From positions 13,013 to 77,012 of the IMG/VR virus record IMGVR_UViG_3300032259_000002: DNA of 64,000 nucleotides. One strand, 5' to 3'. Source of the DNA: a virus. Its lineage: Duplodnaviria > Caudoviricetes. The notes beneath the pieces were generated by a model. That model was not told where the DNA came from, made no database searches, and was given only the letters and a program-made list of their open reading frames with translations. Positions 1 through 64,000 of the stretch are shown one piece after another (position 1 is the stretch's first letter; every line of letters begins with the position of its first letter). Both the position numbers and the translations under genes were made by a program.

Positions 1-1702
1 AATAATTTATATCAATAGCATCTTTACCTGCTATTGATAGGGTTCTAGAAGCAGAATCATTAACATGAGCTCCATCAAATCTGGATAATTTATGAAAAAC
101 AGATAAACCAGAGGCATCAGTAGCGGAATAGGCGTTCATTAGGGTTATCTCGGTATCACTCACTATATTGCTTATAACATAAGAAATTCCATCTATCTCA
201 ATAGACTCTCCCCTGGATAACTCAGTAAGGAAAGAAGTCCCTGACCCTGTTATTGTTTTACTATTCTGGATAACAGAAATAGTCCCAGTAAGTTTATTTG
301 TTCTCTTTAAAATAGTTACATCAGAAGAAGAGACCCTATCATAAACATCAACAAGAACCAAAGTGTCATTATCAGTTATAGATTGTATTTCGTAAGAAAT
401 ACCGTTTAAAATAATAGATTCCCCGGCTACAAGTTCAGTGAGAAAAGAGGTACCGATTCCTTCTATTGTGTTACTGCCTGTAGTAGCAGATACCGTTCCG
501 GACAAAGGTGGTACTGAAAAAACCGTTAATTTTGCTTCATAAGTTCCTCCATCGGAATAAACATGAGTAGGGTTTTCTTCGGTTGAAAAAGTACCATCAC
601 CAAAGTCCCAGAAGAAAGAATGGATCTCCTTTTTCTCTATTCTGATATTATCATCAGAAGTTCCAGCATAAACCTGGGTCAAAGTTAAATGGGTATCATC
701 CGTTATAGTATCTACTATGTATTCCACATCGGCTATTAAAAGAGTCTGGCCAATAACAAGTTCTGAAGTAAATAAAGTTCCTGTTCCGACTATGGAATTG
801 CTGCCGTTAACTACCTCAATAGTTCCATTAATAAATTGAAAATTTGGAGGGGTAGTATTAGTAAAAGAAATAGTTATAGGTTTCCAAGCAGTAATCCTAT
901 CAGCACTAGCATCGGCATAAACCGTGGTCAAAATAAGCTCAGTATCATTAGTAACAGATAATACCTCATACACCACATCATTAAGTACTATTTTATCCCC
1001 TGCTACTAAGTCTTCCGTAAATTTGGTACCAAAACCGCTAACAGCAGCACTTCCTTGAGTTATCGTTAAAAGCCCTTCTACTTTTTCAATAACTTCCCTA
1101 TCCTTATCAGTAGTAAAATTAGTATTAGGGGGACTAAAAGTAATGCAAGTAGCTTCCAAATTAGAAGGATCTGCTGGAACGGTTAAGGCTGTACCAGCGT
1201 TCCAGTTATCAACTAGGGCAGAGAATGCCAGAGGATTGCCTAAACCTACTTTATTTCCTGATATTAAATCAGTATCTACCACTGAAGTAAGAAAAATCTT
1301 ACTAGGCCCAGAATATAAACTTAAGGTAGAGCCAATTATCTCTAAGGTTGGTTGGGTCACCCCACCAAAAGCTTGGATAGTGGTATCTACCCCAGCAACT
1401 CTTTTTCTAATTCCAACAGCAGACTGAAAATAATAAAAGTTATTTATATCGATGTACCTAACGATAAGCATACCATTATCAAAAAAATTCGATATCTGAG
1501 CCCAGCTATCAGGAGTCCCCACATCAAGGGTGTAAACAGTTTCGGCATCAGAATGCCCTAAACTTCCCACCAATCGGCAGTTATTGGAGAGAATATTTGA
1601 CACACCTAATGACTTTGCCCAGGAAGGGCCTAAATCAGGGGTATGGTTTTCTAAAAGAACTCCATCAGTATCTGTAAAAGTATCTGTTGATGTTGTTGCC
1701 AT
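1..1702 (-). CDS. Putative tail fibre/tail-tip protein with a PKD domain and four ~65-aa GTxF repeats; runs off the window edge (not in the ORF track)
   Basis: Hand translation from ATG at 1702 (MATTSTDTFTD...) stays open to base 1. Contains WDFGDGTFSTEENPTHVY (PKD) and four repeats of type GTGTxFxxELxxGxxIxIxGxxYxIxxIxxDTxLxLxxxY. Confidence 0.8.
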   Translation of the reverse strand, partial: MATTSTDTFTDTDGVLLENHTPDLGPSWAKSLGVSNILSNNCRLVGSLGHSDAETVYTLDVGTPDSWAQISNFFDNGMLIVRYIDINNFYYFQSAVGIRKRVAGVDTTIQAFGGVTQPTLEIIGSTLSLYSGPSKIFLTSVVDTDLISGNKVGLGNPLAFSALVDNWNAGTALTVPADPSNLEATCITFSPPNTNFTTDKDREVIEKVEGLLTITQGSAAVSGFGTKFTEDLVAGDKIVLNDVVYEVLSVTNDTELILTTVYADASADRITAWKPITISFTNTTPPNFQFINGTIEVVNGSNSIVGTGTLFTSELVIGQTLLIADVEYIVDTITDDTHLTLTQVYAGTSDDNIRIEKKEIHSFFWDFGDGTFSTEENPTHVYSDGGTYEAKLTVFSVPPLSGTVSATTGSNTIEGIGTSFLTELVAGESIILNGISYEIQSITDNDTLVLVDVYDRVSSSDVTILKRTNKLTGTISVIQNSKTITGSGTSFLTELSRGESIEIDGISYVISNIVSDTEITLMNAYSATDASGLSVFHKLSRFDGAHVNDSASRTLSIAGKDAIDINY

Positions 1703-1705
1703 TTT

Positions 1706-2602
1706 TTATACTCCACAAGTAACATTAGCAATATTTGAATAGCCTGAATCACCAGCCCCATTATAGGCCTTTATTCTAAAGAAATTGACCACGGTACTGT
1801 CTACACCATCTTTTAATAAAGTTACCCCATAGCTTGTAATATTTGTACCTAAGTCAGCAATCTGAGTCCATCCATCTACCCCATTAAGGGAATGTTCGAT
1901 TTTGAAACCAGTTTCATTATCAGAATTATCAAGCCACTCTAATAAAATCTCCACATCTATTTCCACTACCTTTTGAATTTCAAGAGATCCGGATCTTAAA
2001 ATAACCGTGTAATTACCAGAAGCGGAATAAACATGAGTAGGGTTTTCTTCGGTTGAAAAAGTACCATCACCAAAGTCCCATTGCCAATTAGTGGTGTTTG
2101 ATAAATTATTAAAGTAAACAGTAAAACCACCAATAGCGAAATTAAAATTTACTTCTGGAGTAGGAGCTACGGTAGTAACATAGCTTACGAAAGTAGAAGA
2201 GCCTCCTGAGTTGATAACTTTTAAAATAACCACATAAGTGCCTTCCGCGCTATATTTATGCAAAGGATTTTTAGCAGTTGAAAAAGTACCATCACCAAAG
2301 TCCCAAACTATAACATCTATGCTTCCAATACTTTCATTAATAAATTGAACATTAAAACCCTCATAACTTACAAAATCAAAGCGGGCGGTTGGTGGTGCGA
2401 CTGATGCTATTATAGGATCAAAAGGAAAACTACCATTACCATCACCTTCTGGTAAAGGTATGCTCAAAGAAGATTTATCACTTGACCGACTAACTAAATC
2501 ATATCTAACAACACTTTTTATAATAGCCTTACCATCAGCATCAATAGCTATCGGAGTGTCATCCTCATTATATCCACCACCAAAAGTAATGTCACCTGCC
2601 AT
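1706..2602 (-). CDS. Tail-associated protein with two PKD domains and a C-terminal fibronectin-III-like domain
   Basis: Two WDFGDG...NPxHxY motifs; C-terminal LEWLDNSDNETGFKIE...YFRIKAYNGAGDSGYSN is FN3-like. Confidence 0.8.
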   Translation of the reverse strand: MAGDITFGGGYNEDDTPIAIDADGKAIIKSVVRYDLVSRSSDKSSLSIPLPEGDGNGSFPFDPIIASVAPPTARFDFVSYEGFNVQFINESIGSIDVIVWDFGDGTFSTAKNPLHKYSAEGTYVVILKVINSGGSSTFVSYVTTVAPTPEVNFNFAIGGFTVYFNNLSNTTNWQWDFGDGTFSTEENPTHVYSASGNYTVILRSGSLEIQKVVEIDVEILLEWLDNSDNETGFKIEHSLNGVDGWTQIADLGTNITSYGVTLLKDGVDSTVVNFFRIKAYNGAGDSGYSNIANVTCGV

Positions 2603-2605
2603 TTG

Positions 2606-5260
2606 CTAACCTCTCGGGTCTAACATACAGACCCCATTTATTCTGTTATCAGAAGGAGGAATTATATCCTCAACTATAGAACCACTACTATCAAAAACAA
2701 ACCATTTTCTTCCCTTAACTTCTTGGTATTCCAGATCTATAAAAGGTGGGAAATTCAAAGAAGTATCATCAAATTCCGGATGAAGGACATTGCTGGTAAC
2801 AAGAAGGTCATGCCTAAAATTTGATGGATATAAGTCAAAACCAACAAAGGCATTTCCTCCTGATTCTGATATAAATATTCTTGTTAACTGAGCATTGTCT
2901 TCACCAGTCGCATTTCCATTCTTATCAAAACCTATGTCTACCCAAGGACCCAAAGCATATAAATCTAAAGTAGGAATAGGCGTTCCTACATATTCCTCAG
3001 AAAGAACACTCAACCTATGTTCTCTGACGGTACTCTTATATGGTAGATCAGTTATTTTACCATTCACGCTTATTGCATATTGTATTTCCGAAGTTATTAT
3101 TGTTCTTCTTATCTGAGCATGAAAATAAGCAGCCCCAAGCACTCTTAGTATTTTATATGGAAGCAATTCCGTTTCATACTCTTTATAAATAATCCTTCTA
3201 AAAACTACAATATCGAATCTCCCATGATGGACCTGTAAAGGTCTATAATCAGTTTGCCTAATCATGATAGGCCCATTATGTTCTGCTGGAATAGCTCCAT
3301 CACCAAAAAGAAAAATCACATCTTGAAAGCCAGATTCCTCTACTAAAATATCAGCAACATAAAGACCTGCATTATGGATAGTGAACTCGGTATCCTTTTG
3401 CTTCCTGACGTAGGTTAATTTTCTATCTTCCGTTATACCATAAGGTAGTTTTATATCATTATTTATATATTGAAAACCAGTTACCGTAGTAAATCCGTTT
3501 CCATCAATTACTTTACCGTAAATGGTATTGGCATCTATCATGTAAACGGTATGTGTTGATTCGTCCCAAGATCTATAAAAAGTACCAGTATCTGATACAA
3601 AGCCGTAGCCTGCTTCATTGGCATCTCTAAAATTATATTTCTGCTCAGTTAAAGGTTCTGCCAATTGGGCAACTGTAGTGAAAGCCTCTGCTCTTATTAA
3701 AAACTCAATCCCCCTATAATCCGAAGTACCTCTAACTGCGCATACAATAGCAGATTCTTCCGGCTCTGAAGATGCCAAATCGATGTATTCTCGGGTAGAG
3801 TCAAATCTTTTAACATAACCCCTTCTAATTACTGGGAAAGCATCGCCAAAAGAACTCGTCCTCCATGTTTTTGCTAAAAGAATACCACTGACTGCTTCAA
3901 TCAATCTATTTAGAGTTAATATGCCAAAATCATTATAAGAATCCCCTTTTGTGGTATACCTACAAACTGAGGCCTTTGGTTTTATTTTAAAAGGAGTCCT
4001 GGTTAGGGAATCATCCAATCCTAAAAAATTATAAATAAATAAACCAATATCTACTTCAAAAGCTACAAATAATTCATCCTCTAAGGTCTGGTTAGTTAGA
4101 AATCTTACTACCGTACCATCTTGTTTTTTAGCATCAATTCCGGTATCTGTTTCAGGAACCCTCAAACCAGAACCTTCTAATGGTACTGTCCTATAAGAGT
4201 AATCATCTGGATCTTCATGTGTAATTCCTCCCCAGATAATACTATACTTCCCGTCATCAGTCAAATCCCAATTATCCAAAGAAGTTCTTTCTGATAACTG
4301 ACCCCTTCTTAATAAGAAATATTTTCTATTATAAGTTATAGTGTCGTCTCCAGAAAAAATAATAAATACTAAACCGCAAGGACGGGGATGGCTCTCAAAA
4401 CCAACCACTCTTTTTGGTTTAAATATACCCCTGGACTCATCCCCAGTAACTTCTTCCTCATGTTCCACTACCACCCTATCACCCAATTTAAAAGCTTCAC
4501 CATTGCATTCAAGATATTGAATTGGCAGGGAATAGGCCTTACTTTGTTGATTAACATCCAAATCCTGCTCAGTACTTATGGCCTCATCAAAACGCACATC
4601 ACAGATATTCGAATCATCATCTAAAAAACTAACTATAGTTCCTATTCTATATTTAGAAAACCATTTCTGATGTCCTGGCTTCATCATAGTATTATAAAGC
4701 CATCCATAAGGTGACATAGCATCCGGGGAAGTCATTATACCATCAGTTAAGCCTACATAGGCTGCTTCATTAGCATCAATCCCAGCCGGACGTATAATAA
4801 TGGCATGCTGTCTCTCATTCACCACTTCTACGGTACCCACTTCTCCCGAAAGACCTTCGTTAAAATCAGCACACCATGCCTCTATATTAATAGGATCTTT
4901 TCTATATTTTTCTAAAAAATCAACAGTCTTTACAAAGTTTAAACGCGTTAATTTTAATAAAGACAAATTACTGTTTTCTTTGTTAAAAAAAGAAAGAGCC
5001 TGATTATGAGCTTCGCCTTTTTCTCTGATCTCCTCTCTATCACCAGAAGCAATAGCAAAATTCAAAGCATCCACTGAATCTGAAACATTTTGAGCAGCAG
5101 CAGCTACAATAGCTTCCTGGGCGGGAATCTCTACCGTATCAAGATTATTAATAGATAATCCTAATTCTAGTATTCTTTGATTTACAAGATCCGTGTTGAA
5201 TATATATTGGATTTTGTAATTACCAGAACCTAGAGATTCTAATATCAATGCCTTGCCCAT
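2606..5260 (-). CDS. Large putative tail-tip/minor tail protein
   Basis: 884-aa ORF between the distal-tail position and the PKD proteins; no motif recognised, call is from synteny. Confidence 0.5.
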   Translation of the reverse strand: MGKALILESLGSGNYKIQYIFNTDLVNQRILELGLSINNLDTVEIPAQEAIVAAAAQNVSDSVDALNFAIASGDREEIREKGEAHNQALSFFNKENSNLSLLKLTRLNFVKTVDFLEKYRKDPINIEAWCADFNEGLSGEVGTVEVVNERQHAIIIRPAGIDANEAAYVGLTDGIMTSPDAMSPYGWLYNTMMKPGHQKWFSKYRIGTIVSFLDDDSNICDVRFDEAISTEQDLDVNQQSKAYSLPIQYLECNGEAFKLGDRVVVEHEEEVTGDESRGIFKPKRVVGFESHPRPCGLVFIIFSGDDTITYNRKYFLLRRGQLSERTSLDNWDLTDDGKYSIIWGGITHEDPDDYSYRTVPLEGSGLRVPETDTGIDAKKQDGTVVRFLTNQTLEDELFVAFEVDIGLFIYNFLGLDDSLTRTPFKIKPKASVCRYTTKGDSYNDFGILTLNRLIEAVSGILLAKTWRTSSFGDAFPVIRRGYVKRFDSTREYIDLASSEPEESAIVCAVRGTSDYRGIEFLIRAEAFTTVAQLAEPLTEQKYNFRDANEAGYGFVSDTGTFYRSWDESTHTVYMIDANTIYGKVIDGNGFTTVTGFQYINNDIKLPYGITEDRKLTYVRKQKDTEFTIHNAGLYVADILVEESGFQDVIFLFGDGAIPAEHNGPIMIRQTDYRPLQVHHGRFDIVVFRRIIYKEYETELLPYKILRVLGAAYFHAQIRRTIITSEIQYAISVNGKITDLPYKSTVREHRLSVLSEEYVGTPIPTLDLYALGPWVDIGFDKNGNATGEDNAQLTRIFISESGGNAFVGFDLYPSNFRHDLLVTSNVLHPEFDDTSLNFPPFIDLEYQEVKGRKWFVFDSSGSIVEDIIPPSDNRINGVCMLDPRG

Positions 5261-5610
5261 TAGATTACTTTCTCCTCAATAGATATAAGAAAAGAAGTGC
5301 GGTTAAAAGATTCGTTCAATGAAGTTAAAAATCCTTTGAAAACCCCTTCTCTGGTAGATATTATAAAAGAAGTGTGATTCTCCATTAAATACTTTATCTG
5401 GTCTATTAAAAGAATGTCCGGATTGTTGATTTGTATTTCAAACTCCCTATCACCATGACTCAAACCGGTATCATAGGTAGAAACACCTCCATCCAGTGTA
5501 GCAGTTTTTGTTGTTCTCCTTGACATGGTTCCCAGTTTTATCCTGGCATTCTTATTTCTTATGATGAATGAACCAGACAAATCAAAACTTGAAGTAGCTA
5601 TGGCAATCAT
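5260..5610 (-). CDS. Putative distal tail/minor tail protein
   Basis: 116 aa immediately after the tape measure; beta-rich; synteny. Confidence 0.45.
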   Translation of the reverse strand: MIAIATSSFDLSGSFIIRNKNARIKLGTMSRRTTKTATLDGGVSTYDTGLSHGDREFEIQINNPDILLIDQIKYLMENHTSFIISTREGVFKGFLTSLNESFNRTSFLISIEEKVI

Positions 5611-5618
5611 CTCGGCTC

Positions 5619-8300
5619 CTAAATATTTAATAAAAATTCTTGTGCCTGGGCAGTGGCTTCTACTTGAGCAGCTTCTATTATAGCCCTTAATATTTCTTGT
5701 AAATGAGGTTCCAATCCCTCTGCTGTTACGTTAATTATTGCCTCGCCTCGATCTAATGCTTCCCTTCTTGCGTCTAAAATGTCAATCTGAGCCCTGGTCA
5801 ATTCTTCCTGAAGTATTACCTGTCTTTCTCTTAAGTCAATCTCCCTATTAATCGCATTCCTTATGTCCAGAGATACTCCGGGAGCAGTACCTTCTGATAA
5901 AACTTTGAAAAGATTAACAATGCTATTACCAGTAGATTCAATCCCTATCTGTATAGTATCAGTCAATGCTTTGAATTTTTCAGTAGCTGCTTCTATCTGA
6001 GCAAGATCTACTTTTGTTTTCAATTCAAAAAGAGAAACCCTTTCCTTACTTTGAATTTCCTCAATACCTAACTTGAATTTAGTTAAGGCCTCTACTCTTT
6101 TGGTAAGAGCTTTTTCTGCTTCTTTATCTTTACTTATTCTTTTATCAGTCTCTTTATTAAGAGCAATAAATCCTTTAGCTGCTTCACCAGTAATTCTGGT
6201 TCCATCTTCTAAAGTAAGAAATAATTCTTTGGTAACTTCTCCAGCAGATCCAAGAGCTTCAGAATAATCACTACCTACTTTCACTACTTCGCCACCAACT
6301 ACCCTCCATTCTTCTCCAAGAGCTTCAGCTAATTTAGTATTTCTTTCTAAACTCTCTGCTACTGAATCAGCACTGGATTCTATCTCCTCCCCGGTATCAC
6401 TAAAAGTCTCACCAAGACCACCTATTGATTCTTCTATATTTTCATTAACCCCTAAAATAGCCCCTCCAGCTATTTCATATTTTCCGGCAACCTGATCAAA
6501 GAAAACATCCCCAGCCCTTAAAGATTCTTTAAAGCTTTCAATTGTTTCAAAACCTAATCTTTTAAAAGCAAAAGAGGCAGTTTCAATCTCTTTAGGTAAT
6601 TTACTTAATTTATTTTCAGCTGCTTCGGCTTCAGCTACAAAGGCCCCAAAAGCTAAAGCAGAAGTCCCCAGAGCAATTGCAATACCTACCGGGCCGGTCA
6701 ATGCCCCTAATAATAATTTTAAAGGCCCTCCTACGCCTGCTAAAGCACTTACTGCCGCACCAACTGAGGCTATTGCCGGCGCAAAGGTATTCAAAGCCAA
6801 AGCAGCCCCACCAACAGTACCTACTAATTGCTGAGTTCCATCATCCAAGTCACCATAAAACTGTATAACATCGATAATCACTCCACCAACGGTACCAAGA
6901 ACAGAGAAAATACCTTCAGTAGTCTGAATAAAACTAGCACCCACATCTATTAGGTTATTAATAGCAATTGCCAAATCCTCTGGCTTACTTAAATCCAAAC
7001 CATCGAATAAAGTAGAAGCCCCTTCGAATATTTCCTCAAGAGCTCTCACAATGGGAGAAAAGTCAACATCTTCCCAGGCTTCCGGAAGGGCCAAAGCTAT
7101 TCCCTTAAGAACTCCTTCCAGTTTTACTAACTGAGGAGTAATAGCCTCAATAAAAGGATCTAATCCACCACTCACTACTAACTCAGAAAAAGCTTGCTCA
7201 ATTTCTCTTATTCCTACAATGGCCCCGGCAAGTTCCGGTTTAAACCTATCTCCTATATTTCTCGTGAGTATATTAAATGCTTCCCCGGCTTTATCAATTT
7301 GCTTCTCTGTTGCTGCTATTCTGACATTAAATTCTTTTTGAGCTGAACCTGCTGCTGTTGTTTGATCAGAAAGTACTTTGTTTACCCCTGCTAAGTTACC
7401 CAAGGATTCCGAAAGCCTGGCGGCTTGTCTCTCTCCAGCAAGTATTGATAGGGTGGCTACTTGCTGAGTAGAATCTAATTTAGATAAAGCTTCAATGACT
7501 TCAAAAACAATGTCCCTACCTTTTCTTAATTGTCCCCCACTTGTTTCTACTGCTACTCCTAATCTTTTCAATTCATCTTTTGCCGGGCCAGTGGGAACTA
7601 TTAAACTAGTAAGGGCTATTTTAAGGGCATTTCCTGCTTCAGCTCCACTGCCAAAAGTTTCGATGATAGGAGTTAAAAGAGCATTCGTTTCTTCAAAACT
7701 GAGACCCAATTTACCAGCAATAGGTGATAGCTCAGAAAATCCAATGGCCAATTGCCTAACATTGGTAGCATTCTTATTTGAAACTTCATTAAATAGATCT
7801 AAAATTCTAGAGGCATCACTTGCTTCTGCTTTATACCCTTTTAAAGAGCGTATAAGAAGATCAGTAGCTTCAACCACTTCTAATTCACTGATAACTGAAG
7901 CAGTTAAAGCATCTTCTTGTAATTTAAAAGCATCAACTACTGAAAAGCCGGCCTGTTTAATATTTGATGCTCCATTTAATATCTCAGTAGCAGATTCACC
8001 AAATTTAAGAGAAAGCCTATCAACTTGTTCAGTAAAATCTGAAGCATTCCCCTCATTCTCTGCCAATACCTTTTGAAGATCTAAAAGAGCGGATTCGAAC
8101 TTTACAGATTCATTGAAAGCTTTTCCAGCAAAAGCTGCTCCAATAGCCAGAACAGCTCCTTCTAAAAGAAGAAACTTTTTAGTAACATCAGCTATAGGAG
8201 CAGATAAGTCTTCAAGGCCTTTTCCAAGACCTTCAATCGTATTTCCTGTTTTATCTGTTGCTAAGAAAAGTATTTCTACGGTCTCTTTTAAGTTCGGCAT
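5619..8300 (-). CDS. Tail tape measure protein (TP901-like core)
   Basis: 893 aa, Ala/Gly/Leu-rich helical; FESALLDLQKV, NATNVRQLAIG and GAEAGNALK resemble the TP901 tape measure core; follows the chaperone genes. Confidence 0.92.
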   Translation of the reverse strand: MPNLKETVEILFLATDKTGNTIEGLGKGLEDLSAPIADVTKKFLLLEGAVLAIGAAFAGKAFNESVKFESALLDLQKVLAENEGNASDFTEQVDRLSLKFGESATEILNGASNIKQAGFSVVDAFKLQEDALTASVISELEVVEATDLLIRSLKGYKAEASDASRILDLFNEVSNKNATNVRQLAIGFSELSPIAGKLGLSFEETNALLTPIIETFGSGAEAGNALKIALTSLIVPTGPAKDELKRLGVAVETSGGQLRKGRDIVFEVIEALSKLDSTQQVATLSILAGERQAARLSESLGNLAGVNKVLSDQTTAAGSAQKEFNVRIAATEKQIDKAGEAFNILTRNIGDRFKPELAGAIVGIREIEQAFSELVVSGGLDPFIEAITPQLVKLEGVLKGIALALPEAWEDVDFSPIVRALEEIFEGASTLFDGLDLSKPEDLAIAINNLIDVGASFIQTTEGIFSVLGTVGGVIIDVIQFYGDLDDGTQQLVGTVGGAALALNTFAPAIASVGAAVSALAGVGGPLKLLLGALTGPVGIAIALGTSALAFGAFVAEAEAAENKLSKLPKEIETASFAFKRLGFETIESFKESLRAGDVFFDQVAGKYEIAGGAILGVNENIEESIGGLGETFSDTGEEIESSADSVAESLERNTKLAEALGEEWRVVGGEVVKVGSDYSEALGSAGEVTKELFLTLEDGTRITGEAAKGFIALNKETDKRISKDKEAEKALTKRVEALTKFKLGIEEIQSKERVSLFELKTKVDLAQIEAATEKFKALTDTIQIGIESTGNSIVNLFKVLSEGTAPGVSLDIRNAINREIDLRERQVILQEELTRAQIDILDARREALDRGEAIINVTAEGLEPHLQEILRAIIEAAQVEATAQAQEFLLNI

Positions 8301-8907
8301 GCTTTTTCCCTTAATCTTTTTTGGTTATAATAAATTCCCCAAAGATCGATTTCAGTTACTGTTAAATAGCCCTCTGGAAATATATCTGGTCTTGTTTCAA
8401 AAAGATAGTTGCTCTTTAAATCGGCAAGAGTCATACTTGCTTGGATTCCTGGGTCTCTCCAGAGGGCTTCTGCTTTCCCATTACCTGACCTAATCCGGTA
8501 AGCTCTGTTATTTTATTAGAAAGCGAATAAAAGGCCGTGGGATAAACTTCCCCCATTTTAACTATAAGCTCCCTGGGAAGTTTGGGCTCTACCGATCCGT
8601 AAATAATAAGCTCAATCCTTCTCTGGATATCGGAATTAACTTCCTCCCCATATCCCAGTTGCTCCTTTAAAGCAGAAACTATATCCTGCTCATTCATAGT
8701 TGTTAAAGCAGTTAAAAGGCTTTCTGCTATTTTATTAGTCTTAGCGGCATCATTAGTTCTCGCCACTTCATCAGCAGTAAGTCCTCTAACTTTAAAAATA
8801 GGTTTCTCATCTTCAGGAAAAAAAGAAGAGAATTCCTTAATTTCAATTTTCTCTGTTCTTGGTTCAAATCCAGCCCTTGCAAATCCGTTCGAATCAAATC
8901 CCTTCAT
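8288..8907 (-). CDS. Tail assembly chaperone, long (GT-type) form via -1 frameshift
   Basis: In-frame ATG GGA AAG (G GGA AAG at 8473-8479); the -1 frame stays open 63 codons (GKAEALWRDPG...KACRT) to TAA at 8288-8290, overlapping the tape measure start. Confidence 0.8.
8431..8907 (-). CDS. Tail assembly chaperone (gpG-like, short form)
   Basis: 158 aa between tail tube and tape measure, with a slippery site near its 3' end. Confidence 0.8.
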   Translation of the reverse strand: MKGFDSNGFARAGFEPRTEKIEIKEFSSFFPEDEKPIFKVRGLTADEVARTNDAAKTNKIAESLLTALTTMNEQDIVSALKEQLGYGEEVNSDIQRRIELIIYGSVEPKLPRELIVKMGEVYPTAFYSLSNKITELTGLGQVMGKQKPSGETQESKQV

Positions 8908-8932
8908 TTCTCTCTCCCTTATTAGCCTATAG

Positions 8933-8966
8933 TAAGTAGGTAGGGGAAAATACCCCTACCTACTTA
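8933..8966 (-). terminator. 14-bp stem hairpin after the major tail gene (terminator or mRNA-stabilising stem)
   Basis: taagtaggtagggg-aaaata-cccctacctactta is a perfect inverted repeat; no strong U-tract on the minus strand. Confidence 0.55.
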
Positions 8967-8976
8967 AGTAAATCAA

Positions 8977-9969
8977 TTAAGAAGCATTACCTACTGATTC
9001 CTCGCTTGATGAAATAGTACAGGCCGACTGAATAGAGTCCCCAGCAGGGAAAGTTCTACCAAGACCCAGTTTTCCATTAGCAAGAATGTAGGGGGCTTTG
9101 TTCTTATCTGGCCAAAACTTGAACCAGATAGTCTCATCCGCTTCTTTTACAATAGTATCAGTGATACCATCTTTCAGAAAAGCAGTAAATCCACCAGCAC
9201 CGAGTGATTTAGAAACACTTCCTATGGTAGCCTGATAGACCTGAGTAGATCCTACCGAATGTGTGACCTCTGGTGGTACGAAATCACTGGCAAGAGGTAC
9301 ATCTACGAAGATTGGCTCAAAGCTCTTAACAAATACCTTTTTCGGAACTGCTCCTGTATGGATCAAAGGAAGGGCGCTGGAGAACTCAATATCCCCGGTA
9401 GAAATTTTCTCTTCCCAGACAGGAAAATCATATCTTTCTTGATGCTGATTAACTACTGCAAAGATCTCAGTGGCTAGAATAGGGGCAGCTACGTTGGAGG
9501 TGGTTCTTACCTGGGCAATCTCAACGGAATCTACGGGAATCAAAGGAGGCCCACCTGCTGCTCCTCTGGTCTCTGAAAAAGAAGTGCTGTCTGTTCCGGC
9601 AACTACCGCGATAGATCCACCGGCATTAACGGTAATAGAATTTATTATGTGAGTATCTGCTGCAACGGCTCTGGTTATTGCGGTGCCGGCTGCTGCTGAT
9701 ACTGCTGTTTTGACTCCAGCAAGATAGACAGATGCGGCGGCTACATCTACCTGGTCATTAGTGGCCCCTGCTTCCGGAGTAACAACTCCGCCGGTATCCA
9801 GTCCATTTGGTTTTACATCAGGAGTAAAACCTGCTTTCTGGCTAAATAAGGCCATTGTTCCTTCAAAAGTTATTTGATCACCACTGTCAGAGAATTCCTC
9901 CCAATCAAACAGGGTTTGACCGGCCTCATGTTGAAGCCTTGCATTTTCTGCTGTATTACTTTTTCCCAT
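8977..9969 (-). CDS. Major tail (tube) protein
   Basis: 330 aa, Ala/Gly/Thr/Val-rich, between the tail terminator and the chaperone. Confidence 0.7.
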   Translation of the reverse strand: MGKSNTAENARLQHEAGQTLFDWEEFSDSGDQITFEGTMALFSQKAGFTPDVKPNGLDTGGVVTPEAGATNDQVDVAAASVYLAGVKTAVSAAAGTAITRAVAADTHIINSITVNAGGSIAVVAGTDSTSFSETRGAAGGPPLIPVDSVEIAQVRTTSNVAAPILATEIFAVVNQHQERYDFPVWEEKISTGDIEFSSALPLIHTGAVPKKVFVKSFEPIFVDVPLASDFVPPEVTHSVGSTQVYQATIGSVSKSLGAGGFTAFLKDGITDTIVKEADETIWFKFWPDKNKAPYILANGKLGLGRTFPAGDSIQSACTISSSEESVGNAS

Positions 9970-10165
9970 CTGTCTTACCTCCTTTTCTTGTTCTTCTTTC
10001 TGATTTTATTTCTTCAACTTTAATGGCCAATCCTTCTTCCACCATTTTTTCTCCAAAAGAATCCGAAACTTTGTAAACTCTTCCAGCAGTGAATACCTCT
10101 ACTGACCCATCTGAGCTATTCTCTGCTTCCGTATCTCTATAAGTATTTTTAAAACTTATCTCCAT
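9956..10165 (-). CDS. Small hypothetical virion-module protein
   Basis: 69 aa with GGAGG RBS, overlapping the tail tube start. Confidence 0.55.
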   Translation of the reverse strand: MEISFKNTYRDTEAENSSDGSVEVFTAGRVYKVSDSFGEKMVEEGLAIKVEEIKSERRTRKGGKTDGKK

Positions 10166-10190
10166 AATTAAACCTCCTTTCTAGATTTAC

Positions 10191-10601
10191 TTAAACAGTT
10201 CCTTTATCTGTTTCATAAAAGTTTTTATAAATCAAAGACCATCCCTGTAATTCTTGATCAGAATCTACTACAAAAAGTTCAGAGGTAAGTCTATAAAGAT
10301 TTTCTACAAACTCAGTAGCCACATATCTTGCATAAATAGCAGAATTTACTTTATCAAGAAGATCCTCCATGTCAGCACCACGAGCCCATACCTGAACGAT
10401 GATTTCCCAATCCCAGGATTCCTGTCCATACTTAAATTCAGCTCTTCTCTCTGCTCCAGAAAAAATCCATATAGCTGGTAACTTGGTATCCTGTAAATCA
10501 CGGGTATCCAATTTATTCACTTCTACCGAAACAATATCTGCCGGAACCAAAGTATTAAGAGCCGTTTCATAATGACCTAAAATAGTAGTTCTTGTGCTCA
10601 T
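10191..10601 (-). CDS. Putative tail terminator protein
   Basis: 136 aa; LPAIWIFSGAE...WEIIVQVW pattern and position directly upstream of the tube gene. Confidence 0.6.
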   Translation of the reverse strand: MSTRTTILGHYETALNTLVPADIVSVEVNKLDTRDLQDTKLPAIWIFSGAERRAEFKYGQESWDWEIIVQVWARGADMEDLLDKVNSAIYARYVATEFVENLYRLTSELFVVDSDQELQGWSLIYKNFYETDKGTV

Positions 10602-11209
10602 AAGGTATCTCCTAAAGTTTTACTTATGGCTTTTCTATAATCGGTAGCTATTCTTTTTATATTCTTTGCTAAAATATCTTCTGGGTGCACCCTTGTTGGT
10701 ACTTCCACTTCTTTTAATAACAAAAAGAAGGGCTCAATCGCTGCCTTTGATACTCTAGCCAAAATAAGATTGCCCTTTCTTGATCGAATAGGTGTTAAAT
10801 CCGGGACAGCTCTTGGAGAGCTATATTTAGGTACTCCTGCTGCTGATAAAGCGGCTCCTATGGGAATAGCCAGGTAATCACTGGTAATAGGTTTTATTTT
10901 AGTTACTTGTCCCTTTTTTCCCACATGAGTTCTGGCATAAGAAGAAGCAAAGCGGGTACCGCCTTTCATTTTTTGACTATAGGCAATAGGTTTTATGGGT
11001 ATAGTTAATCTTCTTAAAGATCCAGATCTTACTGCTAATCTCGTAGCAGAAGTTCCTCCCGTTAAATGATTCTTTACAATATAATTGGTCAGTTTGTCAC
11101 TCTGCCTTTTTGTTTCACTCAATAAGGCATTTTCTAATTCTGGTGTAAGTTTATCCAGTTTTAGAATTAAACCATTATCTTTTATTTGTATAAAATCTGT
11201 CTCAGCCAT
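10598..11209 (-). CDS. Putative neck/tail-completion protein
   Basis: 203 aa, basic, RSGSLRR motif; position between head-tail connector and terminator. Confidence 0.55.
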   Translation of the reverse strand: MAETDFIQIKDNGLILKLDKLTPELENALLSETKRQSDKLTNYIVKNHLTGGTSATRLAVRSGSLRRLTIPIKPIAYSQKMKGGTRFASSYARTHVGKKGQVTKIKPITSDYLAIPIGAALSAAGVPKYSSPRAVPDLTPIRSRKGNLILARVSKAAIEPFFLLLKEVEVPTRVHPEDILAKNIKRIATDYRKAISKTLGDTL

Positions 11210-11210
11210 T

Positions 11211-11780
11211 TTATCTCCTATCTCCTATCTTTCTATGGGGTAAGAGTGAATTTTTAACATTAGGGAGTAAATCAATTGCTTTCACATAATTTATATTTCC
11301 ATCTGGGGTATTGACACCAGAAGAACCAAGATCTCTTCTTCTTTTAAAGGCATAAGCACACTGCTGAATACAAGCCTGCTTTATATCATCCGGTACTGCT
11401 AAAACACCAGCAGCCTCGGCATAACCACCTGTCCATGATATCTTGATAATCTTTGGACGGTATTTCATAGTCTCGTAAGTAAACTCAATAAGACCTTCAT
11501 CTTCAAAAATATAATAATCGCTATCAGCAGTTTGAACAGAATCATCTTCCTCTATTATCGGTGCTGGGCTGGGGTTAATAGGGTAAGCCGGGAGGTAATA
11601 GTACCTCCGGCCACCAGAAAAATAATCTACTCTAGCTTCTTCCTTCAATTTTCTATTTAAAAACGTTTCTATTTGAGAACTCACATGTGGTATAATTTGA
11701 TTAAACAAAGTATCGAAACCAGTACCATCTTGTTCCAAGAATGTTTTTAAATCATCAAGAGAAATTAGCTGAATAGACAT
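11211..11780 (-). CDS. Head-tail connector/adaptor protein
   Basis: LISLDDLKTFL...IETFLNRKL...WTGGY...VPDDIKQACI is typical of gp6/gp15-like connectors. Confidence 0.8.
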   Translation of the reverse strand: MSIQLISLDDLKTFLEQDGTGFDTLFNQIIPHVSSQIETFLNRKLKEEARVDYFSGGRRYYYLPAYPINPSPAPIIEEDDSVQTADSDYYIFEDEGLIEFTYETMKYRPKIIKISWTGGYAEAAGVLAVPDDIKQACIQQCAYAFKRRRDLGSSGVNTPDGNINYVKAIDLLPNVKNSLLPHRKIGDRR

Positions 11781-11783
11781 TTT

Positions 11784-12137
11784 TTACCCTCTTTTCTTTC
11801 TTTTAGAACTTTTAACAGCTCTATCTTTTTTTGGAGAAGCTACCGCCTCGTTTTCTGTATCGGGATCTTCCTCTTCCTCTTCTTCCTCTCCTACTTCTAC
11901 TTCTTCAGAAGAATCTTCTTTTTCGTCATCCTTACTATCTTCTTCCAAGGTCACCTCTTCTACCGAATCCTCTGGTTTATCTGAAGACTCTTGTTTCTGG
12001 GAATCTTTCAGAACTTCCACTTTCCACTTTTGAGAATTAACCTCTTCAGGAGTAGCATCTGCGATAATACTACCATCACCAACAGAAATACCATTACTAC
12101 GAAAGAACTGATAACCTTTTCTTACTTTTACTCTCAT
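11784..12137 (-). CDS. Small acidic low-complexity protein
   Basis: 117 aa, Glu/Asp-rich centre and basic tail. Confidence 0.6.
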   Translation of the reverse strand: MRVKVRKGYQFFRSNGISVGDGSIIADATPEEVNSQKWKVEVLKDSQKQESSDKPEDSVEEVTLEEDSKDDEKEDSSEEVEVGEEEEEEEDPDTENEAVASPKKDRAVKSSKRKKRG

Positions 12138-12167
12138 TTTTCTCTCCCTTCTTTTTATCTTGTTTAT

Positions 12168-12203
12168 AAAAAAGAGAGGGGCTTATCTCATCCCCTCTCT
12201 TTT
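12168..12203 (-). terminator. Rho-independent terminator
   Basis: aaaagagagggg/cccctctctttt stem followed by a T run on the minus strand. Confidence 0.75.
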
Positions 12204-12230
12204 AGGGACTTTATACTATCTTAATAAAAC

Positions 12231-12638
12231 TTAAACAGCCGGCAAAATGTTAGACTGGGCCAGAGCACAAGTTGCCGCCTTAAGTAACGTTGGAGATGAT
12301 CCACCTGTAAAGGTAACCGTAGAGGAAAGACGAAGATACCTTTTTCTGCTTCTCAAATCCATGTTAAGCTCGTTCTCCTGACCAGCAGCAGGATCTTGAA
12401 CTGCCAGAGTAGCGCCAGTAACGGCAGCAGCATCAGACAAATCAGAAGCATCCCCTTCTTCGATGATAACAGCATCATCTACCTGGGTAGGGCTTCCTCC
12501 TGTGGCTCCGTAGAGCATGGCAAAAACACAGCTATCGAATCCAAGAGTATCGATGATGTTACCAGCATCCAAGGTGCCGGAATCACTCTGAGGATCAAGA
12601 GCATTTAATACTTTAATTTCTCCACCTGCTTCTTTCAT
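12231..12638 (-). CDS. Putative head decoration/capsid accessory protein
   Basis: 135 aa, small-residue rich, directly after the major capsid gene. Confidence 0.55.
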   Translation of the reverse strand: MKEAGGEIKVLNALDPQSDSGTLDAGNIIDTLGFDSCVFAMLYGATGGSPTQVDDAVIIEEGDASDLSDAAAVTGATLAVQDPAAGQENELNMDLRSRKRYLRLSSTVTFTGGSSPTLLKAATCALAQSNILPAV

Positions 12639-12672
12639 AATTTACTCCTTCCTTTTATCTATTAAAAATTTG

Positions 12673-12705
12673 ATTAACCGGGGATTAATATTAATCCCCG
12701 GTTAA
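12673..12705 (-). terminator. Hairpin after the major capsid gene
   Basis: attaaccgggatta-atat-taatccccggttaat inverted repeat with one bulge. Confidence 0.55.
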
Positions 12706-12713
12706 TAGGTTAA

Positions 12714-13925
12714 TTAAACAGTTTCAGCATCATTTACCAAACAGAAGCTTTTCGCATGCCTGAGGGCAATATCAACTTCCTGAATTACTCTGATCCAGGT
12801 CTGTACCTTCTGGAAAGCATCAGAGGTTTCGCTGGAAGCCATGAACTCAAGACCTCCCCACTGACCAATAATGAGTTCCTGCCAGTTACCAAGGTAAACT
12901 TCAGAAAGATTGGTACCACCACCCTTTGCAAGATTTGTTGGAATCTGGCTGGTAGCAGAAAGAGGATAACCAAGCTGCTCGGCAAGAGCTGCATCGGACA
13001 TGATCGGATTGAAAATATACTCACCATCTGTCTGAGCAGAATACTGAGCAATCCTGATCCTCTTCAGCTTTCTTTTTACCTTACCATGCATGATGTAACC
13101 AATACGACCATCAAGGGCATTCTCATCTTCCAGCTTACCTTCCATATCGGAAGCAACGTCCCAATCAAAAAGACCGCCGTTCGCGCCGATGGCCACCGTA
13201 TTGATTCCTGGAGTATTTGCGATACCCATTGGCTGATTGGCAGAACCAGATCCACGAAGAGCAGCAAGGTCAATTGCAAGGGCAATAACCTGGGCAAGAT
13301 CCCTTCTTACCATCGCTTCACCTGAAGGATTGGAAAGATTCATGAACCTGTTAGACATCTTCACCATTGCGGCTACCTGCTTGGGAGTCAAATTGAGCTG
13401 ACCAAAAGCTTGCTGACTTTCAGTAATATCAGCATTCTCTCCTACCCAATAGGCAGTTGCTCCACCATCCTGTCTTGGAATCTCAACAGGAGAACCTACC
13501 AGCCCATCAAGGACGGTAGCACCCATTCCAATTACAACAGATTTCGCTCTGAGGATTTCGATGATTTCAGCAATATACTGGCTGGGAACGATATAACCGC
13601 CAGCAGACCCGGTTCCAGTCTCAAGAGCCCTCTTTCTGGTCTGATCGAAAACTTCCTTCTCAAAACCAGACTTATCCCAGTCATTTGTAGCAATGCCGTA
13701 GAAAGCCTTGAGGAAAGAAAACTGCTCCTTACCTTCATCAACACCGGGAAGATCAATCAGCTTGCTATGCTTCTGCTTGATACTTGTTTCTATAGCAGCA
13801 AGTCTGGTCTCCAGCTCCTCGATCTTATCAAGAGCCTTCATCTTCTCTTCCATTGTAGTTTTTTGATCCCCCAGCATCTTCTCTGTTGCCTGAATTGCTG
13901 CCAGAATTTCTGCAATTTTATCCAT
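12714..13925 (-). CDS. Major capsid protein, HK97 fold, with N-terminal coiled-coil delta domain
   Basis: GGYIVPSQY, IPRQDGGATAYWVGEN, FGQLNLTPKQVAAMVKMS, DLAALRGSG; strong RBS AAAGGAGG. Confidence 0.95.
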   Translation of the reverse strand: MDKIAEILAAIQATEKMLGDQKTTMEEKMKALDKIEELETRLAAIETSIKQKHSKLIDLPGVDEGKEQFSFLKAFYGIATNDWDKSGFEKEVFDQTRKRALETGTGSAGGYIVPSQYIAEIIEILRAKSVVIGMGATVLDGLVGSPVEIPRQDGGATAYWVGENADITESQQAFGQLNLTPKQVAAMVKMSNRFMNLSNPSGEAMVRRDLAQVIALAIDLAALRGSGSANQPMGIANTPGINTVAIGANGGLFDWDVASDMEGKLEDENALDGRIGYIMHGKVKRKLKRIRIAQYSAQTDGEYIFNPIMSDAALAEQLGYPLSATSQIPTNLAKGGGTNLSEVYLGNWQELIIGQWGGLEFMASSETSDAFQKVQTWIRVIQEVDIALRHAKSFCLVNDAETV

Positions 13926-14065
13926 TTATTAAATCCTCCTTTATTTTTTGTTTAGTTAAGGTTTATGTATTAATAGTATTTTTGATATTTATTCCAAATC
14001 GTCTTTTGAGTAGATATATGCTCGCTTAAGGCTACCAATAAAGGTATATGCTCTTTTTCGGCTAC

Positions 14066-15784
14066 CTATTCTCCTGAGATCTTGGAATTCATATCATTAA
14101 TACCGTCCAATATTTTTTCAAATTGTCCTTCTACTTCTTTTTTAGTATCCTCCTTATCCAGTATTTCAACTTCCAAATCATGTACCACCGATTTAAGAGC
14201 TTCAATTTCTGAGACAAAGCCTTTTACTTTATCCTCAAAATCTTTGTTCATTTTTAAAGACATATCTTCGAAGGTCTTTACTGCCTCTTTAATAATGGAG
14301 TCTATCTGGGCTATTCCTTTTTCAACAGAATCCTCTACTTGATCCAAAGTAAGAGAACTTACTGTATCTTCTATTCCAGAAAGATTTTTTATCAAAGCAA
14401 GGGCTGTGTCTCCATCTTTGCAGCCAGAAACAACATCCTCCATACTCTCATAAAGTTTAAACTCGGGTACCTCTTTATCAAATTCTTTGTAATGTTTGGA
14501 AAGATGGTTGTATATTCCTTTTCTATCAGCTTCGGGAACATCCACCCCGTCTCTGGCACCAAGGAGGGCTCCCATAGCAGCAGCCGTTCCTCTCCAATGA
14601 GTTTTAAGCTCGCCATCCACTACATCATGATGGGGAAGTTTATAAGCCCCGAAGTTCTTAGAATCTTCAGAATCAACCCAGGTAAATCCTTTAGAATATT
14701 TAGACCAATCAATGTTGTCCTTATCAGGTCCTCCTGCCCAAAGTCTCATTCTTCTAGATGCTCTTGCTCCATTCCAAGAAGCTCCTTCATCCATGAGGGA
14801 ATAGCTCTTAAAAGGTATGACCCCCTTAACCTCTTTATCAACTTTACCTTCTTCCTCAGATTTCCCCTCTATATCGGTATCAAGCTCTTCCCCTTCGTCT
14901 GATACCTCTTCTTCATTATCTGCCTGAGTATCGACGTTCTTTTCGCTTGTATTCGGGATTTCTTCACCTTGATCAGAGCCCTCTTCCGAATCTTGGGCCG
15001 TCTTCTCAGATTTCCCCTCTACCTCAAGATCTTCTTCAATCAGCTCTTCCCCATTAAGAGATCTTACTTTATTCAAAATGGTATCAAGACCTTCTTCCTG
15101 TTTTTTATCCCCTGACCACTCAAATCCTTTTGTCACAGTATCAGCATCTTCTGTTTCAAAGAACTTTTTAAACTTCTCAAGATTCTCTGTTACCTTCGAA
15201 TAGATATCTTTAAGTATTGGATCTTCCTGGATCTCTTTGCTATCCAATCCTTTTTGAAGACCATTAGCATTTGCAGGTACAAGAACCTGACTATTCTCAA
15301 GAAGCTCTACCTCGGTGTAAATTAATCTAATATCCTGCATCTGCTTTTTACTATAACCAAGTTCCTTGGCTAAATCTTCGAATCCATCATCTCCTTTTCT
15401 CAGCCAGCTATGAGGAATAAACCCTACTGAATAAGCAGCAATGCCTTCTTCTGCTAAAAAGAATCCCCAATCTGCTTCCGGATTACCCTTGCCAACAAAA
15501 TATTGCATCTTGGCTTCAAGCTCTCCATTGGAATTAACGCCAATCTTCTTTGACTTACCGATCTGATTAAGAAGATTATAATAATTGTGAGACGAAAGAA
15601 GTACCGGATGCTTTTTATAATTCCCCAATCTCTTTGTCCAAGCTTTGGGGTGAATAACTTCTCTGTATCTATCAATACTGGCATCAGACATAGTAACGTC
15701 AACTGTAAACTCCTCAGAGTCTACGCTCCTCACCTTTCCCATAAAGATTCTTTTCTGCTTATCCATTAAATACCTCCTCTTCAA
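14066..15784 (-). CDS. Prohead maturation protease (HK97-type) with acidic linker, extra domain and scaffold-like tail
   Basis: IDRYREVI, PVLLSSHN (His), AAYSVGF (Ser), LLENSQVLVPANANG; followed by an E/D-rich linker and a WNGARA...YKLPHHD...GARDGV domain. Confidence 0.85.
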   Translation of the reverse strand: MKRRYLMDKQKRIFMGKVRSVDSEEFTVDVTMSDASIDRYREVIHPKAWTKRLGNYKKHPVLLSSHNYYNLLNQIGKSKKIGVNSNGELEAKMQYFVGKGNPEADWGFFLAEEGIAAYSVGFIPHSWLRKGDDGFEDLAKELGYSKKQMQDIRLIYTEVELLENSQVLVPANANGLQKGLDSKEIQEDPILKDIYSKVTENLEKFKKFFETEDADTVTKGFEWSGDKKQEEGLDTILNKVRSLNGEELIEEDLEVEGKSEKTAQDSEEGSDQGEEIPNTSEKNVDTQADNEEEVSDEGEELDTDIEGKSEEEGKVDKEVKGVIPFKSYSLMDEGASWNGARASRRMRLWAGGPDKDNIDWSKYSKGFTWVDSEDSKNFGAYKLPHHDVVDGELKTHWRGTAAAMGALLGARDGVDVPEADRKGIYNHLSKHYKEFDKEVPEFKLYESMEDVVSGCKDGDTALALIKNLSGIEDTVSSLTLDQVEDSVEKGIAQIDSIIKEAVKTFEDMSLKMNKDFEDKVKGFVSEIEALKSVVHDLEVEILDKEDTKKEVEGQFEKILDGINDMNSKISGE

Positions 15785-15795
15785 TTCTTAATTTT

Positions 15796-15972
15796 TTAAT
15801 GACTCAGTTCCGAAATAAAATAGTTCAATCCTTCTTTATATTTTTTACTATTCTTATCATAAACAAAATACCTATTTCCCATAATAATGACTTCTACTGG
15901 TTTAGAGAAATCCGGAAGCTCGCATTGCCCTATGTAAGTATTTCCCAGATCATATAGTTTTACTTTCTGCAT
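15796..15972 (-). CDS. Small hypothetical protein (58 aa, below the track cutoff)
   Basis: Hand translation MQKVKLYDLGNTYIGQCELPDFSKPVEV...SELSH; starts 2 nt after the upstream stop. Confidence 0.5.
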   Translation of the reverse strand: MQKVKLYDLGNTYIGQCELPDFSKPVEVIIMGNRYFVYDKNSKKYKEGLNYFISELSH

Positions 15973-15974
15973 CT

Positions 15975-16163
15975 TTACTTAAACAATCTCCTTTGTTTAG
16001 GACTCAGGTCTTTTTTACATGACCAGCAAGTAGAATCACTTTTTCTAATAAAAGCATTACAATGCGGGCAATGCTCTTCGGTCTCTTTTGAAAAGGTATT
16101 GGTGAAGCCTCTTCTGAAATTGTTATTAACCGGCATTTGATTGCATGGAAAATCTTTATCCAT
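15975..16163 (-). CDS. Small zinc-ribbon protein
   Basis: CPHC-x9-CWSC motif. Confidence 0.55.
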   Translation of the reverse strand: MDKDFPCNQMPVNNNFRRGFTNTFSKETEEHCPHCNAFIRKSDSTCWSCKKDLSPKQRRLFK

Positions 16164-16353
16164 TATTCGCCTCCTCTAATTCTACAAAATCCGCTACTTT
16201 ATCATGAGCCTGGCTAAGCAGGTTAATCGCATCGGTAAGCAATGGATGAGCCCCCGCCCCTTCGACTGCTTCCATTGCTTTCCTTATTGCTTTTTCAGCA
16301 GGAGTGTACAAATCCATTCTATCTCTCCTTGGTATTCCATCAATCATCTTCAT
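16156..16353 (-). CDS. Small hypothetical protein
   Basis: 65 aa, helical, coupled to its neighbours. Confidence 0.6.
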   Translation of the reverse strand: MKMIDGIPRRDRMDLYTPAEKAIRKAMEAVEGAGAHPLLTDAINLLSQAHDKVADFVELEEANNG

Positions 16354-16360
16354 TTGTTTT

Positions 16361-16585
16361 TTACCTCATTATTTTGTTATTTATTAATTCATCGTTATAA
16401 CTAATAAACTCAACAAAATCTAAATCCACTTTTGCTATCATTGATTCAATAAGAATCAAGGCTATGGTAGTACCATTAATAGAGCCAAATCCTATAAAGA
16501 CACCTTCTTCGATTTCCCCACTCGCGTATACCGGATCTTTAATAACGCATTTTGTTCCTTCTGGTATTAATTGACTTTTAAGCAT
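16361..16585 (-). CDS. Small hypothetical protein
   Basis: 74 aa directly after the portal stop. Confidence 0.55.
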   Translation of the reverse strand: MLKSQLIPEGTKCVIKDPVYASGEIEEGVFIGFGSINGTTIALILIESMIAKVDLDFVEFISYNDELINNKIMR

Positions 16586-18736
16586 TTATCTCACCACCGG
16601 TAAAGTTATGCATCTACAATTTATTACTTCAGCAGCAGGAGCACCCATATCAGTTGGGTACTTCAAAGGAGAAAGCTGGCCTACCCTTATTCCTTTTACA
16701 TACCTAAACTTTTTACCTATCTCTGCTACTGCTCCATGCAGATCATCATGGGTATCCCTAACATGCTCATCCAATGCTGTAAACCATTCATGCTCGGTTA
16801 CTCCCTGTTTAAGCATATTTTCAAATCGGCCGGCATTAATCATAGAAGCTGATTCAGTTCTTGCTATGGTGGTAGCTCTACTTATTGCAAAGTTATAAAC
16901 ACCTTTTACCCTATCTGATAACTGGGCCACTGTTTCCCCGGCGGCTATTCCTTCCGTTAAAGTAGTTCTTAACCCGTTCTCTACCGTGGTTAACATTTCA
17001 GGTGTTATCTTTGTTATTCTAATTTCCTGATACTTAAGAAAACTTGGATCTAATGGCTCGAAAGTAAAATCAACATCAAGCTCGTCCGCTATCATCTCAG
17101 CCCCTACCTGCATTGCCACCGAATATAATGGCAATAAGGCCTTCTCTGCTTCTTTTAATTCTTTCTGCTTATCAAAAACATCATCTGTCAGGGCTCTTAC
17201 TATTCCTGGGGTATAGTCCTTTTTAAAATAGTCATTAAGATTAGTAAGAACCCTTACCCTCTGCTCCATAAAGTATCTTCTTATCTTGCTCTTAAATTTC
17301 AACTCAATAGGTAGCTGCTTATCAAGGAATTGTTTCCATAGCAACTTTTCCTTTTCAGTGGGTTCCCTCTCTTCTTGTTTGGACTCAATAAGTTTGGTTG
17401 GCTCTTCCTTTACTTTGATCTCTTTAAATTCAGCAGGAATAGATGTTAGTTTTTTATTACTTCTAAAAGCTATCGATTTTTCCTCTTCTGTTTCCTGTTC
17501 GGAACTGCTGCCAATCGGTAAAGTGTTTGCTGGAAGAAAACCAACATCTCCCCAGGCAACCTCCTCCATACCAAGATCAAGTCTTTTATTTATGGCATTA
17601 AGGGGGTATCCCATTTTGAAAAGCTTCTCTGCATTATCTACTTTATCCGTAAAGCCTTCTTTAAGAGCAGATACCCCGCTGATATCAAACTCACCCCATA
17701 CATTACCAGCATCAATAAATTTCAAAAACTTGGAGGTAATCACTCCCTGCAAATAGGATTGCCTGGGAAGCAAGGTTCCTTCCCAGAAAGCTTTCATGGC
17801 TGCTTCCTGTCCTTCAAAACTTTTAACATCCTCAAAGAATCCCAATACTACATCATTTGTTCCGTAGGCAGTGAAGATCTCTTTCTTATTCATTTTCTTG
17901 GATTCAATAAAATCCATGTCCTTCTGTGAGAGCTTTGTTTCTTTAAACTTTCCACCATTCTCCAGAAGACCTATCCGGTGAGCCCTGGTCACTCCCTGAT
18001 GCCTGTCATTTATATAATTCAGTAATCTGGAAAACTGGCTATCAGTGAGAGATTTATCTAATTCTACAAAACCACTTATAGCAGCACCTTCTTTAAAGAA
18101 AGTTCTGTTATACACATTGGCAAAGTAATCTTGATCAGCTATTACGGCAATTGATCGATAAGGAGCTATTCCCCTGAGCGGATTATCTGGATTAAAATAC
18201 TTATAATGAACTATCTCATGTAACTGAAAAGGTATCTTTGTTTTTCCATTACTGTATACCCATCCTATCAATTCTGTTTTCTCTTTATTAAAAGCCGGCT
18301 GCATTCTAAGAGGATCTATGACAAGGATCTGTTCCGGAATAGCTGCAACATGGGGCCTTTCTATTACCCAAAAAGCTTCGCCCCTCAAGTCAAGGTAGGT
18401 CTGGGTAGCTTCCCATAATTGTTCAGAGGTTAAATGTGAGTTAGGATTATCAAATAAATCTACTAATTCCCCTTCTGTTATTTCCACCTTTTCATCATCA
18501 TTGCCCTTGGTATAAAATTTAAAAGGTGTTCCGGATATATTAGTAGATATTTTCTTTACTGAAGCATATACCCAGACAGATTGAGAGTAAGGTTGAGTTA
18601 TTCCCTGGGAAGCTCCCGCCAACTGACTAAATGATTTCCAAAAGGATTCGTCCCCGGCTAAGTGGGTAGGGCCGGCTTTCTTTTCATAACCAAAAGCTCC
18701 TGCAATCCTACTTCCTATTCCTGTAAATAAACTCAA
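16586..18736 (-). CDS. Portal protein (HK97-type) fused to a MuF/head-morphogenesis domain
   Basis: Portal motifs VYASVKKIS, LRGEAFW, EIVHYKYFNP...RGIAP, LLENGGKF; C-terminal RATTIARTE...HEW...VRDTH...EVINCRC is MuF. Confidence 0.9.
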   Translation of the reverse strand: MSLFTGIGSRIAGAFGYEKKAGPTHLAGDESFWKSFSQLAGASQGITQPYSQSVWVYASVKKISTNISGTPFKFYTKGNDDEKVEITEGELVDLFDNPNSHLTSEQLWEATQTYLDLRGEAFWVIERPHVAAIPEQILVIDPLRMQPAFNKEKTELIGWVYSNGKTKIPFQLHEIVHYKYFNPDNPLRGIAPYRSIAVIADQDYFANVYNRTFFKEGAAISGFVELDKSLTDSQFSRLLNYINDRHQGVTRAHRIGLLENGGKFKETKLSQKDMDFIESKKMNKKEIFTAYGTNDVVLGFFEDVKSFEGQEAAMKAFWEGTLLPRQSYLQGVITSKFLKFIDAGNVWGEFDISGVSALKEGFTDKVDNAEKLFKMGYPLNAINKRLDLGMEEVAWGDVGFLPANTLPIGSSSEQETEEEKSIAFRSNKKLTSIPAEFKEIKVKEEPTKLIESKQEEREPTEKEKLLWKQFLDKQLPIELKFKSKIRRYFMEQRVRVLTNLNDYFKKDYTPGIVRALTDDVFDKQKELKEAEKALLPLYSVAMQVGAEMIADELDVDFTFEPLDPSFLKYQEIRITKITPEMLTTVENGLRTTLTEGIAAGETVAQLSDRVKGVYNFAISRATTIARTESASMINAGRFENMLKQGVTEHEWFTALDEHVRDTHDDLHGAVAEIGKKFRYVKGIRVGQLSPLKYPTDMGAPAAEVINCRCITLPVVR

Positions 18737-18764
18737 TCTAATACCTCCTTAATAATAACTGCTA

Positions 18765-20978
18765 TCATAGCCATCTGATTCTGAAATCCGCTCTCTTACC
18801 TATATGAGTGTAATAAGCATATCTTCTTCCATCCATCAGATGGTCATTAAATTTGACCGGGGTATCCAATACTCTTCCGTTCTTATCTTCCTTCCATGAA
18901 TAGCCCCTAACTTCTTTAATTAGATTAAAACTGCCTTTGAGTATTTTACAAGGAAGGGTTTTTACAAAATCAATTCCATCATTAACTGATTTATCAGCAG
19001 GAATTATATTGAAGCCGGCTCTTCTTATTTCCTCTATTCTGTCTGGTTCAGCAGCATCAGCGTAGATAGAATCATTTTTATCTTCAATTAGGCCTTCAAG
19101 CTTTCCTATTAAATCCTTTGTAGTATGCTCTGCTTCATAAAACAATTCCTCTTCATAAGGGACTTTATCACATATGGATATCTTAACCAGAGCAGAAGGA
19201 TTATTAAAACCAAAGTCCAAGCCATAGATTACTTCATCCACATTATCAGGGACTTTATCAACCAACTCCCAATTAGAATAAATAATGTTATCTAATTTAC
19301 CCCATCTACCAAGACCATAAATCTTCCATTTATTAGGGTCAATTTCTTTTAGGCTTTCAAGAAGATCTATATAGGCAGGATCAAGATATGGATTGTCTTT
19401 ATAAGTAGAATGGATATCATCTACCCCATCCATAACATCCAGTACTTTTTCTTTTAACCAATGAAATTCATCAGTAGGATTGAAGCAGGCAAATAGTTGA
19501 TTTATCGGATCTCCCTTAGCTACCTTGGAAGACATTCTTAATCTTAACTGTTGGAAGTCTTCATAGGTAAACTCGGTGGCTTCCTCCAGCATTATATCAT
19601 TCCAGTCAGTACTTTGACCGCACCACATAACTCTACCATCGTATCTAGTCATTATGGTGTGGTAAGGTGGTACTGTTGGGCAATAAACCTTCCCGGAATA
19701 AGACCATCTTTTTATCTTACTAACGCTTATTTTTTCTCTGGTAGTAATGCTTATATTCCAAGCTTGTTTTGCCTTTTCAAACTGTTTTGATTTTGGCAAA
19801 GTATAAATTGTAGGAACTAGGCCTAATTTTATAGCTACCTCACATACATCATCCCGAAGTTGTGGCGATGCGGTACTATAGCAAATTCTACCAGACACAT
19901 GTCGATAACCATCACCATCTACAAGTGCTTCAAATAAATGTCTTAGTAGAGATGGATGTAAATCTAATATATCTCTTGGAATATATTTTTCATAACTGAG
20001 GCCGAACTGTTTTACATAATTAGCAAGATCTTTACTATAAAAAGAAAACCTTTTAAATTTTTCACCATCTACTAATTTTATAGGGAAATCTTTTAAATCT
20101 CTTTTTATTTTTTCCCTACCTTTTTCGTTATGCTGAGAAAGAATGACAGTATTATTGCTTAACTCACAACTACCTTCAGTCAAGTACCATCCTAAAAATC
20201 TCAACCAAGGAATGATTGGGAATTTAACAGGTTTCTTTCCCCAGTTATTATTTTTCTTTTTATCCCAGGGTATTCTTGGTATCTCAAAATTATTAATAAT
20301 TTTTCCAGTATCCCAATTACCCTTTTGTGGAACATAAAAGAAAGAAGGTAGGTTTTCTGCTTTTACAAATCTGTAATTCTTTTTTCTTTTGGTAGATATC
20401 AGCATATGGTGTTCCGGTGTTACAGCAAATCCAGCATAGCTTTTACCATCTCCTGTTTCCGAGGCAGGGCTGATAAGATCACCATCATAATCATATTCAT
20501 GCATCTCGGAAACTTCTTTGTATTCGACTTTTAAAGTATCTGGGTTTATAGATGCTACCCTCATTCCTTTTTTTAATTCAGTAATAGAAAGAAATCCTTT
20601 ATCAGTCATCACCTCCGTGTTGGGATGATAGCATTTTATTTTTTCCGGATCATCAAGAGAACCAAAATGCATCCAGTTATCTTTATAATAATAATCCAGG
20701 GTCATCTTCTCTTCCTTGAGATGATGAGTTGCTCCCCAATTACCCCAAATTTCTTTGAAGACTTTATGAGTGGATAATTTTAATGATGGTAAGGTTTTTC
20801 TTAATATCAGTATCTTCCTCTTTCTTGCCTGAAGAAGTCTGCTTGATAGCAACTGACTGACCGAGTATGATTTAGTGGAACGGGCTCCCCCTCTATTAAA
20901 TATGATAGGGGCCTCTGATTCCGCATTCCTGTAAAATACTCTAGTGGCTTCTACTTCGATTGACAATAATGCCTCCAT
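18765..20978 (-). CDS. terL: Terminase large subunit (PBSX-like) interrupted by an intein
   Basis: NRGGARSTKS Walker A; splicing restores DDPEKIK/STDWNDIMLEEATE (Walker B); nuclease motifs YGLDFGFNNPSA, YADAAEPDRI, DHLMDGRRY. Confidence 0.93.
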   Translation of the reverse strand: MEALLSIEVEATRVFYRNAESEAPIIFNRGGARSTKSYSVSQLLSSRLLQARKRKILILRKTLPSLKLSTHKVFKEIWGNWGATHHLKEEKMTLDYYYKDNWMHFGSLDDPEKIKCYHPNTEVMTDKGFLSITELKKGMRVASINPDTLKVEYKEVSEMHEYDYDGDLISPASETGDGKSYAGFAVTPEHHMLISTKRKKNYRFVKAENLPSFFYVPQKGNWDTGKIINNFEIPRIPWDKKKNNNWGKKPVKFPIIPWLRFLGWYLTEGSCELSNNTVILSQHNEKGREKIKRDLKDFPIKLVDGEKFKRFSFYSKDLANYVKQFGLSYEKYIPRDILDLHPSLLRHLFEALVDGDGYRHVSGRICYSTASPQLRDDVCEVAIKLGLVPTIYTLPKSKQFEKAKQAWNISITTREKISVSKIKRWSYSGKVYCPTVPPYHTIMTRYDGRVMWCGQSTDWNDIMLEEATEFTYEDFQQLRLRMSSKVAKGDPINQLFACFNPTDEFHWLKEKVLDVMDGVDDIHSTYKDNPYLDPAYIDLLESLKEIDPNKWKIYGLGRWGKLDNIIYSNWELVDKVPDNVDEVIYGLDFGFNNPSALVKISICDKVPYEEELFYEAEHTTKDLIGKLEGLIEDKNDSIYADAAEPDRIEEIRRAGFNIIPADKSVNDGIDFVKTLPCKILKGSFNLIKEVRGYSWKEDKNGRVLDTPVKFNDHLMDGRRYAYYTHIGKRADFRIRWL
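19614..20633 (-). mobile_element. Intein (340 aa) with LAGLIDADG homing endonuclease
   Basis: Begins CYHPNTEVMT; contains FLGWYLTEGS and LFEALVDGDG; ends VYCPTVP...HTIMTR...WCGQ followed by Ser+1. Confidence 0.9.
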
Positions 20979-21071
20979 AGCATTAAAAGTTTTATTTCCT
21001 GACCGGTCATTGAACCTTTATATATTGTCAATATTATTTATTCTTTTATTTACCCAATCCCAATCAATAGG

Positions 21072-21200
21072 CTAATACACTGTAGCATTGAATGGTTGTT
21101 CTGCTTTTCTATCTCCACATCTTTGACACTCACTATATGTTGTAAAACCATTTGAAAGAGTATCATTTATTTTCCAATTATGAATAATGCATTTTTTCAT
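21072..21200 (-). CDS. Small Cys/His protein (42 aa)
   Basis: Hand translation MKKCIIHNW...ECQRCGDRK...; ends at TAG. Confidence 0.4.
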   Translation of the reverse strand: MKKCIIHNWKINDTLSNGFTTYSECQRCGDRKAEQPFNATVY

Positions 21201-21242
21201 AACTTTTTTAATCTTAGCTATCGGTACCAATATCCACATTTA

Positions 21243-21650
21243 CTACTCCTCATCTTCCTTCTTGGGTTTTGCCGGTACAATTTTAATATTGATAGGCTGG
21301 TCTGATACCCCGGCTAATTCACTCCTTACTACATAACCTCTTTTCTTTCCTATCCTATCTAAATGGTATTTGACTGCATCAAGGTTACCAGCTTTGATCT
21401 TACTTACTAATTTTGATTCTGATAAATCAATTAGTCCCTCCCTGGCTTGCTCTCTTACTTCTTCCAGTTCCGGATATCTTGCTATATAATGGATAACTGT
21501 TTGGTAAGTACATTTCAATCTCTTAGCAGCATAAGTAACCAGTCCATCAGTCTTCCTCAAAGCCTCTGCTACTTCATCCAGAGAATACCGGTCATGCTCA
21601 TTCTGTCCTGCTGCATGTCTTTTCCTTGTACGTCTTAATCTAGGTGGCAT
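21243..21650 (-). CDS. terS: Putative terminase small subunit (HTH)
   Basis: EALRKTDGLVTYAAKRLKCTYQT HTH, LIDLSESKL...GNLDAVKYHL...RGY; upstream of terL. Confidence 0.7.
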   Translation of the reverse strand: MPPRLRRTRKRHAAGQNEHDRYSLDEVAEALRKTDGLVTYAAKRLKCTYQTVIHYIARYPELEEVREQAREGLIDLSESKLVSKIKAGNLDAVKYHLDRIGKKRGYVVRSELAGVSDQPINIKIVPAKPKKEDEE

Positions 21651-21971
21651 TTCCTTTTTCGCATCCTTCCTTGAGCGTATAACACCCCTTTTCCTACTTT
21701 TTTCCTACTTTTCTCTATCCTTTTATCTCTTATTACCTATATAACCTTTAATTTATTAATAACTAATATATAAATTATTCTCTATATATTAATCAATCAA
21801 TTTTTTACATTATATTATTTAACCTTTTATTTATTTTCTTTTTTAATTAGTATAAAAAATAATCTATTCTATCTCTTATTTTATGGATATTCCTTGATAA
21901 TTCTTATTTTTATTTTTATCCGTTATATTCACTATTAAACCCACTATTCAAACTTATATTATTTAAGCAAT

Positions 21972-22004
21972 AAAAAACCCTTTCCAATACCAAGGAAAGG
22001 GTTT
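21972..22004 (-). terminator. Rho-independent terminator separating the early ORFs from the packaging/virion operon
   Basis: aaaccctttcc/ggaaagggttt stem followed by TTTTTT on the minus strand. Confidence 0.8.
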
Positions 22005-22064
22005 AGTAATTACTTTAATTTAATTATATCTTATGAGGACAAATAAAGACTTTTGTTATTTTAC

Positions 22065-22346
22065 TCATACCTCCTCATACCCCCATTCGATTAAATCCAT
22101 CAATGTGTTGTAGATGTATTCAGACTGTTCTCTGTTTTCGCTCAACTCCTCCCATGCGTCCGTATCAACCTCAATTTGCATTTCATTACGAACGCCTTTC
22201 ATGCACGCCCAAACCTTTATTTTTACAACAATCGGCTCATAGAGTCTGCATTCTTCCGGATAGTCACTATTTATGCATTTACTGTCTTCGTGGTAGTTCC
22301 ATTTTATACATTTCCTATTCCCGCACTTCTTTCCATTTCCTTTCAT
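22065..22346 (-). CDS. Small Cys-rich hypothetical protein
   Basis: 93 aa with GGAGG RBS; C-x4-C-x10-C-x8-C. Confidence 0.55.
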   Translation of the reverse strand: MKGNGKKCGNRKCIKWNYHEDSKCINSDYPEECRLYEPIVVKIKVWACMKGVRNEMQIEVDTDAWEELSENREQSEYIYNTLMDLIEWGYEEV

Positions 22347-22678
22347 TTATTCCCTCCTTAAGTCTCTAATTGCCATGTTATTTTTAACTCTTCTGGCCCG
22401 CAGTCCCAGCAATCCGCCCATATGACGTGATCTGGGACATCCCCATAATCATTATTGACCATATTGTGTAATAAGTCTTTTTCGTTTTGTGTTAGAGACT
22501 CTTCATTGTCTGCTGGTATAGGTTCCGGCACTTTCATCCCTTTATATTTATTTTGAGTCGTTATATTCTGGGAGAGGTATACAGTGATAACATTTTACGC
22601 AATACAAATGCCCTCCAAAATGCCTCCCTGATGGGGTAAACCCATAGCCAACTTCCCATTTATGCTTACATCTCTCTT

Positions 22679-23056
22679 TCATCCCTCCACCTCCTTTATT
22701 CTTAATATGCCACCGAAAGGCAGCTTCATTCCATTTTCCTCTTTAAGTCTCATTTTTGCTATATCAAGTATAATACAAATATCCTCCCATGTAGCAGGCC
22801 GTGTTGTCTCTCCGGTGCCTTCACAATCAGCGCATATAACATCTACATACCAATCATATTTACCTTTACCTCCGCACTCTCTGCACTTCCCCACATGCTC
22901 TATCATGTCTATGCTGGGGAGAAGGGATAGGATTTTGTCGGTAACTTTCCTAGGCAATGTATATCTGCATGTTTCTTGAATTTGTATATACTCAAGGTGT
23001 ATTATCTCTTCTATCTTCTCTCTAATCTCGCTCATGATCTGTCTCCTTAATGGCAT
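22679..23056 (-). CDS. Hypothetical protein with a CxxCxGxG zinc-finger pair
   Basis: CRECGGKG and CADCEGTG. Confidence 0.6.
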   Translation of the reverse strand: MPLRRQIMSEIREKIEEIIHLEYIQIQETCRYTLPRKVTDKILSLLPSIDMIEHVGKCRECGGKGKYDWYVDVICADCEGTGETTRPATWEDICIILDIAKMRLKEENGMKLPFGGILRIKEVEG

Positions 23057-23208
23057 TTATCTGTCAATTGCTCTTGCATCCTTTTACGCGTTTCGTCTGA
23101 TACGCCACTGCACATAGGACAGTCATTTTTAGGGTGCTTGATGTTTTTCATTTCACGCCTTAATCGTTTATTCTCCGCTTTCAGTTTATTGACAAGCTTG
23201 TGTTTCAC
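23047..23208 (-). CDS. Small hypothetical protein (53 aa, GTG start)
   Basis: Hand translation VKHKLVNKLKAENKRLRRE...CPMC...; overlaps the stops/starts of both neighbours. Confidence 0.4.
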   Translation of the reverse strand: MKHKLVNKLKAENKRLRREMKNIKHPKNDCPMCSGVSDETRKRMQEQLTDKCH

Positions 23209-23546
23209 TTCTCCCTCCCTCTTAGATAGTTATATACTTCAATAGGAAATACTTCGGGGTTGATAAGATATGATTTTATCATTCCATAACTCTTTGAGTT
23301 CTCCCAATCGCACAATTTCCAGTGTTCAAATTCTGGGTACCACCAATTCTCACCCTTTGCCCAATTAAGAAGAATAAAGAAGCCTTCGGGGGAGAAGAAA
23401 TCTCTTTGCTTTTTATCTTTGTTCTCATACCCACAATCCCAGCAACCATATTTGCCAAACCCAATTGGCCTGTATTTATGCCAACAAAGCCCCATTGCCT
23501 CAGTTAAATACCGGTTAATCTCTTCTTTGTTTATCTCTTCTATCAC
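23205..23546 (-). CDS. Hypothetical protein
   Basis: 113 aa, overlap-coupled; CWH...CWDC. Confidence 0.6.
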   Translation of the reverse strand: MIEEINKEEINRYLTEAMGLCWHKYRPIGFGKYGCWDCGYENKDKKQRDFFSPEGFFILLNWAKGENWWYPEFEHWKLCDWENSKSYGMIKSYLINPEVFPIEVYNYLRGREK

Positions 23547-23859
23547 TGGGCCTCCGGTTATCTCTTAATAACTTACTTATTACCCCATACTCATCTTTGC
23601 TGTGCAACAACAATTCACTTATAAAATATCCCTTGTTACTTGGTACAGGCTTCATACAACTAATGATAATATCCAAATATTTCTTATATTTTGATTCTTC
23701 AGATTGACTGTGTGTTAAGACACAAGTTTCTTTTTCTAGTGCCTCAATCCTCTCAGCAGCTTTATAAAAAATATCACTACCCATTAATGATCCATTTTCA
23801 TTTGCTTCAATTAACCTTTTTACCAATTCGTTTGCCATAATCCCATCCTCCCTAACCAT
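23515..23859 (-). CDS. Hypothetical protein (true start probably MANEL)
   Basis: GGAGG RBS precedes the internal ATG. Confidence 0.5.
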   Translation of the reverse strand: MVREDGIMANELVKRLIEANENGSLMGSDIFYKAAERIEALEKETCVLTHSQSEESKYKKYLDIIISCMKPVPSNKGYFISELLLHSKDEYGVISKLLRDNRRPSDRRDKQRRD

Positions 23860-24145
23860 TTTCTAGCCACACTGCTTAACTTTGATAATTCCTCTATTGC
23901 TTCTGCCTCTTCTTTGATTGGATTCCCCATGATAACCCCCTGGTTAAGGTTTTAACTATCCGTTTCCCTATCTTCAAAATCAATGAACTCAGAACACTTT
24001 TTGGTGTCCCATCTCAATTTGCAATGATTGTCTTCTTTTTCATCAAAATGTTTACAGTCCATATTCCAACATTCTTTTATATCTTCCTTCCAATCCTTCT
24101 TAACCATCATCTTTCCCCTTTCCGTGTAGCCGCCTGTGATACCTA

Positions 24146-24376
24146 CTAGTCCCTTCCCTTCTTTGCTCTTTCCAGAACGGCAATAAACCCCTCTTGTTTT
24201 TCAGGCATTGCTAAGTATCCCCTCAAGCATTTATTCACAAAATGGAGAGCAAGTCTAGCTTGAGATTCGCTCATTCCGCAAATAATTTTAGTCGCCTTTT
24301 CAAATCTCTCTTTATCTTGTTTGCGTAAAACTGGCATTATGTCTTTTATTCCCTTTAACGCTTTATCACTCATCAC
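24146..24376 (-). CDS. Hypothetical protein
   Basis: 76 aa, coupled to the HTH gene. Confidence 0.55.
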   Translation of the reverse strand: MMSDKALKGIKDIMPVLRKQDKERFEKATKIICGMSESQARLALHFVNKCLRGYLAMPEKQEGFIAVLERAKKGRD

Positions 24377-24599
24377 TCTCCCCTTTCTTATCCCTTAAAT
24401 ATTTATACCAACTGTCAAGTAATCCTTGCTCGTTCAGCCATAGTAAACATTTTACATGAGTTCTGGCTATTGCCGGGGGCTTCTGTTCTCCGCGCTCCCA
24501 CTTTACCCATGTCATTCTGTGTATGCCGCATAAGTCAGCCATTTTTTGTTGGGTGAGGCCCAGCGTTTGCCGAGCCTCTTTGAAATTATTGTCTTTCAT
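24366..24599 (-). CDS. XRE/Cro-type helix-turn-helix regulator
   Basis: FKEARQTLGLTQQKMADLCGIHRMTWVKWERGEQKP is a classic HTH_3 pattern. Confidence 0.9.
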   Translation of the reverse strand: MKDNNFKEARQTLGLTQQKMADLCGIHRMTWVKWERGEQKPPAIARTHVKCLLWLNEQGLLDSWYKYLRDKKGESDE

Positions 24600-24716
24600 A
24601 GTCTTTTATAAACTCTTTTTTTGTTCTTCCGTTCAGTTTCCCGATAAAAACATAAGCTTTTTGCCTTTTGTCATACTCGTACACGCTATCATATTGGTCA
24701 AACCTATACTTTTCCA

Positions 24717-25037
24717 TTAGAACATCTCCTTTATCATTTTGTCAGTATCGAATTTCATATAATTATTTTCACGAAATGCTTCGCATAATTCCTTGTTTAC
24801 GGTGACTTTTACGTCTACGCTTGAAGAGTTGTAAGCGCCGTTATCATCGTCATATTTAGCATGTTTTACTATAACTGCTTTTTTATTTGAGTAATCTTTT
24901 TCACATAAAACAACTATACTTCTCGGAGTATGCCCGTTTAATTCTGTTTCTATTTCGAATTTCTCGCCTTTCTGTGTAAGAACTATGGTACAATTCCCTT
25001 TCTTGCTGTAGCCTATAGAATAAAAATGATACCTCAT
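24717..25037 (-). CDS. Hypothetical protein
   Basis: 106 aa ORF in the early cluster. Confidence 0.55.
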   Translation of the reverse strand: MRYHFYSIGYSKKGNCTIVLTQKGEKFEIETELNGHTPRSIVVLCEKDYSNKKAVIVKHAKYDDDNGAYNSSSVDVKVTVNKELCEAFRENNYMKFDTDKMIKEMF

Positions 25038-25231
25038 TCCTTTTCCTCCGTATTGGTGAATATAACCATATCAGTTGAATTAGAATCCAAAGCTGCTATT
25101 ACTGTATTGGTATCACTATACAAATTTATTACATTATCACCAGCAACAGATGAAAAAAGAACTTCAAATCCATAAGATTTAATTACTTTTCTTGCCTGCT
25201 CCTCTGATCTCACATTACTAATTAATTCCAT
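25034..25231 (-). CDS. Hypothetical protein
   Basis: 65 aa, ATGA overlap with the next gene. Confidence 0.5.
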   Translation of the reverse strand: MELISNVRSEEQARKVIKSYGFEVLFSSVAGDNVINLYSDTNTVIAALDSNSTDMVIFTNTEEKE

Positions 25232-25244
25232 TATCTGATACCTC

Positions 25245-25475
25245 CTACCAAACCCTTCCGGAAAAACTAAGGGATTCGTTATTAAATTTATTTACCAAAG
25301 AATTGGCAGCGGAATAATTCAATTTAGAAATAACAAGAACTTCCTTATTAGTAGAAAGCTCTTTAATGATTACTGGATAGTCAGTTCTCTTTGTGTCCGC
25401 CATAGGACGAGAAGCTAAATACCTAATTCCTTTTTCCAGTGTTATTCTGTGTTTTCCTATCATTTTTGTTTTCAT
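25245..25475 (-). CDS. Hypothetical protein
   Basis: 76 aa with GGAG RBS. Confidence 0.55.
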   Translation of the reverse strand: MKTKMIGKHRITLEKGIRYLASRPMADTKRTDYPVIIKELSTNKEVLVISKLNYSAANSLVNKFNNESLSFSGRVW

Positions 25476-25487
25476 TTTCTCCCCCTT

Positions 25488-25679
25488 TTATAAATACAAG
25501 TCCATTTCTTCGTCTGTCATGTCTTCTTTTACCGAGATAACAGAGTTTAATTCATTGTGACTTGTTTTTTGCTCGTAATCATCGCAGTTTCCATTATCAA
25601 GCTCCCACTCCTCAACTTCTAACGCACATGAACCCCTTAACCACGATTTGCAATTTTCGCACTGTCTTACTGTTTTCAT
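25488..25679 (-). CDS. Small Cys4 hypothetical protein, first gene after the early promoter
   Basis: CENC-x6-C-x12-C; AGGAG RBS. Confidence 0.6.
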   Translation of the reverse strand: MKTVRQCENCKSWLRGSCALEVEEWELDNGNCDDYEQKTSHNELNSVISVKEDMTDEEMDLYL

Positions 25680-25693
25680 GTTCCTTCTCCTTG

Positions 25694-25753
25694 GTTTAGG
25701 TTTCTCTTAACTCTTAAATATATTATATTATATTAGGAAACCCAATGCAAGGG
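25694..25753 (-). promoter_or_regulatory. Sigma70-type early promoter, copy 1 of a 60-bp repeat
   Basis: TTGCAT (25745-25750) - 17 bp - TATAAT (25722-25727); identical to 53303-53362. Confidence 0.85.
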
Positions 25754-25787
25754 GAAAATACATTTATTTTAAAAATAATTTAAAAAT

Positions 25788-25815
25788 AAAAAAGCCCTTC
25801 AGTTGAAGGGCTTTT
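25788..25815 (-). terminator. Rho-independent terminator
   Basis: aaaagcccttc/gaagggctttt stem followed by a T run on the minus strand. Confidence 0.8.
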
Positions 25816-25844
25816 ACTATAAACATGATAATCAAATACAGTCA

Positions 25845-26228
25845 TTAAAGAGCGACTCTTTTCAAAACAGACTCCAGCCTGCTTTTTATAGCTAATATAT
25901 TAGAATCAAAAGAAATAAAAGCACTAGCTATACTACATAACCCGGTTGTTGGTGTCTCTCCCTCCAACCTGTTAATTGGCTCATTATCCTCTGGGCAGAG
26001 AATTGGTTCAATAATTTCAATAAAATCAAATACAAGGGAAGACATATCTTTTAAATCTTCCTCTAACCTGGTCATAGCATCATGTATCTGGCCTCTTGGA
26101 AAAGCAGATTCAGCTTCTATTGCTTGGAGTGCCTTGGCTTCCATACATCTGCAATTAATATGAGCCATTCGACTCGGGGAAGCTGCCTCCCCACTTTCCT
26201 CTTTTTTCTTTCTATTCCTATTTGTCAT
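25845..26228 (-). CDS. Hypothetical protein
   Basis: 127 aa with GGAGG RBS. Confidence 0.6.
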   Translation of the reverse strand: MTNRNRKKKEESGEAASPSRMAHINCRCMEAKALQAIEAESAFPRGQIHDAMTRLEEDLKDMSSLVFDFIEIIEPILCPEDNEPINRLEGETPTTGLCSIASAFISFDSNILAIKSRLESVLKRVAL

Positions 26229-26246
26229 TTAGTCCCTCCTTATTAA

Positions 26247-26903
26247 TTAATAAACAATGTCATCAAAAATCAAAGGAATTTTTCTTTTGAATTCTTCAAA
26301 CATTGGCTTGGCTATTTCTCTCATCTGAGGATGAGCAGCTTTCGCAGTTCTTTGCTGGAAAAAGTTTCTCCATGATCTGAAATTAGCTGTCATGATTATT
26401 TCAGTTTTCAAAGAATTAGGAAGAACGGATCTTGCTTCCTGGGGAGAGGCTCCATATCCCAAAAGCTTAAGATAGGCCTTCTCGCAATTATGCATAGCCT
26501 CCATCCAAGCCATCCTCTGCTTCTCCCTATAATTTCTTTCTGCCTCATTCCCACAATCTGCTTCCCAGAAAAAAGGTCTTATGACCGTAATCTCTGCACC
26601 GTGTTTACCTTTACTATAATTACAATAACGGGTACTTTCTTGAGAATAAGAAGCTATACGATGCCTTACGATCTCATGGGAAATCCCCCTATCACAGATA
26701 ATTCTGACGGTCACATTGCAATGCTCTATCACAGAATGATGCCCAGTGCGTAAAATCTGCTTATCAAGAAAATCCATTTTTTCTTCAAATGTCATTTCTT
26801 TTTCTGACTTATAACAATTTCTGGCTGCTAAATTGAGGAGATTTATTATCTCCTCCTCTGAATCTATTCTCAGTATTTCAAACCCAGGTTCAACTATCTT
26901 CAT
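26247..26903 (-). CDS. thyX: Flavin-dependent thymidylate synthase
   Basis: GHHSVIEH and the RHRIASYSQESTR signature. Confidence 0.97.
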   Translation of the reverse strand: MKIVEPGFEILRIDSEEEIINLLNLAARNCYKSEKEMTFEEKMDFLDKQILRTGHHSVIEHCNVTVRIICDRGISHEIVRHRIASYSQESTRYCNYSKGKHGAEITVIRPFFWEADCGNEAERNYREKQRMAWMEAMHNCEKAYLKLLGYGASPQEARSVLPNSLKTEIIMTANFRSWRNFFQQRTAKAAHPQMREIAKPMFEEFKRKIPLIFDDIVY

Positions 26904-26907
26904 ATCT

Positions 26908-27438
26908 TTATTTTACCCCCTTATTCATTTTATTTATAAAATCGAATATACGATCTACTTTAATAGAAAGAGCCGGTATGTCCCGGTCATTATGGATTGA
27001 GAAATCCGGTATAACTTTTTCCTGCTCTATCTCGGAAACATGTCCGGCATTATACTCAATAGGTTGGCCACTGTCTCTGATTATCCTAATAAGTACTCCT
27101 CCGTTTTTCTTAATATAAGCAGCCTCATTAGCATACCTAACATCAGAAATCACCAAATCACCTTTTTCTTTGGTATTCTCAGTCAACTTTTCTATCCATA
27201 TATTCTTACCAAACTCCTCACGACAACCATCACCTATACCCTGAAGAACTCTTCTGGAAAGATGGGTTTTCTTTCCATACAACTCTTCTTTTGGTATATG
27301 AAAATGCTTTTCAACAAAATCCTTAACCGGATCAGCGAAAGCTACTTTCTCAAAAGAATAATTATTTACTAAATAATCAGCAACCGTATCTTTCCCGGAT
27401 CTTGCTTTTCCCATTAACCCTATCAACATTTTTCCCAC
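26908..27438 (-). CDS. Deoxynucleoside monophosphate kinase
   Basis: IGLMGKARSGKDT P-loop, FADPVK, ISDVRYANE, HVSE. Confidence 0.9.
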   Translation of the reverse strand: MGKMLIGLMGKARSGKDTVADYLVNNYSFEKVAFADPVKDFVEKHFHIPKEELYGKKTHLSRRVLQGIGDGCREEFGKNIWIEKLTENTKEKGDLVISDVRYANEAAYIKKNGGVLIRIIRDSGQPIEYNAGHVSEIEQEKVIPDFSIHNDRDIPALSIKVDRIFDFINKMNKGVK

Positions 27439-27950
27439 TAAGACCTCCTCACTCTTTTTGTAATCTTATTTCTTCTAACCCTCCCCCCTCCCTCCCTCCT
27501 CACTCTGCTTATTTCAGATCTCTTCTCTCTTTTTATTCTAAAAACACTCATATCCGGTTCTCTTACTCCATTCTCAAGAGCATACTCTGCTTCCAGATAA
27601 ATTGACCTAATAGCTTTAAGAACCAATTCTTTATCCTCTTTTTTATCAGAATGTCTCTTATTGAAACGAATAACATGAGGGGAATTATCGTCCAGACAAC
27701 TCATGGTTCTTTTATTCAAAGGAAGAGCCCCGGAATCTTTAATCCACAGAGCAATCAAAGGACATTTCATACAATCACCATCTGCTACAACGCATAAGGG
27801 ATTTCTGTCATCACTTCCTATAGAAACATCGATTCCATACTTTTCCCATCCTGGCCATTCATTAGGAAGGGCCTTTGGATTTTTCTCCAACCATCTATAA
27901 TGCTCAGCAGTAATAATCAAGGCCTTTTTAGTTGTCATTTTTGTTTTCAT
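27438..27950 (-). CDS. Hypothetical protein with Cys motifs and an Arg-rich tail
   Basis: LCVVADGDCMKCPL; three RVRR repeats at the C-terminus. Confidence 0.6.
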   Translation of the reverse strand: MKTKMTTKKALIITAEHYRWLEKNPKALPNEWPGWEKYGIDVSIGSDDRNPLCVVADGDCMKCPLIALWIKDSGALPLNKRTMSCLDDNSPHVIRFNKRHSDKKEDKELVLKAIRSIYLEAEYALENGVREPDMSVFRIKREKRSEISRVRREGGGRVRRNKITKRVRRS

Positions 27951-27976
27951 TTCCTCTTCCTTACTATGCGAATAGC

Positions 27977-28603
27977 TTATTTGGAAACTTCCTTTTTACC
28001 CATTTTATTTTTTTCTTTATACTTAAAACTATGACAGGCGATGACTCTTTTAGCAAGCTTACCTGTTAAACTAGGAAATCTTACTTTGGCTAAAGTAGGG
28101 AAAAGACCAGCATCAAATAATGTGGCGCACTTATTATCCACAAAATTAGTACATTGAGGACAAGGATCTGGGTGCTTCATCTCAAGAATTCTTTCTTGGA
28201 ATAATTTCTCAAATCCCTTTTCAGTCACTATCTTATTTTTTACCAAAAGGTCAACAAGAACCCTCACCATCGAAGCAAGCTCTTGTCCCTCAGATATCTT
28301 CATGAAGGTAGATAAAGCAGTCTCTTTAGTAATTGGTGACTTCCCTTTAAGCTCTACCTCTCTTTTCTTTTTATGATAATTCTTAATAGCAGCCTTCTGC
28401 ATTCTCCTTATCTTTTTCAAAGCAACTTCAGCACGAGCATGTGATTTAGAAGAGGCTGGTAGGTTTGGATTTTTTATAATATCCAAATCCTCTTTACTAA
28501 AATTAAATCTGGCATCTGTTATAACTTTTTCCAATAAAGAAAAATCCTCATCTGTGAAATTCCTGGTTATGTTATTATCCTTCTTAGTCTTTTTTCTTTT
28601 CAT
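27977..28603 (-). CDS. Hypothetical protein with a C-terminal Cys4 motif
   Basis: CPQC-x6-C...C. Confidence 0.6.
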   Translation of the reverse strand: MKRKKTKKDNNITRNFTDEDFSLLEKVITDARFNFSKEDLDIIKNPNLPASSKSHARAEVALKKIRRMQKAAIKNYHKKKREVELKGKSPITKETALSTFMKISEGQELASMVRVLVDLLVKNKIVTEKGFEKLFQERILEMKHPDPCPQCTNFVDNKCATLFDAGLFPTLAKVRFPSLTGKLAKRVIACHSFKYKEKNKMGKKEVSK

Positions 28604-28985
28604 TCTTATCCTCCAAATTTATTATTTTATTTTCTTGAAACACTAAAGAACGCATGTCCTCCAAATGATATTTTACAGCAGATAGTTCGTTTTCCAATAT
28701 GGGCTCCCCCTCTGCTTTAATACCCAAATTATGTAACTCGGTTGCCATTGCTTTGAGAAAAGGCTTGGCCATTCCTCCAAAAATACTAAAGGTGGGTTTT
28801 TCAATAATGTGTCCATCCGGGTAAACCTTATAAGTGCCTTTACTTAAATTAGTACAGAGAGAGCGTCTGCCAAAAAGAAAAGACCCATACCCACTTATAC
28901 TAATTACCCAAATCTCTTTCATTGTTTTCCTCCTTATACCCCTACTCACATCATTTAATCTTTCTTTCCAATACTCTTCAGACAT
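28584..28985 (-). CDS. Hypothetical protein
   Basis: 133 aa; RBS present. Confidence 0.5.
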   Translation of the reverse strand: MSEEYWKERLNDVSRGIRRKTMKEIWVISISGYGSFLFGRRSLCTNLSKGTYKVYPDGHIIEKPTFSIFGGMAKPFLKAMATELHNLGIKAEGEPILENELSAVKYHLEDMRSLVFQENKIINLEDKNEKKKD

Positions 28986-28996
28986 TTATCCCACCT

Positions 28997-30871
28997 TTAT
29001 TCGATTTCAATCCTACTCCCCTCCTCATCCTTAACCACTTTTATAAAACCATCAAAACCACCAAAAGTGTGAAAATCTCTATGGTCTATCATAAACAACT
29101 TCTTTCCGGTATCCCTGGCCCGGTCATAAAGGATCTCAAGGAGATCATCAATTCCTTTTTCTGAGAGCCATTGTGTGGGCTCATCGTATATTTCAATATT
29201 AGTTTTAAAGCCCATCCTATCTGCTATAAAATCCATCATACCCAAAGTTCCGGCAAGACGGAGCCTCTGCCTTTCCCCACCACTCCAACTTTCAAAAGGA
29301 ACTAGATTCTCATTGTTTGGTGATTTTATAAAAACAGTAAATCCCTTGGTAACATTCCCTTTCTTTGATGTCTTATCCACCGATAGAAGTATTTCCCAAT
29401 CCACCAAGCCTAATTTCTCAAGACTATTATTTATCTGAATCTCAAGCTCATGTAAAGCCTCAGAGAGAATCATAAATCTAATATCTTTAAAACCATTAAC
29501 CCAATATCCATAAATACCATGATCTTCTTCATAAGAAACTAAAGATGAGTCCTTTTTCTTTTTGTTATCTTTCAGCCTTTTTATTTTAACTTTCTTTTCT
29601 TCTTCAAGTTTGGAATATGGATTATCTTTATCAATTAAAACATCGTATTCCTCTTGCTCGGAATCAATTGCTTTTTCTAATACTTCTACTCTTTTTTCAA
29701 TTTGTTCAGCCTGTAACTGTTCTTTCATCAAAACAGTATTTAAGCTTCTTATTTCATCTCTAAACTTGTATTCCTTCTGACTAGCTTTATCCAATTTATC
29801 AGAAAGATCGATTAGTAAATCTTCAGCCTCTTCTAGCTGATCCTCTAACTCAATTAAATCTTTCTTAAATTTTTGTACTTCCTTCTTAAGATGTTTACTA
29901 TCTACTTTTTGCAAACAAGTAGGGCAAACCCCTTTTAATCCTTGGAGACTGTTAAGGGTGTTTTTCAAGGATTTTATCTCTGATACGATCTCTGCTTTTA
30001 TCTGCCTGGCATCCTTTTCTTCCTCTCTTAAATCAGCAAGTGATTCAGTAATCTCGGATTGCTTCTCTTTCAGAGAATCTATTTTATCATCCAGTTTACC
30101 TATTTTTTTATCAGAATCCTTTACCTTTGATTCCAATTTTTTTATTTCTTTACTTTTCTCTTTTATACCTTGTTCTATTTCTTCAAGTTCCTCTTCTCTG
30201 CTCTTTTCCCATTCTTTTATTTTATCAGAATAATCTTCTTCTTTTAAAGAAACTATTTGTCCTGCTATATGAGAGATACTACTCTCTGTTTCCTTAATAG
30301 TGGATTCAAGTTCTAACTTCTTATCTTTAGCTTTATTACTATAATCCAGCCAACAGGCTAAAGAAGATTCCATAACACTTGAAAAAACGCTCATTTTCTC
30401 TGAAGGTATCAAATCGAAAAACTTTGAACTAAATTGTGATATTAAAATACTATAAAGAAAGGCCTCAAAATTAAAACCAATCAGAGAAGTGACATCTTCG
30501 TTTGTAATTATTTTGGCCTTTCCTCCATCTTCAGATAAACAAAGTTTATTGGGATTCCAAGTTCTTGTCAGAAGATATGGGGTAGAATCAACTTCCATTC
30601 TCAAAGAAACCATTGTTTTTATATTACTATTCCAACAACTAATATTGCCGGCTTTTAGATTGGTAGGTACCTTCTCAAATAATACCCAACATAATGAATC
30701 CCAGATGGAGGATTTCCCTGCACCATTGGCTCCTAATTTGGGCTCTACTCGGTTCTCTCCCGTTATAAAATAAAATCCTGGGTCAAGATCATCAATAAAA
30801 AAAGACTGGGCCTTATCGAAAGATTTAAAGCCTTGTATAATATCTAAACTTTTAAACTCTATTACTGGCAT
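28997..30871 (-). CDS. sbcC: SbcC/Rad50-like (gp46-like) recombination ATPase
   Basis: GANGAGKS Walker A, CPTC zinc hook, coiled coils, WSGGE signature, YDEP Walker B. Confidence 0.93.
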   Translation of the reverse strand: MPVIEFKSLDIIQGFKSFDKAQSFFIDDLDPGFYFITGENRVEPKLGANGAGKSSIWDSLCWVLFEKVPTNLKAGNISCWNSNIKTMVSLRMEVDSTPYLLTRTWNPNKLCLSEDGGKAKIITNEDVTSLIGFNFEAFLYSILISQFSSKFFDLIPSEKMSVFSSVMESSLACWLDYSNKAKDKKLELESTIKETESSISHIAGQIVSLKEEDYSDKIKEWEKSREEELEEIEQGIKEKSKEIKKLESKVKDSDKKIGKLDDKIDSLKEKQSEITESLADLREEEKDARQIKAEIVSEIKSLKNTLNSLQGLKGVCPTCLQKVDSKHLKKEVQKFKKDLIELEDQLEEAEDLLIDLSDKLDKASQKEYKFRDEIRSLNTVLMKEQLQAEQIEKRVEVLEKAIDSEQEEYDVLIDKDNPYSKLEEEKKVKIKRLKDNKKKKDSSLVSYEEDHGIYGYWVNGFKDIRFMILSEALHELEIQINNSLEKLGLVDWEILLSVDKTSKKGNVTKGFTVFIKSPNNENLVPFESWSGGERQRLRLAGTLGMMDFIADRMGFKTNIEIYDEPTQWLSEKGIDDLLEILYDRARDTGKKLFMIDHRDFHTFGGFDGFIKVVKDEEGSRIEIE

Positions 30872-30884
30872 TTATAAACCCTCC

Positions 30885-31151
30885 TTAAAGATCCGGTACC
30901 TTTCCCCTGGCGATAAAACAATCAAGGCATAGGGGTCGTAGGATCTTACCTTTCCTGCTTTCTGGTTTATCTAATATCATGTGCTCTTCTTTTTTTGCGA
31001 ATTTAAAACCACAATCAAAACAAATAAAATGAGAGACCTCTTCAAAACTCTTTAAATTTTCTAAAAAGATACCAGAGGCATTAAGATAACATCCTCTATT
31101 ACTCAAAGAACCTTTCATAGCTCTATAAACATTATCAGATTCCAATGTCAA
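30885..31151 (-). CDS. Small zinc-finger protein
   Basis: CFDC...CLDC. Confidence 0.45.
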   Translation of the reverse strand: MTLESDNVYRAMKGSLSNRGCYLNASGIFLENLKSFEEVSHFICFDCGFKFAKKEEHMILDKPESRKGKILRPLCLDCFIARGKVPDL

Positions 31152-32151
31152 TACCCATTATTCCTTCAGCTTTTTTTCTATGCCTAGAATCAAGATTCTC
31201 ATTATCAATAAATCTACCAAGAATTATATCCGGGGACTCTATCTTCTTTTTATTCCCAGACTTCTGAGCCCTTCTCACTCTTCCGACTTTTATTTTTTCA
31301 GGAATCATCTTAAGACCAAAAAGCTGTACCCCTTCTTTTTGACAATAAGATTTAACTTCTTTTTTAATAGCCGGCCAGTCTGGAAAATAAGTAGGATGTA
31401 ACTCGATAGTAATTTTAACCTGATCTCCTTCCTGGAAATCTATTTCCTCTAAATCAATAGGGTCTTTTATTTTAATACTCCATTTCTTCAGACAGGGGTA
31501 CTCTAAATCATAATCATCACCATCCTCTATTAAAATAACTCTTCCTTGAAAATCATCTCCAAAATATACTGGATAAGGAGAACCTATATACTCAACGCCA
31601 TTATCTTCCTGAGGCATGTGGATATCTCCTGAGTAAACCCATCCATCAAAAGAAGAAAAGAAATCTTTGGACATTCCTTTATCTAAAGAAAATCCATTAG
31701 GTACTTTAGAGCCTACCACTGTTTGATGCATATTAATTGTGTGAAAAGTGTTAATCTTTTTTAGCAGCTTTTCCCATCCCCATTCTTTTACTGGATCTCT
31801 GGCATGCGGCAAAAAAAGCTCCTCTCCAATAACGGTAGGTTCCTTAATAAAAGTTATATTTGGGATATATTTTAAAAATTGAAAAAAAGGTGAGGATTGC
31901 TCAATATAATCATGATTTCCCTGAAGAAATAATATTTCGCATTTTTCAGATAAGGAGACCAAGGCATTAACTATTTTATTTGTAAGATCTGATTTATGCT
32001 GGTCTTTCTTCTCGGTCAGATCACCAAGAATATCCAGTCTGTCCACTTTATTCTTTAAAATATGCCTCTCTAACCAAGGGAAAAAATCCCATTTATACTG
32101 ATCTGCCTTTCCATCAGTCAGGTGCAAATCTGCCGTTTTAATTATATTCAT
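31135..32151 (-). CDS. sbcD: SbcD/Mre11-like (gp47-like) nuclease
   Basis: ADLH, LGDL, GNHD, GDIH metallophosphoesterase motifs. Confidence 0.93.
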   Translation of the reverse strand: MNIIKTADLHLTDGKADQYKWDFFPWLERHILKNKVDRLDILGDLTEKKDQHKSDLTNKIVNALVSLSEKCEILFLQGNHDYIEQSSPFFQFLKYIPNITFIKEPTVIGEELFLPHARDPVKEWGWEKLLKKINTFHTINMHQTVVGSKVPNGFSLDKGMSKDFFSSFDGWVYSGDIHMPQEDNGVEYIGSPYPVYFGDDFQGRVILIEDGDDYDLEYPCLKKWSIKIKDPIDLEEIDFQEGDQVKITIELHPTYFPDWPAIKKEVKSYCQKEGVQLFGLKMIPEKIKVGRVRRAQKSGNKKKIESPDIILGRFIDNENLDSRHRKKAEGIMGIDIGI

Positions 32152-32166
32152 TTTTAACCTTTTCTC

Positions 32167-32745
32167 TTATAAAGATTTTAACACTCCAAGAACCTGTTTG
32201 AATTGATCCGTAGCAATGCCGGCATGAATAACCCCAATCGCATCGGCTAAATGCTCATTATCTAAAGTATAAGATTCCACTCCTTTTTGCTTCTTAATCT
32301 TCCACCCGGCTTCTGGATATAAGGAAGTAGCCCACTCAATCATTTCAGCCTTAGATGCCGTTTTCTTTCCCACCGCTCCCTTCTTGACTTCCAAGGCAGT
32401 TACCTCAATTATAGGCAAAGGGCAACAAGATAGAACTCCTACTGCAATACCCAGAGCTTTACAAGCCTTTGCTGATTGTGAGCCACTTGGGATCTCAGAA
32501 AAAACCATTGAAGCCTCTGCATAATGATCATCTAAAAATAGACGAATCTCCCTGGCTCTTCTTAAATCATCACTACTCACCCTTACTCCTTTTCCTGATC
32601 TTTTCTCAGTCTTTAACAAATGCATAGAAATAATAGTAATTTCAAAAGAATCCAAACTTAAATTTGCTGCGACTGCTCCGAAATTAGAAAAAGAAGGATC
32701 TAGCCCTAAAACTCTAATAGTATTTTTATTTCTTCTTACTCTCAT
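32167..32745 (-). CDS. ruvC: RuvC-like Holliday junction resolvase
   Basis: VLGLDPSFSNFG, FSEIP, EHLADA. Confidence 0.88.
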   Translation of the reverse strand: MRVRRNKNTIRVLGLDPSFSNFGAVAANLSLDSFEITIISMHLLKTEKRSGKGVRVSSDDLRRAREIRLFLDDHYAEASMVFSEIPSGSQSAKACKALGIAVGVLSCCPLPIIEVTALEVKKGAVGKKTASKAEMIEWATSLYPEAGWKIKKQKGVESYTLDNEHLADAIGVIHAGIATDQFKQVLGVLKSL

Positions 32746-32746
32746 A

Positions 32747-33067
32747 TTATTTACCTATCTTTTTTAATAAATTAGAACCCTTCTTGGTCAATACAAAATA
32801 CTCTTTGCATTTGCATTTATGATTTTCCTTAATAAGACTTCTTGCCAATAGTGCTTCTCTTGTTCTTTTATGTATACCAGAGACATGCCTCCCATGCGTT
32901 TCTGTTTTTTCAATTAATTTTAAAACCTTAAGTTGTGGTTCCGATATTTGCCAAATATCTATAGGTATGGTCTTGCTTTTATTTCTAAGTAATTTTTTTC
33001 TTCTGTATTCTTTCTGGTATCTTTTCTGGTATTCTTTTAGAGAAAGATTTCCTTTTTTAACAATCAT
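32747..33067 (-). CDS. Basic hypothetical protein
   Basis: 106 aa, coupled. Confidence 0.55.
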   Translation of the reverse strand: MIVKKGNLSLKEYQKRYQKEYRRKKLLRNKSKTIPIDIWQISEPQLKVLKLIEKTETHGRHVSGIHKRTREALLARSLIKENHKCKCKEYFVLTKKGSNLLKKIGK

Positions 33068-33318
33068 TATATTTTCCTCGCTAAATTAACGCTTGTCCAA
33101 TTAGGTTCATCTTTTTTTATAACCTTCTTTTGTTTATCCAGGGCATCATGTAATTCAGAAAGAGGTATAGGTACCTGTTCAAAAAAAGATTTTAACTTTA
33201 TCAAAGGAGATCTGGTATCTTTAAGATCTACTCCGGCCAGCTTGACTTTCTTATCCCCTTCAAGCCTGTAAAGATAAACCATCTTTCTTTCTTCCAAAAT
33301 AACATAAGAATGCCCCAT
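33067..33318 (-). CDS. Hypothetical protein
   Basis: 83 aa, coupled. Confidence 0.55.
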   Translation of the reverse strand: MGHSYVILEERKMVYLYRLEGDKKVKLAGVDLKDTRSPLIKLKSFFEQVPIPLSELHDALDKQKKVIKKDEPNWTSVNLARKI

Positions 33319-34344
33319 TTAGTACTTTTTCCCTTTAGGAAGAAAACTAACTTCTATATCAGACCATACTTCTCTTACAAGAGCGTTTACCTCATCCACG
33401 AAATCTGTATCTCTTTCTGCCATATTTTCTTTTACTATTTTTGGTATATCCTTTTTTGTTATATTCAATTCAGAGAGAGCTTTGACCTGGTCTAACCATT
33501 CAAGACTTGCAGTTAAATCATCTACTCCATATCCAAAAATAGTAGGAAACTCACAATCACGGAAAGGGAGTCCTACCTTATTCTTTTTGCACTGAGCTTT
33601 TACCTGTATACCATATACTCTTTTAACTCCCCGGATAGTCTTTCTTAATTTTTTTATCTCAGCTAACCAAAGAACCTGAGAAGCATAAAAATCAAGTGCT
33701 TTCCCTCCGGTTCTTGATTTCTTTTCTCCAAACATTGCTCCTATCTTATCCCTAATCTGGGACACTATAAATAGGGTAAGATTGACCTCATTCATTTCTG
33801 AAATAAGCCGTCTAAACATTTCGGACATTTTTTTCTGTTTTCCCATACCATAAGAGCCCTCATCGATATCTCTGGCTTTTTCTGCTCTGTCTGAAAGAGC
33901 GTCTAAAGAATCAGTTATCCATAATGCAGGTCTTTTTGATATCCTCAATTCTGCAATCTTTTCAGTAATCTTTTCAAAAGTATACTCTACGGTGTTATCA
34001 TTCTTAGGATCATCTTCTCCTACGAAATTAATGATATCAACAGGCATGCCCAAAGCCTGGGCATAAGGTTTATCAAAAGCTGATTCAGCTTCTTGATAAT
34101 TAATGTCAGCACTACTTCCATGCTTATCATAAAAATTAGCACAAACCTCGATAGCCTGAAGAGTTTTCCCAGAACTTTTATCCCCTACTATATTGAATAC
34201 TCTGCCTTCTGCGACTCCACCACCTAAAACGCAATTAAGGAGTTGGCATCCTGTTGAGATAAACCCAATAGGTTTTTCTGAAGCAAAATAATTATTTTCA
34301 GATTTATTTCTTTTTTTCCTTTTTACTCTTTTTTCTCTAGCCAC
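33319..34344 (-). CDS. recA: RecA/UvsX-like recombinase (start codon is GTG)
   Basis: GDKSSGKT, TDSLDAL, SQIRDKIG, GGKALDFYAS, KNKV. Confidence 0.95.
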   Translation of the reverse strand: MAREKRVKRKKRNKSENNYFASEKPIGFISTGCQLLNCVLGGGVAEGRVFNIVGDKSSGKTLQAIEVCANFYDKHGSSADINYQEAESAFDKPYAQALGMPVDIINFVGEDDPKNDNTVEYTFEKITEKIAELRISKRPALWITDSLDALSDRAEKARDIDEGSYGMGKQKKMSEMFRRLISEMNEVNLTLFIVSQIRDKIGAMFGEKKSRTGGKALDFYASQVLWLAEIKKLRKTIRGVKRVYGIQVKAQCKKNKVGLPFRDCEFPTIFGYGVDDLTASLEWLDQVKALSELNITKKDIPKIVKENMAERDTDFVDEVNALVREVWSDIEVSFLPKGKKY

Positions 34345-34368
34345 TGAAAACTCCTTTTTAAAAGATCA

Positions 34369-34444
34369 TTGTAGAGGCTGGGAATTGAATGGCAGTTGGC
34401 CTCTGCCTATATCCCTTGTTTTATCCATTCCCAGCACTCCACAA
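34369..34444 (-). ncRNA. Structured intergenic leader between ssb and recA
   Basis: TTGTGGAG-T-GCTGGGAAT pairs with ATTCCCAGC-CTCTACAA and encloses a GGCAG/CTGCC hairpin. Confidence 0.45.
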
Positions 34445-34457
34445 TAAACTAAATTAC

Positions 34458-35555
34458 CTACTTTTTTGAACGTTTTCTTTTCAAAGCATTCAATTTCTTA
34501 CTACCCTTACTTTTACCTTTTTTGGACGATTTTTCTTCGTCCTCATCTTCATCTTCTTCTTCGTCCTCATCTTCTTCGTCTTCTTCATCTTCAGGCTCCT
34601 CTTCTTCCTCATCAGGAACATCAATTTCAAGTTCCTCACAAATAGCCTCAAGAAGTTCTTCTTCATCCATATCTTCTACATCATCCTCATCAAGACCAAT
34701 CTCATCTGCAACTTTCTTTAATTTCCTAGCAGACATCTCCGAAAGATCTTCGTACTCGTAAAGACCCACATCATCTGATTTTGATTTCTTGGACTTCTTA
34801 GATTTACTTTTTCTGGATTTTGATTCCTCTTCCTCATCAGATGAATCAGAAGAGCCCCCTCCAAAAATATCGGCAACGTAATCATAATCAAAAAAGTTAA
34901 GAACCTCCGGAATTGGATTCTCGTCAATAAACTCAAGAGCCTCATCATTATCCAATTCACTTGGTTTTCTGGAAATCTTAACTCCCTCATATTTGGTCTT
35001 GATACCTTTTCCAGTTCTTTCGAACTCAATGTCAAAACCAGCTTCAGGGTGGTCAATCTCAAGAACTTCCCCGCTTCTTTTATCAACAGAGATTTTGCAA
35101 ACATCTCTATCAAATCCCCAGGGAGAAGCCCATATCTGAGCACCCTTATCTTCATTATCTCGATCAAGTAAATAGAAGGCCACCCTTTGTTTTGGCTCAA
35201 GATCCTTGGCATAATCCTCATCGCCTTCTTTAGCAGCTCTGGCTCTTTCCTCACATATAGGACAAGCCTCATTCAGCATTTTCTTGCGACATAAATAGGC
35301 GCTATTATCCGGGCCTATTCCATAGTGGACATAAATATCATAACCATAATGGTCAGGCTCTTCCCAGGTTGGCGGCAAAGGCCGGATAAGATTATCACCA
35401 TCATTGGGAGCAAAAGTGATAATATTATCTTTAAAAAGAGTATCAAAATCACCTCCTCCCTTTTCGGCTCTTTCTTTGGCTTTACTAGAATCCCTGCTCG
35501 TGTACTTAAACTTTTTACTTTTCTTTTTATCCTTCTTCTTTTTGTCTCTTCTCAT
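34458..35555 (-). CDS. Single-stranded DNA-binding protein (gp32-like)
   Basis: GDNLIRPLPP, YVHY, YLCRKK...CPICE zinc motif, GFDIEFERTGKG..TKY; very acidic tail. Confidence 0.8.
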   Translation of the reverse strand: MRRDKKKKDKKKSKKFKYTSRDSSKAKERAEKGGGDFDTLFKDNIITFAPNDGDNLIRPLPPTWEEPDHYGYDIYVHYGIGPDNSAYLCRKKMLNEACPICEERARAAKEGDEDYAKDLEPKQRVAFYLLDRDNEDKGAQIWASPWGFDRDVCKISVDKRSGEVLEIDHPEAGFDIEFERTGKGIKTKYEGVKISRKPSELDNDEALEFIDENPIPEVLNFFDYDYVADIFGGGSSDSSDEEEESKSRKSKSKKSKKSKSDDVGLYEYEDLSEMSARKLKKVADEIGLDEDDVEDMDEEELLEAICEELEIDVPDEEEEEPEDEEDEEDEDEEEDEDEDEEKSSKKGKSKGSKKLNALKRKRSKK

Positions 35556-35716
35556 TACTGATCCTCCTCATATGATCTTCTTTTGATTTAAAGTAAGCGG
35601 CACTCCCGACTCTTAAAATATTATACACAACAAAAAGAACTCCCAAAATAATCAATACCGTCTGAGACATATCTTTAAGAGTTTGTAGTATAGAGACCTC
35701 TCCCATAGTAACTCCT

Positions 35717-36223
35717 TTATTCCTGCGTTCTTCTTTTCTTTCTTCTACTGCTTTTTAAAACCTCCCTATCCTTGTCATGTCCTATCTTTCCACCAGCTTC
35801 TTCTACTCCCTTAATAGAGCTGGAGGTATAGTACCCTGCAAGGTATAATTCACAAAGTCTTTTTATCATGGATGATCTTTGTAAAAAAGAATCTTTTCTG
35901 ATAGACCATAAATCGGCTTCAAGTTTTGCTTCCAAATACTCTTCATTTGCCTCAATATAATCCTCATCCAAAAGAATAGAGGCTTCAATTCCTTTTTCGG
36001 TAATCTTCTCTCCTTTCTCACTCGCATCACTTCTGAGTTTTTTTGCTATATCTGAATGAACTTTGGATAATTCATCTTTTTTAAAATCTCTCTCACTGAC
36101 TGCTCTGGCATGTTTATCAGCAACGGTATCAAAGATGTCAGCATGTGTGAGGCAAACATCATCCAAATTATCTTTATCTATACTGAGCAGTTCCTTGGCT
36201 TCTTCTAAAGTAAGTCCTTTCAA
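35717..36223 (-). CDS. UvsY-like recombination mediator
   Basis: LSIDKDNLD...KITEKGIEASI...EDY; coiled coil; next to ssb and recA. Confidence 0.6.
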   Translation of the reverse strand: MKGLTLEEAKELLSIDKDNLDDVCLTHADIFDTVADKHARAVSERDFKKDELSKVHSDIAKKLRSDASEKGEKITEKGIEASILLDEDYIEANEEYLEAKLEADLWSIRKDSFLQRSSMIKRLCELYLAGYYTSSSIKGVEEAGGKIGHDKDREVLKSSRRKKRRTQE

Positions 36224-36237
36224 AGTAATCTCCTTTC

Positions 36238-36516
36238 TTAAAATCTATTAGTATTGGGTATCTTATCACATGGCCCCTCGGTATCTCTTTTATTTTCAAA
36301 AACTAGCTCATCGACCAGCTCCAACTGGGGCTCATCGAAATATTGGGGATCTACTATTTTCCCTTCATGGAGCGTTTCAGATTTTACTCCATAGGTATTG
36401 CAGTTATATAACCACTGAGACCTGCTATTTATTATACCAGTAAAACCAGAAATTACATCCTTTACCCTATCTCCAAGTTCAAAGACAAAATCATACTCTC
36501 CTTTTGTTTCTGACAT
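36238..36516 (-). CDS. Hypothetical protein (MSETK start shared with queD)
   Basis: FELGDRVKDVISGFTG...YFDEPQL, an SH3-like small phage protein. Confidence 0.7.
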   Translation of the reverse strand: MSETKGEYDFVFELGDRVKDVISGFTGIINSRSQWLYNCNTYGVKSETLHEGKIVDPQYFDEPQLELVDELVFENKRDTEGPCDKIPNTNRF

Positions 36517-36598
36517 ATCTTTACTCCTTTTTAATTATTTAATCCTTTATATATAATACCCTTATTTTAAATTAACGTTGGTTAATCATTGAAAATAA
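36501..36598. repeat. 98-bp direct repeat, copy 1
   Basis: Matches 50006-50103 with one mismatch. Confidence 0.95.
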
Positions 36599-37517
36599 CC
36601 CCGGAAGTGGCCAAAATCAAATCAGACATGCCAGTTGCCTGATAAAAAGAATCTGAAAACTCTTCAAGCACTTCTAAAAAACGCAAAGCCTCCTTTTCTG
36701 ATTTAGAATTCAATAAACAAGCAGAGATATAATTGACCACCTGTATCCGCACACTCTCTGGATTAAGCTCTTTAAATTCTTTTAAAAATCTCTGAGCTTC
36801 TTTCCATGACCTCTTATTACTTATAAGAAACCGGCAAAACTCAATCACCTCCGAAGAATCTAAAGGAGTTCTTAATATTTCTGCCACTTCTTCCTTGCTA
36901 GTACAGCCTCTCGCCTGAGATAAATATACCAAGGCCTGTCTGGGACTTCCTATAGATTCACGCGCTATTAAAGGTAAAGAATTCTTTGGTAATTTAATGC
37001 CCTCTTCTTCACAGACATATTCCATGAGATCTATCAAGTCATCCGACCTCACATCTTTTAAAGTGTAACTATGGCATCTGGTTTTGATAGTTTTGGGTAC
37101 CTTATTGAACTCAGTAGTACAAAAGCTAAAATAGACATGGGAAGGGGGCTCTTCTATTATTTTAAGAAGACTATTCCAAGAAGCCTTGGAAAGCATATGA
37201 GCCTCATCGATTATAACAAATTTATTTGAATTTTTACCAAAGGAAGAGTATTGGAGTTGACTTGATATTTCTCTCCATGCATCAATACCGGTATGAGTGG
37301 CAGCATCTACTTCTATTATAGCATTACCTTCGCATTTAAGATGTCCGGCTATTATCCTGGCCAGAGTAGTTTTTCCAGTTCCGGATGACCCTGTAAATAT
37401 GAAAGCATGTGGAAGTTCTTTTTTAAATAAAGACCTCAATGATTTTACTACAGCATCCTGGCCTATTACTTCATCGAGTTCTTCAGGTCTATATTTTCTG
37501 TGAAAATCTTCTGACAT
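36582..37517 (-). CDS. dnaX: Clamp loader, DNA polymerase III gamma/tau-like AAA+
   Basis: HRKYRP, GSSGTGKTT, IIDEAHML, TRC; AGGAGG RBS supports the MSEDF start at 37517. Confidence 0.93.
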   Translation of the reverse strand: MSEDFHRKYRPEELDEVIGQDAVVKSLRSLFKKELPHAFIFTGSSGTGKTTLARIIAGHLKCEGNAIIEVDAATHTGIDAWREISSQLQYSSFGKNSNKFVIIDEAHMLSKASWNSLLKIIEEPPSHVYFSFCTTEFNKVPKTIKTRCHSYTLKDVRSDDLIDLMEYVCEEEGIKLPKNSLPLIARESIGSPRQALVYLSQARGCTSKEEVAEILRTPLDSSEVIEFCRFLISNKRSWKEAQRFLKEFKELNPESVRIQVVNYISACLLNSKSEKEALRFLEVLEEFSDSFYQATGMSDLILATSGVIFND

Positions 37518-37531
37518 TACTTTACCTCCTT

Positions 37532-37693
37532 TCAATCTTCAAAATGTTTGTTGTGGTCTGTTCTCCATTTATACTCCTGATCTGCTTCTGTTGCGATAGA
37601 ATCGTCTTCGCAATTCTCGGCCAGCCATTTAAGATATCCGGAAGGTACTTCTTCTAAATCTTTTCCCTTATATTTTCCCCAGGGCATTATCAT
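37532..37693 (-). CDS. Small protein with an MPWGKYKG motif (DUF3820-like)
   Basis: Hand translation MIMPWGKYKGKDLEEVPSGYLKWL... (53 aa). Confidence 0.7.
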   Translation of the reverse strand: MIMPWGKYKGKDLEEVPSGYLKWLAENCEDDSIATEADQEYKWRTDHNKHFED

Positions 37694-39990
37694 TTTTTAT
37701 TTCTCCTTACTCTTTTATCCTTAGTTGAGGCATTATCAAATAAATTGCTTTGTCTATTTCTTGCATTTTTTAAATTCTTAATAGCTTGTTTAAAATAGGA
37801 TTCTTTTAATTCCGATCCTATAAACAATCTTCCCATTTGTAAAGCAACATAACCCTCACTGCCTATACCAGTAAAAGGACTATAAACTAAATCACCTTCG
37901 TTACTCCATAATCTAATAGCTCTTTCAATTACATCTAATTGTAAAGGACATATATGTTTTTCGTCTTTCTGATCCCTAGCAGATCTATATTGTAAGGTAT
38001 TAGATTGCCTAATATCCATCCAAACAGGAGAGGCATACTTTTGCCAAACATGATGAGAGTACTTTATACCAGAAGCTTTAGGCTCTTTTGATTCTTCCCC
38101 TATAAAATCAGTAAAACCATTAGGATTAGATATTAATTCTTGATTTTTACCTGGCTTTCTAACTGTGATTAAATAATCAGGACAACCAGCTCTTGACATA
38201 GATGAATCTTTTTGAATTTGTTTATGCATCAAACCAAGTGCTTTAGTTCTAGTAACTTCTATAAGAGGATCTTTCCATATGATATGACGACTATGATATA
38301 TCCATCCATATTTTTGAAATAATCTAAGCAAATCCCCTGGAAAATCTTTCAAACCTATTACGCCATCTCTTTCTTTCATACTGGGAATATCCATACAATG
38401 AAATGAAAGGAGTCTTCCTGGTTTTGTTATCCTAAAAAGATTCTCAACAAGATATCCAAAATGAATAAAAAATTCATCATAGTTTTTTGAATTGCCCATA
38501 TCTCTTTCAGAATCAGAATAGGTGTATAACTCTGCAAAAGGGGGTGAAAATATAGAGTAATGAATGCTATCATCTTTTAATCCTGAACTAACATCAACAC
38601 AATCACCTAAATACATTTCCCATCTTTTGCCTGATTCCTTATATTCATTATATTCCTTTTTCTTTTCTTTTCTTATTTTTTTAATCTCTCTTTTTGTTAT
38701 TTTTGACATATGATTTACCATACCTTTTGCCATAATTTCCGCATCAGCTTCCTTTCTTTTTATATTATTCACCACTGCTCCTTCTAAATCAGAAGTTACT
38801 ATCCAAACATTAACTTTTCCTATTCTACCAAATCGCCAACAACGCCTAACAGCTTGATAATACTTTTCCCAGCTATCTGACAAACCTACAAAAATCATAT
38901 TACCACAATGTTGCCAATTCATCCCATAACCGGCTATTGATGGTTTTGTAATGAGTATTCTTGTTTTCTCATTAGAAAAATTAATCATTTCTTTTTTCTT
39001 ATAGTCATTTTTATCTGAACCAGTTATTTCAATAGAATCTTTTATTCTTTTTCTTAATTCCTGACTTTCTATATTAAGATCACACCAAATGAGCCAAGGA
39101 TTCTCTTTATCTGAGTTAACCAATTCCACTACCTTACCTACTCTTTCATTTAAACTTTCTTTTCTAGCAATTCTTCTTTCTGAAATAGTCTTTGCGGCAA
39201 CCTTGAAAAACTGTCCTTTAGGAGCCTTGCCTTTAGACTTAACAACGCAATCATTAATTACTAACTTAGGTAACTTGAAATCACTATCATCATAACCCAA
39301 ATCAGAAGGTTTTCTAAGGTAAATAGCCCAAGAACAAACCCATTTCCAATATTCTGATTCTGCATGTCCTTTTAATCTCCATTTAGAAGTTTCTCCTCCA
39401 TCATGAACAAAAAACATTGATAGCATCTGAACCCTAGTCATTGCATTTAAGAATTCAGAATGATTACCTAATTCCATATGATCATTAGGGGCCGGAGTGG
39501 CCGTACATGCTAATTTATAAGAAGTACCACTAAATGCTTTAATTATTTCGGTTCTTATCTTTCCAGAATATGCCTTTAATATGGAACTTTCATCGAGTAC
39601 TATTCCATCAAAATAATTTGCATCAAAATTATGAAAATTTTCATAATTAGTAATATTTATCCCTTCTTTTATATCATCTTGTTCCCTACAAATATTAACT
39701 TTTATCTTAAATTTAATACCTTCTCTTACTGTTTGATCTGATACAGCCAAAGGTGCTAAAATTAAAACCGATCCTTTAGTATATAAACAAACCTGTCTTG
39801 CCCATTCAAGCTGCATAGGGGTCTTTCCTAATCCACAATCAGCAAAAATAGCAGCCTTTCCTTTCCTTAAAGCCCATATGACTATATCTTTTTGAAAATC
39901 AAATAATTTTCTATTGATTTTTTCAACAGGATCAAAACCCGAATCAATTTCTTGTACTAACTTTGAAGCAATAAAATTTTCATATTCCAT
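37690..39990 (-). CDS. SNF2-like helicase fused to an N4/N6 DNA methyltransferase
   Basis: FADCGLGKT, LDESS, ACTATPAPND, YYQAVRRCWRFG; then YLGDCV, SIFSPPF, GDLVYSPFTGIGS. Confidence 0.9.
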   Translation of the reverse strand: MEYENFIASKLVQEIDSGFDPVEKINRKLFDFQKDIVIWALRKGKAAIFADCGLGKTPMQLEWARQVCLYTKGSVLILAPLAVSDQTVREGIKFKIKVNICREQDDIKEGINITNYENFHNFDANYFDGIVLDESSILKAYSGKIRTEIIKAFSGTSYKLACTATPAPNDHMELGNHSEFLNAMTRVQMLSMFFVHDGGETSKWRLKGHAESEYWKWVCSWAIYLRKPSDLGYDDSDFKLPKLVINDCVVKSKGKAPKGQFFKVAAKTISERRIARKESLNERVGKVVELVNSDKENPWLIWCDLNIESQELRKRIKDSIEITGSDKNDYKKKEMINFSNEKTRILITKPSIAGYGMNWQHCGNMIFVGLSDSWEKYYQAVRRCWRFGRIGKVNVWIVTSDLEGAVVNNIKRKEADAEIMAKGMVNHMSKITKREIKKIRKEKKKEYNEYKESGKRWEMYLGDCVDVSSGLKDDSIHYSIFSPPFAELYTYSDSERDMGNSKNYDEFFIHFGYLVENLFRITKPGRLLSFHCMDIPSMKERDGVIGLKDFPGDLLRLFQKYGWIYHSRHIIWKDPLIEVTRTKALGLMHKQIQKDSSMSRAGCPDYLITVRKPGKNQELISNPNGFTDFIGEESKEPKASGIKYSHHVWQKYASPVWMDIRQSNTLQYRSARDQKDEKHICPLQLDVIERAIRLWSNEGDLVYSPFTGIGSEGYVALQMGRLFIGSELKESYFKQAIKNLKNARNRQSNLFDNASTKDKRVRRNKK

Positions 39991-39999
39991 TTTTTTCTC

Positions 40000-42597
40000 C
40001 TATTCAAAATCTGTGGTATCAGCTACTAAAATTTCCTCAATATCTGCCCAATTCTCACCAACACTGACTTCCACCGCAAGAGGAACATTCACAAAATCAA
40101 AAGAAGTACAAGACATCTTTTCTGATATGATATCGATATCCTCTTCTAAAGATCTATCCGGTATAAAAAAAGATAGGTCATCATGAATGTTCATTCTTGC
40201 TTGAAACTGAGGCTTCTTCTCCTCATAAGCATATAAAGAAAGCCTGTTCATACCATCAACAACAACGTAAGAAGCCGTTCCTTGTATTGGAGCATTTATT
40301 AGTTCATTGTAACTCAAAGGGCCGACTCTTCTTGCTCCAGTTAAAGTCTCCACATATCCATGCTCATTGTAAAATTTCTGGAGCCGGCCCTGCCAATTCT
40401 TCACTCCTTTGAACTCTCCCCAAAAATCCTTTACCAATCTATCAGCCTTTTCTATAGGTAATCCCAGGGAATTAGCCACGGAAGTAAAATGAGATCCAAA
40501 AAATAAAGGAAATACCCATTCATTTTTAGATCTTTGTCTAAAATCTTTCCATCCTTTTTCATCTAACTCAGAAGACTTTCTTACCCCGGCACATCTAGGA
40601 TGGATCTTTAAAATCCTTTCCGCCCATTCCATGTGTATATCATATCCGGTCTCAATGGCATTACAAAAAGTTTTATCCTGGCTGGCCATAGCTATGATTC
40701 TTGCTTCTAGCTGACCATAGTCAACTGCAACAAACCAAAATCCTTCAGGTGGTACTATCATTCTCCTAATCTCTTTATTCTTTCTTTTAGGATAATTCTG
40801 CATATTAGGGTGTTCCGAACTTGTGCGACCGGTGGAAGTAAAGAGGTGATTGTAATCTGCATGAAGTAATCCATCCGGATAAATAACTTTATCTATTGAG
40901 TCAATATAAGTAGATTTTACTTTTGATATCTCTCTAAAATCTAAAATGAGACCTGCTTCTTTATGTCCTTTATCATTAAAGCTTTTTAAAACTTCATCAT
41001 CGGTACTATAAGATCCTTTACTCGTCTCTTTTACTGACTTCAATCCCAAAATGTCTCTAAATAAAAGAACCACTGAATCAGGAGAAGCGGGATTAAAATC
41101 ACCGAACTTTCTACCAAATTTTTTAACTGATTTAGCTTTAAAAATCTTAGCCTCTATATCCTCCAACTTCTTTTGGTATTCTTTTGAAAAACCATCCACG
41201 GTATCAAAATCAACCGGGACTCCCTCTGTTTCTGTCACAGCTAAAGTAGTAGCAGTCCTAACCAGATGATGATATGTCCATTCCTGGCTTTTATGAAGAA
41301 GAGCGTCCTGCCTTTCTTCAAGCAAATGAGTCCATTTAGTATCCATTCCATTATACAAAAGAGTTTTATCTAAAGGAGCATTTATTAAGTTTTTTCTATC
41401 CAGATCGGTAAGAGGCTTTAACTTAAAACCAAAATGTAAAAGGCATAAAACATCTAAACTAAGCATGCCTCCACTCTTTTTTGTTCTCTGATCTAAAGTG
41501 TATGCCTGGGCCATTGTATCAGCCCATATACCAGACCGCAAAGGTCTTTGTCCATAATAATGATAAAACCATATTGCCTCAAATTTAAGGTAGTGGCAGC
41601 TCTTCTTTCCCCGGCATTCCATCAAGAAATTACTTATCAAATCTTTTATAGCTTTTCTACTTTTCTCATCCCCTTTCCAAGCTTTGGGGTGATCTACCGG
41701 AAAAGCTATGGTATTTTCAAAAGTACCAATGGCTATGGTCAGAATCCAAGCATCTTTGCATCCAAAAGGTTTTAACTTATTGGTCTCTATGTCAATCGAT
41801 ACAGAAGATTCTTGTTTTAGTTTCTCCAGTTCTTTCTCAATCTTTTTAAATTCAGAAGAACTCTTTCCTTCAAAAATCTTTATACCTTTATCAAAATCTT
41901 TATCGTAAACTTTAGCCTCTGGAGAATCCTCATCCATTATAAAGAAAGCAGCTCTTTGTAAATCCATATCAAAGGCTTTTTCATATTCATTTTTAAATTT
42001 ACTATTATTCTTTTTCTTTAGTAAGGAGGGAGTTTGTATTGGAAAATACCAGCAAGTGTGATTCCCTATTTTAATCGGTAATCTTCTGCCTCGCCATTCA
42101 TCTATATTACTATAACCTATCACCCACTTTAAAGAGATGGGCCCAAGTCCGATAATGGCAAAGGGTTTTGTTTTCTGAATATCATCTTCTATTGATTTCC
42201 TACAGCACTCTATTTCTGATTCTTTAGGTTGCCTGTGTTTGGGAGTAGGGCATTGAACGCAGTAATTAAATCTAATACCTATGGTCTTGTTTAAATCTCT
42301 CTTGGATTCAAATAGATCTGGAAAGGCTCTTCTTAAGGATTTTCTTAGAACCATTCCAGATTCTCCTTTAAAGTGTATGCCCGTATCCTCTTCTCTAGGG
42401 CCGGGCATTTCTCCTAAAATATAAATCAAAGAATCAGCATCACCATCTGCTGGAACACAAGGCTCATTCACTTGATTAAGAGAACAGGCTTTGCATCCTT
42501 GCTCTCTTAAAAGATTTTTTGGTATTCTACCTAAATTTTGTTTCTTGGCTTTTTTTGTTTCTTTCTTTTTCTTATCTTCAGCAAAGAAAAATCCCAT
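40000..42597 (-). CDS. polA: Family A DNA polymerase with N-terminal uracil-DNA glycosylase-like and 3'-5' exonuclease domains
   Basis: CKAC...GEMPGPRE...ECC (family-4 UDG); DIET (ExoI); TGRTSS.HPNMQN, DYGQLEARI, RSKN..VFPLFFG, NAPIQGTA, NIHDD. Confidence 0.93.
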   Translation of the reverse strand: MGFFFAEDKKKKETKKAKKQNLGRIPKNLLREQGCKACSLNQVNEPCVPADGDADSLIYILGEMPGPREEDTGIHFKGESGMVLRKSLRRAFPDLFESKRDLNKTIGIRFNYCVQCPTPKHRQPKESEIECCRKSIEDDIQKTKPFAIIGLGPISLKWVIGYSNIDEWRGRRLPIKIGNHTCWYFPIQTPSLLKKKNNSKFKNEYEKAFDMDLQRAAFFIMDEDSPEAKVYDKDFDKGIKIFEGKSSSEFKKIEKELEKLKQESSVSIDIETNKLKPFGCKDAWILTIAIGTFENTIAFPVDHPKAWKGDEKSRKAIKDLISNFLMECRGKKSCHYLKFEAIWFYHYYGQRPLRSGIWADTMAQAYTLDQRTKKSGGMLSLDVLCLLHFGFKLKPLTDLDRKNLINAPLDKTLLYNGMDTKWTHLLEERQDALLHKSQEWTYHHLVRTATTLAVTETEGVPVDFDTVDGFSKEYQKKLEDIEAKIFKAKSVKKFGRKFGDFNPASPDSVVLLFRDILGLKSVKETSKGSYSTDDEVLKSFNDKGHKEAGLILDFREISKVKSTYIDSIDKVIYPDGLLHADYNHLFTSTGRTSSEHPNMQNYPKRKNKEIRRMIVPPEGFWFVAVDYGQLEARIIAMASQDKTFCNAIETGYDIHMEWAERILKIHPRCAGVRKSSELDEKGWKDFRQRSKNEWVFPLFFGSHFTSVANSLGLPIEKADRLVKDFWGEFKGVKNWQGRLQKFYNEHGYVETLTGARRVGPLSYNELINAPIQGTASYVVVDGMNRLSLYAYEEKKPQFQARMNIHDDLSFFIPDRSLEEDIDIISEKMSCTSFDFVNVPLAVEVSVGENWADIEEILVADTTDFE

Positions 42598-43712
42598 TAC
42601 TCAAGCTCCTTCTTCTTTATCCTTTTAGATTCATTAGTTCTCATATTATCAAACCATTGTTCTTTTATTCTTGTTGCTATTTGGGCCATCATCACTGGGG
42701 GAACTGACATGCCCATAAGATACTCAGGTTTTTTATCATTAAAATTATAATCAAAGGGAAATGTCCCTGCCATTAAAATTTCTTTGTTAAACAATGTTCT
42801 TTCAATCTCATAATCATAAGGTAATCCATTTGCTCTTATTGTGGGAAGAACTTTATACGGATGTGATTTTACTTCATTAAAATATGATGATTTTGGATGA
42901 TTTTCAGAAAAATTGTTCCCAGGACTTGTTAATTTCCAATACTTACTGATCATTTTGCTTAATCCAATTGCATCATTATTTCCTTCAATTTGCCTTATCT
43001 CTTTAAATGGTATTCCAGGTTCATCAAATCTTAAATCAAGATAAGGTATTGGATTAAAAAATCCCATAATACCTTTGCTTTTTATTTTATTTACTAAATC
43101 TTTTCTTAATGCTATAAAAAATACCCTTTCCCTTCTTTGTGGTACTCCCATTTTTGAAGCATCAAGTAACCACTTTTCAACATAATATCCGGCATCATCA
43201 TATTGTTTTCCTATTTCAAAAAGATATTTCTTAGCATTTCCTAAAATAATTCCTTTGACATTTTCAGCAATTACTATTTTAGGTTGTAATCTTTTTGCAA
43301 GATTAATAAAATCAAAAAATAAAGTATCAAGGATTTGTTCTGATTGACCTTCCCTGAATTTCTTTTTCTTGCCCCAATCTTTTTCCCTGTTACCAGACAT
43401 ACTAAAAGAACTACAAGGAGGACTGCCATCAAGTATATCCAAGTCAAATAACTCTTCTGGTAAATCTGTTCTATTTTTAAATTCTTGAATAGGTTCAATA
43501 AATAAATACTTTGGTTTATGATTAATTTTATAACATTCTGCCATTTTAGGGTCAATCTCATTTGCCCCTAAAACATCAAAACCTGCAAGCTTATAGCCCA
43601 TAGTGGGAGCAAAACCACCACAAGCAAAACAAGAAAAAACCTTTAATCCATTTTTCTTTATTTTTTTAAGGTCTTTTAATGACCATTTATATGGGAATCT
43701 ATGATTAGGCAT
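42597..43712 (-). CDS. C5-cytosine DNA methyltransferase
   Basis: FACGG, DILDGSPPCSSFS, AENVKG, QRRERVFF, MSVPP. Confidence 0.93.
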   Translation of the reverse strand: MPNHRFPYKWSLKDLKKIKKNGLKVFSCFACGGFAPTMGYKLAGFDVLGANEIDPKMAECYKINHKPKYLFIEPIQEFKNRTDLPEELFDLDILDGSPPCSSFSMSGNREKDWGKKKKFREGQSEQILDTLFFDFINLAKRLQPKIVIAENVKGIILGNAKKYLFEIGKQYDDAGYYVEKWLLDASKMGVPQRRERVFFIALRKDLVNKIKSKGIMGFFNPIPYLDLRFDEPGIPFKEIRQIEGNNDAIGLSKMISKYWKLTSPGNNFSENHPKSSYFNEVKSHPYKVLPTIRANGLPYDYEIERTLFNKEILMAGTFPFDYNFNDKKPEYLMGMSVPPVMMAQIATRIKEQWFDNMRTNESKRIKKKELE

Positions 43713-43734
43713 AATTTATAAATTTATGAAATTA

Positions 43735-44820
43735 CTACTCATCTTTAAAACCCATCACTAAATGAAAAAAACTATCTGATTTTCCGGCAAGCATTGGTAT
43801 ACTATCTTCTCCGGTGGAATAACAGAATGCTATCTCGTCCACTGCTTGAAGGATGTCTAAAATATGATTGGCATCCATTCTACAAGAAATCTCTTCTTCT
43901 GAAATATCTTCTTCAAATACAATAGACTCTTTAATGGCCCCATAACCACTTTTTCCGGATACTAAAAGAGTCTCCTCCTCAGAATCAAGATGGACAATCT
44001 GATCTGTTTCTTTAGAAGTAAGTAAAGTGGTTCTTTCTATGGCAGTTAAGAGATTTTCAGGTATCTCCTGAAATTCATTTTCCTCCTCATCCCAATGAGC
44101 CTCTATGACTGCTTCATAATCAAGGTAGTCTACCTCAGTTAGAAGCTTAGTGTAAACATACACTCCCTCAAAACAAGCAAATATAAAATCCTCACTAAAA
44201 TAGAGTTCAGCAGAAGTATCATTAAGCTCCTTGCTTATATCAAGTATAAGTCTACAAAATACTTCTGGGAGAAGCATTTTAATAGATTTTTTCCCTAATG
44301 TTTTTTCAAGGGAGTATCTGGAGATTCTTTGATTATCGGTTGAATATAGATGGGCTCCCTTTTTATCAGATACAAGGGTTATTCCGAATTGATTTCTTTG
44401 TAAAGAATTTTTACTTACTGAGATGAGGGTTTTCTTTATACCCATTAAAAAATCTTCTGATAAAGTAAAAGATGGGAGATCGTCGATGTCAGGTATTTCA
44501 AAAATAAAATCAGCTTCAGGGAGGCAGGCAAGTTTAGCATTTGATTTGCCTATTTTAATATTGACCTCATTCCCTTTCTGGTTTACTGCCATTTTATCTG
44601 AGGAATAACTGCTAAGAAGTTTTATGAGAAGTTCCCCAGGAAGACCACAATTCTCAATAGTAACAGCATCCTCATAATCAATTATGATTCCCTGTATTCC
44701 GTTAAAAGCTATGATCTCTTCATCCGTAAAACAGAAATGCGATAGTATTGGTACTATGTCCTGCGTAGATAGACAAGGTCTGGCCATATTCAACTTTTCC
44801 AATAAAGACGTTCTTTCCAT
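43735..44820 (-). CDS. dnaN: Sliding clamp (DNA polymerase III beta-like)
   Basis: 361 aa; PILSHF, YSTDNQRI, DYLDYEAVI; three-domain size; clamp loader nearby. Confidence 0.8.
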   Translation of the reverse strand: MERTSLLEKLNMARPCLSTQDIVPILSHFCFTDEEIIAFNGIQGIIIDYEDAVTIENCGLPGELLIKLLSSYSSDKMAVNQKGNEVNIKIGKSNAKLACLPEADFIFEIPDIDDLPSFTLSEDFLMGIKKTLISVSKNSLQRNQFGITLVSDKKGAHLYSTDNQRISRYSLEKTLGKKSIKMLLPEVFCRLILDISKELNDTSAELYFSEDFIFACFEGVYVYTKLLTEVDYLDYEAVIEAHWDEEENEFQEIPENLLTAIERTTLLTSKETDQIVHLDSEEETLLVSGKSGYGAIKESIVFEEDISEEEISCRMDANHILDILQAVDEIAFCYSTGEDSIPMLAGKSDSFFHLVMGFKDE

Positions 44821-44872
44821 TATTTTCTCCTCACTCTTTTAGATTTATTAACAACTTTATAAATACCATTAA

Positions 44873-45019
44873 TTATATATATATAGGCAAAAAATCTGAT
44901 TGTAAAGTTTTTATAAGATGGTAGGATAAAAGCCTTTTCTTTGATTCCATTCTTGTGAGAGACTCACCGGGGCCATTTCCTTGAGTATCCTCAAGCCAGG
45001 TAGCTAAGTATATTTTCAT
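44873..45019 (-). CDS. DpdA N-terminus-like mini-gene, unit F (48 aa; truncated by a (TA)6 tract)
   Basis: MKIYLATWLEDTQGNGPGESLTRMESKKRLLSYHLIKTLQSDFLPIYI*. Removing one TA extends it to ...KSKRVRRK* with TAATG coupling to the clamp gene. Confidence 0.7.
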   Translation of the reverse strand: MKIYLATWLEDTQGNGPGESLTRMESKKRLLSYHLIKTLQSDFLPIYI

Positions 45020-45155
45020 TTATTAATTTCCTAAAAACTTTTTTATCTGATTCTTTGTAATACTGATAGCTAAATAGTATTCTGACCAAATAACTCTCTC
45101 TCTCGATGTAAGTATCTTCTTTATTTTTAAAATTTACTGATAAATATATTTTCAT
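44991..45155 (-). CDS. DpdA N-terminus-like mini-gene, unit E (54 aa, in frame)
   Basis: MKIYLSVNFKNKEDTYIERESYLVRILFSYQYYKESDKKVFRKLINENILSYLA*; G(AG)5 tract in frame. Confidence 0.7.
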   Translation of the reverse strand: MKIYLSVNFKNKEDTYIERESYLVRILFSYQYYKESDKKVFRKLINENILSYLA

Positions 45156-45325
45156 TTAATAAACCTGACAATTCCTTTTTCCACATAAAATTTAAAATCA
45201 AATCCTTTGGTAATGGAACCTACTATATATATATGAGATAAAAGTCTATGACTATTTAATACTTTTGTTAAAGTATGTCCCTGATTAATATCTGGTTCTG
45301 GCTGAGTAGCTAGATATATTTTCAT
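45152..45325 (-). CDS. DpdA N-terminus-like mini-gene, unit D (57 aa, in frame)
   Basis: MKIYLATQPEPDINQGHTLTKVLNSHRLLSHIYIVGSITKGFDFKFYVEKGIVRFIK*; (AT)5A tract in frame; ATGA-coupled at both ends. Confidence 0.72.
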   Translation of the reverse strand: MKIYLATQPEPDINQGHTLTKVLNSHRLLSHIYIVGSITKGFDFKFYVEKGIVRFIK

Positions 45326-45475
45326 TCTTCAAAAACACCATTAAGGTATTGCTTAAATAGTTTTCTAGATAGATTCCTAACATAGTAAAAAGAAATCAAA
45401 TTAGTCAGGGATTTCATAATTAAAACTCTCTCTCTGATTAGAAACTACTACATCCACTGCTAAGTATATCTTCAA
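45322..45475 (-). pseudogene. DpdA N-terminus-like mini-gene, unit C, frameshifted at (AG)5
   Basis: TTG start, LKIYLAVDVVVSNQRE; adding one AG gives ...RERVLIMKSLTNLISFYYVRNLSRKLFKQYLNGVFEE* with its stop overlapping the unit D start. Confidence 0.7.
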
Positions 45476-45631
45476 TTCTTTTCCTCTATATGTTTTAAAA
45501 TAACTTTAAAATCTTGATCAGCCATACCGCCTATTCTATGAAAATGAAAAGACAGTAACCTCTTTGACTTCTTTCTCAGAAGAAACCTCTCTCTCTTCAA
45601 TCAAACAAGTACCGGCAAAATATATTTTCAT
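45472..45631 (-). pseudogene. DpdA N-terminus-like mini-gene, unit B, frameshifted at (AG)5
   Basis: MKIYFAGTCLIEERE; adding one AG gives ...RFLLRKKSKRLLSFHFHRIGGMADQDFKVILKHIEEKN* overlapping the unit C start. Confidence 0.72.
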
Positions 45632-45800
45632 TACTTATCTCTTTTATAATCTATTATAACTAGTAAACTTTTTTTCATTTTATTAGAAGTTAGGAAATGA
45701 TCTGCAAAACTGAATAATCTAGAATATTTAAATTTTAATAACAACTCTCTCTTCCATCAACATTCATGATAGAATAACCACCTGCTAAATATATTTTCAA
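45631..45800 (-). pseudogene. DpdA N-terminus-like mini-gene, unit A, frameshifted at (AG)4
   Basis: TTG start overlaps the dpdA stop; LKIYLAGGYSIMNVDGRE; (AG)3 or (AG)6 gives ...LLLKFKYSRLFSFADHF...YKRDK* with TAATG coupling to unit B. Confidence 0.7.
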
Positions 45801-46597
45801 AAGAAATTACCTCTCAGTAAAGATCTATTGAAAGGCCTATCTGGAAGGTACTTTTCAAGATCAAGAAAATAAATAATATTAAGCTCATCTCTTTTTTTAT
45901 AATCAGCAGAAAGCTCTTCGTAGTTATAGCCCTTTTCCTCGAAATAATGGAGAATATGGTCTTGGACTATTTTTGAATAATTAGAAAAATGCTGGCCTTC
46001 TATACCAGCTTTGGGAGATTTATCAGATACCACTACCTTATGTGGTATTTTTGAAAAATCGTAACCATCTCTATTTCTGATAGGAACTATGACCGAGCCG
46101 AAGCGGCCGGTCTTTACCCAAGAAGTACTATCAACAGAAAACCAAGGATAGCGGAGAAGTATCTTCAGTGAGGTAACTCCAAAGCCATGTATCTTACAAA
46201 CAGGCCAGCCTTCTTGATCAGTCAGATACTTAGCAAATAAACCGTCCAGCCAGGGCATCAACTTTTTGCCCGGAGTCCCCACCATACCACCAAGGGCTAT
46301 GTAATCGTATCCCTCTTCTAAATATTTTTTAAGGTATTTTATATCGGTATTAAAATGAAAACAAGGTAGTGGATTCAATCCTTTTTTCTCAAGGTATTTT
46401 TGATTCTTATAAGTGGCTTCCGGATCTCCAATCACATCAAGATTGGCATACACTGTTAAATACTTTTTGTACTCTTTAATAAAATCAGCATATTCATCTA
46501 TACTTATTTCAATACCTTTTGACCAAGCAGAGAAAGCACCACTATCAAGAAATAAATCTACTTTATTTTCTGACTTATCACTTCTTCTTTTTCTCAT
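45797..46597 (-). CDS. dpdA: DpdA-like DNA 7-deazaguanine transglycosylase (TGT fold), lacking the usual N-terminal segment
   Basis: LFLDSGAFSAWSKG, NLDVIGD, PCFH, YIALGGMVG, KIHGFG, FSVDSTSW; directly after queC. Confidence 0.85.
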   Translation of the reverse strand: MRKRRSDKSENKVDLFLDSGAFSAWSKGIEISIDEYADFIKEYKKYLTVYANLDVIGDPEATYKNQKYLEKKGLNPLPCFHFNTDIKYLKKYLEEGYDYIALGGMVGTPGKKLMPWLDGLFAKYLTDQEGWPVCKIHGFGVTSLKILLRYPWFSVDSTSWVKTGRFGSVIVPIRNRDGYDFSKIPHKVVVSDKSPKAGIEGQHFSNYSKIVQDHILHYFEEKGYNYEELSADYKKRDELNIIYFLDLEKYLPDRPFNRSLLRGNFF

Positions 46598-46631
46598 TGT
46601 CTTTCCTTATAATTGGAATAAAACTTAAAAT

Positions 46632-47324
46632 CTAATCCCTTTCAAAAAGAGGGTCTTCGATGCCAGCATGATCAAAACCTTTTTGTCTGAGCAGACAAGC
46701 ATGGCAGTGACCACATGGAGGATATTGCCCATTATAGCAGGTATGAGAATAGGCCAAGGCTTCCATACAGCCTTCAAGCTTACAGGCTAAATCCACTGAA
46801 TCCCTTTTGGTCATAAACATTAAAGGGGTATGTATATCAAAGACAAAATCAGAACCATAAATACCTTCCCCAAGAGCTTTAGTCATAGCCACTATAAAAG
46901 TATGCCGGCAATCATGGTAGCCTGCAAAGTCCTCTTGACAAACTCCGGTTACCATATCAGTTATACCAAGACAGGCCGCTCGGTTAGCAGCTATAGTCAG
47001 AAAAAGAATATTCCTGGCTGGAACAAAAGTTGGCTCTACCCCTTCTGGTAATTCTTCATGAGATGGGTATTGACCTACTTCATAATCACTATTTACAAGA
47101 GGGCTGGTTCCTTTAAGAACTGGGCCCAACTCAATGACCTCATGACTTGCTACCCCTGCCATTTTTGCTATCTTTTTAGCAGACTCTAACTCAATAGAGT
47201 GTTTCTGACCATAATCAAAAGTAACGGCATGGACTTCATCAAATTTACTTTTAGCCCAGAATAGGCAAGTTGTGGAATCCTGGCCACCGCTCAAAACAAC
47301 AAGGCATTTGCTCTTCTCTTTCAT
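46632..47324 (-). CDS. queC: 7-cyano-7-deazaguanine synthase
   Basis: LSGGQDSTTC, FDYGQKH, TFVPARN, YHDCR, TPLM, SHTCY...CGHCHAC. Confidence 0.97.
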   Translation of the reverse strand: MKEKSKCLVVLSGGQDSTTCLFWAKSKFDEVHAVTFDYGQKHSIELESAKKIAKMAGVASHEVIELGPVLKGTSPLVNSDYEVGQYPSHEELPEGVEPTFVPARNILFLTIAANRAACLGITDMVTGVCQEDFAGYHDCRHTFIVAMTKALGEGIYGSDFVFDIHTPLMFMTKRDSVDLACKLEGCMEALAYSHTCYNGQYPPCGHCHACLLRQKGFDHAGIEDPLFERD

Positions 47325-47341
47325 ATCTGCTCCTATGATAC

Positions 47342-48148
47342 TTATAATTTTATTAAAGACATCAACTCTGCTCTAGCAGCAATGCCTTTTTGGCTATCAT
47401 CTTTAAACACCCCAGTAAGAGCGGAGGTGGTCATTATTGAGCCCTGTTTCTCCACTCCCCGCGAAGTCATGCAAAAATGTTGGGCCTCAATAATACAAGC
47501 AGCACCTATACACTTAAGATTCTCCATTAAGGCATTTACCGCTTGTTTTCCTATTCTTTCCTGTATCTGAAGCCTTCTACTAAAAATTTCAAAAAGTCTT
47601 GCAAGTTTAGATACTCCAATTACTTTCTCATTTGGAATATAAGCTAAGTGAAAGCGACCAAAAAACGGCAACAGGTGATGCTCACAAGTAGAATAAAACT
47701 CACAATTTTTAAGGAGTACCAACTCGTCATACCCTTCCGAATCAAAAACCTTGAATACTTCTTTGGGATCTAATTTGTAACCAGAAAAAAGATGGTCGTA
47801 AGACTTAAGTACTCTTTCCGGAGTCTCAAGAAGTCCCTCCCTTTCCGGATCATCTCCAAGATAGGAAATGGTAGCTCTCACATTCCTTAATAGGGCTTCT
47901 TTGTATAAGGAGGCATCTCCATCTACTGATAAGAATCTCCATTTCTTCTTATCCAAGGATCTTCTTATTAGATTTTTCTCTCTTTTCTCATAATAACCAA
48001 AAGCAACATTAGTTAACCTATCTACTCCTATAAGACAAAAGGTTTCTCCTACACCACCAGAAGGTACTCTTTGGGCTACTTTTATAGGAAAATTCTCTGA
48101 TGCGTGTCCCCGTCTTTCTAACCAAATATCCTCTAAACTCTTTTCCAT
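47342..48148 (-). CDS. folE: GTP cyclohydrolase I with an ~80-aa N-terminal extension
   Basis: GDDPEREGLLETPERV, YSTCEHHLLPF, GVSKLAR, RRLQIQER, HFCMTSRG. Confidence 0.96.
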   Translation of the reverse strand: MEKSLEDIWLERRGHASENFPIKVAQRVPSGGVGETFCLIGVDRLTNVAFGYYEKREKNLIRRSLDKKKWRFLSVDGDASLYKEALLRNVRATISYLGDDPEREGLLETPERVLKSYDHLFSGYKLDPKEVFKVFDSEGYDELVLLKNCEFYSTCEHHLLPFFGRFHLAYIPNEKVIGVSKLARLFEIFSRRLQIQERIGKQAVNALMENLKCIGAACIIEAQHFCMTSRGVEKQGSIMTTSALTGVFKDDSQKGIAARAELMSLIKL

Positions 48149-48168
48149 TTATGCTCTCCTATTTTTAT

Positions 48169-48594
48169 TTATTCCCAAGGGAAAACTATCCATCTATCAG
48201 CCGGCATTTCTTCAACAAAAAAAGAAGGCTCACATCTGGTAGAAGATTTTCGATAAACAACAGCTGAATCCTCAAAACCAAGATTGTTTATATAATTAAG
48301 AGTACCGCCTGAATCAACAAGATCATCAACTACCAAAAAATCAGTAGGTATTGTTTCTATATTATTGTGCTGAATCAGCTCTTGCCTTTTTTTACAAGAG
48401 GAATATGATTCAAGGCATAGAGTTTGAACATTTCTTATATTAAGTAGATGCGAAATAATTCCTGCCACAAATAAACCACCTCTTGTAACAGCAAGTATTC
48501 CTGGAATTACTGCTCGGTCTTCTGCTATTTTATTAGCAAGTATTCTGCAATCTTCTTCGAACTGGTTCCAAGTTACTACCAATTTATTTTCCAA
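48169..48594 (-). CDS. Purine phosphoribosyltransferase (Gpt/Hpt-like)
   Basis: LAVTRGGL, FLVVDDLVDSGGT PRPP loop, WIVFPWE. Confidence 0.9.
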   Translation of the reverse strand: MENKLVVTWNQFEEDCRILANKIAEDRAVIPGILAVTRGGLFVAGIISHLLNIRNVQTLCLESYSSCKKRQELIQHNNIETIPTDFLVVDDLVDSGGTLNYINNLGFEDSAVVYRKSSTRCEPSFFVEEMPADRWIVFPWE

Positions 48595-48618
48595 TTAGGT
48601 ACCTCTTTAATTTTAGGT

Positions 48619-48651
48619 AAAAAGAAGGGCTCCTTTTCCGGAGCCCTTCTT
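48619..48651 (-). terminator. Rho-independent terminator
   Basis: aagaagggctcc/ggagcccttctt stem with a T run. Confidence 0.8.
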
Positions 48652-48661
48652 CAATAAAAAA

Positions 48662-49426
48662 TTAACCGTTAATCTCTTCAAGAATCTTCATAATGGCGTG
48701 AGCCTGACCATACTGTATACCGAGAGTGCTTGGACTGATGGTGTAGCCTTCCTTGGCAACTTTCTCTCCAATCTTCTCTTTATCCCACTTTGGGTGCTTG
48801 CAGGTATAGTACTGAATACGTGAAATGGCCGAAGGCTTTTTGTCTTTCTTTTCCTTCTTAGGCTTTTTCTCAGCCTTACCCTTACCTTTAGACTTGCCCT
48901 TCTTGGCAGGCTTTTCTTCTTCCTCTTCCTCTTCCTCAGGGTCTTCCTCAGGCTCGGATTTTTTGGATTTTTTCCCTTTAGAAGAAGACTTGCCCTTACC
49001 TTTAGACTTGCCCTTCTTTGCAGGCTTTTCCTCTTCCTCTTCTTCAGGGTCTTCCTCTTCCTCTTCTTCAGGGTCTTCCTCTTCCTCTTCTTCAGGGTCT
49101 TCCTCTTCCTCTTCTTCAGGGTCTTCCTCTTCCTCAGGCTCGGATTTTTTGGATTTTTTGCCTTTAGACTTGCCCTTCTTTGCAGGCTTTTCCTCTTCCT
49201 CTTCATCAGATTCCGAATCAGGGAAATCAGCAACAGCCTTGTTCTTCTCAAGAGCACTTACGGCTTTATTCAGCCAATCTTGGGCCTCTTTAGAAAGACC
49301 ATCAAACTTCTTGTCAGAAAGATCGTCTGACTCGTCTGCCAGCCTTTCAAGATATTCCTGGTAATCCTCTCCTTTGTTTTGTTTAATCTTGATAGCCTTT
49401 TCCAGTTCTTTTCTTATAACACTCAT
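48662..49426 (-). CDS. Highly charged protein with tandem DPEEEEEE and KPAKKGKSKGK repeats
   Basis: 24-bp tandem repeats at about 49030-49135; AGGAGG RBS. Confidence 0.75.
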   Translation of the reverse strand: MSVIRKELEKAIKIKQNKGEDYQEYLERLADESDDLSDKKFDGLSKEAQDWLNKAVSALEKNKAVADFPDSESDEEEEEKPAKKGKSKGKKSKKSEPEEEEDPEEEEEEDPEEEEEEDPEEEEEEDPEEEEEEKPAKKGKSKGKGKSSSKGKKSKKSEPEEDPEEEEEEEEKPAKKGKSKGKGKAEKKPKKEKKDKKPSAISRIQYYTCKHPKWDKEKIGEKVAKEGYTISPSTLGIQYGQAHAIMKILEEING

Positions 49427-49585
49427 TTTACTTTCCTCCTAGGTTTTTTTGTTTTTTGTTATTTAGCCTATAGAGGCTGACCGCCTCCAAGCTTACTTTT
49501 TAAATTTTTAAAATCATCTCCTTTCCTTTTATTAAGAGCTGGGTTTGTTTATCCTTATTTATTAACTCCCCCAGCTCTTAATAAT

Positions 49586-49614
49586 ATAATATATCATAAT
49601 ATCAGCAATTACAA
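49586..49614 (-). promoter_or_regulatory. Sigma70-like promoter
   Basis: TTGTAA - 17 bp - TATTAT; the leader begins with a 15-bp inverted repeat (49529-49543 / 49570-49584). Confidence 0.55.
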
Positions 49615-49643
49615 GAAAAAAATGACTTTAAATAAAAATAATT

Positions 49644-50021
49644 CTAGCCCCTAACTCTGGCCCAGCTTTTACGCGTCTCTTTAAGGGCTACCTCTTCCAG
49701 TTTTATTCCCGGATGCGATTCAGATAGTCTTTTCTGAATCCTATTAAAAAAAGCTACGACCATTATCTCGGCAGTGGGCATCACAAAGGAATCATTCAGC
49801 ATAGCATGGTCATACTTATCTTCAATCTCTTCAGAGATTATCAATTTAAGATCTCCGTAATCAACAACCATCCCCATGTCATCCAACTGGGAAGATGATA
49901 CCGTAACCAAGCCTTCATAGGTATGTCCATGTAAATTCCGGCAAGCTCCTTTATGATTAGGAATATAATGAGCCGCCTCAAAACTAAACTCCCTGCTTAT
50001 TTCAACTTTTGTTTCTGACAT
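49644..50021 (-). CDS. queD: 6-carboxytetrahydropterin synthase
   Basis: FEAAHYIP...CRNLHGHTY, DHAMLN, PTAE, LKET. Confidence 0.96.
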   Translation of the reverse strand: MSETKVEISREFSFEAAHYIPNHKGACRNLHGHTYEGLVTVSSSQLDDMGMVVDYGDLKLIISEEIEDKYDHAMLNDSFVMPTAEIMVVAFFNRIQKRLSESHPGIKLEEVALKETRKSWARVRG

Positions 50022-50103
50022 ATCTTTACTCCTTTTTAATTATTTAATCCTTTATATATAATACCCTTATTTTAAATTAACGTTGGTTAATCACTGAAAA
50101 TAA
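50006..50103. repeat. 98-bp direct repeat, copy 2
   Basis: Matches 36501-36598 with one mismatch. Confidence 0.95.
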
Positions 50104-50645
50104 TTCTTGGTGATCTTAACCAAGTTATATTTAAAGGGATCATACCCAAGCATCTTGCAAAGAAATTTATTACTTTTAAAACCTTTACTATGTTTTTTAT
50201 TTACAAAATAAGAAACCTCCTCAAGCAACTCAATCGGAGTACTAAATACTAAAAATAAAACATCTAATACTTCCTTAGGTGCTTCTTTTATTATTAAATT
50301 CAAATAACCATCATTATCATAAACAGTAAATCTATCTTCAGATAGCTCCTCTATTAACTCGGTCTTATCAATAAAACTATTTTTCTTTGAGGAGTCATTA
50401 GATAGATCTACTATGAAATTATTTATACAAGTTTTAAAAATTGGGCTCAGTCTGCCTTTATCATCTAAAACTGAACCATACTTCTCAAGACATCTCTCAT
50501 AAACAAAAAAAGCTTCCTGCATAAAATCTTCCTCGGAATAACCCAGCCCTTCTATTCTCCAGATTACTCTTTTAGATGCCTCTTTCAGATAAGGAATTAC
50601 CTGGCTTTTCCAAACTCTGATTCTTCCTCTTAAAATAGTATTCAA
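50091..50645 (-). CDS. Putative phage sigma-factor-like protein (TTG start)
   Basis: YSEEDFMQEAFFVYERCLEKY...FKTCINNFIVD resembles sigma region 2. Confidence 0.55.
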   Translation of the reverse strand: MNTILRGRIRVWKSQVIPYLKEASKRVIWRIEGLGYSEEDFMQEAFFVYERCLEKYGSVLDDKGRLSPIFKTCINNFIVDLSNDSSKKNSFIDKTELIEELSEDRFTVYDNDGYLNLIIKEAPKEVLDVLFLVFSTPIELLEEVSYFVNKKHSKGFKSNKFLCKMLGYDPFKYNLVKITKNYFQ

Positions 50646-50803
50646 AGTCCTGCCTCCTTTTTCTTATAATCGTTTTTAATATCAAGAAAAGATAACTGTT
50701 TGTTCTCAAGATCTGTCAGCCTTTTCTTAAATTCAGTATAAGAAATACGTTTGAAATAGTAACTCCAAAATAAAGAACAACATCTTTCTTTTAGTATTCC
50801 CAT
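50642..50803 (-). CDS. Small hypothetical protein (53 aa)
   Basis: GGAGG RBS; MGILKERCCSLFW...KEAGL*; stop overlaps the next start. Confidence 0.45.
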   Translation of the reverse strand: MGILKERCCSLFWSYYFKRISYTEFKKRLTDLENKQLSFLDIKNDYKKKEAGL

Positions 50804-50827
50804 TATTACCTCCTGGATTATATTATG

Positions 50828-51019
50828 CTACTTCTTCCTATTCTTTAATTGTGAATCCTTTTTTATTTTTCTTCTCTTTTTCTTATCAGATCTAGCCTTT
50901 ACCCTGGGCTCCCCACCAACTCTGTAATTTCTACTCTTACCCCATCTCTCGCTTTCCATTGATGATGTCATTGCCATTCCAGCAACCATCATCATTCCGA
51001 ACTTTGCCTTTGCATCCAT
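50828..51019 (-). CDS. Small hypothetical protein
   Basis: 63 aa, Met-rich N-terminus and basic C-terminus. Confidence 0.45.
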   Translation of the reverse strand: MDAKAKFGMMMVAGMAMTSSMESERWGKSRNYRVGGEPRVKARSDKKKRRKIKKDSQLKNRKK

Positions 51020-51030
51020 CTTATTTCCCC

Positions 51031-52020
51031 CTATCCATTATTATCAATAAAAGAAATTACTTGTTTCTCTGACATCTCCCCAGGGTCGCTCACTTCTTCT
51101 GGAAGCTCTGGTATCTTAAGATTCTTTACCATAAATAATTCAGAAGCCATATCCAAAGATTGTACATAAGCATCTTGATCTAAAACCAACCAAACCTCCT
51201 CATATAAAAAAGAAAGCTCGGTCAATAAATACTTCTGATCATCAGTCATTGTTTTAGTGAAAAGACAGGTAGCTCTAAATCCTTTAGGAGAATAATAGTC
51301 AAGTTTCAGCATATCAAACAAACCTTCTCCTATCATTAAAACCTTACCGCCTTTTATTAAAGAATCATAATTATACAAACAATACTTAGCATGCCTCACT
51401 GATTCCTTTATAGATAGATCTTTATAAGAGAGTTGAGAAGAAGAGTAAATACTTCTCCCTATCCAGGTTACCAAAATATCTTTATAGTATACCGGAAAAA
51501 TTAATCTCTTTTTCCACTCCCCAATATTACAGCAGTATATTTCGTATTTCTTAATTAGTCTATCAGTATTTTTAAAACCTCTTTTTAGTAAGTAATCATA
51601 ATAAGGCTTTGTTACTCCCTTATTTTTTATTTCTTTAAATTCTTTAGGAAATTCTAAATTAATAGCTTCTCCTAGATTTTCCTCTTTCTTATCTTTCCTA
51701 TCATCGAATAATGCCTCAGTCATGGAAAGGAGATCATCCCCATCCTCAAAAGAAGTTTCTTTGCCTGCTAATCTGTTTGCTTCTTCCCATGAGCAGCCCA
51801 ATAAAGCTTTTATTACTCTTGCAAAATTCCTACCCCGGTGTCGTCTATCCCTCCAGCATCCGTAATAACCATTACCGGGTATTATGCCCATATGGAATCC
51901 GGTATCTTCAGGGCAAAAGGGACAGCATATATTCAAATTATTTTTCTTAACATTTCTTCCGGAAGTCCGGTAAGGAATATTATGGTTATCCAAAAATCTT
52001 TGTATTTTAGATGAGATCAT
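51031..52020 (-). CDS. dnaG: DNA primase (Zn-binding plus TOPRIM)
   Basis: CCPFC...GCWRD..H zinc domain; RLIFPV; IGEGLFD; LDQD. Confidence 0.88.
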   Translation of the reverse strand: MISSKIQRFLDNHNIPYRTSGRNVKKNNLNICCPFCPEDTGFHMGIIPGNGYYGCWRDRRHRGRNFARVIKALLGCSWEEANRLAGKETSFEDGDDLLSMTEALFDDRKDKKEENLGEAINLEFPKEFKEIKNKGVTKPYYDYLLKRGFKNTDRLIKKYEIYCCNIGEWKKRLIFPVYYKDILVTWIGRSIYSSSQLSYKDLSIKESVRHAKYCLYNYDSLIKGGKVLMIGEGLFDMLKLDYYSPKGFRATCLFTKTMTDDQKYLLTELSFLYEEVWLVLDQDAYVQSLDMASELFMVKNLKIPELPEEVSDPGEMSEKQVISFIDNNG

Positions 52021-52710
52021 TTAATAAATAAAACCCCGGCGTGGCCCGCACCATTGTTCCGCCATCGCATCAGCAATGCCTTGATAAGTTAGTGATCTTA
52101 TTTTACTACCCTTCTCGCCTCCGCTGAGTTTATTCTGACCTGAGTCAGTTTGATTCTTCCATCGCATGACTCTTTTTCCAGAAGGCATGATTACGATCCT
52201 ACCAGGAACATATTTCGTAGGCTTTAAAAGCGGAAGCCCTTTCAGCCATAGACCGGTTGTCTTACTGGCATTGTGTCCAAAATCATACGGTTGTATATAT
52301 TGGCTTTCTGGGCATATTCGAGTACTTATACACCCAACAGGATTTTCCAATGCTATTTTTAAACAATTCCTTGATAGTATCATTCTAACAAAATCCAAAG
52401 CTTCTTCGGTTTTCTTCTGTCTCCACGGGTTCCCTATATTACGATGTAAACCGCTTGAAGAAAGAAAGGTACATGGAGGAAAGGCAATAATCATATCCCA
52501 TTCAGAACCATCCCCAATAAAATCCTCCAAGTATCCTTGATAATGCGGCCCCGGCCTTTCAGTTGGCAATAGATCACAGCTTATAGCCTCATGTCCTTTC
52601 TTAATGAAGGCATCTCGGACAATACCACTATATTCACAAGCTATCAAAATCTTCATGATATAAAACATTGCTCCAAAGTGGTGACATCTTTGATTCGAAT
52701 TAAAAAGCAC
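52021..52710 (-). CDS. Short C5-cytosine methyltransferase-like protein (start probably MKILI)
   Basis: KILIACEYSG, IAFPPCT, ALENPVG, KTTGLWL. Confidence 0.85.
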   Translation of the reverse strand: MLFNSNQRCHHFGAMFYIMKILIACEYSGIVRDAFIKKGHEAISCDLLPTERPGPHYQGYLEDFIGDGSEWDMIIAFPPCTFLSSSGLHRNIGNPWRQKKTEEALDFVRMILSRNCLKIALENPVGCISTRICPESQYIQPYDFGHNASKTTGLWLKGLPLLKPTKYVPGRIVIMPSGKRVMRWKNQTDSGQNKLSGGEKGSKIRSLTYQGIADAMAEQWCGPRRGFIY

Positions 52711-52865
52711 AAATATCCTTTTTCTACAGGTTCAGCTATTGCCTCAACTTTACCGCAAGAACTTTTGGACACATAGGCTCCATTCTCTCCAGAGAATTCA
52801 TCCCACGCCGGGTCGCCAAACCCTTTAATTTTTAATACTCCTGCTTCTATACAATTTGTTTTCAT
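52653..52865 (-). CDS. Small hypothetical protein
   Basis: 70 aa, coupled to the upstream gene. Confidence 0.5.
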   Translation of the reverse strand: MKTNCIEAGVLKIKGFGDPAWDEFSGENGAYVSKSSCGKVEAIAEPVEKGYLCFLIRIKDVTTLEQCFIS

Positions 52866-53287
52866 TATTCTATCCCAGTAGCTTTCAGCCCGGCATCGTA
52901 AACAGCTTCGCCGTGAATCCTGAAAAAGCTATCTATGATCCCGTCAAGCAGGTTGCTCTCTTCTTCCGTAAAAATACTCCCCAATTTAACATCAATTAGA
53001 GACACAATCTCTCTCGGGTCATCATCAGGATGAAACAAAAGCCCTTTTTCTTTCATTTCATTGAACCAATCTTGCATAGCCTCAATTGAATCGTTTTTTA
53101 CTTCTGGTATTCTGTTTAAAATTTCTAAATCTTCGACGTTAAAAACATTAGTTGGCTTAATAGCCATATTCACCTCTTCTCTCACTAATACCCTTCCTCC
53201 ATCAGGATCTTCTAGTAAAGTCATTATTAGATCCTTATCTCCGGAATCAACCTCTTTTTTAAACTTTACCGTGTCGCCCTTCTTCAT
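52865..53287 (-). CDS. Hypothetical protein, first gene after early promoter copy 2
   Basis: 140 aa; MKKGDTVKF; GLLFHPDDDP; GGAGG RBS. Confidence 0.65.
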   Translation of the reverse strand: MKKGDTVKFKKEVDSGDKDLIMTLLEDPDGGRVLVREEVNMAIKPTNVFNVEDLEILNRIPEVKNDSIEAMQDWFNEMKEKGLLFHPDDDPREIVSLIDVKLGSIFTEEESNLLDGIIDSFFRIHGEAVYDAGLKATGIE

Positions 53288-53302
53288 GACTATCCTCCGT
53301 TT

Positions 53303-53362
53303 GTTTAGGTTTCTCTTAACTCTTAAATATATTATATTATATTAGGAAACCCAATGCAAGGG
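53303..53362 (-). promoter_or_regulatory. Sigma70-type early promoter, copy 2 of the 60-bp repeat
   Basis: TTGCAT (53354-53359) - 17 bp - TATAAT (53331-53336). Confidence 0.85.
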
Positions 53363-53372
53363 AAAAAAGTAG

Positions 53373-54926
53373 TTATTTTGAAACTTTCTTACCCTCCACA
53401 AGAGCATCAAATAAATTCTTCCCCTCTTTTATGAAATCAAGAACGTCCTCATCCACACTATTCTTTACTATAATATCAGTTATGAAAGTAGTTTTGGTCT
53501 TCTCCCCCCTCGGTGCTCTTTTTTCTGCCTGGGCTCGGACAATGGGGGAAACCGGGCTCTCGTAAAAAATCTCATAATCAGCCACCTGTAAATTAAGATT
53601 GACTCCACCACTTTTAGAATTGGCTAAAAAAACTTTACATTTGGGATCCTTGATAAAAGCAGTCTTTGCTGCTACTTTATCTTTTGTTCCTCCATACAAA
53701 CGTTCATACTTGATTTTCTTTTTCTTAAGGCATTCCTCAATCAGATCACCACTTGGTGTAAATTCAACAAAAATTAGGGCCTTGGCTTTAAAAGGTATTC
53801 CTTCAAGATAATCCATCAAAGCATCTAATCTTGGATTACTTTTAAAAACAATCCTATGCCGGTCATCCTCCTCATCTTTGAAATCTACATATCCGGCCAC
53901 TATCTGTCTTTTTCTCATAAAGGAATTCTTTAGCATTTGATAGTTTCCCTGAGACTCCAGAAGATCGGCATGAGCAATTTCATAGTATTGGTATGCCTCG
54001 GATGAAAAAGGCACCTTGATAGTTTTGTATACTTTTGGTGGCATAGAATCAAGTTCTTCTTCTGCATACCTGATAGACCTATGCCTCATTACTTTATGTA
54101 ATTTCTTTTCTTTTTTAGAATCAAAAACCCAATCATATCCAAAACCATTACCTTTTTTATTAAAATAAGCCTCTCTAAATAAACCAAGAGTATTTCCTAA
54201 AGTCTCCCCTCTATCGATTAAATAAAATTGAGCCCAAAGATCAATTGGTTTTCTACCAAAAGGAGTACCGGTCAAACCATACCTGAAATCACAATTTTTA
54301 GATATCTGATTACCTAATCTAAAATTAAGGGATTTGGGATTTTTGCACAAATGCAGCTCATCCAGAATCAAAGCTTGGAAATATTTTGATAACTTTTTTA
54401 TTAACTTGTCTACTGGTTTTCTTTTCCTTCTTCCTTTTTCATCCCCTTTTATTTTAATTAAGGAAGTCACCATAGCAACAAGACCATCATAGCTGATTAT
54501 AAAAACCGGATCTTTTGAGGTTTCTAATAAACTCCATTTCTCTTCTTGAGTTCCTAAAAGTGAGGTATATTTAAAACAAGAATGCTCCTCGATTTGTTCC
54601 TCCCAAGAGCTGATACCTACCTCATTGGGCGCGATAATGAGAGTTCGGCCCTTCAAGGCCTGTTTCTGCTCATACAAAGCCATGATCTGAATCACAAGAA
54701 GGCTCTTACCTAGACCCATATCAAGAAAAAAGATAAAATTCTGATTATGCAGCCCACATATAAAAGAAGCAGCTTGGTGTTTCCAGGGAGGGGTTTTGAA
54801 AGTAAAATCCTCCGGAAGCTCGCAATCAAGCTCTTCCCATATTTCTAATTCAGAAAGATCTTTAACACAAGACCAATCATCCAGGTCTCTGTTCAAAAAA
54901 TCTTTGACTGCTTTTTTAGATATCAT
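53373..54926 (-). CDS. SNF2-family helicase
   Basis: FLDMGLGKS, ILDELH, GLTGTP, SGGVNLNLQ, QAEKRA. Confidence 0.92.
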   Translation of the reverse strand: MISKKAVKDFLNRDLDDWSCVKDLSELEIWEELDCELPEDFTFKTPPWKHQAASFICGLHNQNFIFFLDMGLGKSLLVIQIMALYEQKQALKGRTLIIAPNEVGISSWEEQIEEHSCFKYTSLLGTQEEKWSLLETSKDPVFIISYDGLVAMVTSLIKIKGDEKGRRKRKPVDKLIKKLSKYFQALILDELHLCKNPKSLNFRLGNQISKNCDFRYGLTGTPFGRKPIDLWAQFYLIDRGETLGNTLGLFREAYFNKKGNGFGYDWVFDSKKEKKLHKVMRHRSIRYAEEELDSMPPKVYKTIKVPFSSEAYQYYEIAHADLLESQGNYQMLKNSFMRKRQIVAGYVDFKDEEDDRHRIVFKSNPRLDALMDYLEGIPFKAKALIFVEFTPSGDLIEECLKKKKIKYERLYGGTKDKVAAKTAFIKDPKCKVFLANSKSGGVNLNLQVADYEIFYESPVSPIVRAQAEKRAPRGEKTKTTFITDIIVKNSVDEDVLDFIKEGKNLFDALVEGKKVSK

Positions 54927-54938
54927 TTATTTTTACTT

Positions 54939-55292
54939 TTATTTATATGATTCAGGATCATTGCAATTCCTATGCTCTAGCCCTATTGGTGTAACAACCC
55001 ATTTATGATACTTTCCTATAAGCTTATTGCATTTTCTACAAATTCTTTTTCCTTTGGCAATATGCCTGGCTTCTTCTAACTTTAAGCTTATATCCTGAAA
55101 ACCATTCTCCGTGTGAAAAGAATATTCAATTTTTAAATTGGGTAAATGCTTTCCTTCTTTTACTAGTCCCTTAATAGCATCTTCAAAAAGCTTAATATGC
55201 TCTTCTTTTATTTCTAACAAACCTACCCATTCTTTCAAAGATTGATCTTTAAAAACTGGAATCTTTTTTAGCATAACTATTCCCTTTCCCAA
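54939..55292 (-). CDS. Hypothetical protein with a C-terminal Cys/His motif (start probably MLKK at 55274)
   Basis: CRKC...H..C. Confidence 0.5.
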   Translation of the reverse strand: MGKGIVMLKKIPVFKDQSLKEWVGLLEIKEEHIKLFEDAIKGLVKEGKHLPNLKIEYSFHTENGFQDISLKLEEARHIAKGKRICRKCNKLIGKYHKWVVTPIGLEHRNCNDPESYK

Positions 55293-55402
55293 ATAATACC
55301 TTTTTCTTTATGCCCACATATTCTACAAGTGGATGGGCCGGCAATATTATCACTATCAGATACCATCCAATGACCAAATACCTTACATAGAAACTTAAGC
55401 AT
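55277..55402 (-). CDS. Small C..FGH.W...C..C protein (41 aa, DUF1660-like)
   Basis: Hand translation MLKFLCKVFGHWMVSDSDNIAGPSTCRICGHKEKG...; overlaps the dnaB stop. Confidence 0.55.
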   Translation of the reverse strand: MLKFLCKVFGHWMVSDSDNIAGPSTCRICGHKEKGIIWERE

Positions 55403-56796
55403 CAGTTGTACTCCTCATTATAGTCTTCTAAAATATTCCAGTAACCAGATGACATTCTAATACTATCAAGACAAAATTGGCCAATATCATAATTCTGTGA
55501 AAGAAGAATTAAATCCCCTTTTCTATCATTCCTTCCTTTGTCAACATAAAGTCTTGCAAGATTAAGTTGGTATTCCAGTTTGGTTTGATTAAAAGTAATC
55601 AGATTATCAGAGATGGCCACTTTGGAATAATCTTCTGCCAGATGTTTCCTTGTTAGTACTTTTACTTCTTCTCCTCCCCGGTTAGCTTGAGAAGCAGTCA
55701 CCACAGCCATGTTATATTCAACAGCTAAACCACGAAGTTCTTTATACAGCCGGCCGGTATCTATTCTTAAATTTTTAGAATCAACAGACATAAGATCCGC
55801 ATAATCTACTATCAAAACATCAGGGAAGAAATTAAAGTGATATTGTAAACTTTCTATATAGGCCTTTAATTCTGAAATTGATAATTGGCCGGTAGGGAAT
55901 TCTTTTATTATATAATTTGGATTTCTTATCTTGGATATTTTTTTTTGTAATTGCTTTCTTACATCTGGATTGCTAAAAGTAAGCTCATTGGGTGGGGTTT
56001 CAAAAGTCAGATCAGTAAGCTTTCCCATATCATCGGTTACAAATATAGGTGTTTCTTTTTCAACTTTTCTTTTTGAAACACCAAATAAGGACTGCATATA
56101 TCTCATTGCGATTTTATCTTCAGACATCTCAAGAGTAATATGTAAAACTTTCTTTCTTTGAAGTAAGAGATGTTTTCCAACATGAATTAAAAACCAAGTC
56201 TTGCCCGTTCCTGGTAATCCAACTAATGTAAGCATCTCTTTAGGAGCAGGGCATATGCCCAAAGAATCAAGACCATCAATTCCCATTGGATAAAAATTGT
56301 CAACCCTGGTCAGAAACCTCAGAGATTTTGTAGGATCGTTTAAGCGTATGCCCGGATCAAAAAGCTCTATGTCTTTTTTTCTATAAGACTCAAGAGCAAC
56401 TTCCGCCTCATCTACTTTATCTTCCATCATTAACTGAGCGGCCTCTTTCAAACCTATCTTCAGATTTTGACCTCTGGTAAACTTGGACAAGCTTTTAAGA
56501 ACATACTCTGAATTAATATCATCTTTAAAATCATACAAATTAGAAAGAACCTCTTTGTATAGATTTCCTTTTTTCTTATCCTTGCCTTCAAGGATATGTT
56601 CTAAAACATCAGGGAGATGTTCCGCTATTGGCTTATTGAATTCATGATAATAGTTCAAGGCCTGAGAAGCTATATCTCGATAAACAGAAGATTCAAACAA
56701 ATCTACGGTGATGCTGTTTGATAAAATAGGTAAAGACTCCCCATCAAAGCAGACTAATACTAAAATGTTTTCTTGAAGTGATCCTGATAGATGCAT
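55402..56796 (-). CDS. dnaB: Replicative DnaB-like helicase
   Basis: GLPGTGKT, HITLEMS, IVDYAD, TASQANR. Confidence 0.92.
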   Translation of the reverse strand: MHLSGSLQENILVLVCFDGESLPILSNSITVDLFESSVYRDIASQALNYYHEFNKPIAEHLPDVLEHILEGKDKKKGNLYKEVLSNLYDFKDDINSEYVLKSLSKFTRGQNLKIGLKEAAQLMMEDKVDEAEVALESYRKKDIELFDPGIRLNDPTKSLRFLTRVDNFYPMGIDGLDSLGICPAPKEMLTLVGLPGTGKTWFLIHVGKHLLLQRKKVLHITLEMSEDKIAMRYMQSLFGVSKRKVEKETPIFVTDDMGKLTDLTFETPPNELTFSNPDVRKQLQKKISKIRNPNYIIKEFPTGQLSISELKAYIESLQYHFNFFPDVLIVDYADLMSVDSKNLRIDTGRLYKELRGLAVEYNMAVVTASQANRGGEEVKVLTRKHLAEDYSKVAISDNLITFNQTKLEYQLNLARLYVDKGRNDRKGDLILLSQNYDIGQFCLDSIRMSSGYWNILEDYNEEYN

Positions 56797-57245
56797 TAAT
56801 TATCTCTCCTTGGATAGGTATTTAAAATAGAGCTTATCATACTTTCGGTATCTATATGTAATGTCATTTCTTTGTAGTTTTTTTGAAAATACTCTTCTGC
56901 TGAATCTCCAAACTTCCGGGACATTCCCCTCCAATCAACCACCATCTGCCTTACATACTTCCGCGGCATAGGTACTGGCCTTCCATCAGATTTTACCCAG
57001 TAATCCCAATGATGCTTATTTCTCCTTTGATGCCGCAGCCATGCCTCTTCATAATTACTTTCTACCTGAAAATACTTATAACAATAATCCCCACCATAGA
57101 ATTTATCAGCATAGGCCTTAAACTCAGAAGGAAGAAACTTTGATAAATCATGAGTGAAAGCATGTAACCACAACCCCTCTTTCATTGCTTCCAAAAAGAC
57201 ATACCATTTATGCTGGAGTATATATTTAAAATAATTCCAATACAT
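56796..57245 (-). CDS. HD-like hypothetical protein (DUF5662-like)
   Basis: HKWYV, HDLSKF..EF..YA, AWLRHQRRNKHHWDYW, MVVDW. Confidence 0.7.
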   Translation of the reverse strand: MYWNYFKYILQHKWYVFLEAMKEGLWLHAFTHDLSKFLPSEFKAYADKFYGGDYCYKYFQVESNYEEAWLRHQRRNKHHWDYWVKSDGRPVPMPRKYVRQMVVDWRGMSRKFGDSAEEYFQKNYKEMTLHIDTESMISSILNTYPRRDN

Positions 57246-57256
57246 TTATTACTCCT

Positions 57257-58090
57257 TTAAGAATTAAAAATACTAAAAGCCTTTTTCATATGACCTGAAT
57301 ACTCAATTCCTTTTCCTGCAAGAAATTTCATTAACTTTCTCTCATTAAAACCAAAAGCATAGGCAGGTGGTACTTCAACATCATCATGGTAAGGAAGTCT
57401 TATCAATTTACTAAATAGATCTATAGTCTTTTTATGCTTCCTATAAGTTTTTCGGTAAGTCCCTTCTCTTATTATTTTAAAGGCCGTTACTTCTCCTATT
57501 CCTCTGATCCCTGGGAGATCATTATGGGTACCGGCCATAGTAAGAATCCTTAACCAATCTTCAAGCGATAAATCAGGATACTCCTTTTTAAATTCTTCAA
57601 AACCATAGAGCCCTGATTCTTTGTTTCCCTTCTTTGATTTAAAATAAACATTTCCGAATTTGAAAAGCTGATACAAATCATCATCATTGCTGGCTACTAT
57701 TACCTGATCAAACTCTTTATGATATTTTTTACAGGCAATGGCAATAAGATCATCGGCCTCTAGTCCTTTTTCTTCCCAATAATCAATGCTCATCAATTCT
57801 AAAAAATCTAAAGCAAATTGCCTATTCTGAGCAATGGCTTTTTCCCTGTCCGGGTCTTTCTGCCTGGCTCTTCTTAATTTATAATCAGGATAGTCTTTTG
57901 ATCTCAAATAAGGCGGTGAATCAGAACACACTATTACATGGGGTGTTGGGTATTTAGAAAGAAGAGTGCTTAGCTGATTAATGAAACCATAAACTCCACC
58001 GGTACTTTTGCCGGCAAAATGAAGACTATCATGGACGTTAAAAGCTCGGTAAAGTAAATTATTGAAATCTACCAATAGTAATCTCTTCAA
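57257..58090 (-). CDS. 5'-3' exonuclease (PolI N-terminal/RNase H-like)
   Basis: LLVDFNNLLYRAF, GLEADD, DDDLYQL, NDLPGIRGIGEVTA. Confidence 0.92.
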   Translation of the reverse strand: MKRLLLVDFNNLLYRAFNVHDSLHFAGKSTGGVYGFINQLSTLLSKYPTPHVIVCSDSPPYLRSKDYPDYKLRRARQKDPDREKAIAQNRQFALDFLELMSIDYWEEKGLEADDLIAIACKKYHKEFDQVIVASNDDDLYQLFKFGNVYFKSKKGNKESGLYGFEEFKKEYPDLSLEDWLRILTMAGTHNDLPGIRGIGEVTAFKIIREGTYRKTYRKHKKTIDLFSKLIRLPYHDDVEVPPAYAFGFNERKLMKFLAGKGIEYSGHMKKAFSIFNS

Positions 58091-58476
58091 TTAAAAAATC
58101 CTCCTCTCTTTATTGTTTCTTTTTTCTCTGATTTTCTAGTCCTTTTTACTCTTTTAATTCTTCTAACTCTTTTCTCCTTTTTAACTCTTCTTACTCTCTC
58201 TGGTTTTGCTCTCTCTATGAGTTCAAAAAAAGGATCTTCTAATTTAACAACATTACCGCTATTAGGCATATTTAAAAAAGTATAACCAAATATACCCAAG
58301 TCTTCTTTTACCCAATTAACTCTGGCTTTATAATTTGTTCTTTTGCATAGTATTATATCATTTTTCTGGAACACGGAAATCTCACCATCTAGTAGAGTTG
58401 TATGGAAAGCAACTAAATATATCCCAATCTTTTCTGGCGACTTCAATGAAACAAGGTATATTCTTGAACCTATCAT
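58087..58476 (-). CDS. Basic hypothetical protein (true start probably downstream of 58476)
   Basis: Arg/Lys-rich C-terminus; the annotated start overlaps the neighbour by about 95 bp. Confidence 0.5.
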   Translation of the reverse strand: MIGSRIYLVSLKSPEKIGIYLVAFHTTLLDGEISVFQKNDIILCKRTNYKARVNWVKEDLGIFGYTFLNMPNSGNVVKLEDPFFELIERAKPERVRRVKKEKRVRRIKRVKRTRKSEKKETIKRGGFFN

Positions 58477-58681
58477 CTACTAAAATAGGTTTTAAAATCT
58501 CCCTATGTCTCTCATCCACTAAAAAACCTTCCTGATCATTTTCACATCTAAGTAGTTTATTAATATGCGAACCGGAAATTATCTGATCACCTAGATAATT
58601 AACAAAAGAAACTTTTGGTATTTTTGGAATATCTTTAAATTTCTCTATAATGGCATCCAGAGCCTTAGATACATCACTCAT
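58382..58681 (-). CDS. Hypothetical protein
   Basis: 99 aa; GGAGG RBS. Confidence 0.55.
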   Translation of the reverse strand: MSDVSKALDAIIEKFKDIPKIPKVSFVNYLGDQIISGSHINKLLRCENDQEGFLVDERHREILKPILVDDRFKNIPCFIEVARKDWDIFSCFPYNSTRW

Positions 58682-58802
58682 GATCTTCCTCCTTAAAGTA
58701 AGGACAATTCCAAAATTTATAATTAAGATATAAAAAAGCCACTAAAATGAATAAATAAATAATGATAAAATAAACTTTATTTTCTAAAACAAATTCTAAC
58801 AT
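58674..58802 (-). CDS. Small single-pass membrane protein (42 aa)
   Basis: MLEFVLENKVYFIIIYLFILVAFLYLNYKFW... Confidence 0.45.
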   Translation of the reverse strand: MLEFVLENKVYFIIIYLFILVAFLYLNYKFWNCPYFKEEDHE

Positions 58803-58804
58803 TT

Positions 58805-59569
58805 TTAACCCTCCTCATCTCTCCAATCATCGGAGAATATAAATTTATGAATCTGAAGATTGTACCCAATTCCCCAAAGCGGGCAAATACTATCCTTCAT
58901 CCAATTAAAAAGTTCAGAAGCATCAATTCCCCCACCACAGGGGCTGAAATAGATCTTGGCTTGAGAATTAAATCTTATAAAACCTGCCGCCTTAATAGCG
59001 TTAATAAAATCTAATCTATCTGAAATAACAAATTTTACAAAACAATTACTTGGTAAATCCATGTAATTAACCGGCTTCACTTTAGTGGAGACTTTCCCAG
59101 CAGATGGTAGTTTCCAATCCAGTATAAAAGATAGATTATCCTCTTTTCCTACACGGCTGGCATGTTGAAGAAGATCTTCAACATCATGTAGACCATTTGT
59201 CTCTATTGTTATGAAGTAATCCCTTAATAAAAGCTTCTGTATTAAAGATATCATAGAGCTTCCATATGATTCAAAAGGCTCTCCTCCGGTTATAGTTATT
59301 TTCCTGACTCCTCTACCTATCTTTTCCACTTTATCCAGAATATAACTGACAGATAAATCCTCTCCCCCTTTCCAAGAATATTTGGTATCGCAATACTTAC
59401 AACCAGCAGTGCAACCGGCAAACCTTATAAAGACCGACCAAGCCCCCTGGGCCTTTGGATTTACTTCCCCATCTACTGATAAAAAGATAGATGTTATTTT
59501 TAGCATTTCATTTTTTAAAGAAATCCCACCTGTCCCACTGCCCTTTATTTCAAAATCACCTTCCTTCAT
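58805..59569 (-). CDS. queE: 7-carboxy-7-deazaguanine synthase (radical SAM)
   Basis: IFLSVDGE, FIRFAGCTAGCKYCDT (CxxxCxxC), ITITGGEP, IETNG, DWKLPS, KFVI, LQIHK. Confidence 0.95.
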   Translation of the reverse strand: MKEGDFEIKGSGTGGISLKNEMLKITSIFLSVDGEVNPKAQGAWSVFIRFAGCTAGCKYCDTKYSWKGGEDLSVSYILDKVEKIGRGVRKITITGGEPFESYGSSMISLIQKLLLRDYFITIETNGLHDVEDLLQHASRVGKEDNLSFILDWKLPSAGKVSTKVKPVNYMDLPSNCFVKFVISDRLDFINAIKAAGFIRFNSQAKIYFSPCGGGIDASELFNWMKDSICPLWGIGYNLQIHKFIFSDDWRDEEG

Positions 59570-59736
59570 TTATTATTCTCCTTTTTTAATTTAAGAAATT
59601 CACTCTTAATATCTGAGGCATTTCCCCTAGAAATACCCAATCTTTCCGATAACACTATGTAAGTCAAGGAAGGATCTTTCTCTAAAATCTCAAAAGCCCT
59701 TTTTCTTCTTTCTTTGAGTTTTGTACGCCTATTCAT
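59566..59736 (-). CDS. Small HTH DNA-binding protein (56 aa)
   Basis: Hand translation ...ILEKDPSLTYIVLSERLGISRGNASDIK...; ATGA overlap with queE. Confidence 0.6.
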   Translation of the reverse strand: MNRRTKLKERRKRAFEILEKDPSLTYIVLSERLGISRGNASDIKSEFLKLKKENNK

Positions 59737-60244
59737 TTAATTTAACCCTTTCTTTCTTATTCATATATTTGGATTCTATTATTCTGAAAAGAATCCCTGA
59801 CGAGCTATATCCCGGAAATTCTCTTTCTATCAAAGAAGGTAAATTTTTAAAATTAGCTATCAAAGTATTCAAATTCAAGGGAACGGGGCTTTTATCAAAA
59901 TCATTTATAGTTATCTTAGTTGCTATTAAGTAGAAACGTAATCTGCATGGCCTGCCCTGGGCCTTATCCTTAAAAGCTGTTTCTGTATAATCAACCATCT
60001 CATTAAAAACTGATTTAAAATTCTTATAAGCAGTCTGTTTCATAAATATGTGAAAAGGAGGTTGTTTCTTTTTCAATCTACTACTTAACTCGTTAATTAT
60101 GATATTGTAAAAAAACTCCTCATCAGTTCTGGAATTTTTATTTTCTTTAGAAGAAAGGAGGAAGGATATTCTTGTTTGTATTTCCTCAAGTTCCTTTTTA
60201 TTTAAAGATGGAAGTTTTTTTATTATTTCTTTTGTTTTATTCAT
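59729..60244 (-). CDS. Hypothetical protein
   Basis: 171 aa, downstream of the GGTATTATATTTAAAGGAT motif. Confidence 0.65.
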   Translation of the reverse strand: MNKTKEIIKKLPSLNKKELEEIQTRISFLLSSKENKNSRTDEEFFYNIIINELSSRLKKKQPPFHIFMKQTAYKNFKSVFNEMVDYTETAFKDKAQGRPCRLRFYLIATKITINDFDKSPVPLNLNTLIANFKNLPSLIEREFPGYSSSGILFRIIESKYMNKKERVKLNE

Positions 60245-60411
60245 TTTATTTTTATTAAAAGATCCTTTAAATATAATACCTTTTTTTCAAAAGAAAAGAG
60301 GCGACTGAAAGGAGCCCCACCAACGGTGGTATCTATTATAGATTTATTATTATAAATATATATAATAAGGGTCTGAGTTTCTTTTTAAAATCAATAGGTT
60401 ACACAATAAAA

Positions 60412-60486
60412 CATATCCCGACTTATAGTACCACCATATCTCGACTTATAGTAGTTTTGCTTTAAATCATATCTCAACTTATAGTA
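60412..60486. repeat. Three 19-bp iteron-like direct repeats (putative replication origin)
   Basis: catatc(c/t)c(g/a)acttatagta at 60412, 60435 and 60468; AT-rich tract at about 60331-60370. Confidence 0.85.
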
Positions 60487-60496
60487 TTATATTAGG

Positions 60497-61417
60497 TTAA
60501 AAATCTTTTATAGTTTTTCCTGCTTCAGAATAAAAAATAATATTATTTTTTTCAAATCTTAATTGATAATCATAATGACATTTAGCATTAATTACCCCTA
60601 AAGCTTTTTTTATTTTCTGCCTCAAAGAGAATAGAGGTGATTTACTATAACCTATCCGATAACAAACAGTTTCTAGATCACGAGCAACCTCCTTTCCTTT
60701 ATAAAACATCTCTTTCCGCCAGGGCTCAAGTAAATTTCTAAGATTTAATTCTACTTCTGAAAGTTTTTTATATAATTCCAATTCATTAATCACAAAATGA
60801 GATTCATGCATATTGATCCATTTTTTTGAGAATTCTATATGTATGAGGTATTCGTCTTCAGCTACATTATCATCCTCCATATAATCCAGAGAATTAAAGA
60901 TCCTGAAAGATCGGATACCTTCAATTTTCTTTTTTCGTTTAGGATTATAATAACTATCATTGAAGTAGAGAGTAGTGTTGTATATCTTATACAAAGACTC
61001 TTTTACTCTTTCATAATAAAAAGTATTATTAGTGGGCAATTTTAAGAATTTAAGAAGATGATACATTGATTTGAATTTTAAAGAAGAATTACCTATACTA
61101 TTTTTTATAAAAACTTTATCTTTTTTTAATTTTCTATTTCTTAACTGAAGATAGGCTAACAAGCCGAAAAGAACCTGGCCATCGGTTTTGCTTAATGCTG
61201 TTATTCTCTTTCCTTTTAAAGTAAGAGATCCAAAACCTATAACATAATTAAGCTCGCCATCTTTGTCATAATTTCCAACACCCCAAACCTGAGAACCGGT
61301 AGGGAGAGTATGATTTTCTAATTTCTTGGTATGTGGGTAAATGATGGGGTAATTGCAATGATTATTTGATATTGAAACAAAGTCAGGAACGGTATTAGAT
61401 CTTTTAATTCTATTCAT
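60497..61417 (-). CDS. Plasmid-type replication initiator (Rep, winged-helix); probable start MNRIK
   Basis: ALSKTDGQVLFGLL, SMYHLLKFLKL...YERVKESL..IYNTTL, IEFSKKW, ELELYKKL, LRQKIKKAL match the initiator Rep pattern; iterons immediately downstream; GAGG RBS before 61417. Confidence 0.65.
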   Translation of the reverse strand: MNRIKRSNTVPDFVSISNNHCNYPIIYPHTKKLENHTLPTGSQVWGVGNYDKDGELNYVIGFGSLTLKGKRITALSKTDGQVLFGLLAYLQLRNRKLKKDKVFIKNSIGNSSLKFKSMYHLLKFLKLPTNNTFYYERVKESLYKIYNTTLYFNDSYYNPKRKKKIEGIRSFRIFNSLDYMEDDNVAEDEYLIHIEFSKKWINMHESHFVINELELYKKLSEVELNLRNLLEPWRKEMFYKGKEVARDLETVCYRIGYSKSPLFSLRQKIKKALGVINAKCHYDYQLRFEKNNIIFYSEAGKTIKDF

Positions 61418-61634
61418 CTGAGACCTCATTTTTCCACCATCTTTTACTAAAAGAACCCTTACCGAATATTCTCTGATAATTGGAAATAGCCAGCATACAG
61501 AAAGACTTTGGTAGATCATTAATACGATCATCGGAAGTCTCATTAAAAGTCACCAGGTCACCGGAATCTTCAATATATATTTCTTTTCTTGGCGCTTCTA
61601 ATCCTTCTTCCCATTCCATAAGGATACCTTTCAT
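61410..61634 (-). CDS. Hypothetical protein
   Basis: 74 aa, first gene after a sigma70 promoter. Confidence 0.55.
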   Translation of the reverse strand: MKGILMEWEEGLEAPRKEIYIEDSGDLVTFNETSDDRINDLPKSFCMLAISNYQRIFGKGSFSKRWWKNEVSDE

Positions 61635-61649
61635 TTATATAAAAAATTT

Positions 61650-61678
61650 ATTATATAACCTAACTTAAATAAAATCAA
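61650..61678 (-). promoter_or_regulatory. Sigma70-like promoter for the rep operon
   Basis: TTGATT - 17 bp - TATAAT. Confidence 0.65.
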
Positions 61679-61698
61679 ATTAAAAATAAAAAGATGAA

Positions 61699-61777
61699 TG
61701 CCGGCAAGGGTTTAAGGGAGGTAAGAGTTAAGAGAATTCCCTTGGAGGAGGTATCAAGTCCGAACCGCTTGCCGGCA
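61699..61777 (-). ncRNA. Candidate structured RNA: GC stem enclosing a CU-rich loop
   Basis: TGCCGGCAAG/CTTGCCGGCA 10-bp stem plus GGTT/AACC; the loop has CCTCC motifs; T-rich tract downstream. Confidence 0.4.
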
Positions 61778-61786
61778 AAATGAAGA

Positions 61787-61882
61787 TCAGTCTTTGGGTT
61801 TTTTATAAAGAATGAGCAGCATAAGTACTGCCACAGAATAACCAATAATAAAAGATAATAACATACTAAGCTCACTAAACAT
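61787..61882 (-). CDS. Small single-pass membrane protein (31 aa)
   Basis: AAAGGAG RBS; MFSELSMLLSFIIGYSVAVLMLLILYKKPKD. Confidence 0.5.
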   Translation of the reverse strand: MFSELSMLLSFIIGYSVAVLMLLILYKKPKD

Positions 61883-61910
61883 AAATACTCCTTTAATTAC
61901 CTTTTAATTT

Positions 61911-62519
61911 TTAAATAAGTACAGCCCCTTTTGGTATAACCGGATTAAATACTTTAACTTCTACCTTACCCTTTCCTTTACAATCAGGGCATTTATGAGG
62001 AGCATCTATATTTATAAACTTAACACCAATACCATTGCAATCAAAACAGTAGACATGCTTCCAGATACCAGAGCCAGAACAAACCCTACAAGACACTTTT
62101 CTTCCTGATCGTAGGGTAAATCCCCCCTTATCGCAAAATTTACATTTCAAAGGCTTTCTTCCATTATCACAGGAAGGACATCTTTGAAGACCTTTATATA
62201 CCTTTTGAAAAGCAGAACCAGTGCCCTTACACGTTTTACAAGTATCGGAAAGATCAAAAAGATCATTCTCTTTCTCTTCTAAAGATTCCGAGGTATTATT
62301 AAAAATGTCTCTGGTTAGATTTTTAAGGTGTTGGTAGGCCTCTATTATTTCAGCAGTCTTTTCTTTATCATTGATACCAGTATCAGCATGATACCTCCTA
62401 ACAAGAATTTTAAATTTTGTTTTAAGCTCTTCTTCAGTAAAAGGATAAGAATCTATACCCAGAACCTGCATGTATGTTCTGGTGGCTCCTCCTATGTTAA
62501 TATTAATTGAACTATCCAT
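61911..62519 (-). CDS. DnaJ-like protein (J-domain plus CxxCxGxG zinc fingers)
   Basis: YMQVLGI...EELKTKFKILVRRYHADTG...IIEAYQHL; six CxxC motifs. Confidence 0.75.
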   Translation of the reverse strand: MDSSININIGGATRTYMQVLGIDSYPFTEEELKTKFKILVRRYHADTGINDKEKTAEIIEAYQHLKNLTRDIFNNTSESLEEKENDLFDLSDTCKTCKGTGSAFQKVYKGLQRCPSCDNGRKPLKCKFCDKGGFTLRSGRKVSCRVCSGSGIWKHVYCFDCNGIGVKFINIDAPHKCPDCKGKGKVEVKVFNPVIPKGAVLI

Positions 62520-62537
62520 TATCTTTTCCTTTCTTTC

Positions 62538-63017
62538 TTAATACATTTTTGGGAAATAAATTCCTTCAAGATCACTAACGATACACTCAAGCTCACTCTT
62601 CAAAAATTCTAATTCTTCAAAAAAAGAATCATCCAAGGAAGTATCAATAGAATCAAAATCCAATTCCCCGAAAGCATCTACTGCTTGCCTTAAGGAATCA
62701 GCACAATCACTGACTTCTGAATATTTATCAGTATTCTCAAGAGAGGTGCCTTCCAGATTATCTCTCCAATTTTCCATTTCTTCGGCAAGGGCTTCTACTT
62801 CTGAAAAATCAAAAGAAGTCAGAGGACCGGCCTCCTTAATTTTTTCTAATTCTTCTTGTAAAGAAGCTATATCCTGGATTACCTCATCAAGCCTGGCTTG
62901 CCTGCTTTTGTATTTAGGCCTTGGAATTCTTTTATAAATAATACCATCTCTTTCGATTTTCATTTTTCTGGTATCTTCTGTGATGATCTGACCGTCATCA
63001 CTTTTAAAATTAGCCAT
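62538..63017 (-). CDS. Acidic coiled-coil hypothetical protein
   Basis: 159 aa; [18 protein letters not shown]. Confidence 0.65.
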
Positions 63018-63573
63018 TTTTCATAACCTCCTTATACTTTTTTAGATATTCCCCAAAACCCTTAGAAGATAGTATTTTAAAAATATGAGTCATGGGTGTT
63101 TTAGCAAATCTTTTTACTATAGTACCCCAGCAAGGTAAATGTATGGATATTTGCCCTATAATTTCCCATTCTGATTTTTTAAAAGTCTCGATCTTTTCTC
63201 TTCTTATAAGTTCTAAAAATATCTGATGTATTTCGGAATAATTTTCGGCCCCATAAAGATTGGCCCCACGAAGATTGGCCCCACGAAGATTGGCCCCACG
63301 AAGATCGGCCCCAGTAAGATTGGCCCCAGTAAGATTGGCCCCATAAAGATCGGCCCAACGAAGATCGGCCCCATAAAGATCGGCCCCACGAAGATCGGCC
63401 CCATAAAGATCGGCCCCAGTAAGATTGGCCCCAGTAAGATTGGCCCCATAAAGATTGGCCCCATAAAGATTGGCCCTTTCTTCCACCGCTTTAATAAGAA
63501 CTTCCTTTAGATCATACCCCTCCTTTTCATATATTACGTTACCGTTATATCTCGATTTAATTTGAAATAACAT
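63010..63573 (-). CDS. Pentapeptide repeat protein
   Basis: About 15 A[ND]L[YTR]G units, visible as 15-bp tandem repeats at about 63250-63475. Confidence 0.92.
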
Positions 63574-64000
63574 TAGCTGCCTCCTCCAATTGTTCTTCTG
63601 CGAAATCTACTGCCTAGCTATAAGACATATCCGGCAGGACTATCATCCAAAACAAAGCCAATTCTAATAACATTTTTAATACCTCCTTTTTAATTTAAAA
63701 TTAGTGAGCTTGACTTAGACCTTTTACATATAAAAGAATGTCTATAAGCCGGTAATCTTTACTCATTTCCATAAATGATGTTTTATTTTTTTTCATATTC
63801 CCTACATCCTTTAAAATAAGATTTAATCGAGGTGATTATATCTTTTTCCATTTTATCATAGTAAGAAAGATCGTCTGAAACAATCTCCAGTACCTCATCT
63901 GAAAGACCTTTATATTCTAAAGCAAGTTCTTTATTGGTCATGTTATTGTATCCAGAAAACCCTTCTTTTAGAAGATCAATTAATTCTCCTGGATTATAAT

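Follow-up and report, generated by a model that had tools for sequence, protein, structure and literature searches.

In the 64,000-nucleotide stretch of Caudoviricetes DNA analysed here (the window), a short dpdA gene is followed by six small units arranged head to tail (44873-45800). Genes for preQ0 synthesis, queC and folE, lie directly upstream in the same orientation, and all the features under study are on the minus strand (Table 1). By sequence profile the 266-aa product belongs to the phage DpdA family (phrog_887, E 6.6e-63; phrog_7068, E 1e-33), and tblastn with it matched 244 phage records. The phrog_887 match covers only profile positions 50-280, indicating that the N-terminal segment is absent, and the DpdA proteins of cultured relatives have ~45 additional N-terminal residues. 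Just 14 residues precede the LFLDSGAF motif, the open frame continues upstream for only 3 more codons (to 46606), and the end of queC at 46632 leaves a gap of 34 nt; there is therefore no space for an N-terminal extension. Three aspartates (D18 in LDSG, D54 in NLDV and D156 in SVDSTSW) are invariant across 24 close relatives and, by motif position rather than residue-level structural alignment, would correspond to the general acid, base-binding and nucleophilic residues of SmDpdA (Asp95, Asp130 and Asp256).

Table 1. Genes, units and dinucleotide tracts of the dpdA locus, in window coordinates. Pfam identifiers are those in the record of contig L086.
Feature	Coordinates	Strand	Remarks
Purine phosphoribosyltransferase gene	48169-48594	minus	ORF; PF00156 recorded on identical contig L086
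folE	47342-48148	minus	ORF; PF01227 recorded on identical contig L086
queC	46632-47324	minus	ORF; PF06508 recorded on identical contig L086
dpdA (short-form core, 266 aa)	45797-46597	minus	phrog_887 profile match, invariant Asp, AF2 model
Unit A	45631-45800	minus	AGG..MNV.GRE..RLFSF type; TTG start in TTGA, overlaps dpdA stop
Unit A tract, (AG)4	45745-45752		out of frame; restored by loss of one GA unit or gain of two
Unit B	45472-45631	minus	ATG start, TAATG junction
Unit B tract, (AG)5	45587-45596		out of frame; restored by gain of one GA unit
Unit C	45322-45475	minus	TTG start, TTGA junction; most divergent unit
Unit C tract, (AG)5	45426-45435		out of frame; restored by gain of one GA unit
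Unit D	45152-45325	minus	intact ORF, 57 aa; ATQ/ATW type; ATGA junction
Unit D tract, (AT)5A	45224-45234		unit intact
Unit E	44991-45155	minus	intact ORF, 54 aa; RE type; ATGA junction
Unit E tract, (GA)5G	45094-45104		in frame, encodes ERES
Unit F	44873-45019	minus	intact ORF, 48 aa; ATW type; start 29 nt inside E
Unit F tract, (TA)6	44874-44885		runs into stop codon

A sequence-only reading of the locus had described an N-truncated DpdA-like ORF, with queC too near for any upstream N-terminal segment, followed by six mini-genes of 50-60 aa that share a start and a second motif and overlap one another. The truncation and the gene context are as it stated. All six units begin with [M/L]KIY[LF][AS] and carry an RL(L/F)S(F/Y/H)-like motif, the starts of A to E overlap the preceding stop, and F begins inside E. 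The count of six also stands, with the qualification that three-frame translation gives continuous ORFs for D, E and F only; A, B and C each shift frame at an (AG)n tract, and their lengths are those of restored units. A 22-nt start box occurs five times in the array, and intact counterparts of unit A lie directly after dpdA in two related loci (L003 and L005).

Three other accounts of the array were rejected. The units are only 30-40% identical to one another and fall into different conserved subtypes, which is at odds with recent tandem duplication. An alternative genetic code is contradicted by the TAA that ends the N-terminal half of unit A and by the integrity of D to F under table 11. 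Circular permutation, in which a module would be read through onto the C-terminus of the core, would require a -1 shift at a junction with no good slippery site, and no module-like motif was present after residue 150 in any of the DpdA homologues examined.

Homology of the units to the missing barrel segment

The AF2 model of the window core is confident (pLDDT 83.4) and contains six barrel strands, strands 3-8; nothing fills the place of strands 1 and 2. In the model of a long-form relative, P0006, strands at residues 2-6 and 23-27 precede the FLDSG strand (51-55), giving eight barrel strands in all, although the N-terminal module itself is modelled at a pLDDT of only 53-77. P0006 superimposes on Z. 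mobilis TGT with Z 18.8 (255 aa, 3.2 A), its residue 1 aligning with TGT residue 40, and on the bacterial DpdA of S. Montevideo (PDB 7ui4) with Z 18.6, whereas the core scores Z 12.6 against TGT. PDB sequence searches with the core gave a marginal match to 7ui4 only (E 0.19), so the link to the TGT/DpdA fold rests on fold comparison. As modelled, then, the window ORF is a DpdA without its first two barrel strands: it is of the same fold family as the single-chain, eight-stranded (beta/alpha)8 barrel of TGT, with an incomplete chain.

We compared the units with the segment that the core lacks, using an HMM built from the N-termini of fused DpdAs alone, with no window sequence included. The best seven matches in the window all fell within 44876-45806, placing the correspondence of the array beyond chance. 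This HMM matched D (E 3e-4), F (E 6e-4) and B, and a second HMM value for F was 1.5e-12. Unit E scored 5.4e-6, the N- and C-terminal halves of B scored 1e-3 and 6e-6, and both halves of A were matched; for C, the C-terminal half scored 0.022 and the N-terminal half was recognised by eye only (LKIYLAV). Aligned by hhalign, the units and the N-terminal segment of long-form DpdA paired N-terminus to N-terminus (93.4%, E 2.5e-7), and unit D shares 45% identity with the N-terminal segment fused in P0098 (E 3e-8). Modules retain the two-strand pattern of the fused enzymes, with strand-end residues conserved likewise, and in 28 modules of the ATW family, whose alignment includes unit F, M1, T7, R27, L28 and S30 are invariant. 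By profile comparison, the units are thus homologues of the beta1-loop-beta2 N-terminal segment of long-form DpdA, the very segment missing from the core.

Distribution and conservation of free modules

We examined 72 non-redundant related phage loci for free modules within 4 kb of dpdA. Every short-form DpdA (22/22) had at least one intact free module, with a mean of 2.5, and 24 of the 30 loci with a long-form DpdA had free modules as well. The first downstream module begins at the stop codon of the core in 43/61 loci, with an exact 4-nt overlap in 33 of those 43. Long-form genes keep an internal Met at the position of the short-form start in 23/24 loci with free modules versus 1/6 without (p 2.4e-4). 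Among the closest orthologue pairs the modules have dN/dS values of 0.19-0.25, and distinct module subtypes persist even between loci with cores of only 40-50% identity. The family is large: an ATW profile alone recovered 368 cluster representatives, nearly all of them stand-alone proteins of 46-80 aa. These comparisons indicate that many phages conserve the arrangement under purifying selection, and that the split architecture is common among uncultivated phages as represented by their contigs, which derive from aquatic and sediment samples.

Two points of the sequence-only reading, that the units correspond to DpdA N-termini and that the core lacks the first barrel elements, are borne out by these results, and N-truncated DpdAs beside mini-ORFs, for which it proposed a search, do occur in other phages. 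Its view of the modules as a missing piece holds in part. They do represent the missing segment, but their presence beside so many complete enzymes means that they are more than a patch for truncation. A simple missing-piece model does not require free modules beside long-form DpdAs.

Several features of the census bear on whether the core needs the modules at all. It could be a self-sufficient six-stranded enzyme, or a homo-oligomer, with the small proteins related to the DpdA N-terminus by descent only and engaged in something else, for example DNA binding or anti-defence. Among DpdA homologues short forms are very common, and the core is modelled confidently without the segment, as such an enzyme would be. 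We nevertheless regard this as unlikely, given the tight start-stop linkage, the invariable co-occurrence of short forms with intact modules, the retention of the internal Met only where free modules exist, the preservation in modules of the two-strand pattern of fused enzymes, and the empty place of strands 1 and 2 in the core model. The small proteins might instead bind at the position of strands 1 and 2, on the core or else on a host DpdA or TGT, and serve as regulators or decoys that keep the enzyme inactive or control when it acts. Their homology to the N-terminal segment would be as natural in a competitor as in a partner, free modules do accompany complete enzymes, and many modules are off in the assemblies. 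Yet short-form cores, which miss the two strands, always come with an intact module, strand-end residues are conserved as in fused enzymes, and a core supplied with inhibitors but no completing piece would be useless, which is hard to reconcile with invariant catalytic aspartates; we consider a regulatory role rather unlikely.

The family is invisible to standard annotation because its genes encode fewer than 60 aa and match neither Pfam nor PHROG: a Pfam search of the core and units D-F gave no useful match, and a PHROG search of the units gave none. A tblastn search of 50,697 phage records with one ATW module found no match, and at eight cultured-phage dpdA loci the module HMM detected fused N-termini only, with no free modules. 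Absence from the cultured phages examined would explain the lack of an earlier description, and our literature search found no paper joining DpdA with phase variation, split forms or small subunits.

Dinucleotide repeats and module reading frames

Each of the six units contains a dinucleotide tract, a short one of 4-6 repeat units, and the only two TA tracts of at least 10 nt in the whole window are those of D and F. Across 726 kb, GA tracts of at least 10 nt number 32 in modules and 5 outside, an enrichment of ~110-fold (p 2e-35), so that repeats inside the reading frame stand above background in modules as they do in contingency genes. GA tracts of at least 8 nt, and up to 19 nt, are present in 13 of 22 split modules. 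Frame-changing differences in tract length between close relatives, a second hallmark of contingency loci, were found among four related contigs (L011, L012, L013 and L032): the same GA tract measures 17, 11, 17 and 19 nt, a poly-C tract 9, 8 and 7 in three of the four, and a poly-G tract 9, 8, 8 and 8 in all four, and both homopolymer differences turn individual modules on or off. In none of the four contigs is the fusable module on, and its off state could be decoded in some other way or tolerated. For the window phage itself, a second assembly (L086, ENA) is identical over 6.8 kb and at every tract, with no length difference, and gapped pattern scans across the unit B tract in IMG/VR and JGI metagenomes returned no other contig and no length variants.

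It is conceivable that A, B and C are expressed in spite of their broken frames, if ribosomes undergo programmed frameshifting at the GA tract or transcription slips there, which would yield a fixed ratio of products and no heritable switch. The finding of the same module out of frame in all four related contigs, with breaks at one conserved site, would fit recoding of this type. The units, however, need different shifts (-2 or +4 nt for A, +2 or -4 nt for B and C), and tract lengths vary between close relatives; together these are the signature of slippage at the DNA level. Nor, to our knowledge, are GA repeats established as a signal for recoding through efficient slippage, and we judge recoding to be quite improbable.

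A more sceptical interpretation is that duplicated pieces of the dpdA 5' end are decaying in the array, that the frameshifts are assembly or sequencing errors, and that the array has no function. Three of the six units are broken, all are short, and homopolymer and repeat lengths are error-prone on some sequencing platforms. Decay or error would, however, hardly produce the low dN/dS values, the maintenance of subtypes across divergent cores, hundreds of cluster representatives called as small genes, two assemblies that agree, or breaks at repeats that are so strongly enriched in modules. We therefore assign it a very low probability.

A model for trans-completion of the barrel and its relation to known systems

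On balance, we favor a model in which the modules act as exchangeable subunits, each completing the barrel in trans and bringing with it the DNA-contact loops Ins1 and Ins2, and in which slippage at the repeats switches them. DpdA, which exchanges guanine for 7-deazaguanine in DNA, would be encoded as a core together with a set of alternative small subunits. The core would supply barrel strands 3-8 and the three catalytic aspartates, and each 48-57-aa module would contribute strands 1 and 2, the variable loop Ins1 between them and the beginning of Ins2. Produced from the operon that also encodes the core, with its start overlapping the preceding stop, a module would dock on the core and close the eight-stranded barrel. 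Slippage by one repeat unit would turn a module on or off, the assembly representing a state with three modules on (D, E and F) and three off (A, B and C). The comparisons establish the truncation, the homology and structural position of the modules, their conservation, selection and linkage, the enrichment of repeats and the differences in repeat length between related phages; that modules bind the core, restore its activity, alter its specificity and are switched in the population of the window phage is what we infer.

The DpdA structure paper links the Ins1 and Ins2 loops to DNA binding and possibly to sequence recognition. Since both loops would lie on the DNA-binding face, beside the active site, different modules should differ in their contact with DNA and perhaps in the guanines that are replaced. 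A more tentative extension, which we find possible but doubtful, is that each module sets its own sequence context for 7-deazaguanine insertion, and that random slippage, by choosing among modules, generates progeny with different modification patterns.

The closest known counterparts of the window system are the DpdA1-type enzymes of cultured phages (Queuovirinae such as Pseudomonas phage JG054, Seuratvirus phage GottfriedDienst, and gp31 of Burkholderia phage BcepGomr; phrog_887), to which the core is 41-45% identical over ~230 residues. The FLDSGAF, GGMV and PW.SVDS motifs are shared, and in both cases the neighbouring genes include those for preQ0 synthesis, the sliding clamp and DNA polymerase. 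In those phages DpdA is one chain of 306-312 aa that includes the N-module, and free modules are absent within 2.5 kb, whereas in the window the module is missing from the enzyme gene and is present as six separate gene copies. Bacterial DpdA and TGT share the TIM barrel with the long-form relative, and their general-acid and nucleophile aspartate positions match by motif. According to the structure paper, bacterial DpdA requires DpdB and ATP and has a large Ins8 and a zinc site, CXCX2CX22H; the 266-aa window core contains no CXC motif, and so does not share this site. No split form has been described for bacterial DpdA or TGT.

The proposed switch has precedents in bacteria. Mycoplasma mod genes use AG repeats for phase variation (PMC3498834), and in Type III mod phasevarions repeats within the gene turn a DNA-modification function on and off, as we suggest for the modules. 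In Type I systems, HsdS is an interchangeable subunit that determines the DNA target of an otherwise unchanged catalytic part, much as modules might. These systems are bacterial, act through methylation, and switch the whole enzyme or recombine target-recognition domains; in the window, by contrast, a virus would employ base exchange and the variable part would be a piece of the catalytic barrel itself.

DpdA shields phage DNA from restriction enzymes and Cas9, and the reasons for which its target motifs differ between phages are not yet understood. If an exchangeable piece of 50 residues bears the DNA-contact loops, it would offer a direct handle on the choice of guanines by DpdA, as well as a simple way of testing the choice and directing it elsewhere. 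Should the repeats be switches, phage DNA modification would vary in a heritable and reversible way so far known only from bacterial methyltransferases, and if the specificity reading is also true the system would be a viral counterpart of bacterial phasevarions. Such variation could serve as a hedge between two kinds of host defence: restriction enzymes, which modification blocks, and modification-dependent systems, which it sets off.

Assembly of (beta/alpha)8 barrels from separate pieces is familiar from the laboratory, where fragments of HisF (as halves), TIM and PRAI complement one another. The proposed DpdA assembly resembles these cases, which are, however, engineered or two-half systems; we know of no natural split of two plus six strands that is served by a family of alternative two-strand pieces. 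If our model is correct, this would be the first natural enzyme with a catalytic TIM barrel completed by a choice of alternative subunits, and for protein science it would provide a natural catalytic barrel in which one fixed six-strand part is combined with a repertoire of two-strand parts.

A short DpdA gene followed by six small units

The window was taken from a 77-kb IMG/VR virus record. Genes of this region are all encoded on the minus strand: a purine phosphoribosyltransferase, then folE and queC, and next the DpdA-like gene. A stretch of about 930 nt that lacks a long ORF separates this gene from those for a sliding clamp, a C5 DNA methyltransferase and a family-A DNA polymerase, in that order. 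The best-supported reading of the locus, which predicts the binding, activity and specificity of its parts, is an enzyme in two parts: a catalytic core of six strands would stay constant, and one of several modules, each with two strands and carrying the loop insertions Ins1 and Ins2, would complete it in trans. Module expression would be toggled by repeat slippage.

The phrog_887 match of the 266-aa DpdA begins only at profile position 50. Cultured relatives, from Pseudomonas phage JG054 (312 aa) and Escherichia phage GottfriedDienst (306 aa), are longer at the N-terminus by about 45 residues (MNIFMAA...HILESYHY..., followed by VFLDSGAF). Upstream of the ATG the open frame continues for only three codons, and just 34 nt separate the gene from queC, so the missing N-terminus cannot lie there, as the sequence-only reading had held. 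Three-frame translation of the kilobase after dpdA, which lacks a long ORF, revealed six head-to-tail units. The earlier description of a six-unit array was thus correct, except that half of the units (A, B and C) are not continuous ORFs. Loss of one GA unit would restore the frame of unit A, and gain of one would restore those of B and C. The start codons of units A to E overlap the stop codon of the gene or unit before (TTGA, TAATG, TTGA, ATGA, ATGA), unit F starts 29 nt within unit E, and the only TA tracts of at least 10 nt in the 64-kb window are those of units D and F.

Coordinates of the DpdA-like gene and the downstream units in the window
Feature	Position	Strand	Properties
DpdA-like ORF	45797-46597	-	266 aa; phrog_887 match E 6.6e-63
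Unit A	45800-45631	-	out of frame; repeat (AG)4
Unit B	45631-45472	-	out of frame; repeat (AG)5
Unit C	45475-45322	-	out of frame; repeat (AG)5
Unit D	45325-45152	-	intact, 57 aa; repeat (AT)5A
Unit E	45155-44991	-	intact, 54 aa; repeat (GA)5G, read in frame
Unit F	45019-44873	-	intact, 48 aa; repeat (TA)6

Three neighboring genes also deserve mention. The DNA polymerase (865 aa; 40000-42597, minus strand) has a uracil-DNA-glycosylase-like domain at its N-terminus, and this PF03167 plus PF00476 architecture is identical in related contigs, beside the same dpdA block. The 141-aa phosphoribosyltransferase (PF00156; 48169-48594, minus strand) within the folE-queC-dpdA operon might salvage guanine after its release or act on the 7-deazaguanine base; in two related loci, L003 and L005, it is adjacent or fused to folE. 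A gene just ahead of the modification operon (48662-49426, minus strand) encodes a 254-aa protein of low complexity and extreme charge, in which long EEEEDPEEEE runs alternate with KKGKSKGK repeats.

Relation of the units to the DpdA N-terminus

The units are almost certainly homologous to the N-terminal segment of DpdA. An HMM trained solely on 31 fused DpdA N-termini was run against all six-frame segments of the window and related loci, and its seven best window matches all fell within the array (E-values of 3e-4 for unit D, 6e-4 for unit F and 8e-3 for the first half of unit B). In profile-profile comparison, a profile of 28 free D/F-type ('ATW') modules aligned with one of long-form DpdAs, N-terminus on N-terminus (93.4% probability, E 2.5e-7); the fused N-terminus of the homologue P0098 and unit D share 45% identity over 38 residues (E 3e-8). 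The resemblance to DpdA N-termini that was originally proposed is borne out by these alignments.

In the AF2 model of P0006 (pLDDT 84.8), the closest long-form relative (64% identical to the window core), the N-terminal segment forms a strand (2-6), a short helix, a second strand (23-27) and helices, followed by the FLDSG strand (51-55). In structural alignment, residue 1 of this model matches Z. mobilis TGT residue 40 (Z 18.8, 255 residues, 3.2 Å); against DpdA 7ui4, Z is 18.6. Modelled alone, the window core has six barrel strands with the first two positions empty (Z 12.6 vs TGT), consistent with the incomplete barrel postulated earlier. Together, these models indicate that the module corresponds to β1, the β1/α1 loop, β2 and the start of the β2/α2 loop. 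The S. Montevideo DpdA counterparts of these two loops are called Ins1 and Ins2: the former builds the DNA-binding surface together with Ins8, and the latter, like Ins3, flanks the active site and may with it help sequence recognition (PMC10164549). In the units, Ins1 is the hypervariable part that links MKIYLA to RLLSY.

We consider it somewhat probable that the modules bind the core and complete an active enzyme in trans; that they alter its sequence context is a more tentative suggestion. Rival explanations cast the modules as regulators or decoys, or hold that the core works by itself and that they serve another purpose. The core's sequence, catalytic motifs and genomic neighborhood place it in the phage DpdA1-like family, but its single chain is modelled with six barrel strands rather than eight; since it lacks the Zn motif, it is not a bacterial Dpd-system DpdA. 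In function the core/module arrangement recalls the HsdS specificity subunits of Type I systems and the repeat-switched mod genes, but it is viral, uses base-exchange chemistry and places the variable part within the catalytic fold. Our literature searches found no account of a split DpdA, of free N-modules or of phase variation in DpdA.

Modules in related phages

Many of the 120 best homologues are short-form DpdAs. When 80 IMG/VR loci and contigs of close homologues were scanned with a module HMM, counting free modules within 4 kb in 72 non-redundant loci, at least one intact module accompanied dpdA in all 22 short-form loci (mean 2.5, up to 5), so the anticipated pairing of N-truncated DpdAs with small module genes does recur in viral sequences. 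Free modules were also found in 24 of 30 long-form loci; in the cultured phages examined (Queuovirinae, BcepGomr, Achromobacter ART, Vibrio, Rhizobium) the fused form alone was found. In 23 of 24 loci with free modules, vs only one of six without, long-form genes retain a Met that precedes the LFLD motif by 7-16 residues (Fisher p 2.4e-4). This Met is where short forms start, and several are preceded by a Shine-Dalgarno-like sequence, which suggests that long-form genes may also yield core-only protein by internal initiation; this would account for free modules beside complete enzymes.

Recurring subtypes include ATW..QG.SLTK..RLLSYFH, TAPGNE, AGG..VMNVKGRE, AGTPGT.REREWQ and AGVPGGG, usually with one module of each per locus; they are old paralogues rather than fresh duplicates. 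Both L003 and L005 have an intact counterpart of unit A directly after dpdA, followed in L003 by a counterpart of unit F. Of 61 loci, 43 have a first downstream module that starts at the core stop codon (a 4-nt overlap in 33), the usual layout for co-translated subunits. Closest orthologue pairs have dN/dS of 0.19-0.25, M1, T7, R27, L28 and S30 are invariant across the 28 ATW modules, and an ATW profile search of 1.84 billion proteins returned 368 cluster representatives, nearly all stand-alone, 46-80 aa long and matched from residue 1. The module family is very probably functional.

L019 (3728-4891) encodes a single ORF with two tandem N-modules before the core (MKIYIAAESN..., then MKLYLAGTTV...), without free modules or an internal Met before LFLD, and L073 (1935-3805) has tandem DpdA cores followed by one ATW module. 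C-terminal extensions occur on ATW modules of L040 (4831-5082; a Cys-rich, zinc-ribbon-like tail, CDLCD...CIVCK) and L024 (5512-5853; 113 aa). The closest relative with context, the P0005 contig (Logan SRR31656004; core 68% identical), keeps the PF00156 gene in place and has a DUF6884 gene before dpdA; a 267-aa gene of no known family follows, then three ORFs of 54-65 aa that are probably modules.

Repeat tracts and phase variation

In 726 kb of locus sequence, module regions (5.5% of the total) contain 32 GA/AG tracts of at least 10 nt vs 5 outside, three of which lie right at dpdA starts (~110-fold enrichment, p 2e-35). That the array represents decay plus assembly error is the least likely explanation, as both this enrichment and selection on the modules count against it. 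A GA tract of at least 8 nt (up to 19 nt) occurs in 13 of 22 modules split between two frames, and some others break at poly-C or poly-G runs. In four related contigs with largely conserved dpdA (L011, L012, L013 and L032), one GA tract measures 17, 11, 17 and 19 nt, and none of the four has the corresponding module in frame; a poly-G tract measures 9, 8, 8 and 8 nt, its module being intact only in L011; and a poly-C tract common to three measures 9, 8 and 7 nt, its module being intact only in L013. Such differences have the pattern of slipped-strand phase variation, which is known in bacterial Type III mod genes, some with AG repeats (PMC3498834). A rival reading has out-of-frame units decoded by recoding. 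We regard the repeats as likely heritable switches. All tracts are identical between the window phage and its second assembly, L086, and pattern scans of IMG/VR and JGI metagenomes for the unit B tract found no length variants of the window phage tract.

Reported DpdA target motifs of relatives include GA (phage iggy, PMC10484667). If the window DpdA also targets GA, the GA tracts in its own module genes (44874-45752, and in related loci) would be dense arrays of modification sites.

Follow-up and report, generated by a model that had tools for sequence, protein, structure and literature searches.

Slippage at simple repeats in bacterial DNA methyltransferase genes (phasevarions, Type III mod) produces on and off states and epigenetic heterogeneity. 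Among phages, Sorensen et al. are said to have described in 2021 hypermutable polyG tracts in Campylobacter phages, which create mixed populations. Contingency loci have also been described in coliphages, including the T2 DNA-glucosylation gene agt, which is switched by a simple repeat, and one example in the same preprint toggles a DNA-modification enzyme to escape host defence (Gomez, Barrick and Waters, bioRxiv 10.1101/2025.10.21.683753). The phage enzyme DpdA1 is well characterised (PMC6884629, PMC10516641). Repeat-driven phage contingency loci and DpdA1 are thus already known, and what is new here is the comparison across 80 related loci.

The locus analyzed here lies in a stretch of 64,000 nucleotides (the window) of an IMG/VR viral contig, linear and 77 kb long, which comes from a sediment metagenome and has an estimated completeness of 76%. 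As in the contingency loci of the preprint, which undergo reversible frameshifts by polymerase slippage, the simple repeats are intragenic. However, the preprint loci are single genes in cultured coliphages, while the window contains an array of six modules for one split enzyme, each with a tract of its own; the window system, whose switching is predicted, is also mostly dinucleotide and recurs across a clade of uncultivated phages. Relatives of the window phage resemble the Campylobacter phages in having G7-8 or C7-9 runs, here in module genes, but the Campylobacter tracts are reportedly in receptor-binding and other structural genes, whereas those of the window are in parts of a DNA-modification enzyme. 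The position of the repeat inside the open reading frame of a DNA-modifying enzyme is shared with the phasevarions, which are bacterial, concern methylation and consist of single genes with longer tracts, whereas the window system is viral, has a predicted base exchange and consists of interchangeable modules.

The DpdA1 loci of the Queuovirinae and 9g-like phages have in common with the window the gene order FolE, DpdA, clamp, polymerase, and the preQ0 genes (PMC6884629, PMC10516641, PMC10484667). In cultured phages DpdA1 is a single polypeptide with a fused N-module, whereas in the window this module is detached, present six times and repeat-bearing. The searched text of PMC6884629 and PMC10516641 contains no mention of a split enzyme or of N-terminal module genes.

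Gene neighbourhood and the DpdA core

All genes across the window were on the minus strand. The order of the neighbourhood was QueD, an acidic repeat protein, a phosphoribosyltransferase, FolE, QueC, DpdA, the six mini-ORFs, a sliding clamp, a C5 DNA methyltransferase and a family-A DNA polymerase. The main genes were:

43735-44820, minus strand: sliding clamp (DNA polymerase III beta-like), directly downstream of the array
45797-46597, minus strand: DpdA core, 266 aa, a DpdA1-type 7-deazaguanine DNA transglycosylase by homology
46632-47324, minus strand: QueC, preQ0 synthesis gene upstream of DpdA
47342-48148, minus strand: FolE, preQ0 synthesis gene upstream of DpdA
49644-50021, minus strand: QueD (6-pyruvoyl-tetrahydropterin synthase family)
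58805-59569, minus strand: radical-SAM protein, candidate QueE

The preQ0 biosynthesis genes FolE, QueC, QueD and the candidate QueE were therefore co-located with DpdA. The array region had no blastn match among 50,697 phage records, and in all contigs retrieved with the exact DpdA and clamp proteins the arrays were identical to that of the window.

Several other features of this neighbourhood were recorded. A phosphoribosyltransferase gene (PF00156, E 2e-10; 48169-48594, minus strand) is located within the folE-queC-dpdA operon, and may provide a salvage step for the released guanine or 7-deazaguanine base. Between it and QueD is an ORF of 254 aa (48662-49426, minus strand) with periodic repeats of 18-24 nt, in which GAA and GAG abound on the coding strand; the protein they encode is acidic, rich in lysine and without a match to any family. 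A direct repeat of 98 nt (97/98 identical), found at 36501-36598 and 50006-50103, flanks a 13.5-kb replication/modification block; it covers gene ends, an AT-rich box and gene starts, and may be a duplicated promoter or leader. Near the polymerase there is a helicase domain fused to an N6/N4 DNA methylase (37690-39990, minus strand) and the C5 DNA methyltransferase (42597-43712, minus strand), so several DNA-modification systems coexist in this phage.

The DpdA core matched phrog_887 (E 6.6e-63) and was 43-45% identical over 85-89% of the length to DpdA of the Queuovirinae and Escherichia 9g-like phages (tblastn). Residues D18, S19, G20, D54, H81, H137 and D156 of the core were invariant across 32 and across 60 homologues. 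The core begins 15 residues ahead of the DSG strand, without the N-terminal beta1-alpha1-beta2 module, and there is no module upstream of it because QueC ends only 34 nt away. Since the module is encoded separately, the window enzyme appears to be a split form of DpdA1.

Judging by alignment, mini-ORFs A-F are paralogues of this N-terminal beta1-alpha1-beta2 module (MKIYLA...RLLSY) of DpdA1-type enzymes. The initial annotation had proposed that the mini-genes were DpdA-related parts, and the proposal is borne out by their match to the module that is fused in the DpdA of cultured phages and in about half of the relatives. The idea that they were decayed remains of a longer DpdA C-terminus was rejected, as they align to the N-terminal module of the fused enzymes. 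Units D, E and F matched no family in Pfam or PHROGs. A profile of the module found 132 representative proteins among 1.8 billion, mostly 45-75 aa in length, and in the whole 77-kb genome its matches were confined to the array.

Among approximately 70 relatives, roughly half had the module fused to DpdA and half had a core-only DpdA like that of the window. The in-frame fusion to the DpdA N-terminus was found in L005, L014, L010, about 35 other loci and Pseudomonas phage JG054, where the module makes up the N-terminal 45-60 residues, immediately before the D-S-G strand. Stand-alone homologues of the module flank DpdA in L002, L003, L004, L010 and L012. Relatives that were found via DpdA had one to six module genes, positioned before DpdA, after DpdA or after the clamp.

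The fold was examined in an AlphaFold model of the fused relative L010, whose DpdA is ~49-52% identical to the window protein. The model had a pLDDT of 90, with moderate values for the N-module (57-79), and a TGT-like TIM-barrel fold: it matched Z. mobilis TGT with Z 12.8 and an rmsd of 3.0 over 204 residues, and the bacterial DpdA 7ui4 with Z 12.8 and an rmsd of 4.7 over 223 residues. Neither the core nor a fused relative had more than chance-level hits when its sequence was searched against the PDB. Residue 49 onward of the model aligned to residue 95 onward of Z. mobilis TGT, which places the module at the position of TGT beta1, the loop-helix motif and beta2. A core without the module would accordingly be a barrel minus two strands, and would need a mini-protein in trans.

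Other arrangements of the module were also seen. Some DpdA proteins carry two, three or four tandem N-modules, each with its own internal Met (P0053, P0021, P0130, P0114; L025, L080), although there is room for only one module beside the D-S-G strand; P0130 is from a high-GC organism. One N-module was fused to a sliding clamp, and two phage contigs each contained two tandem DpdA paralogues (L074, 2037-3805; L086, 1958-3885).

Repeat tracts and reading frames of the six units

The six units and their tracts were located as follows:

45631-45800, minus strand: unit A, with a TTG start that overlaps the DpdA stop; 21 aa as assembled, frameshifted
45472-45631, minus strand: unit B; 31 aa as assembled, frameshifted
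45322-45475, minus strand: unit C, with a TTG start; 24 aa as assembled, frameshifted
45152-45325, minus strand: unit D, in frame, 57 aa; top match to the family profile (E 1.2e-18)
44991-45155, minus strand: unit E, in frame, 54 aa; 29-nt overlap with the start of F; profile E 2.1e-9
44820-45019, minus strand: unit F; 48 aa as assembled, with its stop inside the tract at 44873
45745-45752, minus strand: tract A, (AG)4 on the coding strand, (CT)4 on the plus strand
45587-45596, minus strand: tract B, (AG)5; (CT)5 on the plus strand
45426-45435, minus strand: tract C, (AG)5; (CT)5 on the plus strand
45224-45234, minus strand: tract D, (AT)5A; T(AT)5 on the plus strand; just past the RLLS motif
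45094-45104, minus strand: tract E, G(AG)5, encoding E-R-E-S; (CT)5C on the plus strand
44874-44885, minus strand: tract F, (TA)6

All six tracts that had been claimed for these units were present, each at the coordinates given, when the sequence was read on the plus strand, where the CT tracts correspond to AG because the genes are on the minus strand. There were 19 dinucleotide tracts of at least 8 nt in the 64-kb window, six of which were within the array, and all five tracts of at least 10 nt fell in the 880-bp array stretch, which is 1.4% of the window. Given the codon usage of this phage, the probability that E-R-E is encoded as a pure AG run is 0.086, and none of the 27 E-R-E tripeptides outside the array was encoded in this way. 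The codon choice in the window exceeds what the E-R-E motif needs.

Units A, B and C each have a MKIYLA-type start and then a stop within 21-31 codons. Past this stop another frame is open, with an RLLSY-type motif and a stop that overlaps the next start codon, and the family profile matches B and C each as two complementary halves in different frames. The earlier claim that these three units go out of frame exactly at the tract holds for the presence of a frameshift; the shift can be placed only to windows of 22 nt (A), 39 nt (B) and 42 nt (C), in each of which the tract is the sole simple repeat, so its exact position is the most economical reading rather than a proven one. The remaining statements on the frames agreed with the sequence: F is truncated by a stop inside its (TA)6 tract, D and E are in frame, and none of the broken copies carries a second lesion.

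The initial annotation had further stated that a change of one repeat unit restores each broken copy, and this was reproduced by editing in silico. Removal of one AG unit from A gave 55 aa with a TAATG overlap with B; addition of one AG unit gave 53 aa with the RLLSF motif and a TTGA overlap with C for unit B, and 51 aa with an ATGA overlap with D for unit C. Unit F with (TA)5, that is, minus one unit, encoded 65 aa with a TAATG overlap with the clamp start and regained the C-terminal Y-I-I-x-G motif of the family. In D and E a one-unit change in either direction truncated the product. In other words, a one-unit edit switched between full-length and truncated products in six of the six units.

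An alternative genetic code as the explanation for the stops was rejected, because both TAA and TGA are found at unit boundaries, and each boundary has a start codon. All six units (starts at 45800, 45631, 45475, 45325, 45155 and 45019) begin with almost the same 17-20 nt. Recombination between such short identities could add or delete units, in keeping with a copy number that varies among the relatives. Over their whole length the units have diverged too far for Tandem Repeats Finder to report the array as a tandem repeat.

Repeats and frameshifts in related loci and other samples

The survey covered 80 non-redundant related loci (494 kb), in which module regions made up 5.2% of the DNA. The modules contained 31 of the 51 dinucleotide tracts of at least 10 nt (26 of the 31 being AG), an 11.8-fold enrichment, and 16 of the 26 G/C homopolymers of at least 7 nt, an enrichment of 11.9-fold. 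Nineteen of the 48 tract-bearing modules (40%) were frameshifted, compared with 11 of the 107 tract-less modules (10%); these calls came from matching a regular-expression motif, and among the 11 tract-less ones some are probably false. The 29 tract-bearing modules that were in frame exceeded the one third expected from drift. The P values, which ignore the kinship of the loci and overstate independence because the relatives are phylogenetically related, were 1e-22 for the dinucleotide tracts, 1.5e-12 for the homopolymers, 5e-5 for the frameshifts (Fisher) and 1e-4 for the in-frame modules. These data support repeat-linked breakage of modules as a family-wide and statistically strong trait that involves two different repeat chemistries. 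The same tract-linked frameshift pattern was found in 21 independent loci from many metagenomes.

In L010, a different phage, two modules were broken, at (AG)5 and at (GA)7, and the downstream frames kept the motif and the stop-start overlap; an (AG)7 module of the same phage was in frame with DpdA, and two more modules with (AG)5 were also in frame. A repeat was present within the module immediately 5' of DpdA in six relatives. The fused frame was on in L010, and in L019, L020, L036, L038 and L045 it was off, leaving the core-only form from an internal Met.

Comparison of tract length with related genomes had been suggested as a check on the initial annotation, and a difference was found among L019, L020 and L036, which are ~90% identical. 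Their DpdA-fusable module contains ~5.5, 8 and 9 GA units, respectively, while 140 nt of its flanks are conserved and free of other indels. In another module of these phages, C8 gives an intact frame and C7 a shifted one. In the near-identical pairs L080/L081 and L083/L092 the indels were outside the modules (in a GAA-rich repeat and at an N-gap). The difference between L080 and L081 was a 27+3-nt indel in a GAA-rich repeat similar to the 254-aa ORF of the window.

For the window phage itself, sequencing runs were compared by means of contigs. Two assemblies, a Logan contig (depth 84) of the probable source run and a separately built megahit contig (76,979 bp), both matched the window exactly across the array. 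Runs X2 and X3 covered parts of the array at a depth of 2-5. An X3 contig, from a different sample and study, was identical over 269 nt save for (TA)5 in unit F; this difference, seen at a depth of 2, hints that tract length varies between samples of the window phage, (TA)5 versus (TA)6. The lengths of tracts A and C in the window recurred in two other samples, which indicates that the states are not wildly unstable. Contigs of X2 and X3 broke off at, or close to, tract B (45587/45588), tract E (45097) and tract A (45757); these ends fit branching of the assembly graph at variable tracts, and fit low coverage equally well.

Proposed switching and alternative explanations

The reading preferred here, with a probability of roughly 0.6, is that the tracts are repeat-driven contingency loci acting on alternative N-modules of a split DpdA1. 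The 266-aa core, without the first two barrel strands, would be supplied with alternative N-modules by the six tandem mini-genes, each with a perfect dinucleotide repeat early in its frame or at the end of it. Slipped-strand mispairing during replication of the phage DNA would add or remove a repeat unit and thereby turn a module on or off; in the state captured by the assembly, D and E would be on, A, B and C off, and F truncated. The modules would complement the core in trans, and switching, presumably frequent and reversible, could diversify or tune 7-deazaguanine modification as a bet-hedge against host defences. In the six relatives with a tract in the module 5' of DpdA, the same process would toggle between a fused and a core-only enzyme. 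Stop and start codons overlap from one unit to the next, so a module that is off may, to judge from the arrangement of the genes, also leave the following unit translationally uncoupled. Classical bacterial phase variation usually involves longer tracts than these of 4-6 units, so the rates may be modest.

A serious alternative, although an unlikely one, is hot-spot decay without selected switching, in which redundant paralogues on their way to loss are knocked out first at their most mutable sites, and the repeats arise incidentally from a charged E-R-E (or a G-G-G or P-P-P) motif. L003 and L002, among other relatives, do have the conserved charged motif with no tract in it, the presence of several modules per genome implies redundancy, and the unchanged tracts A and C in two other samples are consistent with decay. 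Decay does not account as readily for broken copies that lack a second lesion and that mostly keep the stop-start overlap in the shifted frame, as 13 of the 19 shifted tract-bearing modules did. It is also at odds with the perfect tracts of up to (AG)8, (AT)9 and C9 that are kept in intact and broken copies alike, with the excess of in-frame modules over drift, and with a codon choice beyond the need of the motif. Finally, the two unrelated repeat chemistries are each enriched ~12-fold and occupy different positions. At least four repeat types or positions were distinguished, namely AG at E-R-E, polyG at G-G-G, polyC at P-P-P, and TA/AT after the second strand, which argues for repeated, independent gain of mutable tracts.

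A further proposal is that the array is a combinatorial specificity switchboard, in which alternative N-modules lead to differing target motifs or modification densities and slippage leads to mixed phage subpopulations. Each N-module would rebuild the part of the barrel that lines the sugar-phosphate pocket, as well as the dimer interface, and the resulting 7-deazaguanine patterns would hedge between CRISPR and restriction of both the classical and the modification-dependent kind. From where it sits in the barrel, the module could plausibly alter activity, dimerisation or target context, and DpdA target motifs differ between phages (PMC10484667). Taken as a whole, this proposal is considered quite doubtful.

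It is improbable that the apparently broken units are recoded, that is, made full-length by programmed ribosomal frameshifting or by transcriptional slippage on the repeat. The downstream frames do remain open and coupled, and RNA polymerase slippage on long homopolymers is known, with G8 or C9 runs present in some relatives. However, the shifts needed in the window are in both directions (-1 for A versus +1 for B and C), as they are across the relatives (17 one way and 13 the other), AG repeats are not known to act as a slippery site, and the tract length differs between relatives at the DNA level.

That all six units are really in frame and the breaks are sequencing or assembly slips is highly improbable: repeats are classic sites of indel error and the low-depth contigs do end close to or at three of the tracts (B, E and A), but two independent assemblies of a sample with ~84x Illumina-type data agree exactly in tract length, which makes an assembler slip unlikely, the pattern is repeated in the 21 independent loci, and short reads are not prone to errors at dinucleotide repeats as short as 4-5 units.

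The specificity or activity of DpdA may reside in the barrel segment that is here detached, present in several copies and putatively switched one copy at a time, and the module array offers ready-made natural chimeras. The contingency-locus idea would be extended beyond single genes of laboratory coliphages: to environmental phages of a whole clade, to tracts of dinucleotides besides homopolymers, and to modular parts of a DNA-hypermodification enzyme. If the proposed switching is real, "consensus" phage genomes hide epigenetically mixed populations, which bears on the prediction of escape from restriction and Cas9. It would also bear on genome annotation, where such units are now called short orphan ORFs or pseudogenes.

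The AG tracts at 45094-45104, 45426-45435, 45587-45596 and 45745-45752 are also runs of GA. GA has been reported as the strict target motif for the DpdA of phage iggy (PMC10484667). It may be speculated that, if the window DpdA prefers GA as that of iggy does, the switch tracts themselves would be densely modified.
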